Assembly: GCA_022772985.1 (NCBI GenBank)
Contig: JALEZJ010000103.1
Location: 1-50,737, forward strand
Source of the DNA: Erysipelotrichaceae bacterium
GTDB taxonomy: Bacteria; Bacillota_I; Bacilli_A; RF39; UBA660
Direction of reading: 5' to 3'
DNA: 50,737 nt
Below, in pieces: positions 1 through 50,737 of the stretch (position 1 is its first letter; every line of letters begins with the position of its first letter). A program made the translations under genes and the position numbers. Under the pieces are notes generated by a model. It saw only the letters and a program-made list of their open reading frames with translations, was not told the DNA's origin and did no database searches.

Positions 1-732
1 TTTGATGGTACCCCGCTCTATTTCAATATTGGTAAGACAAGAATTATATTGGAATGTTCCTCCCATCTTGATAATTTTATCTCTCATATTCTTGACAACT
101 GTTCTTAATACATCTGTTCCTATGTGAGGATTATGAATATACATGATTTCAGGATCTGCTCCGCAAGTGATAAAAATTTCGAATACTTTTTTCATACGAT
201 AATCCTTATCTTTTACTAAGGTATTTAGCTTTCCATCTGAAAAAGTGCCTGCTCCGCCTTCTCCAAATTGAACATTAGAGTTTATATTTAATTTTCCAGT
301 ATTCCAAAAATTTTCTACGGTTTCTACTCTTTTTTCAACAGGTTCTCCTCTTTCTATAATTAAGGGGTGATAACCTAATTCTGCTAAGAGATAGGCACAA
401 AATAGTCCAGCTGGACCACTTCCAATAATAATGGGTCTAGTAAATAAATTTTTGTCTCCTATATTTGGTAAAATGTATTCTTCTTTTGGTGATAGAAAGA
501 TATCCTTATCTTTTGCCTTGTGTTTTAAAATAGATTGTTCATTATTCAGTTTGACATCTACTTCATAAATATAATAAAGATTAGGTTTTTGTCTAGCATC
601 TAAGGATTTTTTGGTAATTTTTACATCTTGAATATTCTGCTCTTTGGTATTTAACTTGGTAGCAATTTTATGTTTTAATTCTATTTCTGAATCTTTTTCA
701 ACTGGAATTTTAATCTGTCTTACTCTAATCAT
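1..732 (-). CDS. FAD-dependent oxidoreductase, N-terminal part; runs off the window edge
   Basis: Not in the ORF track. Manual translation from ATG at 732 gives MIRVRQIKIP...KKSLDARQK...RPIIIGSGPAGLFCAYLLAELGYHPLIIERG...NVQFGEGGAGTFSDGKL. The start overlaps the upstream gene's stop (ATGATTAG). Confidence 0.9.
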   Translation of the reverse strand, partial: MIRVRQIKIPVEKDSEIELKHKIATKLNTKEQNIQDVKITKKSLDARQKPNLYYIYEVDVKLNNEQSILKHKAKDKDIFLSPKEEYILPNIGDKNLFTRPIIIGSGPAGLFCAYLLAELGYHPLIIERGEPVEKRVETVENFWNTGKLNINSNVQFGEGGAGTFSDGKLNTLVKDKDYRMKKVFEIFITCGADPEIMYIHNPHIGTDVLRTVVKNMRDKIIKMGGTFQYNSCLTNIEIERGTIK

Positions 733-1963
733 GTTCTTCTCCTTTTTGGCTAGTTCCTGCTAAATAACCTGTTATCCAAGCAAAACTTAAATTATAACCA
801 CCACAATCTCCGTCGACATCTAGAAGTTCTCCAGTTAAATAAAGACCTTTTTCTTTAGTAGATTCCATGCTATATGGATTGATTTCTGATAAGGGGATAC
901 CTCCGGTACAAGTTTGGGCTTGTTCAAAGGAATTGGTCCCTGTAATATCAAGCATAAATTTTGTTAGATTCGTTCCTAATAAGTATTTTTCTTGCATAGA
1001 AAGATGATTCCAAGTAATATCTCTTTTTATTTTGGATAGTTTTAAAATTAAATTAATTAATTTATAATTCAAAATACCATCTAATAAGTTAGAGATAGTT
1101 CTTCCTACAACTATTTTGTTTCTTTTATTCATCCAAGTAATAAATTCTTCTTCCTTAGTAATTGAAAATGGATGTAAGAAATTAATTTGGATTTGTTCTT
1201 TTTTATGCTCTGATAATCCACGGGATACTCTACCACTTAAACAGAAGATGCAGATACCACTTACTCCATAGTCAGTTAATTGAATTTCTCCTATTTGAGA
1301 GTCGATTAAATGGTTGTTTTCTATTAAGGAAACTTTGACATCACTGCGGATTCCATGCCATTCTTTTAGGTAGGTTGCGTTTGCTTTTAATTGGACTAAG
1401 GCTGGAAGTGGTTCTATTATGGTATGCCCTAGATTTTTAGCGAATTTATATCCTATTCCATCGCTTCCAGTTTTAGGGCATGCCTTAGATCCTGTTGATA
1501 AAATTACTTTGTTTCCTATAAACTCCCCTTTAGTTGTAGTTATTTTAAAGTTATCTTTTTCTTTTTCGATATTTAAAACTTCTGTTTCTGTAATTATTTC
1601 TACTCCTTGTAGTTCTGCTTCTTTGATTAGGGCAGTTTGAATACTCGTTGCTTGGTTAGAATATGGATAATAGTATCCATCTTTTATTTTAGGGATGATT
1701 CCTAATTTATTAAAAAATGATAATATTTCTTCTTGATTCTTTTTGGTTATCATTTTTTCTAGGAGCTCAGGATTTTTCGTGTGATAGTGAGTTAAGAATT
1801 GATCAACATTCCAATAATTACATTTTCCATTTCCAGTAATTAAGATTTTTTTACCTGGATTTGCATTTTTTTCAATTAAGGTTACTTTTCTTCCAGATTT
1901 TGCTGCATAAATGGATGCTACTAATCCAGATGCTCCTCCTCCTATTACAATAATATCTTTCAT
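725..1963 (-). CDS. HI0933/YhiN/BaiN-family flavoprotein
   Basis: GGGASG Rossmann motif, GKKILITGNGKCN, TGSDGIGY, AQTCTGGI and GELLDVDGDCGGYNLSFAWITG. Confidence 0.92.
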   Translation of the reverse strand: MKDIIVIGGGASGLVASIYAAKSGRKVTLIEKNANPGKKILITGNGKCNYWNVDQFLTHYHTKNPELLEKMITKKNQEEILSFFNKLGIIPKIKDGYYYPYSNQATSIQTALIKEAELQGVEIITETEVLNIEKEKDNFKITTTKGEFIGNKVILSTGSKACPKTGSDGIGYKFAKNLGHTIIEPLPALVQLKANATYLKEWHGIRSDVKVSLIENNHLIDSQIGEIQLTDYGVSGICIFCLSGRVSRGLSEHKKEQIQINFLHPFSITKEEEFITWMNKRNKIVVGRTISNLLDGILNYKLINLILKLSKIKRDITWNHLSMQEKYLLGTNLTKFMLDITGTNSFEQAQTCTGGIPLSEINPYSMESTKEKGLYLTGELLDVDGDCGGYNLSFAWITGYLAGTSQKGEEHD

Positions 1964-2173
1964 ATATACACCTCTTCATACTCATTTATTATATCATTTT
2001 TTCTATTAAATATCTTCTTTTTATTATTTTAAAATACTTATTCAGTGATAACCTTGTATTATTCTTATACTCTGTATGAGATATTATATCTAATATAAAT
2101 AAGAAAAAATATGCTTACTTTAATTGGCATATTCTTATTTTTTTCTTGATAATACTTCTTTAATAGATTTTGT

Positions 2174-2620
2174 TAAGGTATTACTATAATATTTATCCAC
2201 CCTTCTTTTTGATTATTTGGATGAATTGTATTTTCAAATTTTATATCAATATCATTATGTGTTCTATAGTCATTACTTAGTAATTGTGAGTAAAAAATAC
2301 ATTGTTTATTTGTAATAACTGTAACACTTCTTACTCTCCTTTTTTTATTACAATATTGAAAGTATTCATAAGGATTTAATTATAGACTTCTTTTATCTAT
2401 TTCTTAGACATTTTTTAATCCTTTTGAAATTATTTTTTGATTTTAGTATATTATATTTTCTATTACTTACTGATTTATTCTTTTATTATTTTACTAGAAA
2501 TAGACACTTTATTTTATATTCTTTCCTGTTTCAGTATTTTTGATATCAAAAAAACTTACCTTCTCTTTTCAATTTAGAGCAGAGTTTTAGAAATTTATAC
2601 CTATGTGAAATTAAAATATA
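2174..2620 (-). pseudogene. Possible decayed coding remnant
   Basis: A start-less stretch of about 53 codons (VRSVTVITNKQCIFYSQLLSNDYRTHNDIDIKFENTIHPNNQKEGWINIIVIP) is preceded by short protein-like fragments broken by stops and an A7 run. No family recognised. Confidence 0.25.
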
Positions 2621-2662
2621 GTGATATTCTAGTGATTACTAATAAGGATATTCTCAAAATTT

Positions 2663-2690
2663 AAAAATCCACTACTGTGTGGAATTTTCT
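2663..2690 (-). terminator. Rho-independent terminator after the SUKH-like gene
   Basis: Minus strand AAAATTCCAC-ACAGTA-GTGGATTTTT immediately after the stop codon. Confidence 0.6.
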
Positions 2691-2691
2691 T

Positions 2692-2997
2692 TTATATGCA
2701 TTGTTTTAAAATATTTTCAATCGTTTTACTATTATAGATAATATTATCATCTATACTATACATTTTAAATTCATTTTTTAATAAGTCAAATACTAAAAAA
2801 TTATTATCCAAACAATCTATCAGAGGAATGATATCCTCTTTCATAATACCTAATTCTTCCTTATAATTAATAATTTCGCTTTCACTTAGTAATCTTTGTT
2901 CTCCATAAAATGTAGGTTCTATATCTATTTTTTTTAATAATTGTAACAATTCTTTATTATTGATGGTTTTGTATTTATTTAATAATAACTTGCTCAT
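2692..2997 (-). CDS. SMI1/KNR4 (SUKH)-like small protein
   Basis: RLLSESEI...IIPLIDCLDNNFLVFD resembles the SUKH core (hydrophobic-P-hydrophobic-x-D...N-aromatic-hydrophobic-D). RBS GGAG upstream. Confidence 0.5.
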   Translation of the reverse strand: MSKLLLNKYKTINNKELLQLLKKIDIEPTFYGEQRLLSESEIINYKEELGIMKEDIIPLIDCLDNNFLVFDLLKNEFKMYSIDDNIIYNSKTIENILKQCI

Positions 2998-3012
2998 AAC
3001 TTCTCCCTATCT

Positions 3013-3219
3013 TTATCTTAGTTTTCCCTTGGTTTTATCAGTAATTGGACCTTCTCTAACTTCTGTAATTGATACATAAGTATAATTTGGCTTTTCTAAC
3101 TTCTTTTTATCGCTTTCTTTAATGGGATCGGCTTTCATATATTTATATTGGGTATTTTTGTTAAGTGATGATTTTTCAGTATTTTTTATTTCATTTACTT
3201 CATTTATTCTAAATTTCAT
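3013..3219 (-). CDS. Hypothetical basic protein (68 aa)
   Basis: AAAGGA RBS, 15 bp upstream of the SUKH-like gene; no recognisable motif. Confidence 0.6.
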   Translation of the reverse strand: MKFRINEVNEIKNTEKSSLNKNTQYKYMKADPIKESDKKKLEKPNYTYVSITEVREGPITDKTKGKLR

Positions 3220-3401
3220 TTTCTCATCCTTTCTCTTTTCAATTTCTTTTATTTAAAAGTAACATAAAATTATGTTTATTTCAATTTTTTATCAGTCATT
3301 TTACACTGCTTTTTGATTTCAGTTAACTATATTACTAGAAATTTTTTAAATAAGAACTATTATTAAGAAGCAATTGCCCCAAAAGAAAAGAGTAACCTAA
3401 G

Positions 3402-6400
3402 TTACTCCATAAATTCTTCTTCTAGAACTTCTGATGGTTCTTCATCATAAAATTCTTTTTCTAGACTATAGCCAATATCCATATATTCTTTGGCGCCTGT
3501 TCCAGCAGGGATTAATTTTCCAATGATAACATTTTCTTTTAATCCATGTAATTTATCGGTTGCTCCTTTGACAGCAGCCTCTGTTAGTATTCTTGTTGTT
3601 TCTTGGAAGGATGCAGATGATAGGAAGGAATCTGTTTGTAATGCAGCTTTGGTAATACCAAGTAGAATTGGTTGTCCTATTGCTGGTTTCTTTCCTTGAA
3701 TGATGACATCTCTATTTCCATTTGTAAAGTCAGAGATAGATACTACTGTACTTGGTACAAAATTGGTATCTCCAGCGTCTTGGACTCTAATTAGAGAGAT
3801 CATTCTCTTAGCAATTAATTCTACGTGTTTATCATTAATATCAACACCTTGTGATCTATATACTTTTTGTACTTCTTTTAAGATGTATTGTTGGACTGTA
3901 TTTGGATCAGTTACTGCTAATAATTCTTTTGGAGAGACACTACCTTCTGTTAATTGGTCTCCTGCATTAATTTTATCTCCTTTTTCTACTTTAAGTTTTG
4001 CACCATACATTGTTAAGTGTTCTCTAACTTCTTTGTCATTCTTGACGTAGATCTTAAATCTACCATTGGCATCTTCAATTTTTTGAACGGTTCCATCGAT
4101 TTCAGAGATGGTTGCTTTTCCTTTTGGAATACGTGCTTCAAATAACTCTTCAACACGTGGAAGACCTTGAGTAATATCGGTTCCAGCTACTCCACCAGTG
4201 TGGAATGTTCTCATGGTTAACTGGGTTCCTGGTTCTCCAATTGATTGAGCTCCCATAATACCTACGGCTTCTCCAATTTCTACTAGATTTCCGGTTGCTA
4301 AGTTTCTACCATAACATTTTTGACAAACACCATGTGCAGTACGACATGTTAAGACGGTTCTGATTTCCACTGCCGTAATTCCGGCTTTGATAATCTTATC
4401 TGCAATATTTTCGGTAATATAAGTATCTTTTTCACAAATTACTTCTTTTGTTTCTGGATTTATTACTTTTTTGTTAGTAAATCTTCCTAAAATTCTATCA
4501 TAAAGTGGTTCAATAATGCCATCTTTATCGTCTGTAAATGCTGTTACTAGAGATCCTTGAGTAGTTTTACAATCACTTTCTCTTACAATCATATCTTGGG
4601 CTACATCTACTAAACGTCTAGTCATATATCCAGAGTCAGCTGTTTTTAAAGCTGTATCGGCACTACCTTTACGAGCACCGTGAGTAGATAAGAAGAATTC
4701 TGATACTGATAATCCATCATTGAATGATGATAGGATTGGAATTTCTACTGGGTCTCCGTTTGGTTTTGCCATGATACCACGCATACCAGCTAATTGAACA
4801 AAGTTAGAAATAGATCCACGAGCTTTAGAGTTCATCATGATGAAGATTGGATTATCTTCATATTCTTTGGATGCGGCATATTCACTTAATTCTGTTTCGA
4901 TATCTTTTTTGGCTTTGTTCCATACTTCTATTACAAGATCAAGTCTTTCTTTTTCAGTAATTAAACCTCTTTGGAATTGTTTGTTAATTTTCTTAACTTC
5001 TTTGTTACTTGCTTCTACTATTTTTTCTTTGTTTTTACTAGTTACAATATCAGAGTAGGCAATTGTAATTCCAGAGTAAGTGGAATATTTGAATCCTTGG
5101 TCTTTTAATTTGTCAAGGAAAATAGAAGTTTCGGTTGTTCTATAACGTTTGAACATTTGGGCGATAATTTTTTCAAGAGCACCTTTATTGAATGGTTTTG
5201 CTCTTTTCATATTTTTAATTTCTTCTTTAATATCTTTTCCATAATCAATAAAATATTTTGCTGGTGTTACCCCTTCAATATTTTCTGATGATGGTTCATT
5301 TAGATATGGGAAGGAATCTGGTAAGATTTCATTAAAGATAATTTTACCTGGTGTTGTTACTAAATATTTATTTTTATAAGTATCTAAGAATACTTTGTGT
5401 TTAAATGAGTTGACTGGAATAGCAATTCTAGTATGAAGGGTAATCTCTCTTCTTTGATATGCCATAAGAGCTTCATTGGTATTTTTGAAGATTCTTCCCT
5501 CTCCTTCTAATCCATCTTTTTCCATTGTAATATAATAGTTTCCTAAAATCATATCCTGTGATGGAGTTACGATAGGGGATCCATCTTTTGGACTTAAGAT
5601 GTTATTAGCACCTAACATTAAAATTCTTTCTTCGGCTTTGGCTTCTTCTGATAGAGGTACGTGAACAGCCATTTGGTCTCCATCGAAGTCAGCATTAAAT
5701 CCTGTTGTTACTAATGGATGCAAACGAATTGCTTTTCCTGAGATTAGTTTTGGTTCAAAGGCTTGAATACCAAGTCTGTGCAATGTTGGTGCACGGTTTA
5801 GCATTACTGGGTGCTCTTTGATTACTTCTTCTACAACATCCCATACTTTTTCATCTTTATTTTCAATCATTTTTTTAGCTGCTTTGATATTGTTAGCTAA
5901 TTCTTTTGCTACTAAGCCATTGATAACATGTGGTTTGAATAGTTCTAGAGCCATATCTTTTGGAATTCCACATTGATACATTTTTAAGTCTGGTCCTACT
6001 ACGATAACAGAACGACCTGAGTAATCAACACGTTTTCCAAGTAAGTTTTGACGGAAACGTCCTTGCTTTCCTTTTAGCATGCTAGATAATGATTTTAAAG
6101 CACGATTTCCTGCTCCTGTTACACTTCTACCACGACGTCCATTATCGAATAGGGCATCTACGGCTTCTTGTAACATACGTTTTTCATTTTGAATGATAAT
6201 AGATGGAGCTCCTAATTCAATTAGTTTCTTTAAACGATTGTTACGATTGATGACACGTCTATATAAATCATTTAAGTCAGATGTTGCAAAACGTCCACCA
6301 TCTAGTTGAATCATTGGGCGAAGTTCTGGTGGGATGACTGGTAAAGCTTCTAAAATCATCCATTCTGGTTTATTTCCTGAGGTTGCAAATGCATTTAGAA

Positions 6401-7034
6401 CGTCTAATCTTTTTACTAATCTGATTCTTCTTTGTCCTGTTGCATTTTCTAACTCTTTTTGTAATTCTTCTAGTTCTTTATTTACATCTACTTCACTTAA
6501 TAATTGTTTAATAGCAGCAGCACCCATACCTACTTTAAAGGTATTTCCGTATTTTTCATAATAAACACGATATTCTTTATCAGATAGGGTTTGTTTTTTT
6601 ACTAATGTAGTTGCTCCTGGATCTAGAACAACGTAAGATACAAAATAAATTACTTCTTCTAGATCTCTAGGAGACATATCTAGGCACAATCCAATATAAG
6701 ATGGTATTCCTTTTACGTACCAGATATGACTAACAGGAGTTGCAAGTTCAATATGCCCCATTCTTTCACGTCTAACTTTAGATTTTGTTACTTCTACACC
6801 ACAGCGATCGCAGACGATACCTTTATATCTTAGTCTTTTATATTTTCCACAGTTACATTCATAATCTCTGGTTGGTCCAAAGATTTTTTCACAAAATAAT
6901 CCGTCTCTTTCAGGTTTTAAAGTTCTGTAATTGATGGTTTCTGGTTTTTTAACTTCTCCATAAGACCAATCACGAATTGTTTCAGGAGAAGCAATTCCAA
7001 TTTTTAAAGCTTTAAAATTATTTGCTTCTACCAT
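3402..7034 (-). CDS. rpoC: RNA polymerase beta' subunit
   Basis: [10 protein letters not shown], Cys zinc finger (CNCGKYK...CDRCG), NADFDGD catalytic motif and [16 protein letters not shown]. Confidence 0.99.
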
Positions 7035-10000
7035 TAGAACTCACCTCCTATTTCTTCGTCATCAAAATCTTCATCGATTTCTTCTAATTCTTCATACTCT
7101 TCTTCTGAAGTTTCATCATTTTCTAACTCTTCTTCTTCGATATCCTCATATTCATCTTCTAATTCATCTACATCATCCATAGCAGCTTTTATATTTGATG
7201 GAGTTTTATCATCAGATACTTCTTCTATTAATGGGGTATCATCCTCTTCTTCATCTTCTGTCATTTCTAATTCTTTAAATCCGACAACTTCATCATGATT
7301 ATTAATAACAGAAATATCTAAACCTAATGCTTGGAATTCTTTAATTAATACGCGGAAAGCTTCTGGAATTCCTGGACTTGGTAGTGGATTTCCTTTTACG
7401 ATAGATTCATATACTTTTACACGACCTACTACATCATCTGACTTATAAGTTAAGATTTCTTGTAGAACATGTGATGCTCCATATGCTTCTAGTGCCCAAA
7501 TTTCCATTTCTCCAAATCTTTGACCACCAAATTGAGCTTTTCCACCTAATGGTTGTTGTGTTACTAATGAGTATGGTCCAGTTGATCTTGCATGCAATTT
7601 ATCATCTACCATGTGATGTAATTTTACGAAATACATCACACCTACACTGATTCTGTGATCAAATGGTTCTCCAGTTCTTCCATCATATAGAACGGTTTTT
7701 CCATCTTCATCCATGCCAGCTTCTCTCATCATTGCTTTGACATCTTCGGTTGAAGCTCCGTCTAATACTGGAGTTGCTACATGAACACCTAGTTTTTTAC
7801 AAGCCATTCCCATATGTAATTCAAGTACTTGTCCAATATTCATACGAGATGGAACACCTTGTGGATTTAACATAATATCAATTGGTGTACCATCTGGTAA
7901 ATAAGGCATATCTTCTTCTGGTAAGATTAGGGAAATAACACCTTTGTTGCCATGACGTCCTGACATTTTATCACCAATTTGAATCTTACGTTTTTGAATG
8001 ATATAAACTCTTACTACTTTACTTACTCCACTAGGTAAATCTTCATTGTCTTCTTTCGTGTATACTTTTACATCATGAACAATTCCTTCTCCACCATGTG
8101 GTACTGTTAGAGAAGAATTACGGACTTCTCTTGTTTTTTCTCCAAAGATGGCATGTAATAATTTTTCTTCGCTTGTTAAGTCTGCCATTCCTTTTGGTGT
8201 TACTTTACCTACTAGAATGTCACCTTCTTTGACTTCAGTTCCAATTCTAATAATACCATTTTCGTCTAGGTTTTTACGAGCATCTTCACTAACGTTTGGA
8301 ATATCTCTCGTGATTTCTTCTGGTCCTAATTTGGTATCGCGACATTGGGTTTCATAATCTTCAATGTGTAGTGATGTATATACATCTTCTTTGACTAATC
8401 TTTCATTCATGATTACAGCGTCTTCGAAGTTATAACCATTAAATGTCATGAAGGCAATTGTCATGTTTTTACCTAAAGCTAGTTCTCCTTTATCTGTACT
8501 TGGTCCATCGGCAATAATTTGTCCACGTCTTACTTTATCTCCCGCTCTAACGATTGGTCTGTGGTTTGCTGTTTCGCCTTGGTTTGATCTTTCAAAAGTA
8601 GCAAGTTCATAAGTATCAGTTCCTTTGGCATTTTTTACAACAATTTTCTTTGCATCCACATAATCTACTATACCTTCTGCATGTGATACTACTACAGCTC
8701 CACTATCTCTTGCTGCTACATATTCTACACCAGTTCCAACATATGGTGCTTCTGTTGTTAATAGTGGTAATGCTTGACGTTGCATGTTTGCTCCCATTAG
8801 GGCACGAGTTGCATCATCGTGTTCTAGGAATGGGATTAAGCTTGTTGTAACTGATACTACTTGTTGTGGTGATACGTCAATATAATCTACTTGTTCTGCT
8901 GGAATGATAACATTTTCACCATTAAATCTACCAGCAACAGTTGCGTCAGTAATTTCCATATCATCATTTACGTTTACTGTTGCTTGTGAAATATAGTAAT
9001 CTTGTTCTTCATTCGCCGTTAAATATTCTACTTTATCTGTTAATTTTTTATTTTCTACTTTACGATATGGAGTTTGAATAAATCCATATTCATCAATTTT
9101 GGCATAGCTTGCTAGAGAAGTAATTAGTCCAATATTTTGTCCTTCTGGAGACTCGATTGGACAAATTCTTCCGTAGTGAGAAGCATTTACATCACGTACT
9201 TCCATTCCAGCTCTATCACGAGATAATCCGCCTGGTCCTAAGGCAGATAATCTTCTTTTGTGAGTAAGTTCTGCAATTGGGTTTACTTGATCCATAAATT
9301 GTGATAGTTGGCTTGAACCAAAAAATTCTTTGATTACAGCAGTTACTGGTCTAATGTTAATTAAAGTTTTAGGGGTAACTGTTTCAATGTCTTGAGTAGT
9401 CATTCTTTCTCTTACTACTCTTTCCATTCTAGATAGTCCAATTTTTAATTGATTTTGTAATAATTCTCCTACTTGTCTTACACGTCTATTTCCTAAATGA
9501 TCAATTTCATCATCATGTCCAATTCCATCAAGTAAATTTAAATAGTAAGAAATTGATGCATAAACATCGGAAATAGTTAGTGTTCTTATATCTAGAGTTT
9601 GATCATTTCCAATCAATTTAACTTTTTTTGTTGGATCTTTTGGTGAATAAACATATAATACTTGAACTGTTTTGTGATTATCTAATTCTTCATTTACTTT
9701 TACATCTTCATAGCCATAACCATTATCTAATAGTTCTTGTAATTTTGTATATACTTCTTTCGTTATTTTGGTACCATCTGTAAATATTGTTTCTCCATCT
9801 ACTACAATATCCTGAGCTAAGACATTATTTAAAAGCCTATCTGTAATATTTAATCTCTTATTAAATTTATAACGACCAACACGTGCTAAATCATAACGAA
9901 AGTTATCAAAGAATCTCGTAATCAATTGATTTTTTGATGAGTCTAACGTGGTTGGTTCTCCTGGTCTTAATTTCTCGTAAATTTCGATTAAGGCTTCATC

Positions 10001-10687
10001 GGTATTCTTAGTTGAATCTTTTTCAATTGTATTTTTTAAGTAAACGTTGTTATCAAATACTTCTAAAATATCTTCATCAGTAGAAAGTCCAAATGCTCTT
10101 AATAGAGTCGTAACAGGTACTTTTCTAGTTCTATCAATTCTAACATAGATAACATCTTTTGCATCTGTTTCATATTCTAGCCAAGTTCCACGTGTTGGTA
10201 TTACTTTGGCTGCAAATACCGGTTTTCCATTTTTGTCTAATTCTTTTGAGTAATATACACTTGGTGATCTTACTAATTGAGATACAATTACTCTTTCTGC
10301 TCCATTAATAATGAAGGTACCACTTTCTGTCATTAGTGGCATATCTCCTAAAAAGATTTCTTGTTCTTTTACTTCTCCTGTTTCATTGTTAAATAATCTT
10401 GTTTGTACTTTTAAAGGAGATGCATAGGTAATCTGTCTATCTTTACATTCCTTTAAGGAATATCTTGGTGTATCAAATTCGTATTCTCCGAATTCTAGTG
10501 ATAGACTACCTGAAAAACTTTCAATTGGGAATAAGTCTTCAAAAACTTCTTTGATCCCTGTTTTTACGAACCATTGATATGATTCTTTTTGAATTTGTAA
10601 TAAATTATCAAGTTCTAATGAATTTTTGATCATAGAAAAATTTCTTCTTTTTCTATAATCGCCACTTTGCTTTAATTTATAAGCCAT
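7034..10687 (-). CDS. rpoB: RNA polymerase beta subunit with a long acidic C-terminal tail
   Basis: SQLSQFMDQ...[25 protein letters not shown] and GQRFGEME. The stop overlaps the rpoC start (TAATG). Confidence 0.99.
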
Positions 10688-10755
10688 TAAATTTCACCCC
10701 TATGCCTAGTTTTTTCGCTATTCCACGTCAAAAAGAGACGCGTTTCCAATATATA

Positions 10756-10784
10756 ATGTTAGCATCTCTTCTTTGAATTGTCAA
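10756..10784 (-). promoter_or_regulatory. sigmaA promoter of rpoBC
   Basis: TTGACA-17 bp-TAACAT with an extended TG. Confidence 0.7.
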
Positions 10785-10852
10785 TGAAAAAAGCTAATAA
10801 AAATTAACTTTTTCCCACAATTTTGTTGATAATTATTTTTCTCATTTATGAA

Positions 10853-11128
10853 TTAAATTTCTGTATCTTCTAAATCCTCTTTTAAAAGATTTAAAAATAA
10901 CTTTGATAATTCTTTTAGTCTATTTTCGTCCGTTTCTTCTTGGATCATTATTTTTTCTTCTTTTTTGATTGCTTCTACAATTTTAACATTTTCCATATCT
11001 GGATTTTCTTCTTTATCAATAGGTGCGATTAAATAATATTTTTTTCCGGAGTATTCTAACATTTTTAGAATTGTATATTCACTTTCATCTCCAAGTGTAA
11101 TAATATCATATAATTCTATTTCTTTCAT
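10853..11128 (-). CDS. DUF1292-like small acidic protein
   Basis: IITLGDESEYTILKMLEYSGKKYYLI...VKIVE...EETDE...ELSKLF pattern. ATGA overlap with the upstream gene. Confidence 0.65.
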   Translation of the reverse strand: MKEIELYDIITLGDESEYTILKMLEYSGKKYYLIAPIDKEENPDMENVKIVEAIKKEEKIMIQEETDENRLKELSKLFLNLLKEDLEDTEI

Positions 11129-13206
11129 CTTTGCATTCCTTTCACATTTTGATTTGCAATATCATTGACATTGTACCATCCTTCTGCATAGGCGTTTATT
11201 TCAGCATTTATTAGTGGAGAACTTCCATCATAATCTTGAAGATACTTTTCTTGATTGGCAGTTAGAATACTTACCACTTCGCCACCATTTTTAATTAATT
11301 CATCTATTTTTTGGTTGGCTAATTCATCACTGGCATAGATTTGGTTCATTCCGTTTTCATTTAAAATTGCTACTCCTAAAATAACTCTTTTATCTGTATT
11401 CTTATAATATGCAGAATAAGAATTTTCACCTAAATAAGCATCATATTCATTATTATATATTCTAGTTCCTTCATTTAACTTAATATTTCCGCCAATTTTT
11501 ATAAAAGATTCTTCTTTATTTTCAATATTTTCATCTTCTAGTATCGTTAAATTTTCTGGACTTGATTCTTTTTCGTCATTACTTTGATTAGATTGCTGTG
11601 ATGTCGTATCTTGCTTTTCCGTTTCATTTGTTGTCTTTTCTTGACTAGATGTTTTATCTACATTTTCCGCTTTAGTAACTATATCATCCCCAGCTTTTAT
11701 TTGATAAGGATTTTCTAAATCATTTAAACTTTTTTCAATTTCTTTTTCTAAATCGGTGTTTTTAACATCATTTTCTGAAACACTTTCTGTTGTTGCTTTT
11801 GCTGACTTTGACTCTTTTCTATTGTTTATTAATTCGCTAGCTCCAACACTTGTTAATCCTAATATTAACGTAGCTGCAATAACTCCTATTCTGACTTTTA
11901 TTTCTTTATCCATATTTTTTAATGATTTTCTTATCTTCGTTACGATGCCAGAAATTGGTTTTTTGGTATTATTTTTTTGAAGAATTGGTTGGTTTTCATC
12001 TGAAATAAGTTCTTTTACTGGTACAGATTTATTTTTTATATCATCATTATTTCCAATTGATATGTATTCTTCTTTTGACCATGGTGCTTTGTTAATATCT
12101 TCTGCTTTTGCTTCTTCATATATATCATTCATAAATAAGCCATTTATATTTTGATATGAGCTAGGTTCATTAAAATTATCTTGAGCTATTTTTTTCTGTT
12201 GGATTGGAGCTACATAATCAGGAGAATTAATCGTTGGGGTAGCTTTTTCCATTATCTGGTTCCAACTATTGGCTGCTTTTTCAAAATTTGGTGTATATGG
12301 TGGAATATCGCTCAAAGATTCTTTGCTGGAAATAGATTTTTCTATTTCTTCATAATAATCATCTTTTGGTTCTTCTATTCCAGCTTGATTTCTAATATTC
12401 TGCCACAATTTTTGAGAATTTCTAAAATTTACGGATTTAGATGATAAATTTTGATTTTCATCTCTTTCTTCAAAAAGAGGTAGTGGATATGGTTGATTTG
12501 ATTTATTTAATAAATCATCTGGTTCATTGGTCTTTTTAGAATCATTTTGTTCTATAGAAAACTCTGTTTCGATTGGTTTTGGTATTTCTTGTTTTTTCGA
12601 ATAAAATTGATCAAAATGATCTTCATTTTCACTTATTACTGCTGATTCGGGAGATGGTTGTTTTGTTTCATTTAATTTTTTTCTTTCGTCTTCTGATAAG
12701 TAATCCATCATTAATCTATTAATTAATTGTTTTTCTAAATCGGTATCGGTTGATGAATTCATCTCGTGCATTGAAACTTCACTCTTACTATCTTTTAGTA
12801 AATCATCCATAATCGGTTCTAATGGGGGATCTTCCGCTAGATCTTCTTGTTTCTTTTGTTCAGAAATGTTTTCCTTATTTAATAATGTTTGAGCCATAAT
12901 TTGAGCAACGATATCTTCTTCATCCGTTACTGAACTATTTGATAATGACTGTGCATTTTTCATTGTACTTAGATTTTCATTTTCTACTACTGAATTATCT
13001 TTTGATTCTTTTATAACTTCTGTACGGAAATTTGCCATATTACTGATACTATTAGAAATAGCCTTTTGCATGATTTTTAATTCCTGTAATGCTTTTTCGT
13101 CATCTTCTTCTCTTGGGGTTTTGGAATTTTGATATTTTGATACATTTTCATCTATCTTTCTTTTTATTTTTTCTAATTCTTGGTATATTTCCCTTACATC
13201 TTTCAT
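11125..13206 (-). CDS. Hypothetical single-pass membrane protein: long acidic low-complexity N-terminus and a C-terminal SH3/GW-like domain
   Basis: TM segment RIGVIAATLILGLTSVGA. The C-terminus reads IKIGGNIKL...RIY...EGWYNVNDI. ATG at 13206 follows GAGGTG and is preferred over the ORF-track start at 13236. Confidence 0.8.
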   Translation of the reverse strand: MKDVREIYQELEKIKRKIDENVSKYQNSKTPREEDDEKALQELKIMQKAISNSISNMANFRTEVIKESKDNSVVENENLSTMKNAQSLSNSSVTDEEDIVAQIMAQTLLNKENISEQKKQEDLAEDPPLEPIMDDLLKDSKSEVSMHEMNSSTDTDLEKQLINRLMMDYLSEDERKKLNETKQPSPESAVISENEDHFDQFYSKKQEIPKPIETEFSIEQNDSKKTNEPDDLLNKSNQPYPLPLFEERDENQNLSSKSVNFRNSQKLWQNIRNQAGIEEPKDDYYEEIEKSISSKESLSDIPPYTPNFEKAANSWNQIMEKATPTINSPDYVAPIQQKKIAQDNFNEPSSYQNINGLFMNDIYEEAKAEDINKAPWSKEEYISIGNNDDIKNKSVPVKELISDENQPILQKNNTKKPISGIVTKIRKSLKNMDKEIKVRIGVIAATLILGLTSVGASELINNRKESKSAKATTESVSENDVKNTDLEKEIEKSLNDLENPYQIKAGDDIVTKAENVDKTSSQEKTTNETEKQDTTSQQSNQSNDEKESSPENLTILEDENIENKEESFIKIGGNIKLNEGTRIYNNEYDAYLGENSYSAYYKNTDKRVILGVAILNENGMNQIYASDELANQKIDELIKNGGEVVSILTANQEKYLQDYDGSSPLINAEINAYAEGWYNVNDIANQNVKGMQR

Positions 13207-13226
13207 AGTATTCACCTCTCGGTAAT

Positions 13227-13255
13227 ATATTAACATATTATTTATGGTTATTCAA
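13227..13255 (-). promoter_or_regulatory. sigmaA-like promoter of the inserted two-gene unit
   Basis: TTGAAT-17 bp-TAATAT with an extended TG. Confidence 0.5.
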
Positions 13256-13275
13256 CACCTTTGTTTTTTGTTGAC

Positions 13276-13320
13276 AAAAAAAGAAAAGAAAATGTCATTT
13301 CCAGACATTTTGCTTTTCTC
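13276..13320 (-). terminator. Terminator after rplL
   Basis: Minus strand AAAATGTC-TGGAAAT-GACATTTT followed by a T-rich tract. Confidence 0.7.
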
Positions 13321-13333
13321 TTTTCTACTTTTA

Positions 13334-13702
13334 TTATTGAAGTTCTACAGTAGCGCCAGCTTCTTCTAATTGTGCTTTTAAAGCTTCTGCTTCTTCTTTT
13401 GCAATTCCTTCTTTGATTGCTCCACCATTATCAGCGATTTCTTTTGCTTCTTTTAATCCTAATCCAGTTACTTCTTTAATAATTTTAATAACTGGTAATT
13501 TGTTAGCACCTGCTGCAGTTAAAACAACATTAACTTTAGAAGGTCCTTCTTCTACAGCTGCTGCAGCTGGTGCTGCTGCTACTGCTACTGCACTTGGATC
13601 TACTCCAAATTCCTCCTTCATTGCATCTACTAATTCTTTTACTTCAAGAATTGTCATTTCTTTTAAAGCACTGATAAATTCGTCTCTTGTTAATTTTGCC
13701 AT
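13334..13702 (-). CDS. rplL: 50S ribosomal protein L7/L12
   Basis: EEFGV, Ala-rich hinge, TGLGLKEAKE and LEEAGATVEL. Confidence 0.99.
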   Translation of the reverse strand: MAKLTRDEFISALKEMTILEVKELVDAMKEEFGVDPSAVAVAAAPAAAAVEEGPSKVNVVLTAAGANKLPVIKIIKEVTGLGLKEAKEIADNGGAIKEGIAKEEAEALKAQLEEAGATVELQ

Positions 13703-13730
13703 TATATTTTCCTCCTTAATTTTTATTTTT

Positions 13731-14225
13731 TTAGTTTTCTTCTTTATCTTTTGTGTATAAATCTAAGCAGATTGATAAATCTCTAATTGTTGCTATCATT
13801 CCACCTGCTAACATTGTTAACAATCCTTCTCTAGATGGAATAGCTGCGTATGATTTTAATTCCTCTAGTGTTACAACACGACCTTCTACTACTCCTGCTT
13901 TTAATTCTAAAGCTTCATGATTTTTAGCAAACTCACTAATAATCTTTACAGGAGCTAGTTCATCGCTAGAGAATGAAATTGCAGTTGGTCCTTCTAAATA
14001 GCTATCTAATTCTAATCCAGAATCTTTGATAGCTCTTTTTGCTAAAGTATTTTTATATACTTTGTAATCAGAACCTGATTCTCTTAAACTTCTTCTTAAT
14101 TCTGTTACTTCAGATACCTTTAAGCCACGTGGGTCAAATAATACCACTGATGAAGCATTAGAAAATTTTTCTTTAATTTCATCAATTACTGCTTGTTTTT
14201 GTTCTAATATTTTTGCATTTGCCAC
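13731..14225 (-). CDS. rplJ: 50S ribosomal protein L10
   Basis: RGLKV..VTELRR, KVYKNTL, GPTAI and IPSREGLL; GTG start. Confidence 0.98.
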   Translation of the reverse strand: MANAKILEQKQAVIDEIKEKFSNASSVVLFDPRGLKVSEVTELRRSLRESGSDYKVYKNTLAKRAIKDSGLELDSYLEGPTAISFSSDELAPVKIISEFAKNHEALELKAGVVEGRVVTLEELKSYAAIPSREGLLTMLAGGMIATIRDLSICLDLYTKDKEEN

Positions 14226-14257
14226 CTATAACAACTCCTTTCTTTCATTCATGCCAT

Positions 14258-14360
14258 AATAAAACCCTCGTTTTAGTTACGAGGGATAAAAAGGTTAGTG
14301 CTTTTTTATTCCTCGGTAAGATTTTCAAACGTCATTCACGTCCTTACTGTCTTTGGCATA
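14258..14360 (-). ncRNA. L10 leader (autoregulatory attenuator)
   Basis: Minus strand CCAAAGACAGTAAGG...TCTTACCGAGG followed by the terminator CCCTCGT...ACGAGGGTTTT, upstream of rplJ. Confidence 0.88.
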
Positions 14361-14379
14361 AATTCTGCATTCGGGTTTT

Positions 14380-14408
14380 ATTATATAACAACTATGATTA
14401 TTTGTCAA
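14380..14408 (-). promoter_or_regulatory. sigmaA promoter of rplJL
   Basis: Perfect TTGACA-17 bp-TATAAT; the -35 lies in the last codons of rplA. Confidence 0.8.
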
Positions 14409-15093
14409 ATGAATTTAAATCAATTTTAATTCCAGGACCCATTGTAGAAGAAATAGAAATATTTTTTACATAGTTTCCTTTAGCAGTTGTTGGTTTTGCT
14501 TTTAAGATTACTTCAATAAAAGCTTTTAAATTAGCTACTAATTTTTCATCTTCAAAGCTTGCTTTTCCAAAAATTCCATGAACATTTCCAAAACTATCCG
14601 TACGGTAATTTACTTTACCTTTTTTAGTCTCTTCAATTGCACGTACCACATCTGTTGTAACAGTTCCTGTTTTAGGGTTTGGCATTAAACCTTTTGGTCC
14701 TAATAATTTACCAATTTTACCTAACATAGGCATCATTTCTGGTGTTGCGATAATTACATCATAATCAAACCAATTTTCGTGTTCAATTTTGGCAATCATG
14801 TCAACATCTCCAACATAGTCAGCTCCAGCGTTTTTAGCTGCTGTTGCTTGTTCTCCTTTCGCTAAAACAAGAATTGTTTTGCTTTTTCCTGTTCCATATG
14901 GTAATACTACTGCTCCACGTAACTGTTGATCGGCTTTTTTTACATCTAAGTTTAAATTCATAGCAACTTCTAAAGTAGCATCAAATTTTGCATTAGATGT
15001 TTTCTTTGCTAGAGCAATTGCATCTTCTATAGAATAAGCTTTATTTTTATCTATTTGTTCTAAATTAGCAATATGTCTTTTGCTTTTTTTCAT
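14398..15093 (-). CDS. rplA: 50S ribosomal protein L1
   Basis: [39 protein letters not shown] and SSTMGPGI. Confidence 0.99.
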
Positions 15094-15108
15094 TTTTTTA
15101 CCTCCTTT

Positions 15109-15139
15109 GTGGTCTATAGCGGACTTGTAATCCTTCCAC
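15109..15139 (-). promoter_or_regulatory. L1-binding leader directly upstream of the rplA RBS
   Basis: Minus strand GTGGAAGGA...TCCGCTATAGACCAC, matching the GTGG-RGG...CCG...ACCAC L1 site. Confidence 0.75.
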
Positions 15140-15195
15140 GGATAGGTGATTACACCTATTAGGAATTATTCGATTTTTGATTCTATTATTTTCAA

Positions 15196-15615
15196 TTAGT
15201 CTTTAATTTCGATTCCCATGTTACGGGCTGTACCTTCTATAATTTTCATTGCATCTTCAATATCATAAGCATTTAAATCGGGCATTTTAGTTTCAGCAAT
15301 TTCTCTTAATTGTTCACGAGTAATTGTTGCAACTGTTTCTCCTTTGGTAGCACCTTTCCCAATCTTAGCAATTTTTTTTAATAAGAATGCTGCTGGTGGA
15401 GTTTTTAATGCAAGATCAAATGTTCTATCTTCATAAATTGTGATCTCAACTGGTAAAATATCTCCCATTTTATCTCTTGTTGCATCATTGAATTTGGTAC
15501 AAAATTCTTGTAAGTTAATTCCTGCAGGTCCTAATACTGTTCCAACTGGTGGAGCAGGTGTAGCACGTCCAGCAGGGATTTGTAATTTAATTTTCTTCGT
15601 AATTTCTTTTGCCAC
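15196..15615 (-). CDS. rplK: 50S ribosomal protein L11
   Basis: [22 protein letters not shown] and [11 protein letters not shown] at 15615 follows AGGAGG. Confidence 0.99.
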
Positions 15616-15656
15616 GAAAAACACCTCCTATTAATTATTAATATTATTTTTTCGCG

Positions 15657-15728
15657 AGTGGTTCAAACGGGTTAGAAAAGTTCAGTTTGGCGTCCGCTTT
15701 ACTTCCTTTCCTTCTTTCTCCTTCCACT
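15657..15728 (-). promoter_or_regulatory. Second L1-binding leader upstream of rplK
   Basis: Minus strand AGTGGAAGG-AGAAAG...CTTTTCTAA-CCCGTTTGAACCACT, with a long inserted stem. Confidence 0.7.
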
Positions 15729-15758
15729 TATTAAACCTAATATCTGGTTGCGGTTATA

Positions 15759-15787
15759 ATCATAGCATAAAAAATCTCGCTTTTCAA
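15759..15787 (-). promoter_or_regulatory. sigmaA promoter of rplKA
   Basis: TTGAAA-17 bp-TATGAT with an extended TG. Confidence 0.65.
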
Positions 15788-15819
15788 CTGTTTTTTGTTT
15801 TTATTTTATATTAATTTTA

Positions 15820-16356
15820 TCATTCAATACTTGCAATATCGGTGAAATCGACTTCTACTTTGGTCACTTGTCCAAATAAATCCACATTAACATTTAGTTT
15901 TTGAGTCTTCATATCGGCACTTTCAATAGTTCCTTCCATATCTTTGAATGGTCCATCTAAAATCTTTACTCTTTTACCAGGTTCTAGTTCCTTCGTTACA
16001 TCAATCCTACTTAATCCCATTGAACCTAAAATGTTATCTACTTCATGGGGTAATAATGGAATTGGTTTTGCTCCTTTTCCAGAAGATCCAATAAATCCTG
16101 TTACTCCTTGCGTATTTCTCACAATATACCATGCTTCATCTGACATTACCATTTCAACTAGTACATATCCTGGAAACATCTTTTTAACTTTTTCTTTTTT
16201 TACTCCATTTTTTACTTCAATAATTTTTTGTTCTGGTACTACAACACGATAAATATTATTATGTAATTCCATAGAATTAATCATCATTTCTAACTTTTCT
16301 TTTACTTTATATTCATATCCTGTAACTGTATTTACTACATACCATTCTTTTTTCAT
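15820..16356 (-). CDS. nusG: Transcription termination/antitermination factor NusG
   Basis: WYVVNT..GYE.KVK, FPGYVLVEM, VRNTQGVTGFIG and KOW motif DGPF. Confidence 0.98.
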   Translation of the reverse strand: MKKEWYVVNTVTGYEYKVKEKLEMMINSMELHNNIYRVVVPEQKIIEVKNGVKKEKVKKMFPGYVLVEMVMSDEAWYIVRNTQGVTGFIGSSGKGAKPIPLLPHEVDNILGSMGLSRIDVTKELEPGKRVKILDGPFKDMEGTIESADMKTQKLNVNVDLFGQVTKVEVDFTDIASIE

Positions 16357-16544
16357 TATGCAACACTCCTTAATAAAGATACTAACATATCAATCGCATA
16401 GAAATATACTCCTAAACATATCATAAATGTTACTGTTGTAATAGAGTATTTGACTAATTCTTTGCCACTTGTCCATCTAATACGTCCGATTTCTTTTTTT
16501 ACGCCTTTAAAATATTTGGTTATTCCATTTAATATTTTTTTCAT
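16356..16544 (-). CDS. secE: Preprotein translocase subunit SecE
   Basis: YFKGVKKEIGRIRWTSGKEL plus one TM helix, directly upstream of nusG. Confidence 0.93.
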   Translation of the reverse strand: MKKILNGITKYFKGVKKEIGRIRWTSGKELVKYSITTVTFMICLGVYFYAIDMLVSLLRSVA

Positions 16545-16599
16545 ATATCCTCCTATTACAAATATTTGATTAAAATAAAAACACCTTCGTGTTGCTTTA

Positions 16600-16628
16600 A
16601 ATATAGCACTTCAGGAGCTTTATGTCAA
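16600..16628 (-). promoter_or_regulatory. sigmaA promoter of secE-nusG
   Basis: TTGACA-17 bp-TATATT with an extended TG. Confidence 0.7.
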
Positions 16629-16879
16629 TCATTTCTTGTAGTTTTTATCTTTTTTGAAGAAAAAATACTTCTATATATTTTTCTTCTTTTTTTATCTTTT
16701 CGATGGTAAAAAATGCTGAGTTTATTTAATTTCTATGTATTGCAATCTTTTTTATTAAATATAAGCATATTTTAATATTTTTTGGTAATAATATTATCAT
16801 ATTTGGTGATATTTTATTCATTATATTTTTGTTCTATAATTATTGTTTATAATTAGAATGAATGGATGGGTGATAATTC

Positions 16880-17212
16880 ATGGACTTTGGCAGTAAAATA
16901 CAGATGCTTAGAAAAAATCACAATTTATCTCAAGAAAAGTTGGCTTCTATTTTAAAAATTAATCGTAATTATTTATCTAGGATAGAAACTGGTAAGTCCG
17001 AGCCTTCTTTATCTGTAATTCGTGATATTGCTCAGTATTTTCATATTGATATTGCTACGTTAATGGATATTCAGATGAATGGAAGTAATGCAGAAGAAAA
17101 AATTCAAAAAATTGTGGAAGGTTGTCAATATTTAATGGATGATGATTTGGATTTTCTTATTCGTGTGATATCTGTTATGAGGGAAGAATATGTAAAGAGG
17201 GATTTTGATTAA
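16880..17212 (+). CDS. XRE-family HTH transcriptional regulator
   Basis: IQMLRKNHNLSQEKLA...YLSRIETGKSEPS. Confidence 0.92.
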   Translation: MDFGSKIQMLRKNHNLSQEKLASILKINRNYLSRIETGKSEPSLSVIRDIAQYFHIDIATLMDIQMNGSNAEEKIQKIVEGCQYLMDDDLDFLIRVISVMREEYVKRDFD

Positions 17213-17486
17213 CTTCTTTTTTTATGCTATAAAAGTTCTTGTATGTTTTATCTTTTAAATATTTTTATATCAGATATTTGTATTTATTCAATTGAATCAT
17301 ACAATTTTATCTAATTCAATTTATCTAGTTAAAAATATTATTTTTCAACAACTTTGTGGATAATTTATTAGTTTTTTTATATCAATGGTCTTTCTACAAT
17401 TCAGTACTTTTTGTCAATAAAGATTAGATTGCTTTTTTTGATATTCAATATTATAATTGTGTTATATTTAGAAACGGAGGTAGTTT

Positions 17487-18347
17487 ATGCGTATTAGTCA
17501 GGATTGGGAAGATTATCAATGTCTTGCTAGTGGAGATGGAGAAAAGATTGAAAAATGGGGAAATATTATTTTAAGAAGACCTGATCCTCAAATTATTTGG
17601 AAAAAATCAAATAGTCAAATTTGGAATGAATGGGATGGCTTTTATCATCGTAGTAATAAGGGTGGTGGTAGTTGGGAATTTAAAAAAAAGATTCCTGATG
17701 AATGGAAGGTTCATTATAAAGAATTGACATTTCAGGTAAGTCCTACTAATTTTAAGCATACTGGTATTTTTCCAGAGCAAGCTGTGAATTGGGATTATGT
17801 GATGAAGAGAATTCGTAATGATAATCGAGTTGAATTTAGAGTATTGAATTTATTTGCTTATACAGGTTGTGCTACGATGGCGGCTTCCATGGCAGGTGCT
17901 AGTGAAGTTGTTCATGTAGATGCTTCTCGTGGTATGATTGAATGGGCAAAGAAAAATAGAGATTTATGTGGACTTACGAATCATAAAATTCGTTTTATTG
18001 TGGATGATGTTATTAAATTTTTGGAACGAGAAAAAAGACGAGGTCGAACTTATCATGGGATTATTATGGATCCTCCTAGTTATGGGAGAGGCCCTAATGG
18101 AGAGGTATGGAAGTTAGAGGATAATTTACAAGAATTACTTTTTAAGGCTAGAGATGTATTAGATAAGGATTATTCTTTCTTATTAATTAATTCTTATACT
18201 ACTGGTGTATCTCCTACTTCTTTAAATAATATATTGAAATTGACATTTTCTAATAATCAAGTAGAAACAGGAGAAATAGGACTTCCAATTTTAGAAAATA
18301 ATTTGGTACTTCCTTGTGGTATTTATGGCAGAGTTACCAAAGATTAA
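17487..18347 (+). CDS. Class I SAM-dependent methyltransferase (RlmI/RlmK-like)
   Basis: FKHTGIFPEQ, VLNLFAYTG, HVDAS and DPPSYG. Confidence 0.9.
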   Translation: MRISQDWEDYQCLASGDGEKIEKWGNIILRRPDPQIIWKKSNSQIWNEWDGFYHRSNKGGGSWEFKKKIPDEWKVHYKELTFQVSPTNFKHTGIFPEQAVNWDYVMKRIRNDNRVEFRVLNLFAYTGCATMAASMAGASEVVHVDASRGMIEWAKKNRDLCGLTNHKIRFIVDDVIKFLEREKRRGRTYHGIIMDPPSYGRGPNGEVWKLEDNLQELLFKARDVLDKDYSFLLINSYTTGVSPTSLNNILKLTFSNNQVETGEIGLPILENNLVLPCGIYGRVTKD

Positions 18348-18993
18348 TATATTATACGAAGATAATCATTTACTGGTAGTAGAGAAACCTGTTTATATGC
18401 CAGTATGTGAGGATGAATCCCATGATTTAGATTTATTGAGTGTGCTAAAAAATTATTTGAAAGAGAAATATCAAAAGCCAGGAAATGTTTATTTGGGGCT
18501 TGTTCACAGACTTGATCGTCCCGTTGGTGGGGTGATGGTATTTGCTCGTACTAGTAAGGCTGCTAGTAGGTTGAGTAAAGAGATCGTGAATCATGAATTA
18601 GAGAAAGTATATTTGGCAGTGGTAGAGGGAGAGGTACTAGAGTCGGGAGAAATGTTTGATTATTTAGTTAAGGATCAAAAGAAGAATCAGTCTTACGTTA
18701 CGGATAAACAGCATGGAAAAGAAGCAAGATTACATTATAAAAGATTAGGTTATAGAAATGGCTTTAGTTTAGTGGAAATACATTTAGAAACCGGAAGAAG
18801 TCATCAGATTCGAGTACAATTTTCATCACGTGGATTTCCATTAGTTGGAGATGCAAAGTACAATCCACATCATGATGGGAAAACTAGTATTGCTTTATTT
18901 GCTAAAAAGTTATCTTTTTATCATCCTGTTACCAAAGAAAAGTTAAGTTTTAAGTTAGATGTGCCAAAAAGATACCCTTTTAATTTGTTTTAG
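18325..18993 (+). CDS. RluA-family pseudouridine synthase
   Basis: ILYEDNHLLVVEKP, VHRLDRPVGG, TGRSHQIRVQ and PLVGDAKY. ATG at 18325 is the likely start. Confidence 0.95.
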   Translation: MAELPKINILYEDNHLLVVEKPVYMPVCEDESHDLDLLSVLKNYLKEKYQKPGNVYLGLVHRLDRPVGGVMVFARTSKAASRLSKEIVNHELEKVYLAVVEGEVLESGEMFDYLVKDQKKNQSYVTDKQHGKEARLHYKRLGYRNGFSLVEIHLETGRSHQIRVQFSSRGFPLVGDAKYNPHHDGKTSIALFAKKLSFYHPVTKEKLSFKLDVPKRYPFNLF

Positions 18994-19008
18994 GGGATCT
19001 TTTTTTAT
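18966..19008 (+). terminator. Terminator overlapping the RluA stop codon
   Basis: AAAAGATACCCT...AGGGGATCTTTTTTT. Confidence 0.55.
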
Positions 19009-19252
19009 TAATTAGCGTTAATTGGTAATTTTCTTTTATATGGGTTTCCTAAATAAGAGACTAAACAATTGACTAGTTATTATGAAAAATATACTTATAT
19101 TGATAATGATTTACCTATTTTCATTTTTCTGATAATTGATAATCAAAAATTTAAAATGTTGTTTTTCTTGTATAATTTAACATTATTCTAGCTTTTTTTT
19201 ATTTTCTCATGATATAATATCTTATACCAACAAAAGGAAGGGGATAGAATTT

Positions 19253-19897
19253 ATGGCACTTACAACTACATTAAATGATTTAGAATGGCAAAGGGTTCAA
19301 CAGATTATACAAAATGTCTTATTTAAAAGAAAATTTCGTTTTAATGAAAAAACAATTAGGAAGGTAATTGGGGAACATCTGAAGCAATTTGGAATGGATA
19401 GTACTATTATGGAATGTTCTTATTTTCAAATTTTATTTTTAAATACTTTGGATCAATTTGTTGAAGAAGGAATTTTATATTATATGGATGGAATTTATAT
19501 TCCTTCATCTTATATGGTATTGCATGAATATGATACTAAATGGGCAGATTTATTATATTTATATGATGATAATTCTCAATCTCCTGTTTATATTAATATT
19601 CATACTTTAAAGGATACAAAGATTCGAAAAAAAAGAGATATTCTTCTAACTGGTGGTTATATGGATCAAGATAATAGTAAGTTATTACCGCCTAATCTTT
19701 CTTTACAGGAAATTGCTTATTTATATCATTCTTTTTTAAAGGAAGGAGCTAATAAGGAAGAAGCAATTTTACATGTTTTAAATTACTATCATATCAAAGT
19801 TTTGATACCAAAAGATGAAATTGGTCGTGCTGTTATTATTCAAAATAAAAAGGATGTTCAAAAGAAAATATTAAGAAAAGATCATCTTCTTAATTAG
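19253..19897 (+). CDS. Hypothetical protein (possible N-terminal winged helix)
   Basis: 214-aa ORF with a purine-rich RBS and TGATATAAT extended -10 upstream. TLDQFVEEGILYYMDGIY resembles a wHTH wing. Confidence 0.75.
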   Translation: MALTTTLNDLEWQRVQQIIQNVLFKRKFRFNEKTIRKVIGEHLKQFGMDSTIMECSYFQILFLNTLDQFVEEGILYYMDGIYIPSSYMVLHEYDTKWADLLYLYDDNSQSPVYINIHTLKDTKIRKKRDILLTGGYMDQDNSKLLPPNLSLQEIAYLYHSFLKEGANKEEAILHVLNYYHIKVLIPKDEIGRAVIIQNKKDVQKKILRKDHLLN

Positions 19898-19924
19898 TAT
19901 CAATTTATTCATTTTGATAAATTT

Positions 19925-19998
19925 GAAAAAAGACAATTATATTAGAGATTATTCTTAAAGTTTGAGAATAAATCATTCATTTATAATTGTCTTTTTTC
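19925..19998. terminator. Long bidirectional hairpin between convergent genes
   Basis: Perfect 17-bp inverted arms GAAAAAAGACAATTATA / TATAATTGTCTTTTTTC, with an inner stem GATTATTCT / AGAATAAATC. Confidence 0.75.
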
Positions 19999-20001
19999 AG
20001 T

Positions 20002-21390
20002 TTATTCCAAATTATTTTTATTTGTTTTCTTTTGTTTCGTTAGAATATAAGCTTTCTTAGTTTCGTTATCAGGTTTTACTAATGAAATATTTGAATACTC
20101 TCCAGCAAAAATTCTAAATAAACCGCTACCAATTTCATTATCAACAAGGGCTTGTAAACTTCGAGCACCACTTTGCTCGGCAATGGATAATTCGGTTATA
20201 TATTCAATAAACTCATCGTTAAACTCAAAATTAACTCCTAATATTTCAAAGAATTTTTTGTAAGTATTGAGTGGACTAAAATTTGATTCTTTTAATATTT
20301 TTTTGATATCTTCTTTCGTTAAGGGATTCATTGCAATCTTTTTTGAGAATCGTCCTATTAATTCTCTCATAATTCCATATTTTATAAAATCACTTGTTGT
20401 AAGGTGTTTATAATCATCTCCATTAGTAATCCCAGTAAAAGCTCCTACTCCTACAATGGTTAATTTTGATGTATCAAATTTTTGATTGTTAAAATAGAAT
20501 TCTGTTCCATCTAGTAACTTTAACAATGATCTTTGAACTCCTAATCTAGAAACATGAGATTGATTGTCTCCAGGTTTTTCTGCTAGTTTATCAAATTCAT
20601 CTATCACTAAAATTCCTTTTTTTGCAAGTTCAATATCTCCATTTGCTGCAAAACATAAATCTTCTAGCATATTTGTTATCTTTCTTCCTTCATAACCGGT
20701 TTCAGAAAGTGATGTAGCATCCTCTATCACGATTGGTATATTATAAAGTTTTGATATTCTTTTTAATATTTCAGTTTTTCCTGTACCGGTAGAACCATAA
20801 ATTAAAATATTTTCTTTTAACTTTGCTATTAAGTCCATATCTAAATTTGAATTAACAACTTTTTGATTTTTAAATAATGCTGTTAGGATTTGCATGATTT
20901 GTTCATCTTGCGATATAATTGTTTTTTTTATTGATATATACATAGATGATATATCTGTTGTTTTTTCAAATTCATCTTCAACATAATCTGAATCACCTTT
21001 TTTACTTTCTTTTTGTAAGTAAGATATTATGTCTTTATTCAATAACTTTGTCAATCCACTACCTTTATCGCTTCTTAAATAATATTTTGCAGTATTTGCT
21101 ATTTTCTTTTTTTTAATTTCTATAAAATCTACTCTATTTTCATTGTCTTTTATTACCCTATCTATATTATCACTTAAAAATACATATTCCCCTTCGTTTG
21201 CATTTTCATTCATGATACTTGCATATATTCCAGCATTACTTCCACTTAAAACATTACATATATTGTTATTGTTAGCATTTGTAAAACTAATTCCTGAAAC
21301 ATAGTCCATAAATTCAAAAATTTCATATTTTTTATTTTGATAAGTGATGTATTTTTTTTTGAATAAATATCCCATTCTTAAACTTGCCAT
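20002..21390 (-). CDS. Divergent ClpX-like AAA+ ATPase
   Basis: IISQDE, NILIYGSTGTGKT, DATSLSETGYEG, LVIDEFDK, VQRSLLKLLDG, ELIGRF and GARSL. No N-terminal C4 zinc finger. Confidence 0.88.
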   Translation of the reverse strand: MASLRMGYLFKKKYITYQNKKYEIFEFMDYVSGISFTNANNNNICNVLSGSNAGIYASIMNENANEGEYVFLSDNIDRVIKDNENRVDFIEIKKKKIANTAKYYLRSDKGSGLTKLLNKDIISYLQKESKKGDSDYVEDEFEKTTDISSMYISIKKTIISQDEQIMQILTALFKNQKVVNSNLDMDLIAKLKENILIYGSTGTGKTEILKRISKLYNIPIVIEDATSLSETGYEGRKITNMLEDLCFAANGDIELAKKGILVIDEFDKLAEKPGDNQSHVSRLGVQRSLLKLLDGTEFYFNNQKFDTSKLTIVGVGAFTGITNGDDYKHLTTSDFIKYGIMRELIGRFSKKIAMNPLTKEDIKKILKESNFSPLNTYKKFFEILGVNFEFNDEFIEYITELSIAEQSGARSLQALVDNEIGSGLFRIFAGEYSNISLVKPDNETKKAYILTKQKKTNKNNLE

Positions 21391-21483
21391 AAAATTCCTC
21401 CAATATTGGAAGTTATTATATCATAATTTTACTTTTTAACCTAGTAAAAATTTAGATTGAGTTCATTATAATTTTAAGTAAAT

Positions 21484-21538
21484 AAAATACTTATCTAGTT
21501 TGATTCTTTTTATAAAGATATTTCTAGATAAGTATTTT
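21484..21538. repeat. 55-bp palindromic element, copy 1
   Basis: AAAATACTTATCTAG-25 nt-CTAGATAAGTATTTT; 52/55 identical to 25333-25387. Confidence 0.92.
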
Positions 21539-21595
21539 TTATATAGTATATTGTTTGATGAAAAAGTTTAGAAAAGAAACAAAAAGGAATATTTT

Positions 21596-21802
21596 TTATT
21601 TGGGATAAGTTCTTTTTTTTACAAATCTGGCAATATTAGTTTCATTTACTTTTTCAGGAATAAATTCTACTTCATCTTGGGCTTGAAGGGGAGACTCTTT
21701 TTCAATGATGTTGGTATTTAAAAGTAAGTATTCTTGATTTTTTGATTCAATTTTTCCTCCATAACCGTTAAATTCGGTAATTTGACCTATTTGTGGCTTC
21801 AT
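21596..21802 (-). CDS. Divergent cold-shock-domain-like (OB-fold) protein
   Basis: GQITEFNGYGGKI...LQAQDEVEF...ARFV follows the CSD strand pattern, but the aromatic RNP1/RNP2 motifs are degenerate. AGGAGG RBS. Confidence 0.6.
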   Translation of the reverse strand: MKPQIGQITEFNGYGGKIESKNQEYLLLNTNIIEKESPLQAQDEVEFIPEKVNETNIARFVKKRTYPK

Positions 21803-24800
21803 ATCGTTGATACTCCTCCTTTTTTTTATTTAATATTTCTTTAGCAGTATTTAATTCCTGCATTATTCTATCATCATCTCTTGGGATATAAGCTTCCTGA
21901 ATTTGTAAGTTTGTATCCAGATATGCTATCCAATCTTCTCCGCTTAATAAGTATATTATGTTTTCTGTTTGTTCTGGTGGAATTAGTTCACACTCTTGAT
22001 ATATAGCTGGATTATTTTTTGTAATCATTTGATTTAAGAGATGGAATTTATTTAATTGAGTGGATATTTCTTCTTTCGTTTGGTATTCTCTTATATTATC
22101 TCTTAATACTCTATATTTTGGTAGATTTGTTTTATCTGTATTAATCTTTACATAATCCCTATCTTGTGAAGTTGTTGCTAATACAATTCCACTTCCTCGT
22201 AAATCAAAATGAAATGTTGGTAAATTTTCTTGGATATTTTCTTTTATTTCTATTGTTTTACTGGTTTTATCTTCTTTCATAGCATAATGATCAGTGATAA
22301 AAACGTTTTCAATTGGCAAGGGACTCTCTTTACTTTTTTCAATTAACATTTGAGCTACTTGTTTGATTGCGTCAATTACTTCTTCATCTGAATAAAGATC
22401 TTTTTCGACACTATATCTTAATTCATTTAGAAAGATAGAGTTTCCATTTCTAAATCCAGATACTCTACTAATGAATTTTCCTGTTTGAGAGTCCGTTAAG
22501 CGGATATGGAAAGCATTTTCATTTTCTTGACAGAAATTATATAAACTCTCTCCTACTCCCATAATTCTCATACATGATTTCGTTCTTTCTCCGTAAGTGA
22601 TATTTATTGGGTTAGTAAAATTTCCTAGATTAATATTTAATTTTTTACCATTTACTAAAATATCTTCATTTATGGGAGGAGTTGTTATTTCTTTTCTTTG
22701 ATACAATCTAACTAGATTTTCCACTGCTCGATCTAATCTGGAGTTTGAGTCTCCTATAACGGTTGCTGCATTGGGATTGGGATTTAATTTTATTACTTTG
22801 GCATTTTCTTTTCCTAATAGTACTTCATAGCGATTTGAACTACTAGATAAGACATTGGCATAGTTGATGATTTCTGGTAAATTTATTTCTTCCTTCTTGG
22901 CCTTTTTTTCTTCCATATATTTATAGATTTCATTGAATTTGGTTATCATTGCTGCTATATCATAACTTTCTAAAGATAAATTTGATTTTTCTAGTGATTC
23001 TTTAAAAGTACCCTGCCATTCTGGAAATTTATATTTTTGTAATAGAGATTTTAATGCTTGATATGCTTCTTCCTTGTAAAAAACAGTATCTTGTAATTCT
23101 TTTGGATTAATTTCTTGAAGGATAGAAAATATGGGAAAGTCATCATGGGGAACATGATAAATTTTTTTGACGTCGTAATTGCTATATTTTATTTGTGTTT
23201 TAATGTTTGGAGATATTTTTTCATCTTTTATCATGTATCTTAAAATTTCTTTTAACTTTGTTATATTTTGTTTTGTTTCTTTGGTATTGAACTCTTGTCC
23301 CTTTGATTTTAAAAATAATAGACATTCTTTTATTTTTTCTATATTTTCTTCGTTGGGATTAGATATAGAGTTTAAATTTTCTAAATGATAATATTCTATT
23401 GTGTTATATAAATCATCTATTGAAATAATCTCATTAGAATATGTTAATGAGCTTACTAAATCGGCAATTAAAATATTTAATAAGCTATTTTCATCATAAG
23501 TGTAATCTAATTTTAATTCTTTTTCATAATGATTGTTTTTTCTATATTCTTCTCTTTTCTTTCTTAAATATTGTCTATTTATTTCATAGATAATTGTTAA
23601 ATTTTTATCTACATCTTCTTTATTTTTTATTTTAGTATAAATATCTATTAAGAATTTTTGTGGATTTTGATTGAATTGATCTAACTCATTTTCTGGTATT
23701 ATTTTTAGTTTTTTTATCGTGTTTATATCTATTGCATTTGCTAAAATGGTTAAATCTTCTAATGGAACTGGCAAATTTGGCTCTATTAGGGAATTTTTTA
23801 TTCTAGTTAGACGATTAATGTCTATTTCATGTTCCTTTTTAAAACGGGCTTGTAATATTGAATCATAAATATTTTGGGCATTGGTTATATTTAATTTATC
23901 ATAGGAAAATAGACTCATATATTTGTTGAAGTCTTCTTCTTCTAAATTAATTGCTGTTTTTAGATTATCATTTTCTAAATAATATAAATATTTTGGTCCA
24001 AATCTATTTACGAATTGATCAAGATGTTCTAAGTTCAAGTGATACTCTTTTGCAAGAGGTATCTTCACTGTTTGATAGAATTCTTCATTGTACATATTTA
24101 ATAAATTTTCATGATGATTTATATATTCCATGATTATTAGTAGATTTTCTAAGTTATTTTCTGTTAATAATCCTAATAGTTCTTTATCTTCTTTTATTGT
24201 TTTTAAAATTAGAGCATCTTTGGATAGATTTGTTAATTTAAAGGGAAGTCCTTCTTTTAATTTCTTTTTAAATAAATCTAAGTTGTCTTCATATACTTCT
24301 TTATCACAATTATTTATATATTTAAGTTGGTTAGTTTCTAATAATACTTTTAAGAATTCAGAGTTTGTTATGAGAGGTCCAATACGTTCAAATTGATATC
24401 CTTCTTTTACTTTTTGAATAATTTTTTCCATATATGGTTCTAATTCTTTATTTGAAAAAATATCCACGAAATCTAGTTGATTCATATCTATCAGTAAGTT
24501 CATTAATTCTTGATCATCTTTAAAAGAATGCGTTTTATAATTATGTGTTATAGTTAATTTTTTTCCATTTCTAATGTGTTCTTTTATGATTGGTACTAAT
24601 TCTTGTATTTCTTGTTCATCTTCTATAAAATCTAAATTTTCTAAATAACCGGCTCCTATTAATGGTCTTATTAATTTATTTTTATATTCTTCTTTGGCGG
24701 AACCCCATAAGTTTATACCATAGCCTTCTTTTATGAGTTGTAAGGCTTTTTCTAGGTACTCTTCTTTATATTCAATAAAGTTTAGTATAGAAAGATTTTT

Positions 24801-25241
24801 GTTTTCCAAACAATAATTGATAAATTTTTCGTTTTCTTTAAATTCTTTTGGTAAATTTTTTATTTGATAATTGGGATCTTTTATTTTTTCCATAAAAATG
24901 GAGGTTAAATCTTCTAATTCTTCGTTTGAAATATTAAAATTTGCCATTTCTGTACTATCTATGAAAATTCCCACATTAATGTAGTTTTGAAGTATTTTTA
25001 ATACAATTTTTTTGTTTTCAGCTATTTTATTGTATCCAAATGCAGAAGCTAGAATTCCTAATATATTATCTACTTCTTCTTCCGTTTCTAGAAGGGGTAT
25101 TTCCATATAAGTTTCTAATAGTTTATCTTTTAAATCACTATTTTTTATGATGGGGTAATCTCGTAATTCTCCTATTTTATCAAATTCTTTTTTTTCGATT
25201 ATTTCTTTTAATTCATTGTATCTTTCTAAATTATAATCCAT
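21768..25241 (-). CDS. Large hypothetical protein (1157 aa) with about 50-aa helical repeats and a C-terminal PcfJ-like core
   Basis: Long ORF with GAGGT RBS. Repeats lie at about aa 135-345. The conserved-looking core is YGERTKSCMRIMGVGESLYNFC...FHIRL...FISRVSGFRNGNSIFLNELR. Confidence 0.8.
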   Translation of the reverse strand: MDYNLERYNELKEIIEKKEFDKIGELRDYPIIKNSDLKDKLLETYMEIPLLETEEEVDNILGILASAFGYNKIAENKKIVLKILQNYINVGIFIDSTEMANFNISNEELEDLTSIFMEKIKDPNYQIKNLPKEFKENEKFINYCLENKNLSILNFIEYKEEYLEKALQLIKEGYGINLWGSAKEEYKNKLIRPLIGAGYLENLDFIEDEQEIQELVPIIKEHIRNGKKLTITHNYKTHSFKDDQELMNLLIDMNQLDFVDIFSNKELEPYMEKIIQKVKEGYQFERIGPLITNSEFLKVLLETNQLKYINNCDKEVYEDNLDLFKKKLKEGLPFKLTNLSKDALILKTIKEDKELLGLLTENNLENLLIIMEYINHHENLLNMYNEEFYQTVKIPLAKEYHLNLEHLDQFVNRFGPKYLYYLENDNLKTAINLEEEDFNKYMSLFSYDKLNITNAQNIYDSILQARFKKEHEIDINRLTRIKNSLIEPNLPVPLEDLTILANAIDINTIKKLKIIPENELDQFNQNPQKFLIDIYTKIKNKEDVDKNLTIIYEINRQYLRKKREEYRKNNHYEKELKLDYTYDENSLLNILIADLVSSLTYSNEIISIDDLYNTIEYYHLENLNSISNPNEENIEKIKECLLFLKSKGQEFNTKETKQNITKLKEILRYMIKDEKISPNIKTQIKYSNYDVKKIYHVPHDDFPIFSILQEINPKELQDTVFYKEEAYQALKSLLQKYKFPEWQGTFKESLEKSNLSLESYDIAAMITKFNEIYKYMEEKKAKKEEINLPEIINYANVLSSSSNRYEVLLGKENAKVIKLNPNPNAATVIGDSNSRLDRAVENLVRLYQRKEITTPPINEDILVNGKKLNINLGNFTNPINITYGERTKSCMRIMGVGESLYNFCQENENAFHIRLTDSQTGKFISRVSGFRNGNSIFLNELRYSVEKDLYSDEEVIDAIKQVAQMLIEKSKESPLPIENVFITDHYAMKEDKTSKTIEIKENIQENLPTFHFDLRGSGIVLATTSQDRDYVKINTDKTNLPKYRVLRDNIREYQTKEEISTQLNKFHLLNQMITKNNPAIYQECELIPPEQTENIIYLLSGEDWIAYLDTNLQIQEAYIPRDDDRIMQELNTAKEILNKKKEEYQRYEATNRSNYRI

Positions 25242-25332
25242 TGTTCTCTACCTCTAATTTAAGATTAACATAAATATTTTGATAAATAAATAATTTTTTT
25301 AGCTGTTGACAATTCTTTAATGATATTTAAGT

Positions 25333-25387
25333 AAAATACTTACCTAGTTTGATTCTTTCTATCAAGATATTTCTAGATAAGTATTTT
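25333..25387. repeat. 55-bp palindromic element, copy 2 (probable dnaE terminator)
   Basis: AAAATACTTACCTAG-25 nt-CTAGATAAGTATTTT, beginning 10 bp after the dnaE stop. Confidence 0.92.
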
Positions 25388-25396
25388 TAATATCTT

Positions 25397-28336
25397 TTAG
25401 TTTTGATTCTTTTTTTCTAATATTTTTAGATTATTTACGATAATTTGATATTGATCAAATCTTTTTTCGACACGTCCATAAATTTTAATGATATCTTTTT
25501 TATCAATATTATTATGTTCTTTATATATTTTAGGAAACAGTGTTAGAGATATTTGTCCATATTCGTCGGATGCTGTCACAAAAGCCATGATGTCGTTTTT
25601 CTTTGTTGTTACTTCTTTTATTTGATCAATGGATAAAACTAGAGTGATGGTTTTATCAAAATTTTCTTCTATCGATCTGGTGTCTAGATCATAAGCAGTT
25701 TTGTAAATATTAGTAGGATGATTGCTTAAATAGAAGCCAAAGATAGTTAGTTGGTTTTCAATTTTTTCTTCTTTGGTATAATCATCATAAGGTACTAGGG
25801 TTGGGATAGATAGTTCAATTAGTCCTGCATCTTTTGTCAGATCAGCATAATTAATAATATTGTCAAGGTTGTTGATTAATGTTAATTCATTTGTACCAAA
25901 AGAATTAAAACATCCTGCTTTAATTAAAGAGATTAAGACTTTTTTGTTGATGCCAATGGAATAGGTTCTTATGACAAAGTCAATAAAGTCTTTGTAGGGA
26001 GAATTTTCTCTTTTTTTGATAATTTCTCTAGAGATTAGTGTGCCAACATTGTTAATGATAGATAATGGGCAACGAATTGAATCCTCTTGCACCTCATATT
26101 TATCTGTGCTAACGTTTATATCTGGGGGTAATATTTTGATATTATTTTGTCTTATTTCAGCAAGATAAATTTTGGTTTTTGTATCGTTTCCTATGACATT
26201 ATTTAAAATGGCGGTTTCAAAGTATTTAAAAAAGTATGTTTTTAAGAAAGCCATTTTGTAGGCAACAGTAGCGTAACCTACGGAGTGGGATTTATTAAAT
26301 CCATAGTTGGCAAATTTTAGGATTAAATCATAGATTTTTTCGGCTGTTTTAGCTGTATATCCGTTTTGAATGCTTTTTTCTATGAACTTTGGTTTTTCTT
26401 TTAATAAAATTTCTTCTTTCTTTTTTGAGATTGCTCTTCTTAAGATATCGGCCTCTCCTAGAGAGTATCCGGCTAGGGTTCTAGCAATTTCTAGGATTTG
26501 TTCTTGATAAATGATAATACCATAGGTTGATTTTAAGATAGGTTCTAGGGATTTATCTGGGTATTCGACTAATTCTTGTCCATTTTTTCTTCTAATATAA
26601 TTATCAATAAAGTCCATTGCTCCTGGACGATATAGAGCTAAGGCAGCAATGAGGTCGTCAAAAGAGGATACTTGTAATTTTTCTAGAAATCTTCTCATAC
26701 CGGCAGACTCGAATTGGAAGATCCCATCGGTTTTTACTTTTCTAAATATTTCTAGTGTTTTTTTATCATCTAATGGAATATTTGAAAAAGTGATATTTAA
26801 GTTTTCATTTTTCTTAATATTAGTAATTACTTCTTGAATTAAGGTTAAGTTAGAAATCCCTAAGAAGTCCATTTTTAATAAACCTAATGGTTCTAGATAA
26901 TTCATGGAATAAGCTGTGGTATAAATTCCTCGATTGTTTTTATAAAGAGGAATGGTTTCGTCAATGTCACGGTGGCTCATGACGATTCCTGATGCATGTA
27001 TTCCAATGTTTCGAGGTAAGCCTTCTAAATGTATGGAAATGTCAAATAGGCGCTGATACTTGGGATTTTCGTCAATTAGACGTTTTAATTTGATATTATT
27101 TTTAATCGTTTCGGATAGAGTTTCTTTCGAGGATAATAGCTTCGTTAGATAATCTGTGTCTGATGGACTTATTTCTAAGATTCTTGCAACATCTCTTACG
27201 ACTTGTTTTGCGGCTAGGGTATCAAAAGTAATAATTCCTGCTACTTTTTTTTCTCCGTATTTTTCTATTACATAATTGATGACGTCTTGTCTTCTTTCAC
27301 TATCGAAATCAACATCAATATCAGGCATGGTAATTCGTTCTGGATTTAAGAATCTTTCGAATAGTAAATCATATTTGATTGGATCAATATCAATAATTCC
27401 TAGGGTATAACTAACTAAGCTACCTGCTGCAGATCCTCTTCCTGGTCCTACTAAAATATTATTTTGTTTGGCATATTTTACATAGTCCCAAACAATTAAA
27501 AAATAGTTACAGAAATCCATTTGTTTTATAATAGATAATTCTTTTTCTAGTCTTTTTATATATACTTCTGGAACGTTGTCTTTTAATCTTCTTTTTAAGC
27601 CTTTATTACATAGATATTTTAAGTAGGTATAGGCATCTATTTTTTCATCATAGACTGGTAAAAGACCTTTTTCGTATGATAATTCAACATTACAGAGATC
27701 AGAAATTAACTTGGTTGTATTGATATCTATTTCGGTAGTTAAATCCATTAATTCTTCTTTTGCTAAGAGATGTTTTCCTTGATGGGTATTTAATTCGTAT
27801 TCTCCTAAAACTTTTAATTCTTTTATCATGTAAAGATAATCTAAGTATTTATAGTCTTCTTTATATAAATAAGAAACATCATTTATTAATACTTTGTCTT
27901 CTTTTATTTTTTCTCTTTGTTCTTTGTTGCGATAACCTATATAATGGTTGGGATAGATTTGATAGATAGTATTATCAAAATCATCATATGGCATAATTAA
28001 AAGAATTCCTTCTTTATAGAAATTTAATTCTTCTTTGGTTAAGGAGTGTTCTGATACTAGAGTTGATAATTTGATTAGATTTTTATAACCTTGCTGATTC
28101 ATTGCATAGAGAAGTATTTTTTTGTTCTCTATGTTAAGTTCTATTCCAATAATTGGTTTGATATGGTTATTTTTACATTCTTGATAAAATTCTGGTACAC
28201 CAAACATATTATTTACATCAGTTATCGCTAGTGAGGTATAGCCTAAAGATACGGCACGAGCAACTAATTTTTTGATTTCGTTTAGGCTTTGTAATAGAGA
28301 ATAGCTTGTTTTTACTTGTAAGGCTGTATAGTTCAT
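25397..28336 (-). CDS. dnaE: DNA polymerase III alpha subunit (short DnaE type)
   Basis: GPGRGSAAGSLV, FERFLNPERITMPDIDVDF, HASGIV, GLLKMDFLG, YGFNKSHS and a C-terminal OB fold. ATG at 28336 follows GAGGTG. Confidence 0.97.
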   Translation of the reverse strand: MNYTALQVKTSYSLLQSLNEIKKLVARAVSLGYTSLAITDVNNMFGVPEFYQECKNNHIKPIIGIELNIENKKILLYAMNQQGYKNLIKLSTLVSEHSLTKEELNFYKEGILLIMPYDDFDNTIYQIYPNHYIGYRNKEQREKIKEDKVLINDVSYLYKEDYKYLDYLYMIKELKVLGEYELNTHQGKHLLAKEELMDLTTEIDINTTKLISDLCNVELSYEKGLLPVYDEKIDAYTYLKYLCNKGLKRRLKDNVPEVYIKRLEKELSIIKQMDFCNYFLIVWDYVKYAKQNNILVGPGRGSAAGSLVSYTLGIIDIDPIKYDLLFERFLNPERITMPDIDVDFDSERRQDVINYVIEKYGEKKVAGIITFDTLAAKQVVRDVARILEISPSDTDYLTKLLSSKETLSETIKNNIKLKRLIDENPKYQRLFDISIHLEGLPRNIGIHASGIVMSHRDIDETIPLYKNNRGIYTTAYSMNYLEPLGLLKMDFLGISNLTLIQEVITNIKKNENLNITFSNIPLDDKKTLEIFRKVKTDGIFQFESAGMRRFLEKLQVSSFDDLIAALALYRPGAMDFIDNYIRRKNGQELVEYPDKSLEPILKSTYGIIIYQEQILEIARTLAGYSLGEADILRRAISKKKEEILLKEKPKFIEKSIQNGYTAKTAEKIYDLILKFANYGFNKSHSVGYATVAYKMAFLKTYFFKYFETAILNNVIGNDTKTKIYLAEIRQNNIKILPPDINVSTDKYEVQEDSIRCPLSIINNVGTLISREIIKKRENSPYKDFIDFVIRTYSIGINKKVLISLIKAGCFNSFGTNELTLINNLDNIINYADLTKDAGLIELSIPTLVPYDDYTKEEKIENQLTIFGFYLSNHPTNIYKTAYDLDTRSIEENFDKTITLVLSIDQIKEVTTKKNDIMAFVTASDEYGQISLTLFPKIYKEHNNIDKKDIIKIYGRVEKRFDQYQIIVNNLKILEKKNQN

Positions 28337-28380
28337 ATGATTCACCTCTATTTGTTAAAAATGCTTATTTTTTGTCATTC

Positions 28381-29454
28381 CTATTTATTTCCTAGGGTTT
28401 CCATTAATTTTATTGTATCATCTATTACAGAATCAAATTTACGATCTCCTTTTACAATTACGTTACATTTAGAAACGACAATATCTAGGCCACTACTAAT
28501 TTTAATATTATCTTTTGTATTTATTTCTTTTAAAGCAATCTCTTGATTTAATTTTTCTCTTTCCATTAGTCTTTTGATTCTAATATCTTTAGGTACTTTT
28601 ATATAAATTGAGAATACTTCATTATTTTCTTTTATAAAATCTAGTATTTCATCTGATACTAAGCCATCTAGGATGAAGAATTTGTTGTTTTTTCTAAATT
28701 TTTCTATTACTATAGGTAGTTTTTCTTTTACTAGTTGGTCATAGCTTTCTATTCCATTTTTTGAAACATATTCTCGTGATTTTTTAAATCCGGCTTCATT
28801 TATAATTTTAGTAACTTCTTTTCCATATTGAAAGACAGGAATATTTAATGTTTGACTAATATATTGGCATAGGGATGATTTTCCACTTCCGCTGTAACCT
28901 ACGATACAAACGATTAAATTTTTGGTAATTTCATTACAAAATAAGTTTTTAGCATGGGTAAGGTCTTTTTTGTTGGTAATTTCATATTTACAATGGGGAA
29001 AAATTTCTTCTATTCCACAATATTTTTTCATATTATCTCGTTTGTTTAGTCCCTCGATTAATTCTTCTTTATTAGTAATTCCCGCTCTAATAGCTAGACG
29101 GTTTAAGCGATCTTGATATTTGGAGTGAAATGAAATAAGTTGCATTTGGGGAAATATTTTTATTAGTTTATTATAAATATCTATATCAAATATATCATCA
29201 ATTATTAAGTTTTCATTACGGGGTAATTGTTTTTCAATATAATCTAGAACTGCTTTTTTACTGTCTTTTCGATATTGTTTTAATCCTACTTTGGTGTAAT
29301 ATTCTGTTACTCCATTATATCCTCTTTTAAAAGCTTCATTTTTATATATTTGGGGTAAATCAATAAATGTATAATCTTTTGTATCTATCATTTCTTTTAT
29401 AATTGTAGATTTTCCATTGCAGGCATATCCTACTAATCCAAAAATTCTTTTCAA
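28381..29454 (-). CDS. Tandem double P-loop kinase (NMP/dephospho-CoA-kinase fold)
   Basis: Two homologous halves: GYACNGKS...IIDD...RLNRLAIR and GYSGSGKS...ILDG...RIKRLMER. TTG start after GGAGGT. Confidence 0.82.
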   Translation of the reverse strand: MKRIFGLVGYACNGKSTIIKEMIDTKDYTFIDLPQIYKNEAFKRGYNGVTEYYTKVGLKQYRKDSKKAVLDYIEKQLPRNENLIIDDIFDIDIYNKLIKIFPQMQLISFHSKYQDRLNRLAIRAGITNKEELIEGLNKRDNMKKYCGIEEIFPHCKYEITNKKDLTHAKNLFCNEITKNLIVCIVGYSGSGKSSLCQYISQTLNIPVFQYGKEVTKIINEAGFKKSREYVSKNGIESYDQLVKEKLPIVIEKFRKNNKFFILDGLVSDEILDFIKENNEVFSIYIKVPKDIRIKRLMEREKLNQEIALKEINTKDNIKISSGLDIVVSKCNVIVKGDRKFDSVIDDTIKLMETLGNK

Positions 29455-29625
29455 AAGAACACCTCCTAATTTTATAAGAATCCTATATTATTTTATTTTA
29501 TAGTTTATCTTTTAGAATTTTATCCTAAAAATTTATGACTCTTTATTTTTATTCTTTTTTAGTATTTTTCATGAATGAAAAAAAGACTATACTTGTTCTA
29601 TCAAAATGTTTTCCTAGATGGTAAG

Positions 29626-29904
29626 TTATAATCTCCACATTAGAAATGCAATTGCAATAGCACCTAGTACGATAATTAGGGCTAAGGTAAAGATTGGAGC
29701 GAAACCTTCACTTTTTACACCAATATCTGATGTAAAAGTTCCTTTTCCTTTGGCACCTTTTTTCATATATTTGTTATTTGTATCTGGTCTTTGTAATTTA
29801 TAGTTTGGTTTTAGATTGACCTTTTCATTACTATCTGATGTTATAATTAGTTCTGATTTATTTCCTTTCTCATCTACAAAATCTTGGGTAACACTATTTT
29901 TCAT
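29626..29904 (-). CDS. Small C-terminally anchored membrane protein
   Basis: Hydrophilic N-terminus then GFAPIFTLALIIVLGAIAIAFLMWRL. Overlaps the dnaI end; AGGAGG RBS. Confidence 0.75.
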   Translation of the reverse strand: MKNSVTQDFVDEKGNKSELIITSDSNEKVNLKPNYKLQRPDTNNKYMKKGAKGKGTFTSDIGVKSEGFAPIFTLALIIVLGAIAIAFLMWRL

Positions 29905-30838
29905 TCTTTTTTCCTCCTACTCTTTTATTTTCACTTATTAAAGTCATTTCAATGGTTAGTTGGTTTATTCTTTCAATGATCCGTTTAGCTTTTACTTTTT
30001 CAATTCCTTTGGTAGAAATACTAAAATGTTCTTCTAGATCTTTGATGGTTAGGTTTGATGTAAAGAATGTTGTTAGGCCTTCTTGCATTCGATATTGAAG
30101 TATGGTTCCTAGAACTTCATCTCTACTCCACTCTGTCATTGTTTCTGCTCCAATATCATCTATTAATAATACTTCTGCTTTTTTTATTCTTTTAAATTTT
30201 TCATTATAGGTTTCTGGATCACTAAAGGATTCTTTTAAGCTTCTTAAAAATTCTGGATAATAAATGATGGCTATTTTATGATCTTTTTTGGCTAATTCAT
30301 TTAAGGCTGCAGAGATTAAGTAAGTTTTTCCACATCCAAAATTTCCTGTTAAATATAATCCTTTCATTCCAATTCCTGGTCTATAGTCATCTAAAAACTT
30401 TTTTAGCCATTTGATAATTTGGAAGCGATCAGGATCATCTAAGTCAATATTTTTCATACTTGCTTCTTTGATTTCTTTTGGTACTTCAAATAGATAAATA
30501 TTGCTTTTATATTTGTTTCGTTCATCTAATTCTTTTTTATATTTACAAGGGACATAATCAAAGACTAGATTGCCGTTTAATACTTCTGGATAAAATACAT
30601 ATCCTTTATAAGATGTTTTACATTCTAAAATATTTTTACATTTTTTACATTGTGCTAATTCTTTGGCAGATTCTTCTAGTGATGTTGTATATTTCATGAG
30701 ATAAGTTTTTGGAAGATTTAAAGATGTTACTAATTTTTTAAAGGTAGCATTTTTTTCTAATACAAGGTTATAGTCAGTCTCTAGTTTGGATGGATTATAG
30801 GCATAGTTTTCTTTTATGATATTACTGATACTTTTCAT
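29894..30838 (-). CDS. dnaI: Primosomal helicase loader DnaI
   Basis: N-terminal Cys cluster, GLYLTGNFGCGKTY, LLIDDIGAE, WSRDEVLG.ILQYRM and TFFTSN. Confidence 0.95.
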   Translation of the reverse strand: MKSISNIIKENYAYNPSKLETDYNLVLEKNATFKKLVTSLNLPKTYLMKYTTSLEESAKELAQCKKCKNILECKTSYKGYVFYPEVLNGNLVFDYVPCKYKKELDERNKYKSNIYLFEVPKEIKEASMKNIDLDDPDRFQIIKWLKKFLDDYRPGIGMKGLYLTGNFGCGKTYLISAALNELAKKDHKIAIIYYPEFLRSLKESFSDPETYNEKFKRIKKAEVLLIDDIGAETMTEWSRDEVLGTILQYRMQEGLTTFFTSNLTIKDLEEHFSISTKGIEKVKAKRIIERINQLTIEMTLISENKRVGGKKNEK

Positions 30839-30848
30839 CTTTTCCTCC

Positions 30849-32150
30849 TTATCGATATTCTTTTAGTAAGTCTTGCATCGCTTCTTGTTCTTCTTGAGAT
30901 GCTTGTTGTTTTTCTATTTTTTTATCGAACCAATCTGGGATTTTTTCTTCTTTTACTATCTTTTGTTTCGTTGTAGGAGTGCTGTTATTTTTTCGATATT
31001 TTTTATGTTCTTTTTCAGCTACTCGCATGGCTTCATCTACTGTTTCAATATTTAATCTCATCCATTGTCCTGCGATGGTTTCAGCTAAGTTTCTAGTTAA
31101 TTTGTTATTATTGGTTTTTAAGATATAATCAATTAAAACATTTACAACTCCTGGTTTTAGTCCATAGCTGATGATTAGGTCTTCTGCTAATTTTAAATCT
31201 CTAGTTGTTGGTTCTGAACCATTGTTTTTGCTTTTTAATAATTCATATGGACTGATAGTTTCAAAAGTATAGATCATTTTAGCTCTTTTGGAAGTATCTC
31301 CTACTGGTTCTTTTAGATATTCTGGTTGATTATTATAAACAACACTAGGAAGAAGTCCATGATTATCAAATTGATAAAAATTACGGCAAGTTTTTCTTAA
31401 TTCTTCTTTATTAATGGTACCTCGTTCTGTTATACAAATAGGAATAATATCTTGCATTTTAATTACATCTAGTTGGTAGAGAAAAGATAGTTGTAAAATT
31501 AGTTCTTTGATTTCTTTTGTAAAAATTTTATTTTTATCTAGACTACTCGGAAGGGAATCTGCTAAGAAAGCAAAATCAAAATTAGTATCAATATTTAATT
31601 TTTGAATATTTTTCTTTCTAATATCTTCATTCAATACTTCATAGGAAGTTAATGGGACTGAGGTAAATACTTCTGAAAAAGAGACTGTAATATCTTGATA
31701 ACTAGAGGTATTAATTCTAGGAGTTTTGAAATAATTTTTTAATTTATCATATTCTTTTTTTCCTAAGTTATTATATAAAACAACATTTAGAATAGGATGA
31801 TTAAAGAAATCACTTGCTTTGATTGGAGAATACAACTGATAAATATAGTTATTGATATTTTCTTCTTTAAAGAAGGTCTTTAAAAGGCCAATTGCTTCTA
31901 ATTTTTGTCTTGCTTCTAGGATTTCGGTTAACGATATTTGCATGTTTGTTACTAGATGGTGATGGGTATATTCTGTACTCATTAATTCCATTTTATCTAA
32001 GTCTGACCATAAAGAAAAATATAGCATAATGGAAAGAGGTCCGATGATTGGTTGGTATAACATGGTTAATATGTTTCTGTCTTCTGCTGTAATAATACTT
32101 TTATTTACAACAATATAAGTGTCCGCTGGGGAGATATTTAATTCTTTCAT
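30849..32150 (-). CDS. dnaB: Replication initiation/membrane attachment protein DnaB (Bacillus type)
   Basis: LYQPIIG, KLEAIGLLKT, GVVNVLIDY, IAGQW and IPDWF; directly upstream of dnaI. Confidence 0.92.
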   Translation of the reverse strand: MKELNISPADTYIVVNKSIITAEDRNILTMLYQPIIGPLSIMLYFSLWSDLDKMELMSTEYTHHHLVTNMQISLTEILEARQKLEAIGLLKTFFKEENINNYIYQLYSPIKASDFFNHPILNVVLYNNLGKKEYDKLKNYFKTPRINTSSYQDITVSFSEVFTSVPLTSYEVLNEDIRKKNIQKLNIDTNFDFAFLADSLPSSLDKNKIFTKEIKELILQLSFLYQLDVIKMQDIIPICITERGTINKEELRKTCRNFYQFDNHGLLPSVVYNNQPEYLKEPVGDTSKRAKMIYTFETISPYELLKSKNNGSEPTTRDLKLAEDLIISYGLKPGVVNVLIDYILKTNNNKLTRNLAETIAGQWMRLNIETVDEAMRVAEKEHKKYRKNNSTPTTKQKIVKEEKIPDWFDKKIEKQQASQEEQEAMQDLLKEYR

Positions 32151-32228
32151 ACAACCACTGTCCTCTTAAATACATTTTATAATAAATAAGGGGAAAAGTA
32201 AAGGGAAATTGATGGGTTTTAAAATAGT

Positions 32229-32253
32229 AAAAAAAGGAACGTTTTAGGTTCCT
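32229..32253 (-). terminator. Terminator after the paralogous membrane-protein pair
   Basis: Minus strand AGGAAC-CTAAAAC-GTTCCT-TTTTTT. Confidence 0.65.
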
Positions 32254-32299
32254 AGAGTCGTTTAAAATACTTATTTTTTTCTTTTCTTTTTAGAGATAA

Positions 32300-33991
32300 T
32301 TATTTTTTAGATATCGTGTTTTCTTTTATTTTTCTTTTTACTTTGTTTAGTTCTTGGTTGTTTGAGGCTGGTAAATATTTTAATTCTTCTAATAGATTGT
32401 TTTGAAGAATTTCATGATTATTTTCTATTAAAGAAAGTGTTTGATTTAGTTCATATAATTCTTTTTCTAATTCTATTTGTTCTTCTTTTTGTTTTTGAAG
32501 TGATTCTATTGCTGTTTTTATACATCTAAGACGAATTTGGAATCTGTTGTTTAATAAAAATATTTCTAGACTTAATGCTCCCACCTCACTTATTGCTAAT
32601 AGGATTCCATATAATAAGTTATTTTGTTTTTGATAAATATTATCTAAATCATAATGAATTTCTGTAATTATGTATTGTGGTTCTTGATATACGTCTTCTA
32701 TATGTATATAGTCAGATTTTTCTTCTGTTACAGAGGGAGTATAGTCTTCTAAATTGATAGAAGCATAATCTCTTATATCTTCATAATTTAGAGAACTAAG
32801 ATCATAAGTTAATACTTCTTGATAGTAATCGTGAGATAATAATCCGTTTTCTTCTGTTTCTTTATCGTACCAAGGATTATATTGTTTTAGTATTCTACTA
32901 TCTGTTAATGTTAATATCCTTTTTAACCATATTTCCTTTTGTTCTTTCTTTACTTCGTCTTTATTTATATCATAAGTTGTTTTATGTTCGGAAACATAAT
33001 TTATAGTAGATACTTTTTTTGAAATAGCGTTTGCACCTATCATAGTTGTAATTACTAGAGCTAGTTGACCTATTATTAATGTTATATGTCTTATTAGATG
33101 ATTTTGGATTCTTTTTTTATTTATGCTTACTTCTTCTAGTTCTTTTTCTAAATTATTTTTTCTTATCTTTTTGTCTTTTATTTCCTTTTGTTGTTGTTCT
33201 AGATCTTGAACTTGGATTACTAATTTTTTTTCTAAAGTAGATAAATCTTTTTTATGATTATGAAATTTTAATAAATTTAATAATTCATCATCTAAAAAAT
33301 TATTATCGAGTCCTTTTGTTTTTAATTCATTATAACGTATTTTTATTTTTTCATTTTCATTTTTGGATAAATCTAGTGATTGGATTTCTTCTAATAAGTA
33401 TTTTTCTACATTAATTGTATTTAGATCACTTTTTTTGACTTCCTCTAATAATATACTTTTTCTTTTATAAATTAATTCTAGTTTTATTACTTGATATGTT
33501 AACTTATAAATCTGGTTTGCTAAGTATTCTTTTGATTTATCAATATTTTTTATAGAAAATAACAAACTTATCATTAATTCAATTGTAATAGTTAAGTTTT
33601 CTTCTGTTACGTCTTTTATTCTATTTTTTATTGTTTTCATATTATTATCTATTTCATGATAAAAGCCATCTTTTTTGATAGCATTATTATATTCTTCTTG
33701 GATTAGATTTTTTACTTTATCAAGTTTTGTAATCGCATTTCTATAGCACCATTCTATTCTTCCATCTTTTAATAAGTTATTGGTTAATTCTTCAGCACTT
33801 AAATTTTGATAAGATTCATCAATAGACTGCATCAGTTCTTGTTCTATTTTTGTTAGAATTAATTCTATTTTAGAGGTATCATTTCCTAGTTCTTGAATTA
33901 GTTTTAAATATTTTTTTATTTCTAATTTCTCTTTTAAATAGATTAATTTTTGTTCTTCTGTGATAGTCATTATCATCATCCTATTCTTCAT
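32300..33991 (-). CDS. Hypothetical coiled-coil protein with two TM helices (paralogue B)
   Basis: TMs ITLIIGQLALVITTMIGA and LLYGILLAISEVGALSLEIFLL; collinear similarity to 33981-35615. Confidence 0.82.
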   Translation of the reverse strand: MKNRMMIMTITEEQKLIYLKEKLEIKKYLKLIQELGNDTSKIELILTKIEQELMQSIDESYQNLSAEELTNNLLKDGRIEWCYRNAITKLDKVKNLIQEEYNNAIKKDGFYHEIDNNMKTIKNRIKDVTEENLTITIELMISLLFSIKNIDKSKEYLANQIYKLTYQVIKLELIYKRKSILLEEVKKSDLNTINVEKYLLEEIQSLDLSKNENEKIKIRYNELKTKGLDNNFLDDELLNLLKFHNHKKDLSTLEKKLVIQVQDLEQQQKEIKDKKIRKNNLEKELEEVSINKKRIQNHLIRHITLIIGQLALVITTMIGANAISKKVSTINYVSEHKTTYDINKDEVKKEQKEIWLKRILTLTDSRILKQYNPWYDKETEENGLLSHDYYQEVLTYDLSSLNYEDIRDYASINLEDYTPSVTEEKSDYIHIEDVYQEPQYIITEIHYDLDNIYQKQNNLLYGILLAISEVGALSLEIFLLNNRFQIRLRCIKTAIESLQKQKEEQIELEKELYELNQTLSLIENNHEILQNNLLEELKYLPASNNQELNKVKRKIKENTISKK

Positions 33992-35615
33992 CTTCGTCGT
34001 TTTCTTGATTATTTTTTAATTTTTTCATTCGTTTTTTTATTGAATTATTTTCTTTTATTGCTACTGGAAGTTCGTTATATTCTTTTAGAATATTTTCTTT
34101 TAATTCTTGATATTGGATTAATAAATCTTCTAAATTTTTACTTTGTTCTAATAATTGTTGTTTTGCTTGTTTCAGTTCTTGTTTTGTTTGTTTTGTTTCT
34201 TTTTTTAAAGATGAAAAACTTTTTTTTATGACAGTAATTAATATTAATAAATCTAATATACTTAAAATAATCGCTTCTATTGTGAGACTTATGAGTAATT
34301 TTTTTTGACTTGGTTCTTCATGAGTATTTTCTAAATCTTGGACGACTTTTTTTATTTCATAAATATTTCCTATATATAAGTCTTCTTCTGCTACTTGTTC
34401 TTTTTCGTCTATCTCACTTGATATCGTAATTTCTTGATCTAATAATTCTTTGTTTAGATAATCCATGATATTGTCATACTCTATATTAGTAGCATCATAG
34501 GTATAAATTTCTCTTGTATATGTATCTCTGAAATAGCCTGGTTCTATCCATGGTAAATATTCTGTAATGATAGTTTTATTTGGTGTTTCTCCTAAATAGG
34601 AAGTTTCTTTTTCTATTTTTCCTGTTTGGGAATTATATGTTTCAGTGGTCGTTTGATAAGTTTTATCTACTGCAAGTGATTCTGTTAATTTATACAATCC
34701 TAGTGCTGATGCTGATACAGAAATGAAATTTCCTAATAAGAATAGACTTTTCTTTAATTTCTTTCTTTTGTAATATTTTCTTTGATCTAATAGTTCTTGC
34801 ATTTTTTTGGAAATATTTTCATTTTCTTTTTGAACACTTTTAATTTTAGTATCCTTTATTTCTACAATTGTACATTTATCTAAAAATGTTTCTTTTTTCT
34901 TATCAAATAGTTCTTCATTATTAATAAGAGATAATAACTTTAAAAATTCCGTTTCTAAAAATAGTGAATTATCAAGGCCTTTCTTTTTAATTTCTAAATA
35001 TTTTTGATGAAGTTCTTTATATATATTTGAATTTAGATCAATTGATTTTAGATCTTTTTCTATGTAACTACAGATATATGAACTACTAATGGAATTTTCT
35101 TTCATATAAGTTAATAATTCTTCTTTGGTGCTATAAAGGGATTCTAGTTTTAAAATTTGATAGGCTACATAATAGACTTTTTCTACTATATTTTCTTCTA
35201 GTTCATAATCTACTTGACTTGTTTCATTTATCTGTTTTATTAGTGTTTTAGCTTCTTTTATATAATTTGTTATGTTTTCTTCTGTTGCTTCTGTTAATTT
35301 TTCTTCTAGGGCTATACTTGCATAATATATCTTATAATATAAGTTATATTCTTGCTTTAAAAATTGGATTTCTCTGTTTAGTTTTTTTATGGCTTTTTCG
35401 TGAGTTTGAATCAATGTATCACTTAAAAAGGTATTTGTTTCTAAATTTTCAAATAAGTTATAATTATTCTTATTGGCTAAATCTACTATTTTTTCAATAG
35501 CTTCTACTTCTTTTTCTATTTTACTAGTATTAAAATCTATTTCTTTTATTTTTTTTATTAATGATTTGATTTCTTTTAGTTTAGATTGATATTCTATTGA
35601 TTTATCTTGATTCAT
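33981..35615 (-). CDS. Hypothetical coiled-coil protein with two TM helices (paralogue A)
   Basis: TMs LFLLGNFISVSASALGLY and LLISLTIEAIILSILDLLILITVI; AAGGAG RBS. Confidence 0.82.
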   Translation of the reverse strand: MNQDKSIEYQSKLKEIKSLIKKIKEIDFNTSKIEKEVEAIEKIVDLANKNNYNLFENLETNTFLSDTLIQTHEKAIKKLNREIQFLKQEYNLYYKIYYASIALEEKLTEATEENITNYIKEAKTLIKQINETSQVDYELEENIVEKVYYVAYQILKLESLYSTKEELLTYMKENSISSSYICSYIEKDLKSIDLNSNIYKELHQKYLEIKKKGLDNSLFLETEFLKLLSLINNEELFDKKKETFLDKCTIVEIKDTKIKSVQKENENISKKMQELLDQRKYYKRKKLKKSLFLLGNFISVSASALGLYKLTESLAVDKTYQTTTETYNSQTGKIEKETSYLGETPNKTIITEYLPWIEPGYFRDTYTREIYTYDATNIEYDNIMDYLNKELLDQEITISSEIDEKEQVAEEDLYIGNIYEIKKVVQDLENTHEEPSQKKLLISLTIEAIILSILDLLILITVIKKSFSSLKKETKQTKQELKQAKQQLLEQSKNLEDLLIQYQELKENILKEYNELPVAIKENNSIKKRMKKLKNNQENDEDEE

Positions 35616-35838
35616 TGTAATTCTCCTTTAGTTATTTATTATAAACTGAATGACTTTTTTCTTATTTTTATTTTTTATATTCTTTTTTCAATATTTACTT
35701 TTTTTCTTTTGTAATTTTGATATTAATTCAGCTAATATTATCAAATTTCTTAATATTACTGGTTAAAAAGATTTTTTATTTTCTTTCAGTCTTTCTTACA
35801 ATATACTATAATTTTTTATAAATTTTTTTGTGATTTTT

Positions 35839-35867
35839 ATTATAGTAACCATTTCTTTTTTTGTCAA
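35839..35867 (-). promoter_or_regulatory. Consensus sigmaA promoter upstream of the paralogue pair
   Basis: Perfect TTGACA-17 bp-TATAAT, about 220 nt before the ATG. Confidence 0.7.
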
Positions 35868-35963
35868 TGGAATTGGAGTTTCTTTTATTTTCATTATGAT
35901 ACAAAAAAAGGAAAATTTTATTTTTCAGTATTTTAATAAAAAAAATAAGATAGTTATTAGATT

Positions 35964-37709
35964 CTATCTTATTTTAATATGTAATTCTCTTAATTGTTGT
36001 TCTGTTAATTCAGAAGGGGATCCCATTAAATTATCAATACCACTGGCACTTGTTGGAAATGCTTGAACTTCTCTTAAGTTATCTACATCGTTTAATAGCA
36101 TTACCATTCGATCAATTCCAGGTGCCATTCCTCCATGAGGGGGAGCTCCATATTGGAAGGCATTATATAATGATTTGAATCTTTCTTTTACAACTTCTTT
36201 ATTGTATCCTACTTTTTCGAAGGCTAACTCTAAGCATTCTAAATCGTAATTTCTTAAAGCACCACTAGACATTTCATAGCCATTGCAGACGAAGTCATAT
36301 TGATAGGCTAAGATGTTATCTAAAATTTCTGTTTCAATAGCTTGTTTTCCACCTTTTGGCATGCTAAATGGGTTATGACAGAAATCATATTTTTTCTCTT
36401 CTTCATTATATTCAAACATTGGAAAATCATTAATAATACAAAATTCAAATTTATTTTTATCAATTAGATTACATTTGTTTCCTAAATAAGTTCTTATTTG
36501 TCCTGCGTATTTGGTAGCTAGTTTTTCTTTTTTATTAGCAATAAAGAATAAGACACTATTTGTTTTCAAGTTTGTTTCTTTAATTAGGTTTTCTCTTTCT
36601 TCTTTTGTCGAGAATTTGTCAATTGGTCCTTTTAGGGATCCATCTTCTATTAATGTTACATATCCAATTCCTGGCATTCCAATACTTGTTGCATAATCAA
36701 CTATTTCATTAAACCAACTATTTGAATTTGTTCCTATATCATCTACTTTAATGGCTCTAATAGTTGCTTTTTGAAATGGTTTAAATGTGGTTTCTTCAAA
36801 AAGTTTTGTAATATCCATAATTTCTAATGGATTTCTTAAATCAGGTTTATCTGTTCCATATTTTAGCATTGCTTCTTTATAGCAAATTCTTTTGAATGGT
36901 TTAGGAGATACTTCTTTCTCTGAAAAATGTGTAAAGATGTCATAGAAGATTTCTTCTCCTACTCTATAGATGTCTTCTTCTTCTACGAAAGCCATTTCAA
37001 AATCTAATTGATAGAATTCCATAGTTCTATCTGCTCTTGAATCTTCATCTCTAAAACATGGAGCAATTTGATAGTATTTATCTACTCCACCTACCATTAA
37101 AAGTTCTTTATAAATTTGTGGGGCTTGAGGTAGGGCATAAAATTTACCTGGATATTTTCTAGATGGAATTACAAAATCTCTAGCACCTTCTGGGGATGAA
37201 GCCGTAATGATTGGAGTTTGGACTTCTAAGAATCCTAAACTATCCATTTTGTTTCTAATAAATTTTAACAGTTCTGCTCTTTTTTGAATATTATTTCTAA
37301 CACGCTTATTTCTTAAATCTAGGTAACGATACTTTAGTCTAAGTTCTTCTGATACTAAATTAGATGTTTTAATTTCAAATGGTAAGACATTTACAGATTT
37401 ACTTAATACTTCTATTTTATTTACTAATAGTTCTATAGTTCCTGTTTTTAAGTTTGGATTATAATCTTCTTTGTCTCTTTTTCTGACAGTTCCGGTTACT
37501 GTTACAGTGGACTCTTTAGTAAGTCCTTGAAACATTCCGTCATCATTACTTACTAATTGGATGGTTCCTGTTTCATCTCTTAAATCTAAGAAAATAATTC
37601 CACCGTGATCACGGATATTTTCTATCCAACCTGATAAAGTTAAATTTTTATCTATATCTTTTTCTGTAATAGTACCACAGTAACTATTTCTATATTTGTT
37701 TGTTTGCAT
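35964..37709 (-). CDS. aspS: Aspartyl-tRNA synthetase, probably non-discriminating
   Basis: RDHGG, LKYRYLDLR, PEGARDF, YQIAPCFRDED and GAPPHGG. Operonic with gatCAB. Confidence 0.97.
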   Translation of the reverse strand: MQTNKYRNSYCGTITEKDIDKNLTLSGWIENIRDHGGIIFLDLRDETGTIQLVSNDDGMFQGLTKESTVTVTGTVRKRDKEDYNPNLKTGTIELLVNKIEVLSKSVNVLPFEIKTSNLVSEELRLKYRYLDLRNKRVRNNIQKRAELLKFIRNKMDSLGFLEVQTPIITASSPEGARDFVIPSRKYPGKFYALPQAPQIYKELLMVGGVDKYYQIAPCFRDEDSRADRTMEFYQLDFEMAFVEEEDIYRVGEEIFYDIFTHFSEKEVSPKPFKRICYKEAMLKYGTDKPDLRNPLEIMDITKLFEETTFKPFQKATIRAIKVDDIGTNSNSWFNEIVDYATSIGMPGIGYVTLIEDGSLKGPIDKFSTKEERENLIKETNLKTNSVLFFIANKKEKLATKYAGQIRTYLGNKCNLIDKNKFEFCIINDFPMFEYNEEEKKYDFCHNPFSMPKGGKQAIETEILDNILAYQYDFVCNGYEMSSGALRNYDLECLELAFEKVGYNKEVVKERFKSLYNAFQYGAPPHGGMAPGIDRMVMLLNDVDNLREVQAFPTSASGIDNLMGSPSELTEQQLRELHIKIR

Positions 37710-37725
37710 GTGGATTCCTCCTTTT

Positions 37726-39183
37726 TTAGTTTTTTTCTAATTCTTGTTTTAATATTTTAGCAGTAAGTGCTGGATTTGCTTTTCCTCTTGTTTTTTTCAT
37801 GACTTGTCCAACAAAATAATCAAATAGTTTTGGGTTTTTCTTGTATGCTTCTAATTGAGGCTGATTTTCAGAGATTACTTCATCAATAATACTAGTTAGT
37901 TCTTTTTCGTCTGTAATTTGCGTAATTCCTAGTTCACTTACTAGTTTGACTGGGTCTTTTTCTTCTTCAAGGGCTTTCGTTAATACTTCTTTAGCTTGTT
38001 TGATTGAAATTTTATTTCCTTCTACTAAATCAATTAGTCCTTTTAACATTTTAGGAGTTAAGAATAACTCTTTGATACTAAGTTCCATTTTATTGATATG
38101 TCCTAAGATGATGCTGTTTAACCAATTTGCGACACTTTGTGGATTAGCTCCTAGAGAAATAGTTTCTTCAAAGTAGTCGGCTAATGGTTTTTCTTTTACT
38201 AATATTTTGGCATCTCTTGGAGTGATGTTATAGTCGTTTATATATTTTTCTTTTCTTTCACTAGCTAGTGGTGGAATAGATGATTTTATTTCTTCTAGCC
38301 AACTTTTATCTAATTTAAATTTTGGAATGTTTGGTTCTACAAAATATTTATAATCAATGGCATCTACTTTACTTCTCATATAAATGGTTGTTCCTGATTC
38401 TTCATCAAAGCGTCTTGTTTGTTGTTCCATTTTCTCATAGGTTCCATCTTCTTTTGCTTCTATTTGGCGATTTATTTCATAATTAATGGCATCTCTGACT
38501 CCACCAAAAGAGTTTACATTTTTAATTTCTACTTTTGTTCCCCAGTTTTTAGGGTCAGCTGCATCTAAGCCTTCTTCCATAATAGAAACATTGACATCAC
38601 ATCTAATTTGGCCTTTTTTAGAATCCGCTTCTGAAATACCGGCATATTGATAGATAGAACGCATAGTTTCTAGAAAAGCTACTGCTTCATCGGCACTATG
38701 AAAGTCTGGCTCTGTTACTAATTCTAGTAGTGGTACGCCTGCGCGATTATAGTTGATGGTAGTAGTATCTTCATGATGCGTAGAAGAAGCTGCATCTTCT
38801 TCTAGGTGAATATTGTTTACTCTAACTGTTTTTATTTCATCATTGCATTCATAAGATAGTTTTCCATAAATTCCAACTGGAGTAGGTTTTGTTTCTTGAG
38901 TAATTTGAAAGCCTTTTGGTAAGTCTGGATAATAGTAATTTTTTCTTTCAAAATAGATATATTCTGGTTGCTTGCAATTTAAGATAAGACTTGCCATTAA
39001 AGCTTTTCTTACAGCTTCCTTATTTACTACTGGAAGAGTTCCTGGAAAAGCCATGTCTACTGGTCTTATATTACTATTTGGAATGTCGTTATATGAATTT
39101 TCAGCTGTTGAAAAAACTTTTGTTTTTGTTTCACTTATTTCACAGTGCATTTCTAGGCCAATTAATGCTTTATATTTAGTCAT
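37726..39183 (-). CDS. gatB: Asp/Glu-tRNA amidotransferase subunit B
   Basis: IGLEMH, RKNYYYPDLPKGFQITQ, HLEEDA, NRAGVPLLE, RCDVNVS and GQVMKKTRGKANP. Confidence 0.98.
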   Translation of the reverse strand: MTKYKALIGLEMHCEISETKTKVFSTAENSYNDIPNSNIRPVDMAFPGTLPVVNKEAVRKALMASLILNCKQPEYIYFERKNYYYPDLPKGFQITQETKPTPVGIYGKLSYECNDEIKTVRVNNIHLEEDAASSTHHEDTTTINYNRAGVPLLELVTEPDFHSADEAVAFLETMRSIYQYAGISEADSKKGQIRCDVNVSIMEEGLDAADPKNWGTKVEIKNVNSFGGVRDAINYEINRQIEAKEDGTYEKMEQQTRRFDEESGTTIYMRSKVDAIDYKYFVEPNIPKFKLDKSWLEEIKSSIPPLASERKEKYINDYNITPRDAKILVKEKPLADYFEETISLGANPQSVANWLNSIILGHINKMELSIKELFLTPKMLKGLIDLVEGNKISIKQAKEVLTKALEEEKDPVKLVSELGITQITDEKELTSIIDEVISENQPQLEAYKKNPKLFDYFVGQVMKKTRGKANPALTAKILKQELEKN

Positions 39184-40642
39184 GGTTCCACCCCTTTGCT
39201 ATTTGATTTTTATAATTCATACTCTTTTCTATTGCATAAGCAATATTTAATACATTTTCATCATCATAACATTTGCCAGTGATATTTAGAGCAACTGGTA
39301 AGTTCTTGATGAAGCCATCTGGGATGGTGATAGATGGAAAACCACCGAAGTTTCCAATTTGTAAATGTTCTTCTAGAGCTTGTGTATCTTTATCTAAGAT
39401 ATCTTTAGATTCGTCTAAGTGTTTAGCTGGACCACTTCCAACTGGTAAAATTACGGCATCGTATTTTTCAAATAATTGATTCCATGTATCTACTAGTAAT
39501 CTTCTAACACGTTGGGCGTTATGGAAGTAGCGATCTTTATTTTGGGCTTGTAATACATAAGAACCTATTACAAATCTTCTTTTGATTAAAGGTGAGAAAT
39601 TTTTAGTACGATAATCTTTCATCATTTCAATATAATTATCTCCTTCTCCACGAGGGCCAAAGATAAATCCTGTTAAGTTAGACATATTAGATGTAGCTTC
39701 AGCACAAGAGATAACTACATATACAGATGCTAGAGCGTCTAATAAAGTTTTGTCCACTGATACTTCTTCTATTTCTATTCCTAATTTTTTTACTTGTTCT
39801 AATACTTGATGGAAATTTTCTAAATGTTGTTTTAGGGTATCCGTTGCTTCTTTGTACATAGAAATATCACATAATTCTTTGATGTAACATAATTTTTTTC
39901 CTTTTACTTCTCCGGTTAGTGAGTCTGCTAGATGAATATCTTTTGAATCCCAGGAAGTCATATCATTTTTGTCACGGCCTTTCATATTGTCTACGACAAT
40001 GGCAGCATCTTCAACTGAACGAGTAAGTACTCCACAATGATCTAGGCTTGATGCAAACGGAAATAGGCCATAACGAGAAATCATACCATAAGTTGGTTTA
40101 TATCCAACGACTCCACAATAAGCAGCTGGTTTTCTAATAGAGTCTCCTGTATCTGATCCTGTTGCATAAGGATATGCTCCAGCAGCTACAGCAGCAGCAG
40201 ATCCGGCAGATGATCCTGCACACATTCTAGTTTTATCCCATGGATTTCTAACAATTCCTGTGTGGCCGGTGGTTCCTGTTCCACCCATACCAAATTCATC
40301 CATTACGGTTTTGTTTACTGGGATCGCTCCTATTTTGGTTAAGTTCTCAATAGCAGTTGCTGTAAAGAATGGAATATAATCTTTTAAAGTATTTGATGAA
40401 CCTGTACTAAGAATTCCTTTGGTACTATAATTATCTTTTATTCCATAAGGAATACCTGATAATAGATTATCTGTTATTTCTGTTGGTTTAGCATCTTCTA
40501 ATATTGTTACAAAAGCATTACATTTTTCTTGAATTTCATGAGATTTTTGTAAGGATTCTTGAATTAATTCTTTACTAGTTACTTCTCCTTTGATTAAGGC
40601 TTCATGAATTTCTGTAATTGATTTATTCATATATTTTTTCAT
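39176..40642 (-). CDS. gatA: Asp/Glu-tRNA amidotransferase subunit A
   Basis: GIKDN, MDEFGMG, GSSAGSAAAVA, GSDTGDSIRKPA and KPTYG. Confidence 0.98.
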   Translation of the reverse strand: MKKYMNKSITEIHEALIKGEVTSKELIQESLQKSHEIQEKCNAFVTILEDAKPTEITDNLLSGIPYGIKDNYSTKGILSTGSSNTLKDYIPFFTATAIENLTKIGAIPVNKTVMDEFGMGGTGTTGHTGIVRNPWDKTRMCAGSSAGSAAAVAAGAYPYATGSDTGDSIRKPAAYCGVVGYKPTYGMISRYGLFPFASSLDHCGVLTRSVEDAAIVVDNMKGRDKNDMTSWDSKDIHLADSLTGEVKGKKLCYIKELCDISMYKEATDTLKQHLENFHQVLEQVKKLGIEIEEVSVDKTLLDALASVYVVISCAEATSNMSNLTGFIFGPRGEGDNYIEMMKDYRTKNFSPLIKRRFVIGSYVLQAQNKDRYFHNAQRVRRLLVDTWNQLFEKYDAVILPVGSGPAKHLDESKDILDKDTQALEEHLQIGNFGGFPSITIPDGFIKNLPVALNITGKCYDDENVLNIAYAIEKSMNYKNQIAKGWNHD

Positions 40643-40947
40643 TATCCCACCACCGTTGGTACTTCTACTTCACGCATTGTATGTTCATCACAGTTTTGTA
40701 ATAATTCTTCAATTGGTATTGATTCTTCTTCTACATCTTCTCTTAGATCATAGATAAAGTTATCTAGGCAATGAGTCATTGGTTCTACTTTTTCAATATC
40801 TTTGATGTTATTTATTTTATTAATATTTTCATCTATAATAGAGAATTCTTCTAATACCATATTGGTTTCTTCTTCTGTTAGTCCGATTAAGAGTTTATCG
40901 GCATAATCTGTTACCATTTCTTTGGTAAAATTCATGTGTTCTTTCAT
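40642..40947 (-). CDS. gatC: Asp/Glu-tRNA amidotransferase subunit C
   Basis: VEPMTH...LREDV...VPTVV; TAATG overlap with gatA. Confidence 0.92.
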   Translation of the reverse strand: MKEHMNFTKEMVTDYADKLLIGLTEEETNMVLEEFSIIDENINKINNIKDIEKVEPMTHCLDNFIYDLREDVEEESIPIEELLQNCDEHTMREVEVPTVVG

Positions 40948-41021
40948 TCTTCCTCCTTTTAAAATACTGATAAATATTTTTCTTGTGTTAAAGTTTTTGT
41001 AAATAATTATCAGTTTTTTAC

Positions 41022-41298
41022 AACGAAAAACAGTAGTCTAATCCCTCACTCTTACAAGTTATAGGGACGAACTACTGTTAAAGTCCGCGGTACCACCCTT
41101 ATTATCATATGATTTATGATCTCTTTTACTGATTCTATCAAATCAGTTCAGTTTATAACGGTCTGTTTCCGGCTTAAGATACTATTTTTCCCAAAAGCAA
41201 CTCCAAAGTGTTCTTCATAATACATTTTATGTTAGCTCTCACCTATTCTAACTCTCTTTTATAAAAGTGGTATTATTACTTTTCTTTTTCTTCGTTGA
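41022..41298 (-). ncRNA. T-box riboswitch with Asn (AAC) specifier
   Basis: Stem I has AGTA, AGAGA and GGTGAGA elements and the specifier loop GAAGAACA (AAC at 41212-41210). T-box AAGGGTGGTACCGCG lies at 41100-41086, followed by the terminator ACAGTAGT...ACTACTGTTTTT. Confidence 0.93.
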
Positions 41299-41308
41299 TA
41301 TGGATAAA

Positions 41309-41337
41309 ATTATAGTATAGAATATTTTAATTGTCAA
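41309..41337 (-). promoter_or_regulatory. sigmaA promoter of T-box-gatCAB-aspS
   Basis: Perfect TTGACA-17 bp-TATAAT. Confidence 0.85.
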
Positions 41338-41363
41338 TAAGTATTAATCATCAAAATATTTTT

Positions 41364-41666
41364 TTAATTACATGACTTAATATCTTTTATCGTTGTTTTA
41401 GTGTCTACATATTCTATATCACTAAATGAATAATCATTTAAATAATTAAATTTACTACTTCCTATTTCATCTTTAGAAATGTCATCTCCTTTCATATACA
41501 AATCTATTATTCTTTTATCATTATCTATATAAGTATTTTTACTATCTTGTAAATGTTTTGTTTTAATAAATTTTATTATAAAAATATTATTACTTATTAA
41601 ACTAAATTTATATGAATAAAATGATAAGATAAGTATTTTACTCTTGTAATTATTATAGGAATTAAA
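41364..41666 (-). pseudogene. Start-less open frame of 100 codons (probable gene remnant)
   Basis: Stop-free from right after the mntP TAA to TAA at 41364: ...KTKHLQDSKNTYIDNDKRIIDLYMKGDDISKDEIGSSKFNYLNDYSFSDIEYVDTKTTIKDIKSCN. Confidence 0.35.
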
Positions 41667-42218
41667 TTAGGGTTTAAGGATATAATAAAGGGCTAGTATT
41701 ATCATCATGATACCCCCGCTAATTGTTGCATAGGTTCCAAATTTATCACTTAGTTTATTTCCTAAATGAAGTCCTAAGTAAGTAAATGATGCACTTATTA
41801 TCATAAACATACTAGCTACTGCAAAATAATTGTTGCTAATTGCGGATAATCCGATTCCTGTTGTTAAGCTATCAATACTAACAGAAAGGCCAAATAATAA
41901 GAATCCTAGGAAACTAACTAATATTTTAACTTCTTCTTCTTTTTTACTAGAAATGATTAAATTTATCCCTATGATAGCAAAGATGATTCCTACTAATAAA
42001 TTTATATTTAAGATAAAATACTGATAAATCATATTGCCAAAGGATAGACCTATTAGGGGCATTATAAAATGGAATGTTCCTACAATGATAGATAGGGTTA
42101 TTTTTTGTTTTTTTGTTAAGCCGTAGGTTCCATAAATTAGGGCTAAAGAAAAGGCATCCATAGATAGGCTAATGCCAATTAAAAGGCATGTAAAAAAAAT
42201 ATTCATAATCATATTCAC
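41667..42218 (-). CDS. mntP: Manganese efflux pump MntP/YtaF family
   Basis: Duplicated motifs SLSMDAFS and SVSIDSL, FHFIMPLIG, about 6 TMs. Follows spoIIR as ywlD does in Bacillus. Confidence 0.85.
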   Translation of the reverse strand: MNMIMNIFFTCLLIGISLSMDAFSLALIYGTYGLTKKQKITLSIIVGTFHFIMPLIGLSFGNMIYQYFILNINLLVGIIFAIIGINLIISSKKEEEVKILVSFLGFLLFGLSVSIDSLTTGIGLSAISNNYFAVASMFMIISASFTYLGLHLGNKLSDKFGTYATISGGIMMIILALYYILKP

Positions 42219-42251
42219 CTATTAAATATTATTATGAATATAAAATGTTAT

Positions 42252-42788
42252 TCAAAATATCTTTTCTAACATTTTTGTTACAAAAAATTGATATTCTACA
42301 TCACTTGTATCATTATCATTAGCTTCTAATAAGCATAATGGTGGAAATAAGACACACCACCAGTTGTCTCCTTCACCTTCTCCAATTGTTACTACTAATG
42401 ATTGATAGGCACCGGCTTCATAATGGACTCCTTTATAGTCTTTTTCTGGAAAGTAGTTGTCTCCAAAATGGATTAGGAACTCTTGATTATAGTTATTATT
42501 TTGAAATAATACTTCAATTTCTTGATTTAGTTGTTCTAGTTCGTTATTAATAATAGTTCTTGCTTCTTCTATACTTTCTACATCGATTAATTTTGGAGAG
42601 ATAGTTTTTTCTATGTATTCTTTTACTTTCATTTTCATACTTTGATCTTGGATGGTATTGGAGTTGGCGATGACTCTTACTCTAATGGCGGCTTCTGGAA
42701 TTATAATTTCATCTGTTTCGGCATTGACGTTAATATAGACTAAAAGTGCTACAACTACGGTTATTACGATTAATATGATTTTTTTCAT
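42252..42788 (-). CDS. spoIIR: Stage II sporulation protein R
   Basis: Signal peptide, IRVRVIANSN..QDQ..K, FPEKDY....Y.AG.Y and GEGEGDNWWCVLFPPLC. Confidence 0.95.
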   Translation of the reverse strand: MKKIILIVITVVVALLVYINVNAETDEIIIPEAAIRVRVIANSNTIQDQSMKMKVKEYIEKTISPKLIDVESIEEARTIINNELEQLNQEIEVLFQNNNYNQEFLIHFGDNYFPEKDYKGVHYEAGAYQSLVVTIGEGEGDNWWCVLFPPLCLLEANDNDTSDVEYQFFVTKMLEKIF

Positions 42789-42807
42789 GGTATCACCCTT
42801 TCAATTT

Positions 42808-42837
42808 CATAATGGGTGAATTCTTACGTTTTTATAC
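42808..42837 (-). promoter_or_regulatory. Candidate sigmaF/sigmaG-type promoter of spoIIR
   Basis: GTATA-18 bp-CATTATG, close to the GHATA-N18-CATAMTA forespore consensus. Confidence 0.45.
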
Positions 42838-43587
42838 CAATTTTTTTCTTTTTTGTTGATGATAGACTATTTTTGTTAGTAAATTGGTTGGAATCATTTT
42901 TACTATAGCTTTTAAAAGTCTAATTTTAAAGCCAGGGATAATATAAAATTTGTTCTTTTTTAATTTTTTGATTGTGTATTTTGCTACTTGATCGCTATTA
43001 ATAGATTTTAGGCAAAATTCTACTCCTGCTCTTTTATTGAAATTGGTAGATACTGGTCCTGGGCATAAAATACTTAATTTTACATGAGATTTCTGTTTTC
43101 TTAGTTCTTCTTTTACTCCGGTTGTTAAACTTACTACATAATTTTTGCTGGCATAATAGGTACTCATTAGTGGTCCAGACATGAATCCTGCAATGGAAGC
43201 TACATTTAGAATTTTTCCTTGATCTTTTTTGATCATGTCTTGTAAATATAATTTCATTAAGGTATGAAGTGCTTTTATATTTAAATCAATCATTTGTAAT
43301 TCTTCTTCTAAGGACGTGGTGGAAAAATTTCCAAATAGACCAAATCCGGCATTATTGATTAAAATATCAATATGGGGAAATTTTTCATGTAGCTTTATAC
43401 AATTTTCTTGGTTTGTTAAATCTGTTGGATAAATTTCTACCTTCCCTTTAGGGGATAGTTCTTTTTTTAGTTCGGTTAATTTTTCTTTGTTTCTTGCTAC
43501 TAATATTAAATCGTAGTTTAATTTAGAAAATTCCATTGCTAGGCTTTTTCCAATTCCTGAACTGGCTCCGGTAATTAATACTTTCAT
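42832..43587 (-). CDS. Short-chain dehydrogenase/reductase
   Basis: TGASSGIG, INNAG, NVAS, YYASK and LCPGP. Confidence 0.95.
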   Translation of the reverse strand: MKVLITGASSGIGKSLAMEFSKLNYDLILVARNKEKLTELKKELSPKGKVEIYPTDLTNQENCIKLHEKFPHIDILINNAGFGLFGNFSTTSLEEELQMIDLNIKALHTLMKLYLQDMIKKDQGKILNVASIAGFMSGPLMSTYYASKNYVVSLTTGVKEELRKQKSHVKLSILCPGPVSTNFNKRAGVEFCLKSINSDQVAKYTIKKLKKNKFYIIPGFKIRLLKAIVKMIPTNLLTKIVYHQQKRKKLV

Positions 43588-43601
43588 GATAATTATCCTT
43601 T

Positions 43602-44243
43602 CTAGTAAGTATTATATTTTCTTGATTGTTCAATCGTCTTGATTAAGATTTGTTTCGTTTTTGGTTCAATATATTTTTTTTCTTGTTCCCATTCAATATT
43701 ATAATAAATAAATTCGCTATTTAATTTGCATTCGTAGTCAAAAGGATCAATATGAATCATTCCTGAATAATAATAGTCAATACAATTTGGATGAAATAAG
43801 ATTAAAGTATTTACTCCAAAAGTAGAAAATAGATTCATCTGTTCTATTTTTATATCTTTTGATAATGAAAATAAATTAATATAGATACCGTCGTAATCGT
43901 TGCTTAATTTTTCAAAACTAAATTTATCTCTTTCTTTCTGGTAATTTTGTAATAGATATTTGTATTGTTCTTTGGTGGATAAATAAAATATCTTAGCATT
44001 TTGTTTTAGAGTTATGATGGAACATGGTTGATGAAAAGGATTTTTACTTTTATTTTTATAAAATAGTATATAAGGGTGTTCTAGGATATAATCTACCCAA
44101 CAGTTATAAGTAGGTAAGTTTACATCAAATTCTGTCATCCATAATCCACCACTTGGTTTTATACTACTATTTAATATAGAATCTTGAATTGGAATAAAAG
44201 ATTTTTTTAATATTTCGCTTGTTCCTACGGTTAAATATGTCAT
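43602..44243 (-). CDS. Hypothetical protein, possible ADP-ribosyltransferase-like fold
   Basis: KPSGGLWMT, CWVDY, LKQNAKIF, FEKLSNDYDGI and TLILFHPNCI. Confidence 0.55.
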   Translation of the reverse strand: MTYLTVGTSEILKKSFIPIQDSILNSSIKPSGGLWMTEFDVNLPTYNCWVDYILEHPYILFYKNKSKNPFHQPCSIITLKQNAKIFYLSTKEQYKYLLQNYQKERDKFSFEKLSNDYDGIYINLFSLSKDIKIEQMNLFSTFGVNTLILFHPNCIDYYYSGMIHIDPFDYECKLNSEFIYYNIEWEQEKKYIEPKTKQILIKTIEQSRKYNTY

Positions 44244-44332
44244 AATTTTCTCCTTGTGTGTTTTTTTATTTTTCTTTCTTGATATTTTTTAGAAGGAGAT
44301 ATTATTAATTAGTATTTTTTTGTATTATAAAA

Positions 44333-46717
44333 TTAATAATTTCTTACTTCGTAATCTTTATCTAATTTTTTTAATAGAAAGTCAATTCCTTTGTTTAATT
44401 TATCGAATATCCAAATGCTACAAATAGCAAATACGATATATAAAAGAACGGTATTGAAAGTTATTTGAGATAGATCAAAGAAATCATTTTGGAACATGAC
44501 AATATAGGTAAATAATAATACTAAAAATCCATATAAGGTTCCTCTAAACCAATTAAATGGTCTGCATAGTCGGTATAGATAAATGAATCCTGTGGTACCG
44601 GTCATGATAACAATTAGGGTTGAGGTTAAGTTTGGATCTATTGCGAACTGTTCTCTAAATAAGACGATCATTACCACATTAAATACTACTGTTAAAGCTG
44701 CTGGAACACTTTTTCCAACTACTTTTAGCATGAATTTTCCTTTTACTAAATTATGATTTGGTTCTAGGGCTAAGATAAAAGAGGGAATACTGATGGTACA
44801 GGTGGTAATTAGGCTAAGATGAATTGGTAAATAAAAGTATTCACTTTCCATAAAAATACAGATGATTACTAAGATACAGGTAAAGATAGTTTTGATTAAT
44901 AATAAGGAAGCTGATCTTTCTACATTATTGATGGTTCTTCTTCCTTCTGCGACTACTTCTGGCATAGATGCAAAATTAGAGTCAAGTAATACTAATTGAC
45001 TGACATTTTTGGCGGCGTCACTTCCACTTGCCATAGCAATACTACAGTCTGCTTTTTTTAAGGCTAGAACATCATTGACACCATCTCCTGTCATTGCAAC
45101 TGTATGTCCTTTTCGTTGTAAGCTTTCAATAATTAACTTTTTTTGGCTAGGGGTTACTCGACCAAAGACATCATATTTTTCTAACATTTCATCAATATTA
45201 TCTTCTGTTAATAGGGTGGCGTCCATTCCTTTTACGTCCTCTAAACCTGCACGTTTGGCAATATTACAAACGGTTTTAAAGTTGTCTCCACTGATAATTT
45301 TTACTTTGACACCTTGTTCTTTAAAATACTTCAAAGTATTTGGAGCTTCTTTACGGATTTTATCTTGTATTAATAAAAATCCTAATACTTTTAGATTCGT
45401 TGGTGTCTCAGTTAAAGCCTCTTTACTATAGGCGATTACTAGGATGCGATAATCACTATACTTCTCTACTTTTTCTTGATATTTATTAAAATCATTTTTT
45501 AATACAAATTCTGGTGCTCCTATGTAATAGCTACCTCTTTTATCAAAAGCTACTGCTGAAAATTTACGACTAGAGGAGAACTCTATTTTATTTTCAACAG
45601 ACCAAATTCCTTTATTTGGATAATATGTTTGCAATGCTTCCATAGTTGCATTGGTATTATCAAAGGCATAGCTTATATTGGATAGGACTTCATCTAGTCT
45701 TGTTGCATCAATTCCTTCTTCAGGAATTACTTGTGTTAATTCCATCGTTCCTTCAGTGATGGTCCCGGTTTTATCTAAGCAAATGACATCTACTCTGGCT
45801 AGGGTTTCAATACAGTATAATTGTTGGACTAGAACATGATATTTAGATAATCTTACTACGCTAACAGCCATAACGGAACTTGTTAGTAATAATAATCCTT
45901 CTGGTATCATTCCAATTAAGGCTCCTACGGTATTAAAAACGGATGCTGTAACATCATGATCTGTTACACTCCATTGATTTATAAATAATAAAATTCCAAC
46001 AGGAACAATGATTACAGATAGGACTTTTAATATTTTTTCAAATGAATTCATAATGACAGAATTCACTTTTTTTTCATATTTGGCTTCACTACTGATTTTG
46101 GAAATATAATTATCTTTTCCTATATTTTCTACTTTGGCATAGCAACTGCCACTTACGATAAAACTTCCGGATAAAATGGTATCTCCTACTTTTTTAGGAA
46201 TTGGATCTACTTCACCAGTTAAAAATGATTCATTTACCTCAACACTTCCTTCTAAGATGATGGAATCTGTTACTACTTGGTTTCCCATTTGAAAATGAAG
46301 AACATCATCTAAGACAATCTCTTCTATTCCTAATTTTTCTTCTTTTCCATTTCTAATACAAGCAACTTTTGCTTCGGCTAGAACTGATAATTTATCAATT
46401 GTTTTTTTGGAAATAATCTCTTGAATAATGCTAATTATACTATTACAAATAATTACTCCCATAAAGGTACAATTTTTTAAGGATTCAAAAAATTCTCCTC
46501 CATAAATACCTGCTATAATGATTGCACCGCCTAATATTAGGTTAATAAAATTAAAATAAGTAAAAAAATTACTTTTAATAATTTCTTTTATACTTTTTGT
46601 CGGGGGTTGATCATTATAATTTACTAAGTTATTTTGAATTCTTTCATTTACTTGACTACTATTTAATCCTTCTTTATAATTTGGTTGATATCTTTTTATA
46701 TCATTCATCATTATCAC
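44333..46717 (-). CDS. Cation-transporting P-type ATPase (CtpE-like)
   Basis: LTGE, MIPEGL, DKTGT, ISGD and TGDGVND; multiple TMs. Confidence 0.96.
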   Translation of the reverse strand: MIMMNDIKRYQPNYKEGLNSSQVNERIQNNLVNYNDQPPTKSIKEIIKSNFFTYFNFINLILGGAIIIAGIYGGEFFESLKNCTFMGVIICNSIISIIQEIISKKTIDKLSVLAEAKVACIRNGKEEKLGIEEIVLDDVLHFQMGNQVVTDSIILEGSVEVNESFLTGEVDPIPKKVGDTILSGSFIVSGSCYAKVENIGKDNYISKISSEAKYEKKVNSVIMNSFEKILKVLSVIIVPVGILLFINQWSVTDHDVTASVFNTVGALIGMIPEGLLLLTSSVMAVSVVRLSKYHVLVQQLYCIETLARVDVICLDKTGTITEGTMELTQVIPEEGIDATRLDEVLSNISYAFDNTNATMEALQTYYPNKGIWSVENKIEFSSSRKFSAVAFDKRGSYYIGAPEFVLKNDFNKYQEKVEKYSDYRILVIAYSKEALTETPTNLKVLGFLLIQDKIRKEAPNTLKYFKEQGVKVKIISGDNFKTVCNIAKRAGLEDVKGMDATLLTEDNIDEMLEKYDVFGRVTPSQKKLIIESLQRKGHTVAMTGDGVNDVLALKKADCSIAMASGSDAAKNVSQLVLLDSNFASMPEVVAEGRRTINNVERSASLLLIKTIFTCILVIICIFMESEYFYLPIHLSLITTCTISIPSFILALEPNHNLVKGKFMLKVVGKSVPAALTVVFNVVMIVLFREQFAIDPNLTSTLIVIMTGTTGFIYLYRLCRPFNWFRGTLYGFLVLLFTYIVMFQNDFFDLSQITFNTVLLYIVFAICSIWIFDKLNKGIDFLLKKLDKDYEVRNY

Positions 46718-46875
46718 CTGCTAACTAGCTTTATTTTATCATATTTTGTTTTATATTTACAGTGAATTTTTAGGATTTTGAAATATTCCATATTCTTCTT
46801 AAAAAAAAGCATTGAATCAGTATTTTTCAAAAGAAAAAAGCACTAAAATTTTGTTTCTTATCTACTATAAATATT

Positions 46876-47850
46876 TTAATTGTTAAATAGAATCTTTCTT
46901 TTTATATGTTCTTTCTTGATAATAGGATACATTGTGACAATATTTTTTGTGTTGGGAAAAGTAATTACTTTGACATTATTTGTCTTACAATTGTTAACTT
47001 CTCCTATTATTTCTTCACAATCGATTAAATATTTATCACAAAGGCTAAAATTATAGGGTTCTAAATCTTGAATTTTTTGAACTATTAATTGGTATAGATT
47101 AGATATATCGACTGTTTGAAAAAATCTAGTATGCTCCTTTTTTTGATTATTTGCTTCTAAATGTAACTGAATGTGTTCAATAGCTCTAGTTTCATCATAC
47201 TGGATTAATTGTTTCAAAAAGTAACTGGTTTGAATTTTCTCTTGATCATTTTCAGTTAAAATATTTAATTTGTATTTCAAATATAAATTAAGTTGGTTAA
47301 TATCACTTGCTTTAAATTTTTTTAATTCAGTAAATTCTAATAATTGTTGAAATAAAAGATACGCTTTTTTAAAATTTTCAAGCTTTATTTCAATAAATAT
47401 TCTTTGAAGCAAGGATTGGAATTGATACAAATTTTCAGGCTCTATATCTTTTTTTATAGAAATTTTTTCAAAATATTTTTTAGAGGTTTCTAAATTACCA
47501 AGATATTTTTCTATAAGCCCTAATTCTATTAGAGCGTTGTCATTATATTTACTACCAATTAAAGTTTTAAAATAATATTGGGCTAATGTAATATTACCAT
47601 TTATTTTTTCTAACTGTCCTAGAATAAACATAGCGTCTTTTCGTTTTTTAGTATCGAGTAAATCTTCTAATAGTGTTTTTCCTTCTTCTCTTGTTTTTTC
47701 TTGTCTTACTAATAAATGACCAAGTTCTATTTGTATATTTACACTAGTGGGATACTTTTTTAATAAATTTCTTAAGATAATTTCTCCTTGTTCTAATTGC
47801 CCATTTTTTATGAGCTTTTCAGCTTCATTAAGTTCTTCATAAAAAATCAT
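46876..47850 (-). CDS. TPR-repeat protein with a C-terminal EndoU-like nuclease domain
   Basis: About 5 TPR-like repeats (aa 1-175). The C-terminus reads IEHIQLH...KKEHTRF...IIG...TNNVKVIT...IVTMYP. Confidence 0.75.
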   Translation of the reverse strand: MIFYEELNEAEKLIKNGQLEQGEIILRNLLKKYPTSVNIQIELGHLLVRQEKTREEGKTLLEDLLDTKKRKDAMFILGQLEKINGNITLAQYYFKTLIGSKYNDNALIELGLIEKYLGNLETSKKYFEKISIKKDIEPENLYQFQSLLQRIFIEIKLENFKKAYLLFQQLLEFTELKKFKASDINQLNLYLKYKLNILTENDQEKIQTSYFLKQLIQYDETRAIEHIQLHLEANNQKKEHTRFFQTVDISNLYQLIVQKIQDLEPYNFSLCDKYLIDCEEIIGEVNNCKTNNVKVITFPNTKNIVTMYPIIKKEHIKRKILFNN

Positions 47851-47876
47851 ATTCCTCTCACACCTTTTCTTGGACT

Positions 47877-48620
47877 TTAATCTTTTTTCATAATAAAAAC
47901 AAATCTATTCCTATTTGAATAATCTTTTTCTATTTTTACTTCTATATTTTTTAAATATTGATAGGCTAAGTTTTTAACATCCTCTCCTTGTTTTTCTCCT
48001 ATTTCAAATGCTATTAAAAATTTATTTTCTAAGTAAAAATTTGCTTGATTTAATATTTTTTTGTAAAAGTATAGGCCATTTTCTTCTGCGTATAGAGCTA
48101 GATGAGGTTCATTATCTTTTACTACCTCTTCTATTTCTTCATCGTACCTAATATAAGGAGGATTACTAATGATGATATCAAATTTGCCTGTTACTTTAGA
48201 AAAAACATCACTTTGATATAGTGTTACTTCTACTTGATTATTATTTAGATTTTTTTTTGCTACTTTTAGGGCTTGATTGGAAATATCAATTCCTGTTATT
48301 TGGCTGTTTAATTCTTTTTTTAAAGTAATTGCAATACAGCCACTACCGGTACCAATATCTAATATTTTTAAATTAGATATTTTATCTTTTGGAAATAATT
48401 TTTGAATATACATGATGGTTTTTTCTACTAATAGTTCTGTTTCAAATCTAGGTATTAAAACATTTTTATTTACTTCGATGATATTTCCATAAAAATCGAC
48501 GTTTCCCACAATATACTGTGGAGAAATCCCTTTTTTTAGAAGTTTTATTCCTTCTTCTTGTTTTTCGGTTGGTAAATATTTTTTTAAATATTCTACATCT
48601 TTTTTTCTCATAAATACCAC
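47877..48620 (-). CDS. prmC: Release factor glutamine methyltransferase
   Basis: PQYIVG, VLIPRFETE, LDIGTGSGCIA, ISNPPY and EPHLAL; follows prfA. Confidence 0.96.
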   Translation of the reverse strand: MVFMRKKDVEYLKKYLPTEKQEEGIKLLKKGISPQYIVGNVDFYGNIIEVNKNVLIPRFETELLVEKTIMYIQKLFPKDKISNLKILDIGTGSGCIAITLKKELNSQITGIDISNQALKVAKKNLNNNQVEVTLYQSDVFSKVTGKFDIIISNPPYIRYDEEIEEVVKDNEPHLALYAEENGLYFYKKILNQANFYLENKFLIAFEIGEKQGEDVKNLAYQYLKNIEVKIEKDYSNRNRFVFIMKKD

Positions 48621-48663
48621 TCTATTTCTAAATTATTAGGAAAAGATATTACATAAGGCTATT

Positions 48664-49734
48664 TTATGCAATATCTTTGTCATTTCCTTCTAATTTTCTT
48701 TTTTGATCTTCATTCATTAAGGCTTCTATTACGACTCCTAAATCTCCATCCATGATTCTATCTAGATTTATAGAAGTAAAACCAATTCGATGATCAGTAA
48801 GTCTATTTTGTGGATAGTTGTAAGTTCTTATTTTTTCACTTCTATCTCCTGTTCCAATTTTACTTCGGCGTTCTTTTCCTTCTGCTTCTTCTTTTTCTCT
48901 TAGTTTTAAATCATATAATCTAGTTTTTAAAATTTTAATAGCCATTTCTTTATTTTTGATTTGACTTCTTTCTACTTGAGAATATACAATAATTCCAGTT
49001 GGAATGTGGGTTAGACGAACGGCACTATCAGTGGTATTGACTCCTTGTCCTCCACACCCACTGCTTCTTGTAATATCAACACGTACTTCATTCATATCTA
49101 GTTCAAAGTCTAATTCTTCTGCTTCTGGCATTACTAGTACAGTTGCTGTTGAAGTGTGAACTCTACCTTGACTTTCTGTTGCAGGAACTCTCTGTACTCG
49201 GTGAGCACCACTTTCATATTTTAGTTTAGAATAGACATTTTCTCCTTTTACCATAAACTCAATATTGGTAAATCCACCAGCTGATCCTTCAATGCTGTTA
49301 GTTACATCTATTTTCCAACCTTCACGACTTGCATATTTCATATACATATCAAATAAATCTCCTGCAAAGATATTTGCTTCGTCTCCACCTGCTGCTCCTT
49401 TAATTTCTACTACAACATTTTTTTCATCATTTGGATCATGTGGTAATAGTAAAATCTCTAGTTGACTTTCTAATTTGCTCTTTTCTTCTTCTAGGGATAC
49501 TAGTTCTTCTTTGGCAAAAGCTCCTAGTTCACTATCTTTTGTAAGTTCTTTATCTTCTTCTATATTTTTTAATACTTGTTTATATTTATTATATAGTTCT
49601 ACTGTTTCTGATAGTCTCGTTTGTTCTTTCGATAATTCTGTCATTTTTTTTATATCTTGAATTATATCAGGACTAGATAATTGTTCTGTTATCTCTTGAT
49701 ATCTTTTTACGATGGCTTCTAATCTGTCTATCAT
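48664..49734 (-). CDS. prfA: Peptide chain release factor 1
   Basis: ESGAHRVQRVPATE (PxT motif), GGQ and DRSEKIRTYNYPQNR. Confidence 0.99.
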   Translation of the reverse strand: MIDRLEAIVKRYQEITEQLSSPDIIQDIKKMTELSKEQTRLSETVELYNKYKQVLKNIEEDKELTKDSELGAFAKEELVSLEEEKSKLESQLEILLLPHDPNDEKNVVVEIKGAAGGDEANIFAGDLFDMYMKYASREGWKIDVTNSIEGSAGGFTNIEFMVKGENVYSKLKYESGAHRVQRVPATESQGRVHTSTATVLVMPEAEELDFELDMNEVRVDITRSSGCGGQGVNTTDSAVRLTHIPTGIIVYSQVERSQIKNKEMAIKILKTRLYDLKLREKEEAEGKERRSKIGTGDRSEKIRTYNYPQNRLTDHRIGFTSINLDRIMDGDLGVVIEALMNEDQKRKLEGNDKDIA

Positions 49735-49825
49735 ATCAATCGCTCCTTTTCTTTTTATTATTCTATCATATTATAAAGAAGAAGGCAAAAAATATTTAGA
49801 ATATTTTTTAGGTATTCTAAATATT

Positions 49826-50518
49826 TTATTTTCGTTTTCTTGCTTTTATAAAAATGCTGTTATCTCCAAGGATGGTAGTGTTATTTATACTTAACTCTTT
49901 CATATCTTTTGAAAAATAACAACTTCCAACTCCAATTATTTTAGAAAAATCATATTTTGTCACGACATCATAAGAAATAATTCCTTCTGTTAAAGCTAAT
50001 CTAAACATTTTTAAGTCATGTCTTTTCCAGGCGTTTAAAGATTTTTGGCCTTTTTCTTTGTATGATTCTAAAGCTTGTTCTACCATGGTAGACGAACATT
50101 TGGGCCAAAGATTTTCAAATGGCATACAATGAATAATTCCTTTGCCAATAAATTGTTGTGCTATCTCATTATAATTTGTTGCATCTAGTTCTCCTAATAA
50201 ACTAGTAAATAAAAGAATACTATTTAAATAAGTACATTGGATTTTTTCTTTTATGTATTCACAGTCATCTCCAGTACTAGAAGTAATATATTGATTCATT
50301 AAAGTATTTCCTTCTCTTATATAGCCTGTTTTTAATATGGATTTAAAACTAGCTAATCCTTCTTGAGTTGATATTTGGTAGTTATTTATGTCTTCTCTAT
50401 TTATTAGTTCGTCCCTTAATTCTTTTAATTCATCTCTTCTTTTTACTTTTAATTTTCCTACTAATAAAGTATTTTCTGTATCTTGTGTTATAATCATATC
50501 GCGTTTTTGTTGTTCCAT
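49826..50518 (-). CDS. Hypothetical protein (about 230 aa)
   Basis: ATG at 50518 follows a GGGG purine run. The ORF-track TTG at 50578 coincides with a promoter -35. Confidence 0.75.
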   Translation of the reverse strand: MEQQKRDMIITQDTENTLLVGKLKVKRRDELKELRDELINREDINNYQISTQEGLASFKSILKTGYIREGNTLMNQYITSSTGDDCEYIKEKIQCTYLNSILLFTSLLGELDATNYNEIAQQFIGKGIIHCMPFENLWPKCSSTMVEQALESYKEKGQKSLNAWKRHDLKMFRLALTEGIISYDVVTKYDFSKIIGVGSCYFSKDMKELSINNTTILGDNSIFIKARKRK

Positions 50519-50549
50519 CACACTATTTCCCCCAATCAAAACGTTGTTT

Positions 50550-50578
50550 ATTTTAGCATATCTTTTTATTTCTGTCAA
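50550..50578 (-). promoter_or_regulatory. sigmaA promoter of the hypothetical gene
   Basis: TTGACA-17 bp-TAAAAT with an extended TG. Confidence 0.75.
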
Positions 50579-50737
50579 CTGTTAGTTATTTTTTGCCAGG
50601 ATAAATTCATAAACGTGGAAATAATAGATATTACTTATATAGTGTATTTATTATTTTTTCTATTTCATACTCAAAATCCATACTAATATTGAATCGAATT
50701 GAATTCATGCTTAACTTAGTTTGATTTTTGAATATTT

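Follow-up and report, generated by a model that had tools for sequence, protein, structure and literature searches.

One gene of the window, i.e., the whole stretch of 50,737 nucleotides that was analysed, encodes a 324-residue protein in which an N-terminal TPR solenoid of about six hairpins appears to be rigidly joined to a C-terminal domain with a predicted BECR / RNase A-like fold. This protein is interpreted here, with a probability of about one half, as a cytoplasmic RNase that its own TPR array holds in check or directs to a target, and that has a role in conflict rather than a core role. The gene is accessory, being found at variable chromosomal sites with no conserved neighbour, and its C-terminal domain occurs almost only behind TPR arrays. 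The domain probably represents a new sequence family, whose nearest relatives would be the Ntox50 toxins YxiD-CT and MafB2-CT, although with a different active-site make-up.

The gene, its flanks and the TPR array

The gene occupies 46876..47850 on the minus strand, including the stop codon, and starts with an ATG (47850-47848), as seen in the list of open reading frames and the translation, and as supported by the homologues and the AF2 models. One protein is 98% identical (E 1.3e-197), no fewer than 237 cluster representatives are matched with E<=1e-10, and intact homologues were found in 66 of the 201 genomes of the order, in 36 of its 98 genera, which indicates a genuine gene rather than a frame that is open by chance. 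Its GC content is ~23%, versus 25-35% in the neighbouring genes, a difference that is not decisive. The host is a small-genome gut bacterium, and three DNA-type contig sets contain the gene at low depth, together with one allelic variant.

On the upstream side, the stop codon of prmC (47877-47879) is separated from the gene by a spacer of 26 nt (47851..47876, minus strand), which contains a GAGAGGA ribosome-binding site and in which a consensus scan found no terminator-like site. On the downstream side, a 158-nt spacer (46718..46875) leads to a P-type ATPase gene, and no credible immunity ORF was found there, given that the sole same-strand ORF of at least 20 aa is a 38-aa TTG frame that reads into the start of the ATPase. 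There were no Rfam matches in 46000-50737, and no notable direct or inverted repeats flank the gene. An earlier sequence-only reading of this DNA had described the ORF, its motifs, about five TPR-like repeats, the 26-bp gap without a hairpin, and the lack of both a signal peptide and a small downstream immunity ORF, and all of these points are borne out by the translation, the sequence, the AF2 models and the scans of both spacers, by Pfam, which finds neither a signal peptide nor a trafficking domain, and by 25 other loci with no immunity gene.

The TPR array covers aa 1-194 (47269..47850, minus strand), where the AF2 secondary structure has 12 helices within aa 2-194, arranged as six hairpins, so that the earlier count of repeats was a fair one. 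In the single sequence, the Pfam TPR matches (aa 13-45 and 106-129) remain just below the cut-offs, the best scoring 22.6 bits where 23.5 are required, and NCBIfam gives weak TPR-type matches only. Nevertheless, a 13-sequence family profile matched designed consensus TPR proteins among the PDB chains (E 7.9e-29), and this profile and the AF2 model together identify tandem 34-aa helix-turn-helix units. The number of these units differs among the homologues, and near-identical 34-aa units are present in two of them (P0010 and P0012).

The array is followed by two connecting helices (aa 195-219; 47194..47268, minus strand), placed by AF2 at 200-208 and 210-216, in which Y210, Q214 and Y218 are conserved in 97%, 92% and 94% of 127 sequences, respectively. 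Given a pLDDT of 91.8 and a pTM of 0.88 in the full-length AF2 model, the TPR array and the C-terminal domain are predicted to form one rigid body. The two parts evolve at different rates, the TPR part diverging faster, with a mean pairwise identity of 26% versus 34% in the core.

Fold and candidate active site of the C-terminal domain

The AF2 model of aa 185-324 has a pLDDT of 92.0 and a pTM of 0.83. The predicted core, aa 220-312 (46915..47193, minus strand), is made up of a helix (220-231), a strand (241-243), a second helix (249-260) and five strands (272-277, 283-285, 288-290, 292-297 and 304-310), which agrees with the alpha+beta core of the superfamily, where an N-terminal helix is packed on a 4-5-stranded antiparallel sheet. 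This model was compared with 48,161 PDB representative chains in VIA-align, and in the best 50 matches listed, ranks 1-17 are all BECR or RNase A-type RNase toxins, with 37 such toxins, judged by title, among the 50. The first two ranks belong to YxiD-CT of B. subtilis 6633 (PDB 9V8I, chain 9V8I_B; Z 7.0, rmsd 2.8 over 83 residues) and MafB2-CT of N. meningitidis B16B6 (PDB 8HHJ, chain 8HHJ_B; Z 6.3), both of the Ntox50 type, followed by three CdiA-CT toxins (Z 5.2-5.7) and then by BrnT, ParE, colicin D, RNase A and RelE.

In VIA-align, models that lack a clear match typically have a best Z of 7-8, which makes the scores obtained here middling, and since Z is at most 7.0, the fold is supported by the consistency of the matches as a whole rather than by any single score. 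The Foldseek search of the PDB gave no match at E<=0.001, its top weak rows being the same toxins found by VIA-align, and the search of the BFVD viral models returned nothing meaningful. The sequence profile of the domain matched no PDB chain (that of the whole protein matched TPRs only), and the neighbour clusters of a protein language model include EndoU_bacteria (0.90) and RNAse_A_bac (0.88). A BECR RNase-like fold is thus supported for the domain at the level of the predicted structures.

The sequence-only reading had assigned the domain to the EndoU-like RNases, based on two histidine motifs and a terminal (T/S)xYP strand, and had proposed the fold and the conservation of the histidines as checks. 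The BECR RNase-toxin fold, the conserved histidines and the T-x-Y-P last strand all stand, whereas the specific EndoU identity deduced from them is not supported. For example, EndoU_bacteria (PF14436) has no match in the query at E<=10 and matches 3 of 38 members below its threshold (best E 0.0074), versus 13 of the 38, likewise below threshold, for Ntox50 (best E 1.5e-4), which is the sole recurring Pfam family. Similarly, the EndoU structures rank low in VIA-align (Z 3.7 for 5HKQ, and Z 2.9 for both Nsp15 and Nsp11), in contrast to the 7.0 and 6.3 of the two Ntox50 toxins, although scores as weak as these are still compatible with a relationship. The EndoU toxins (PF14436; CdiA-CT STEC_O31, 5HKQ; the viral Nsp15 and Nsp11) do share with the family the fold superclass, the histidines and a T/S-x-Y strand. 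H226 and H230 of the family lie one helical turn apart on a single helix, which differs from the arrangement known for EndoU.

The translation contains the motifs H226-I-Q-L-H230, K237-K-E-H240-T-R-F, I281-I-G283, T290, V293-K-V295 and I304-V-T-M-Y-P309, and their conservation, which is given here for 127 sequences, points to three groups of residues. The H226-x3-H230 pair of the first core helix (47161..47175, minus strand), which would provide the general base, is conserved in 91% (H226) and 84% (H230) of the sequences, and in at least 90% in the alignments A3, of 38 sequences, and A4. In the loop ahead of strand 1, K237-x-x-H240 (47131..47142, minus strand) holds candidate transition-state or acid residues, with K237 in 66% and H240 in 73%, both reaching at least 90% in A3. 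In the last strand, T306-M-Y308-P309 (46924..46935, minus strand) has T in 73% and S in a further 14% at position 306, Y308 in 87% and P309 in 98%. Also conserved are D272 (83%), Y274 (98%) and T297 (93%). As the values for H230, H240 and K237 indicate, the candidate catalytic residues vary among the sequences. The presence of T306 in the C-terminal strand and of H226 and H230 in the N-terminal helix agrees with the feature described for BECR proteins in the available part of PMC3482391, i.e., a conserved S/T in the C-terminal strand together with a His or basic residue that the N-terminal helix contributes.

The relationship to Ntox50 (PF15542) is closer in structure than in sequence. The query reaches 8.9 bits (E 3.5), below the cut-off of 22.2 bits, a search of genome G000 with PF15542 gave no match at E<=1e-5, and in hhalign the domain profile aligned to five genuine, genome-derived Ntox50 domains with a probability of 5.5% (E 0.0069); in VIA-align, on the other hand, Ntox50 toxins take the first two places among all the chains compared, with matches that span the whole core. 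Judging from the ends of the aligned ranges, H230 would fall close to H447 of YxiD and H335 of MafB2, and the same equivalences suggest three shared elements, namely a histidine in the N-terminal helix, a lysine ahead of the last strand (K302, near K524) and x-x-P at the end of that strand. The family has neither the HxVP motif nor the pair of C-terminal histidines of Ntox50 (H521/H528 in YxiD and H402/H409 in MafB2, according to their descriptions), and has T306-M-Y308-P309 and N300 instead, so that N300 and T306 stand where YxiD and MafB2 have two of their three required histidines. Position 300 is N in 77% of the 127 sequences and H in 6%. Unlike Ntox50, the family has the additional conserved residues H226, K237, H240, D272 and Y274, and the domain is cytoplasmic, joined to TPRs rather than to LXG or MafB_N, and without an immunity gene.

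One other informative structure is the CdiA-CT of Yersinia kristensenii (PDB 5E3E; RNase A-like toxin PF18431), hereafter CdiA-CT(Ykris), which matches with Z 5.2 and 16% identity over 90 residues. Its active site, as presented in the available part of PMC9970974, combines H175 of the helix with T276 and Y278 of the last strand, which is the same pattern as H226/H230 and T306/Y308 of the family. Judging from the aligned ranges and the published residue numbers, T306-M-Y308-P309 may take the place of both the H-x-V-P of Ntox50 and T276/Y278 of this toxin. No sequence-profile match of the family to CdiA-CT(Ykris) was seen and, unlike the family, this toxin is delivered by contact-dependent inhibition, has a cognate CdiI and lacks a TPR array.

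Metal-independent RNA cleavage is the likely chemistry of the domain. In such a reaction, the first helix would supply the base, H230 (with H226), stabilisation of the transition state would fall to K237, H240 and K302, and T306 and Y308 of the last strand would stand in for a second histidine, as T276 and Y278 do in CdiA-CT(Ykris).

Distribution and rival explanations

Among the genomes of the order that are at least 90% complete, 65 of 200 carry the gene and about two thirds lack it. Outside family f1, none of the 383 genomes sampled from the phylum has the domain. Of 158 homologous proteins, 152 carry the C-terminal domain, which lies no more than 45 aa from the C-terminus in 149 of them, and in all of the 20 longer matches of a domain-only profile, Pfam finds TPR families or nothing. 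Short forms without TPRs also exist, in the form of seven of the 152 proteins with fewer than 60 residues before the domain, plus P0172 (158 aa), and these may be whole genes or fragments. Tandem copies are present in four genomes (G155, G138, G172 and G027).

The 25 homologous loci have no common flanking gene, no cognate immunity or antitoxin gene next to the gene, and no recurring secretion-system genes; a locus search with the family alignment A1 returned five related loci. Most of the loci are plain housekeeping neighbourhoods and not defence islands, the mobile-looking exceptions being L040, where an integrase and an AbiEi/TPR gene are present, and a small number of loci that carry XRE or AAA genes. 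In tblastn, the domain had no match in the phage or plasmid collections, the viral-contig collection contained no relative, and the query matched nothing in PADLOC (PADLOC-DB v2) or PHROGs; two of five other relatives matched the generic "TPR" model of PADLOC only. In the protein and its relatives, Pfam finds TPR families only, with no signal peptide or trafficking domain.

The position of the gene next to prfA-prmC had earlier suggested a tie between the RNase and the release machinery, which the comparison of genomes does not support. The gene adjoins prmC in none of the 25 homologous loci, and two congeneric genomes keep the order prfA-prmC-ATPase-SDR-SpoIIR-MntP without it, which makes the link incidental. 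A functional connection to peptide release was rejected, because the arrangement is seen in this genome only.

This distribution also bears on the doubtful proposal that the protein is a lineage-specific enzyme of RNA processing or turnover, which would make specific, non-lethal cuts in tRNA, rRNA or mRNA, and whose TPRs would dock it onto the ribosome, another RNA-handling protein or a similar partner. As its activity would be benign, no immunity gene would be needed, and none is found; there is likewise no match to a defence model, and the gene is confined to a single bacterial family and embedded in housekeeping operons. The gene is usually co-directional with housekeeping genes and 0-140 nt from them, many of these having functions in RNA or translation (RNase R/SmpB, NusA/IF2, TruB, RNase III, RlmN, TrmD/RimM, several aminoacyl-tRNA synthetases, Fmt and prfA/prmC). 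However, a rough hand count places an RNA or translation gene immediately next to it at ~11 of 26 loci, which is not clearly above the ~7 of 26 expected for ~1-Mb genomes made up largely of such genes, where relatives are, in addition, not independent. Also, the gene is absent from about two thirds of the genomes of the order that are at least 90% complete, including the two congeners with the same synteny, and variable sites, tandem paralogues and a changing number of TPRs would be untypical for a core enzyme.

It is more improbable that the domain is catalytically dead and binds RNA, the ribosome or a protein, as an adaptor of toxin origin on a TPR scaffold. Three histidines are essential in the nearest solved relatives, and the replacement of two of them (by N300 and T306) would fit this idea, as would the aromatic or structural nature of the most conserved positions (Y210, Y218, Y274, I304 and P309) and the fact that the ParE-type BECR proteins are not known to be nucleases. 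Against this, H226 and H230 in A3 and A4, and K237 and H240 in A3, are kept in at least 90% of the sequences, polar residues so conserved on a toxin fold usually mark catalysis, and the T-x-Y of the last strand corresponds to the functional site of an active RNase, CdiA-CT(Ykris). By far the least probable alternative is an interbacterial polymorphic toxin exported by an unrecognised route, with its immunity gene elsewhere. Secretion and a role in competition are indeed common to all of the nearest structural neighbours (toxins of the LXG, MafB and CdiA types), yet Pfam finds no signal peptide, LXG, WXG, RHS or MafB_N domain in the protein or in the 20 longer matches, and neither an adjacent immunity gene nor recurring secretion-system genes occur at the 25 loci.

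A proposed self-restrained RNase and its relation to known systems

The preferred reading, in which the RNase is held back or aimed by the TPR array of the same chain, draws on the combination of no secretion signal, no immunity gene and a domain that is almost never found without TPRs. The binding of a protein or peptide ligand could then alter this restraint or aim. A role in conflict, for example in defence or in growth arrest triggered by stress, would fit better than a core role, given that the gene is accessory, fast-diverging, sometimes in tandem and found at variable sites. TPR gating, a phage protein as the ligand and abortive infection, all proposed in the sequence-only reading, are plausible. 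A bolder and more tentative version of the same idea is that of an immune sensor consisting of one protein and free of NTPases, whose fast-evolving TPR array would serve both as a built-in immunity clamp and as the receptor of a foreign protein or peptide, e.g., from a phage, the ligand freeing the RNase to shut translation down. Such genes would move as single cassettes and settle in housekeeping operons of reduced-genome gut Bacilli, expressed constitutively without a promoter of their own, and the array would expand by unit duplication.

The BECR RNases are known either as exported competition toxins with a separate immunity protein, or as the toxins of toxin-antitoxin pairs with separate or fused antitoxins. 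If the preferred reading is correct, an N-terminal TPR clamp in the same chain would be a new way to keep a BECR toxin safe, and the clamp could double as a sensor, in a minimal sensor-effector design with no ATPase, which the reduced-genome gut Bacilli would keep and shuffle. If the protein is an RNA-processing enzyme instead, it would represent the domestication of a toxin fold for housekeeping. In either case, a so-far unnamed domain, in a protein no piece of which reaches a Pfam cut-off, gains a predicted fold and testable residues.

Restraint within a single chain has parallels. CapRel-SJ46 is also one polypeptide with a toxin and a restraining domain and no separate antitoxin gene, its restraining domain doubles as the sensor of a phage protein, and it differs from the family in being built on a toxSAS toxin and not on TPRs. 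Fused single-gene toxin-antitoxin modules with BECR toxins exist as well, as described in the available part of PMC11980606, and are similar to the family in the same respects, except that they use known antitoxin folds (YefM, HigA, BrnA and ParD) rather than TPRs, a term that is absent from the main text of that source. The closest precedent for the pairing itself comes from the Gram-positive polymorphic toxin systems, in which, according to the accessible part of PMC9424270, TPR families are the immunity proteins to BECR toxins. As in the family, a TPR solenoid and a BECR RNase are partners there, with the TPR protein neutralising the toxin. Compared by description, these systems consist of separate proteins and an exported toxin, whereas the family has both partners in one chain, with the TPR array first.

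The TPR array and the predicted fold of the C-terminal domain

The gene at 46876..47850 of the minus strand opens with an ATG and encodes a protein of 324 aa, the N-terminal half of which is a TPR array. Single-sequence Pfam searches placed two repeats just below the cut-off, TPR_14 at aa 13-45 (22.6 bits, against 23.5) and TPR_2 at aa 106-129, and a 13-sequence family profile matched designed consensus TPR proteins at E 7.9e-29, together with many natural TPR proteins. The approximately five TPR-like repeats of the sequence-only reading were borne out by the full-length AlphaFold2 model (pLDDT 91.8, pTM 0.88), in which aa 2-194 form 12 helices, i.e., six hairpins. The number of TPR units varies among the homologues, and the runs of almost identical 34-aa units in two of them (P0010 and P0012) point to recent unit duplication. 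This part also diverges more than the core, with a mean pairwise identity of 26% versus 34% in 60 full-length relatives.

The C-terminal domain (C-domain) is covered at threshold by no model in Pfam, NCBIfam, PADLOC or PHROGs, and its profile found no match among the PDB sequences. The model of aa 185-324, built on an alignment of 127 sequences (pLDDT 92.0, pTM 0.83), has three helices and then a core composed of a helix (220-231), a strand (241-243), a second helix (249-260) and five strands that end at residue 310. Foldseek returned nothing from the PDB at E<=0.001, and the toxin chains 5E3E_B, 9V8I_B and 8HHJ_B headed its weaker matches. A Foldseek-independent search of 48,161 representative chains ranked the YxiD C-terminal toxin first (9V8I_B; Z 7.0, rmsd 2.8 over 83 residues), followed by MafB2-CT (8HHJ_B; Z 6.3) and the CdiA-CT toxins 8EY4_A (Z 5.7), 5E3E_B (Z 5.2) and 6CP9_A (Z 5.2), although best Z values of 7-8 are common in this search and no single value here is high. 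Given this, the fold argument draws its strength from how coherent the list is, and from two weak but independent signals. Ranks 1-17 are all RNase, TA or RNase A-type proteins by title, as are 37/50 among the best 50 matches listed, with BrnT, ParE, colicin D, RNase A homologues, RelE, YoeB, YafQ and MqsR in the lower positions. The matched residue ranges (438-534, 325-423 and 168-281) indicate that toxin chains were matched, rather than immunity chains.

Weak Pfam matches to Ntox50 were obtained for 13 of 38 C-domains (best E 1.5e-4), and every family other than this one and EndoU_bacteria appeared once or twice. The language-model neighbour clusters include EndoU_bacteria (0.90) and RNAse_A_bac (0.88). 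The alignment by hhalign with five genuine Ntox50 domains from genomes, which reached a probability of 5.5%, counts against this relationship. Overall, the model solidly supports a predicted fold of the BECR / RNase A-like class of RNase toxins. The motifs quoted in the sequence-only reading are all present in the translation, and its term "EndoU-like" holds for the fold class and for the theme of His plus T-x-Y, but not for the assignment to the EndoU family, given that EndoU_bacteria was matched, weakly, by 3/38 C-domains, and that the EndoU domains of Nsp11 and Nsp15 reached Z 2.9 in the Foldseek-independent search.

Candidate active site and relationship to Ntox50

According to published accounts, YxiD-CT is an Ntox50 tRNase with an active site of H447, H521 and H528 plus K446 and K524, and an HxVP motif (PMC12700104). 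MafB2-CT requires H335, H402 and H409. CdiA-CT(Ykris) has H175 as its base, with T276/Y278 replacing His119 of RNase A (PMC9970974). For Ntox50, Zhang et al. give 'H, S, K, T, H, K, HxVP', and they note that the final strand of the BECR fold has a conserved S/T (PMC3482391). When equivalences are placed from the first and last aligned residues of the structure matches, rather than by residue-by-residue superposition, H230 would correspond to H447 of YxiD-CT and H335 of MafB2-CT, T306 to H528, H409 and T276 of the three toxins, respectively, Y308 to Y278 of CdiA-CT(Ykris), N300 to H521 and H402, and K302 to K524. The helix histidine and the lysine would thus be common to the TPR-fused family and Ntox50.

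On the other hand, this alignment would place T-M-Y-P in the last strand, where Ntox50 has H-x-V-P, and an asparagine where Ntox50 has a further histidine. Membership of Ntox50 fails on this defining motif, and the last-strand pattern resembles that of CdiA-CT(Ykris), which is an active RNase. H226, K237, H240, D272 and Y274 are conserved additions relative to Ntox50. Among the 127 aligned sequences, conservation reaches 97% at Y210, 92% at Q214, 94% at Y218, 91% at H226, 84% at H230, 66% at K237, 73% at H240, 83% at D272, 98% at Y274, 93% at T297, 99% at I304, 87% at Y308 and 98% at P309.

A genome of the same bacterial family carries, in locus L070 (G007:C1:80373-80642), a 518-aa frame that ends in a genuine Ntox50 domain (82.5 bits, above the cut-off), in addition to two copies of the TPR-fused gene; the lineage thus has both this family and classical Ntox50 toxins. 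In a short relative of 161 aa (P0151), an HTH-like N-terminus replaces the TPRs and the helix histidine positions are, by eye, Y and F, so this copy may have degenerated or been re-purposed.

Distribution and genomic setting

An exhaustive search returned 649 cluster representatives at E<=1e-3, of which 237 still matched at E<=1e-10 and 47 at E<=1e-30. The C-domain was present in 152 of the 158 proteins examined, at most 45 aa from the C-terminus in 149 of these 152; fewer than 60 residues precede it in seven, and two carry it twice. Two RNase-like domains in one chain are seen in P0026, in P0102 and in a 513-aa ORF of locus L051 (G155:C6, 5890-8278). With the domain-only profile, 20 longer proteins were retrieved, whose Pfam families, where there were any, were all TPR; the profile also retrieved a short protein of 158 aa. 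By genome, the C-domain is found in 66/201 of the order (65/200 at >=90% completeness), spread over 36/98 genera, all in one family with genomes of 0.6-1.6 Mb, in 0/383 sampled from the phylum outside its own family, and, in the phylum-wide sample, in 3/16 within that family, G000 not counted. Searches of the phage, plasmid and viral-contig collections did not find it. Tandem copies occur in four genomes (G155, G138, G172 and G027), and the window's own assembly (1.75 Mb, 210 contigs, 6.4% estimated contamination) has one copy of the gene.

A GAGAGGA ribosome-binding site lies a few bases 5' of the ATG, which follows the prmC stop by 26 nt, the same distance as had been read by eye. The preceding gene encodes a 247-aa methyltransferase with a PrmC-type MTS domain, and itself follows a gene for a release factor (PCRF and RF-1 domains). 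A 158-nt spacer separates the gene from the same-strand P-type ATPase gene; it gave no Rfam match. On the same strand, just one ORF in this spacer reaches 20 aa, a frame of 38 aa that opens with TTG and extends into the ATPase start. Elsewhere in the window, ORFs of 250 aa (49826-50578, minus strand, immediately 5' of prfA) and 213 aa (43602-44243, minus strand, between the P-type ATPase and SDR genes) have no Pfam, PADLOC or PHROGs match. No relative of the former was found among the context proteins compared; at the position of the latter, G100 has a 209-aa ORF and G191 none. Sporulation genes (SpoIIR, SpoVA, CotE, Spo0A) are found at 41667-43587 and in loci L002, L005, L039 and L049, in genomes of 0.6-1.7 Mb; the window's own assembly is larger.

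ORFs were called in 25 homologous loci, and 145 flanking proteins were scanned against Pfam. No conserved neighbour was found across these loci, where the gene is mostly co-directional with the preceding gene, at distances from overlap to ~140 nt, amid housekeeping genes that differ at each locus (RNase R/SmpB; ScpA/ScpB; NusA/IF2; IleRS; TruB/RelA; DnaJ; Era-RecO and GlyRS; RNase III and RlmN-PP2C-PknB; FtsW and SpoU-RimM-TrmD; PGK; Smr; ThrRS and MraZ; Fmt and PheRS; ValRS; capsule genes). The sole clearly mobile or defence-like neighbourhood among the 25 is L040 (G056:C18, 3578-8291), with a phage-type integrase gene upstream and, downstream, a gene whose 783-aa product matches AbiEi_4 and TPR. 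In a few other loci, XRE regulators or ATPases of AAA/IstB-like type lie nearby.

The proposed functional tie to prfA-prmC did not survive this comparison, as prmC adjoins the gene in 0/25 loci and two congeners, G191 and G100 (both 92-93% complete), retain prfA-prmC-ATPase-SDR-SpoIIR-MntP in this order without it, with prmC-ATPase gaps of 125 nt and 57 nt, respectively. The gene is thus a ~1.1-kb indel within conserved synteny, and its link to the release-factor operon is incidental. No flanking repeats that could explain its movement were found around it. One contig of run X2 joins 46878 to 47918, skipping 1039 nt (almost exactly the gene and the 3' end of prmC); the contig was placed at 90% likeness, and its shorter side has no more than 21 letters. 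It may represent a relative without the gene, or an artefact. The absence of an immunity gene, already remarked from the sequence, is confirmed at this locus and extends to the whole family. The gene is accessory and placed at variable sites.

Proposed mode of action and known systems

The confident model (pTM 0.88) joins the cytoplasmic TPR array and the toxin-fold domain as one predicted rigid body. The C-domain would be a metal-independent RNase, which the TPR array would restrain or aim within the same chain, and the binding of a protein or peptide ligand would alter this state. A self-restrained RNase with a role in conflict or stress, the function and any defence role of which we wholly infer, is given roughly even odds (about 0.5).

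Other readings were weighed against the same record. A lineage-specific RNA-processing enzyme is unlikely. An inactive binding module is the more improbable reading; H226, H230, K237 and H240 are each at least 90% conserved in the closer 38-sequence set. An exported toxin is very improbable; a Pfam search for LXG, RHS and other trafficking domains found none in the 20 longer matches of the domain-only profile.

The architecture is unusual; the specific hooks of EndoU and of the release-factor link both fail. The proteins would represent a new family of the BECR RNase-like kind, in a cytoplasmic, TPR-fused and immunity-less setting for which no earlier report was found. CapRel-SJ46 and the TPR sensors of the Avs proteins offer analogies to the proposed TPR-restrained RNase. 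A TPR-BECR fusion family was not found described in the literature searched, although the supplements of PMC3482391, PMC9424270 and PMC11980606 may list such architectures. Fused toxin-antitoxin BECR proteins encoded by a single gene have precedents (PMC11980606, in the main text of which 'TPR' is absent), as has the neutralisation of BECR toxins by TPR solenoids, which in Gram-positive systems form the immunity families TPR-Imm1-4 (PMC9424270).
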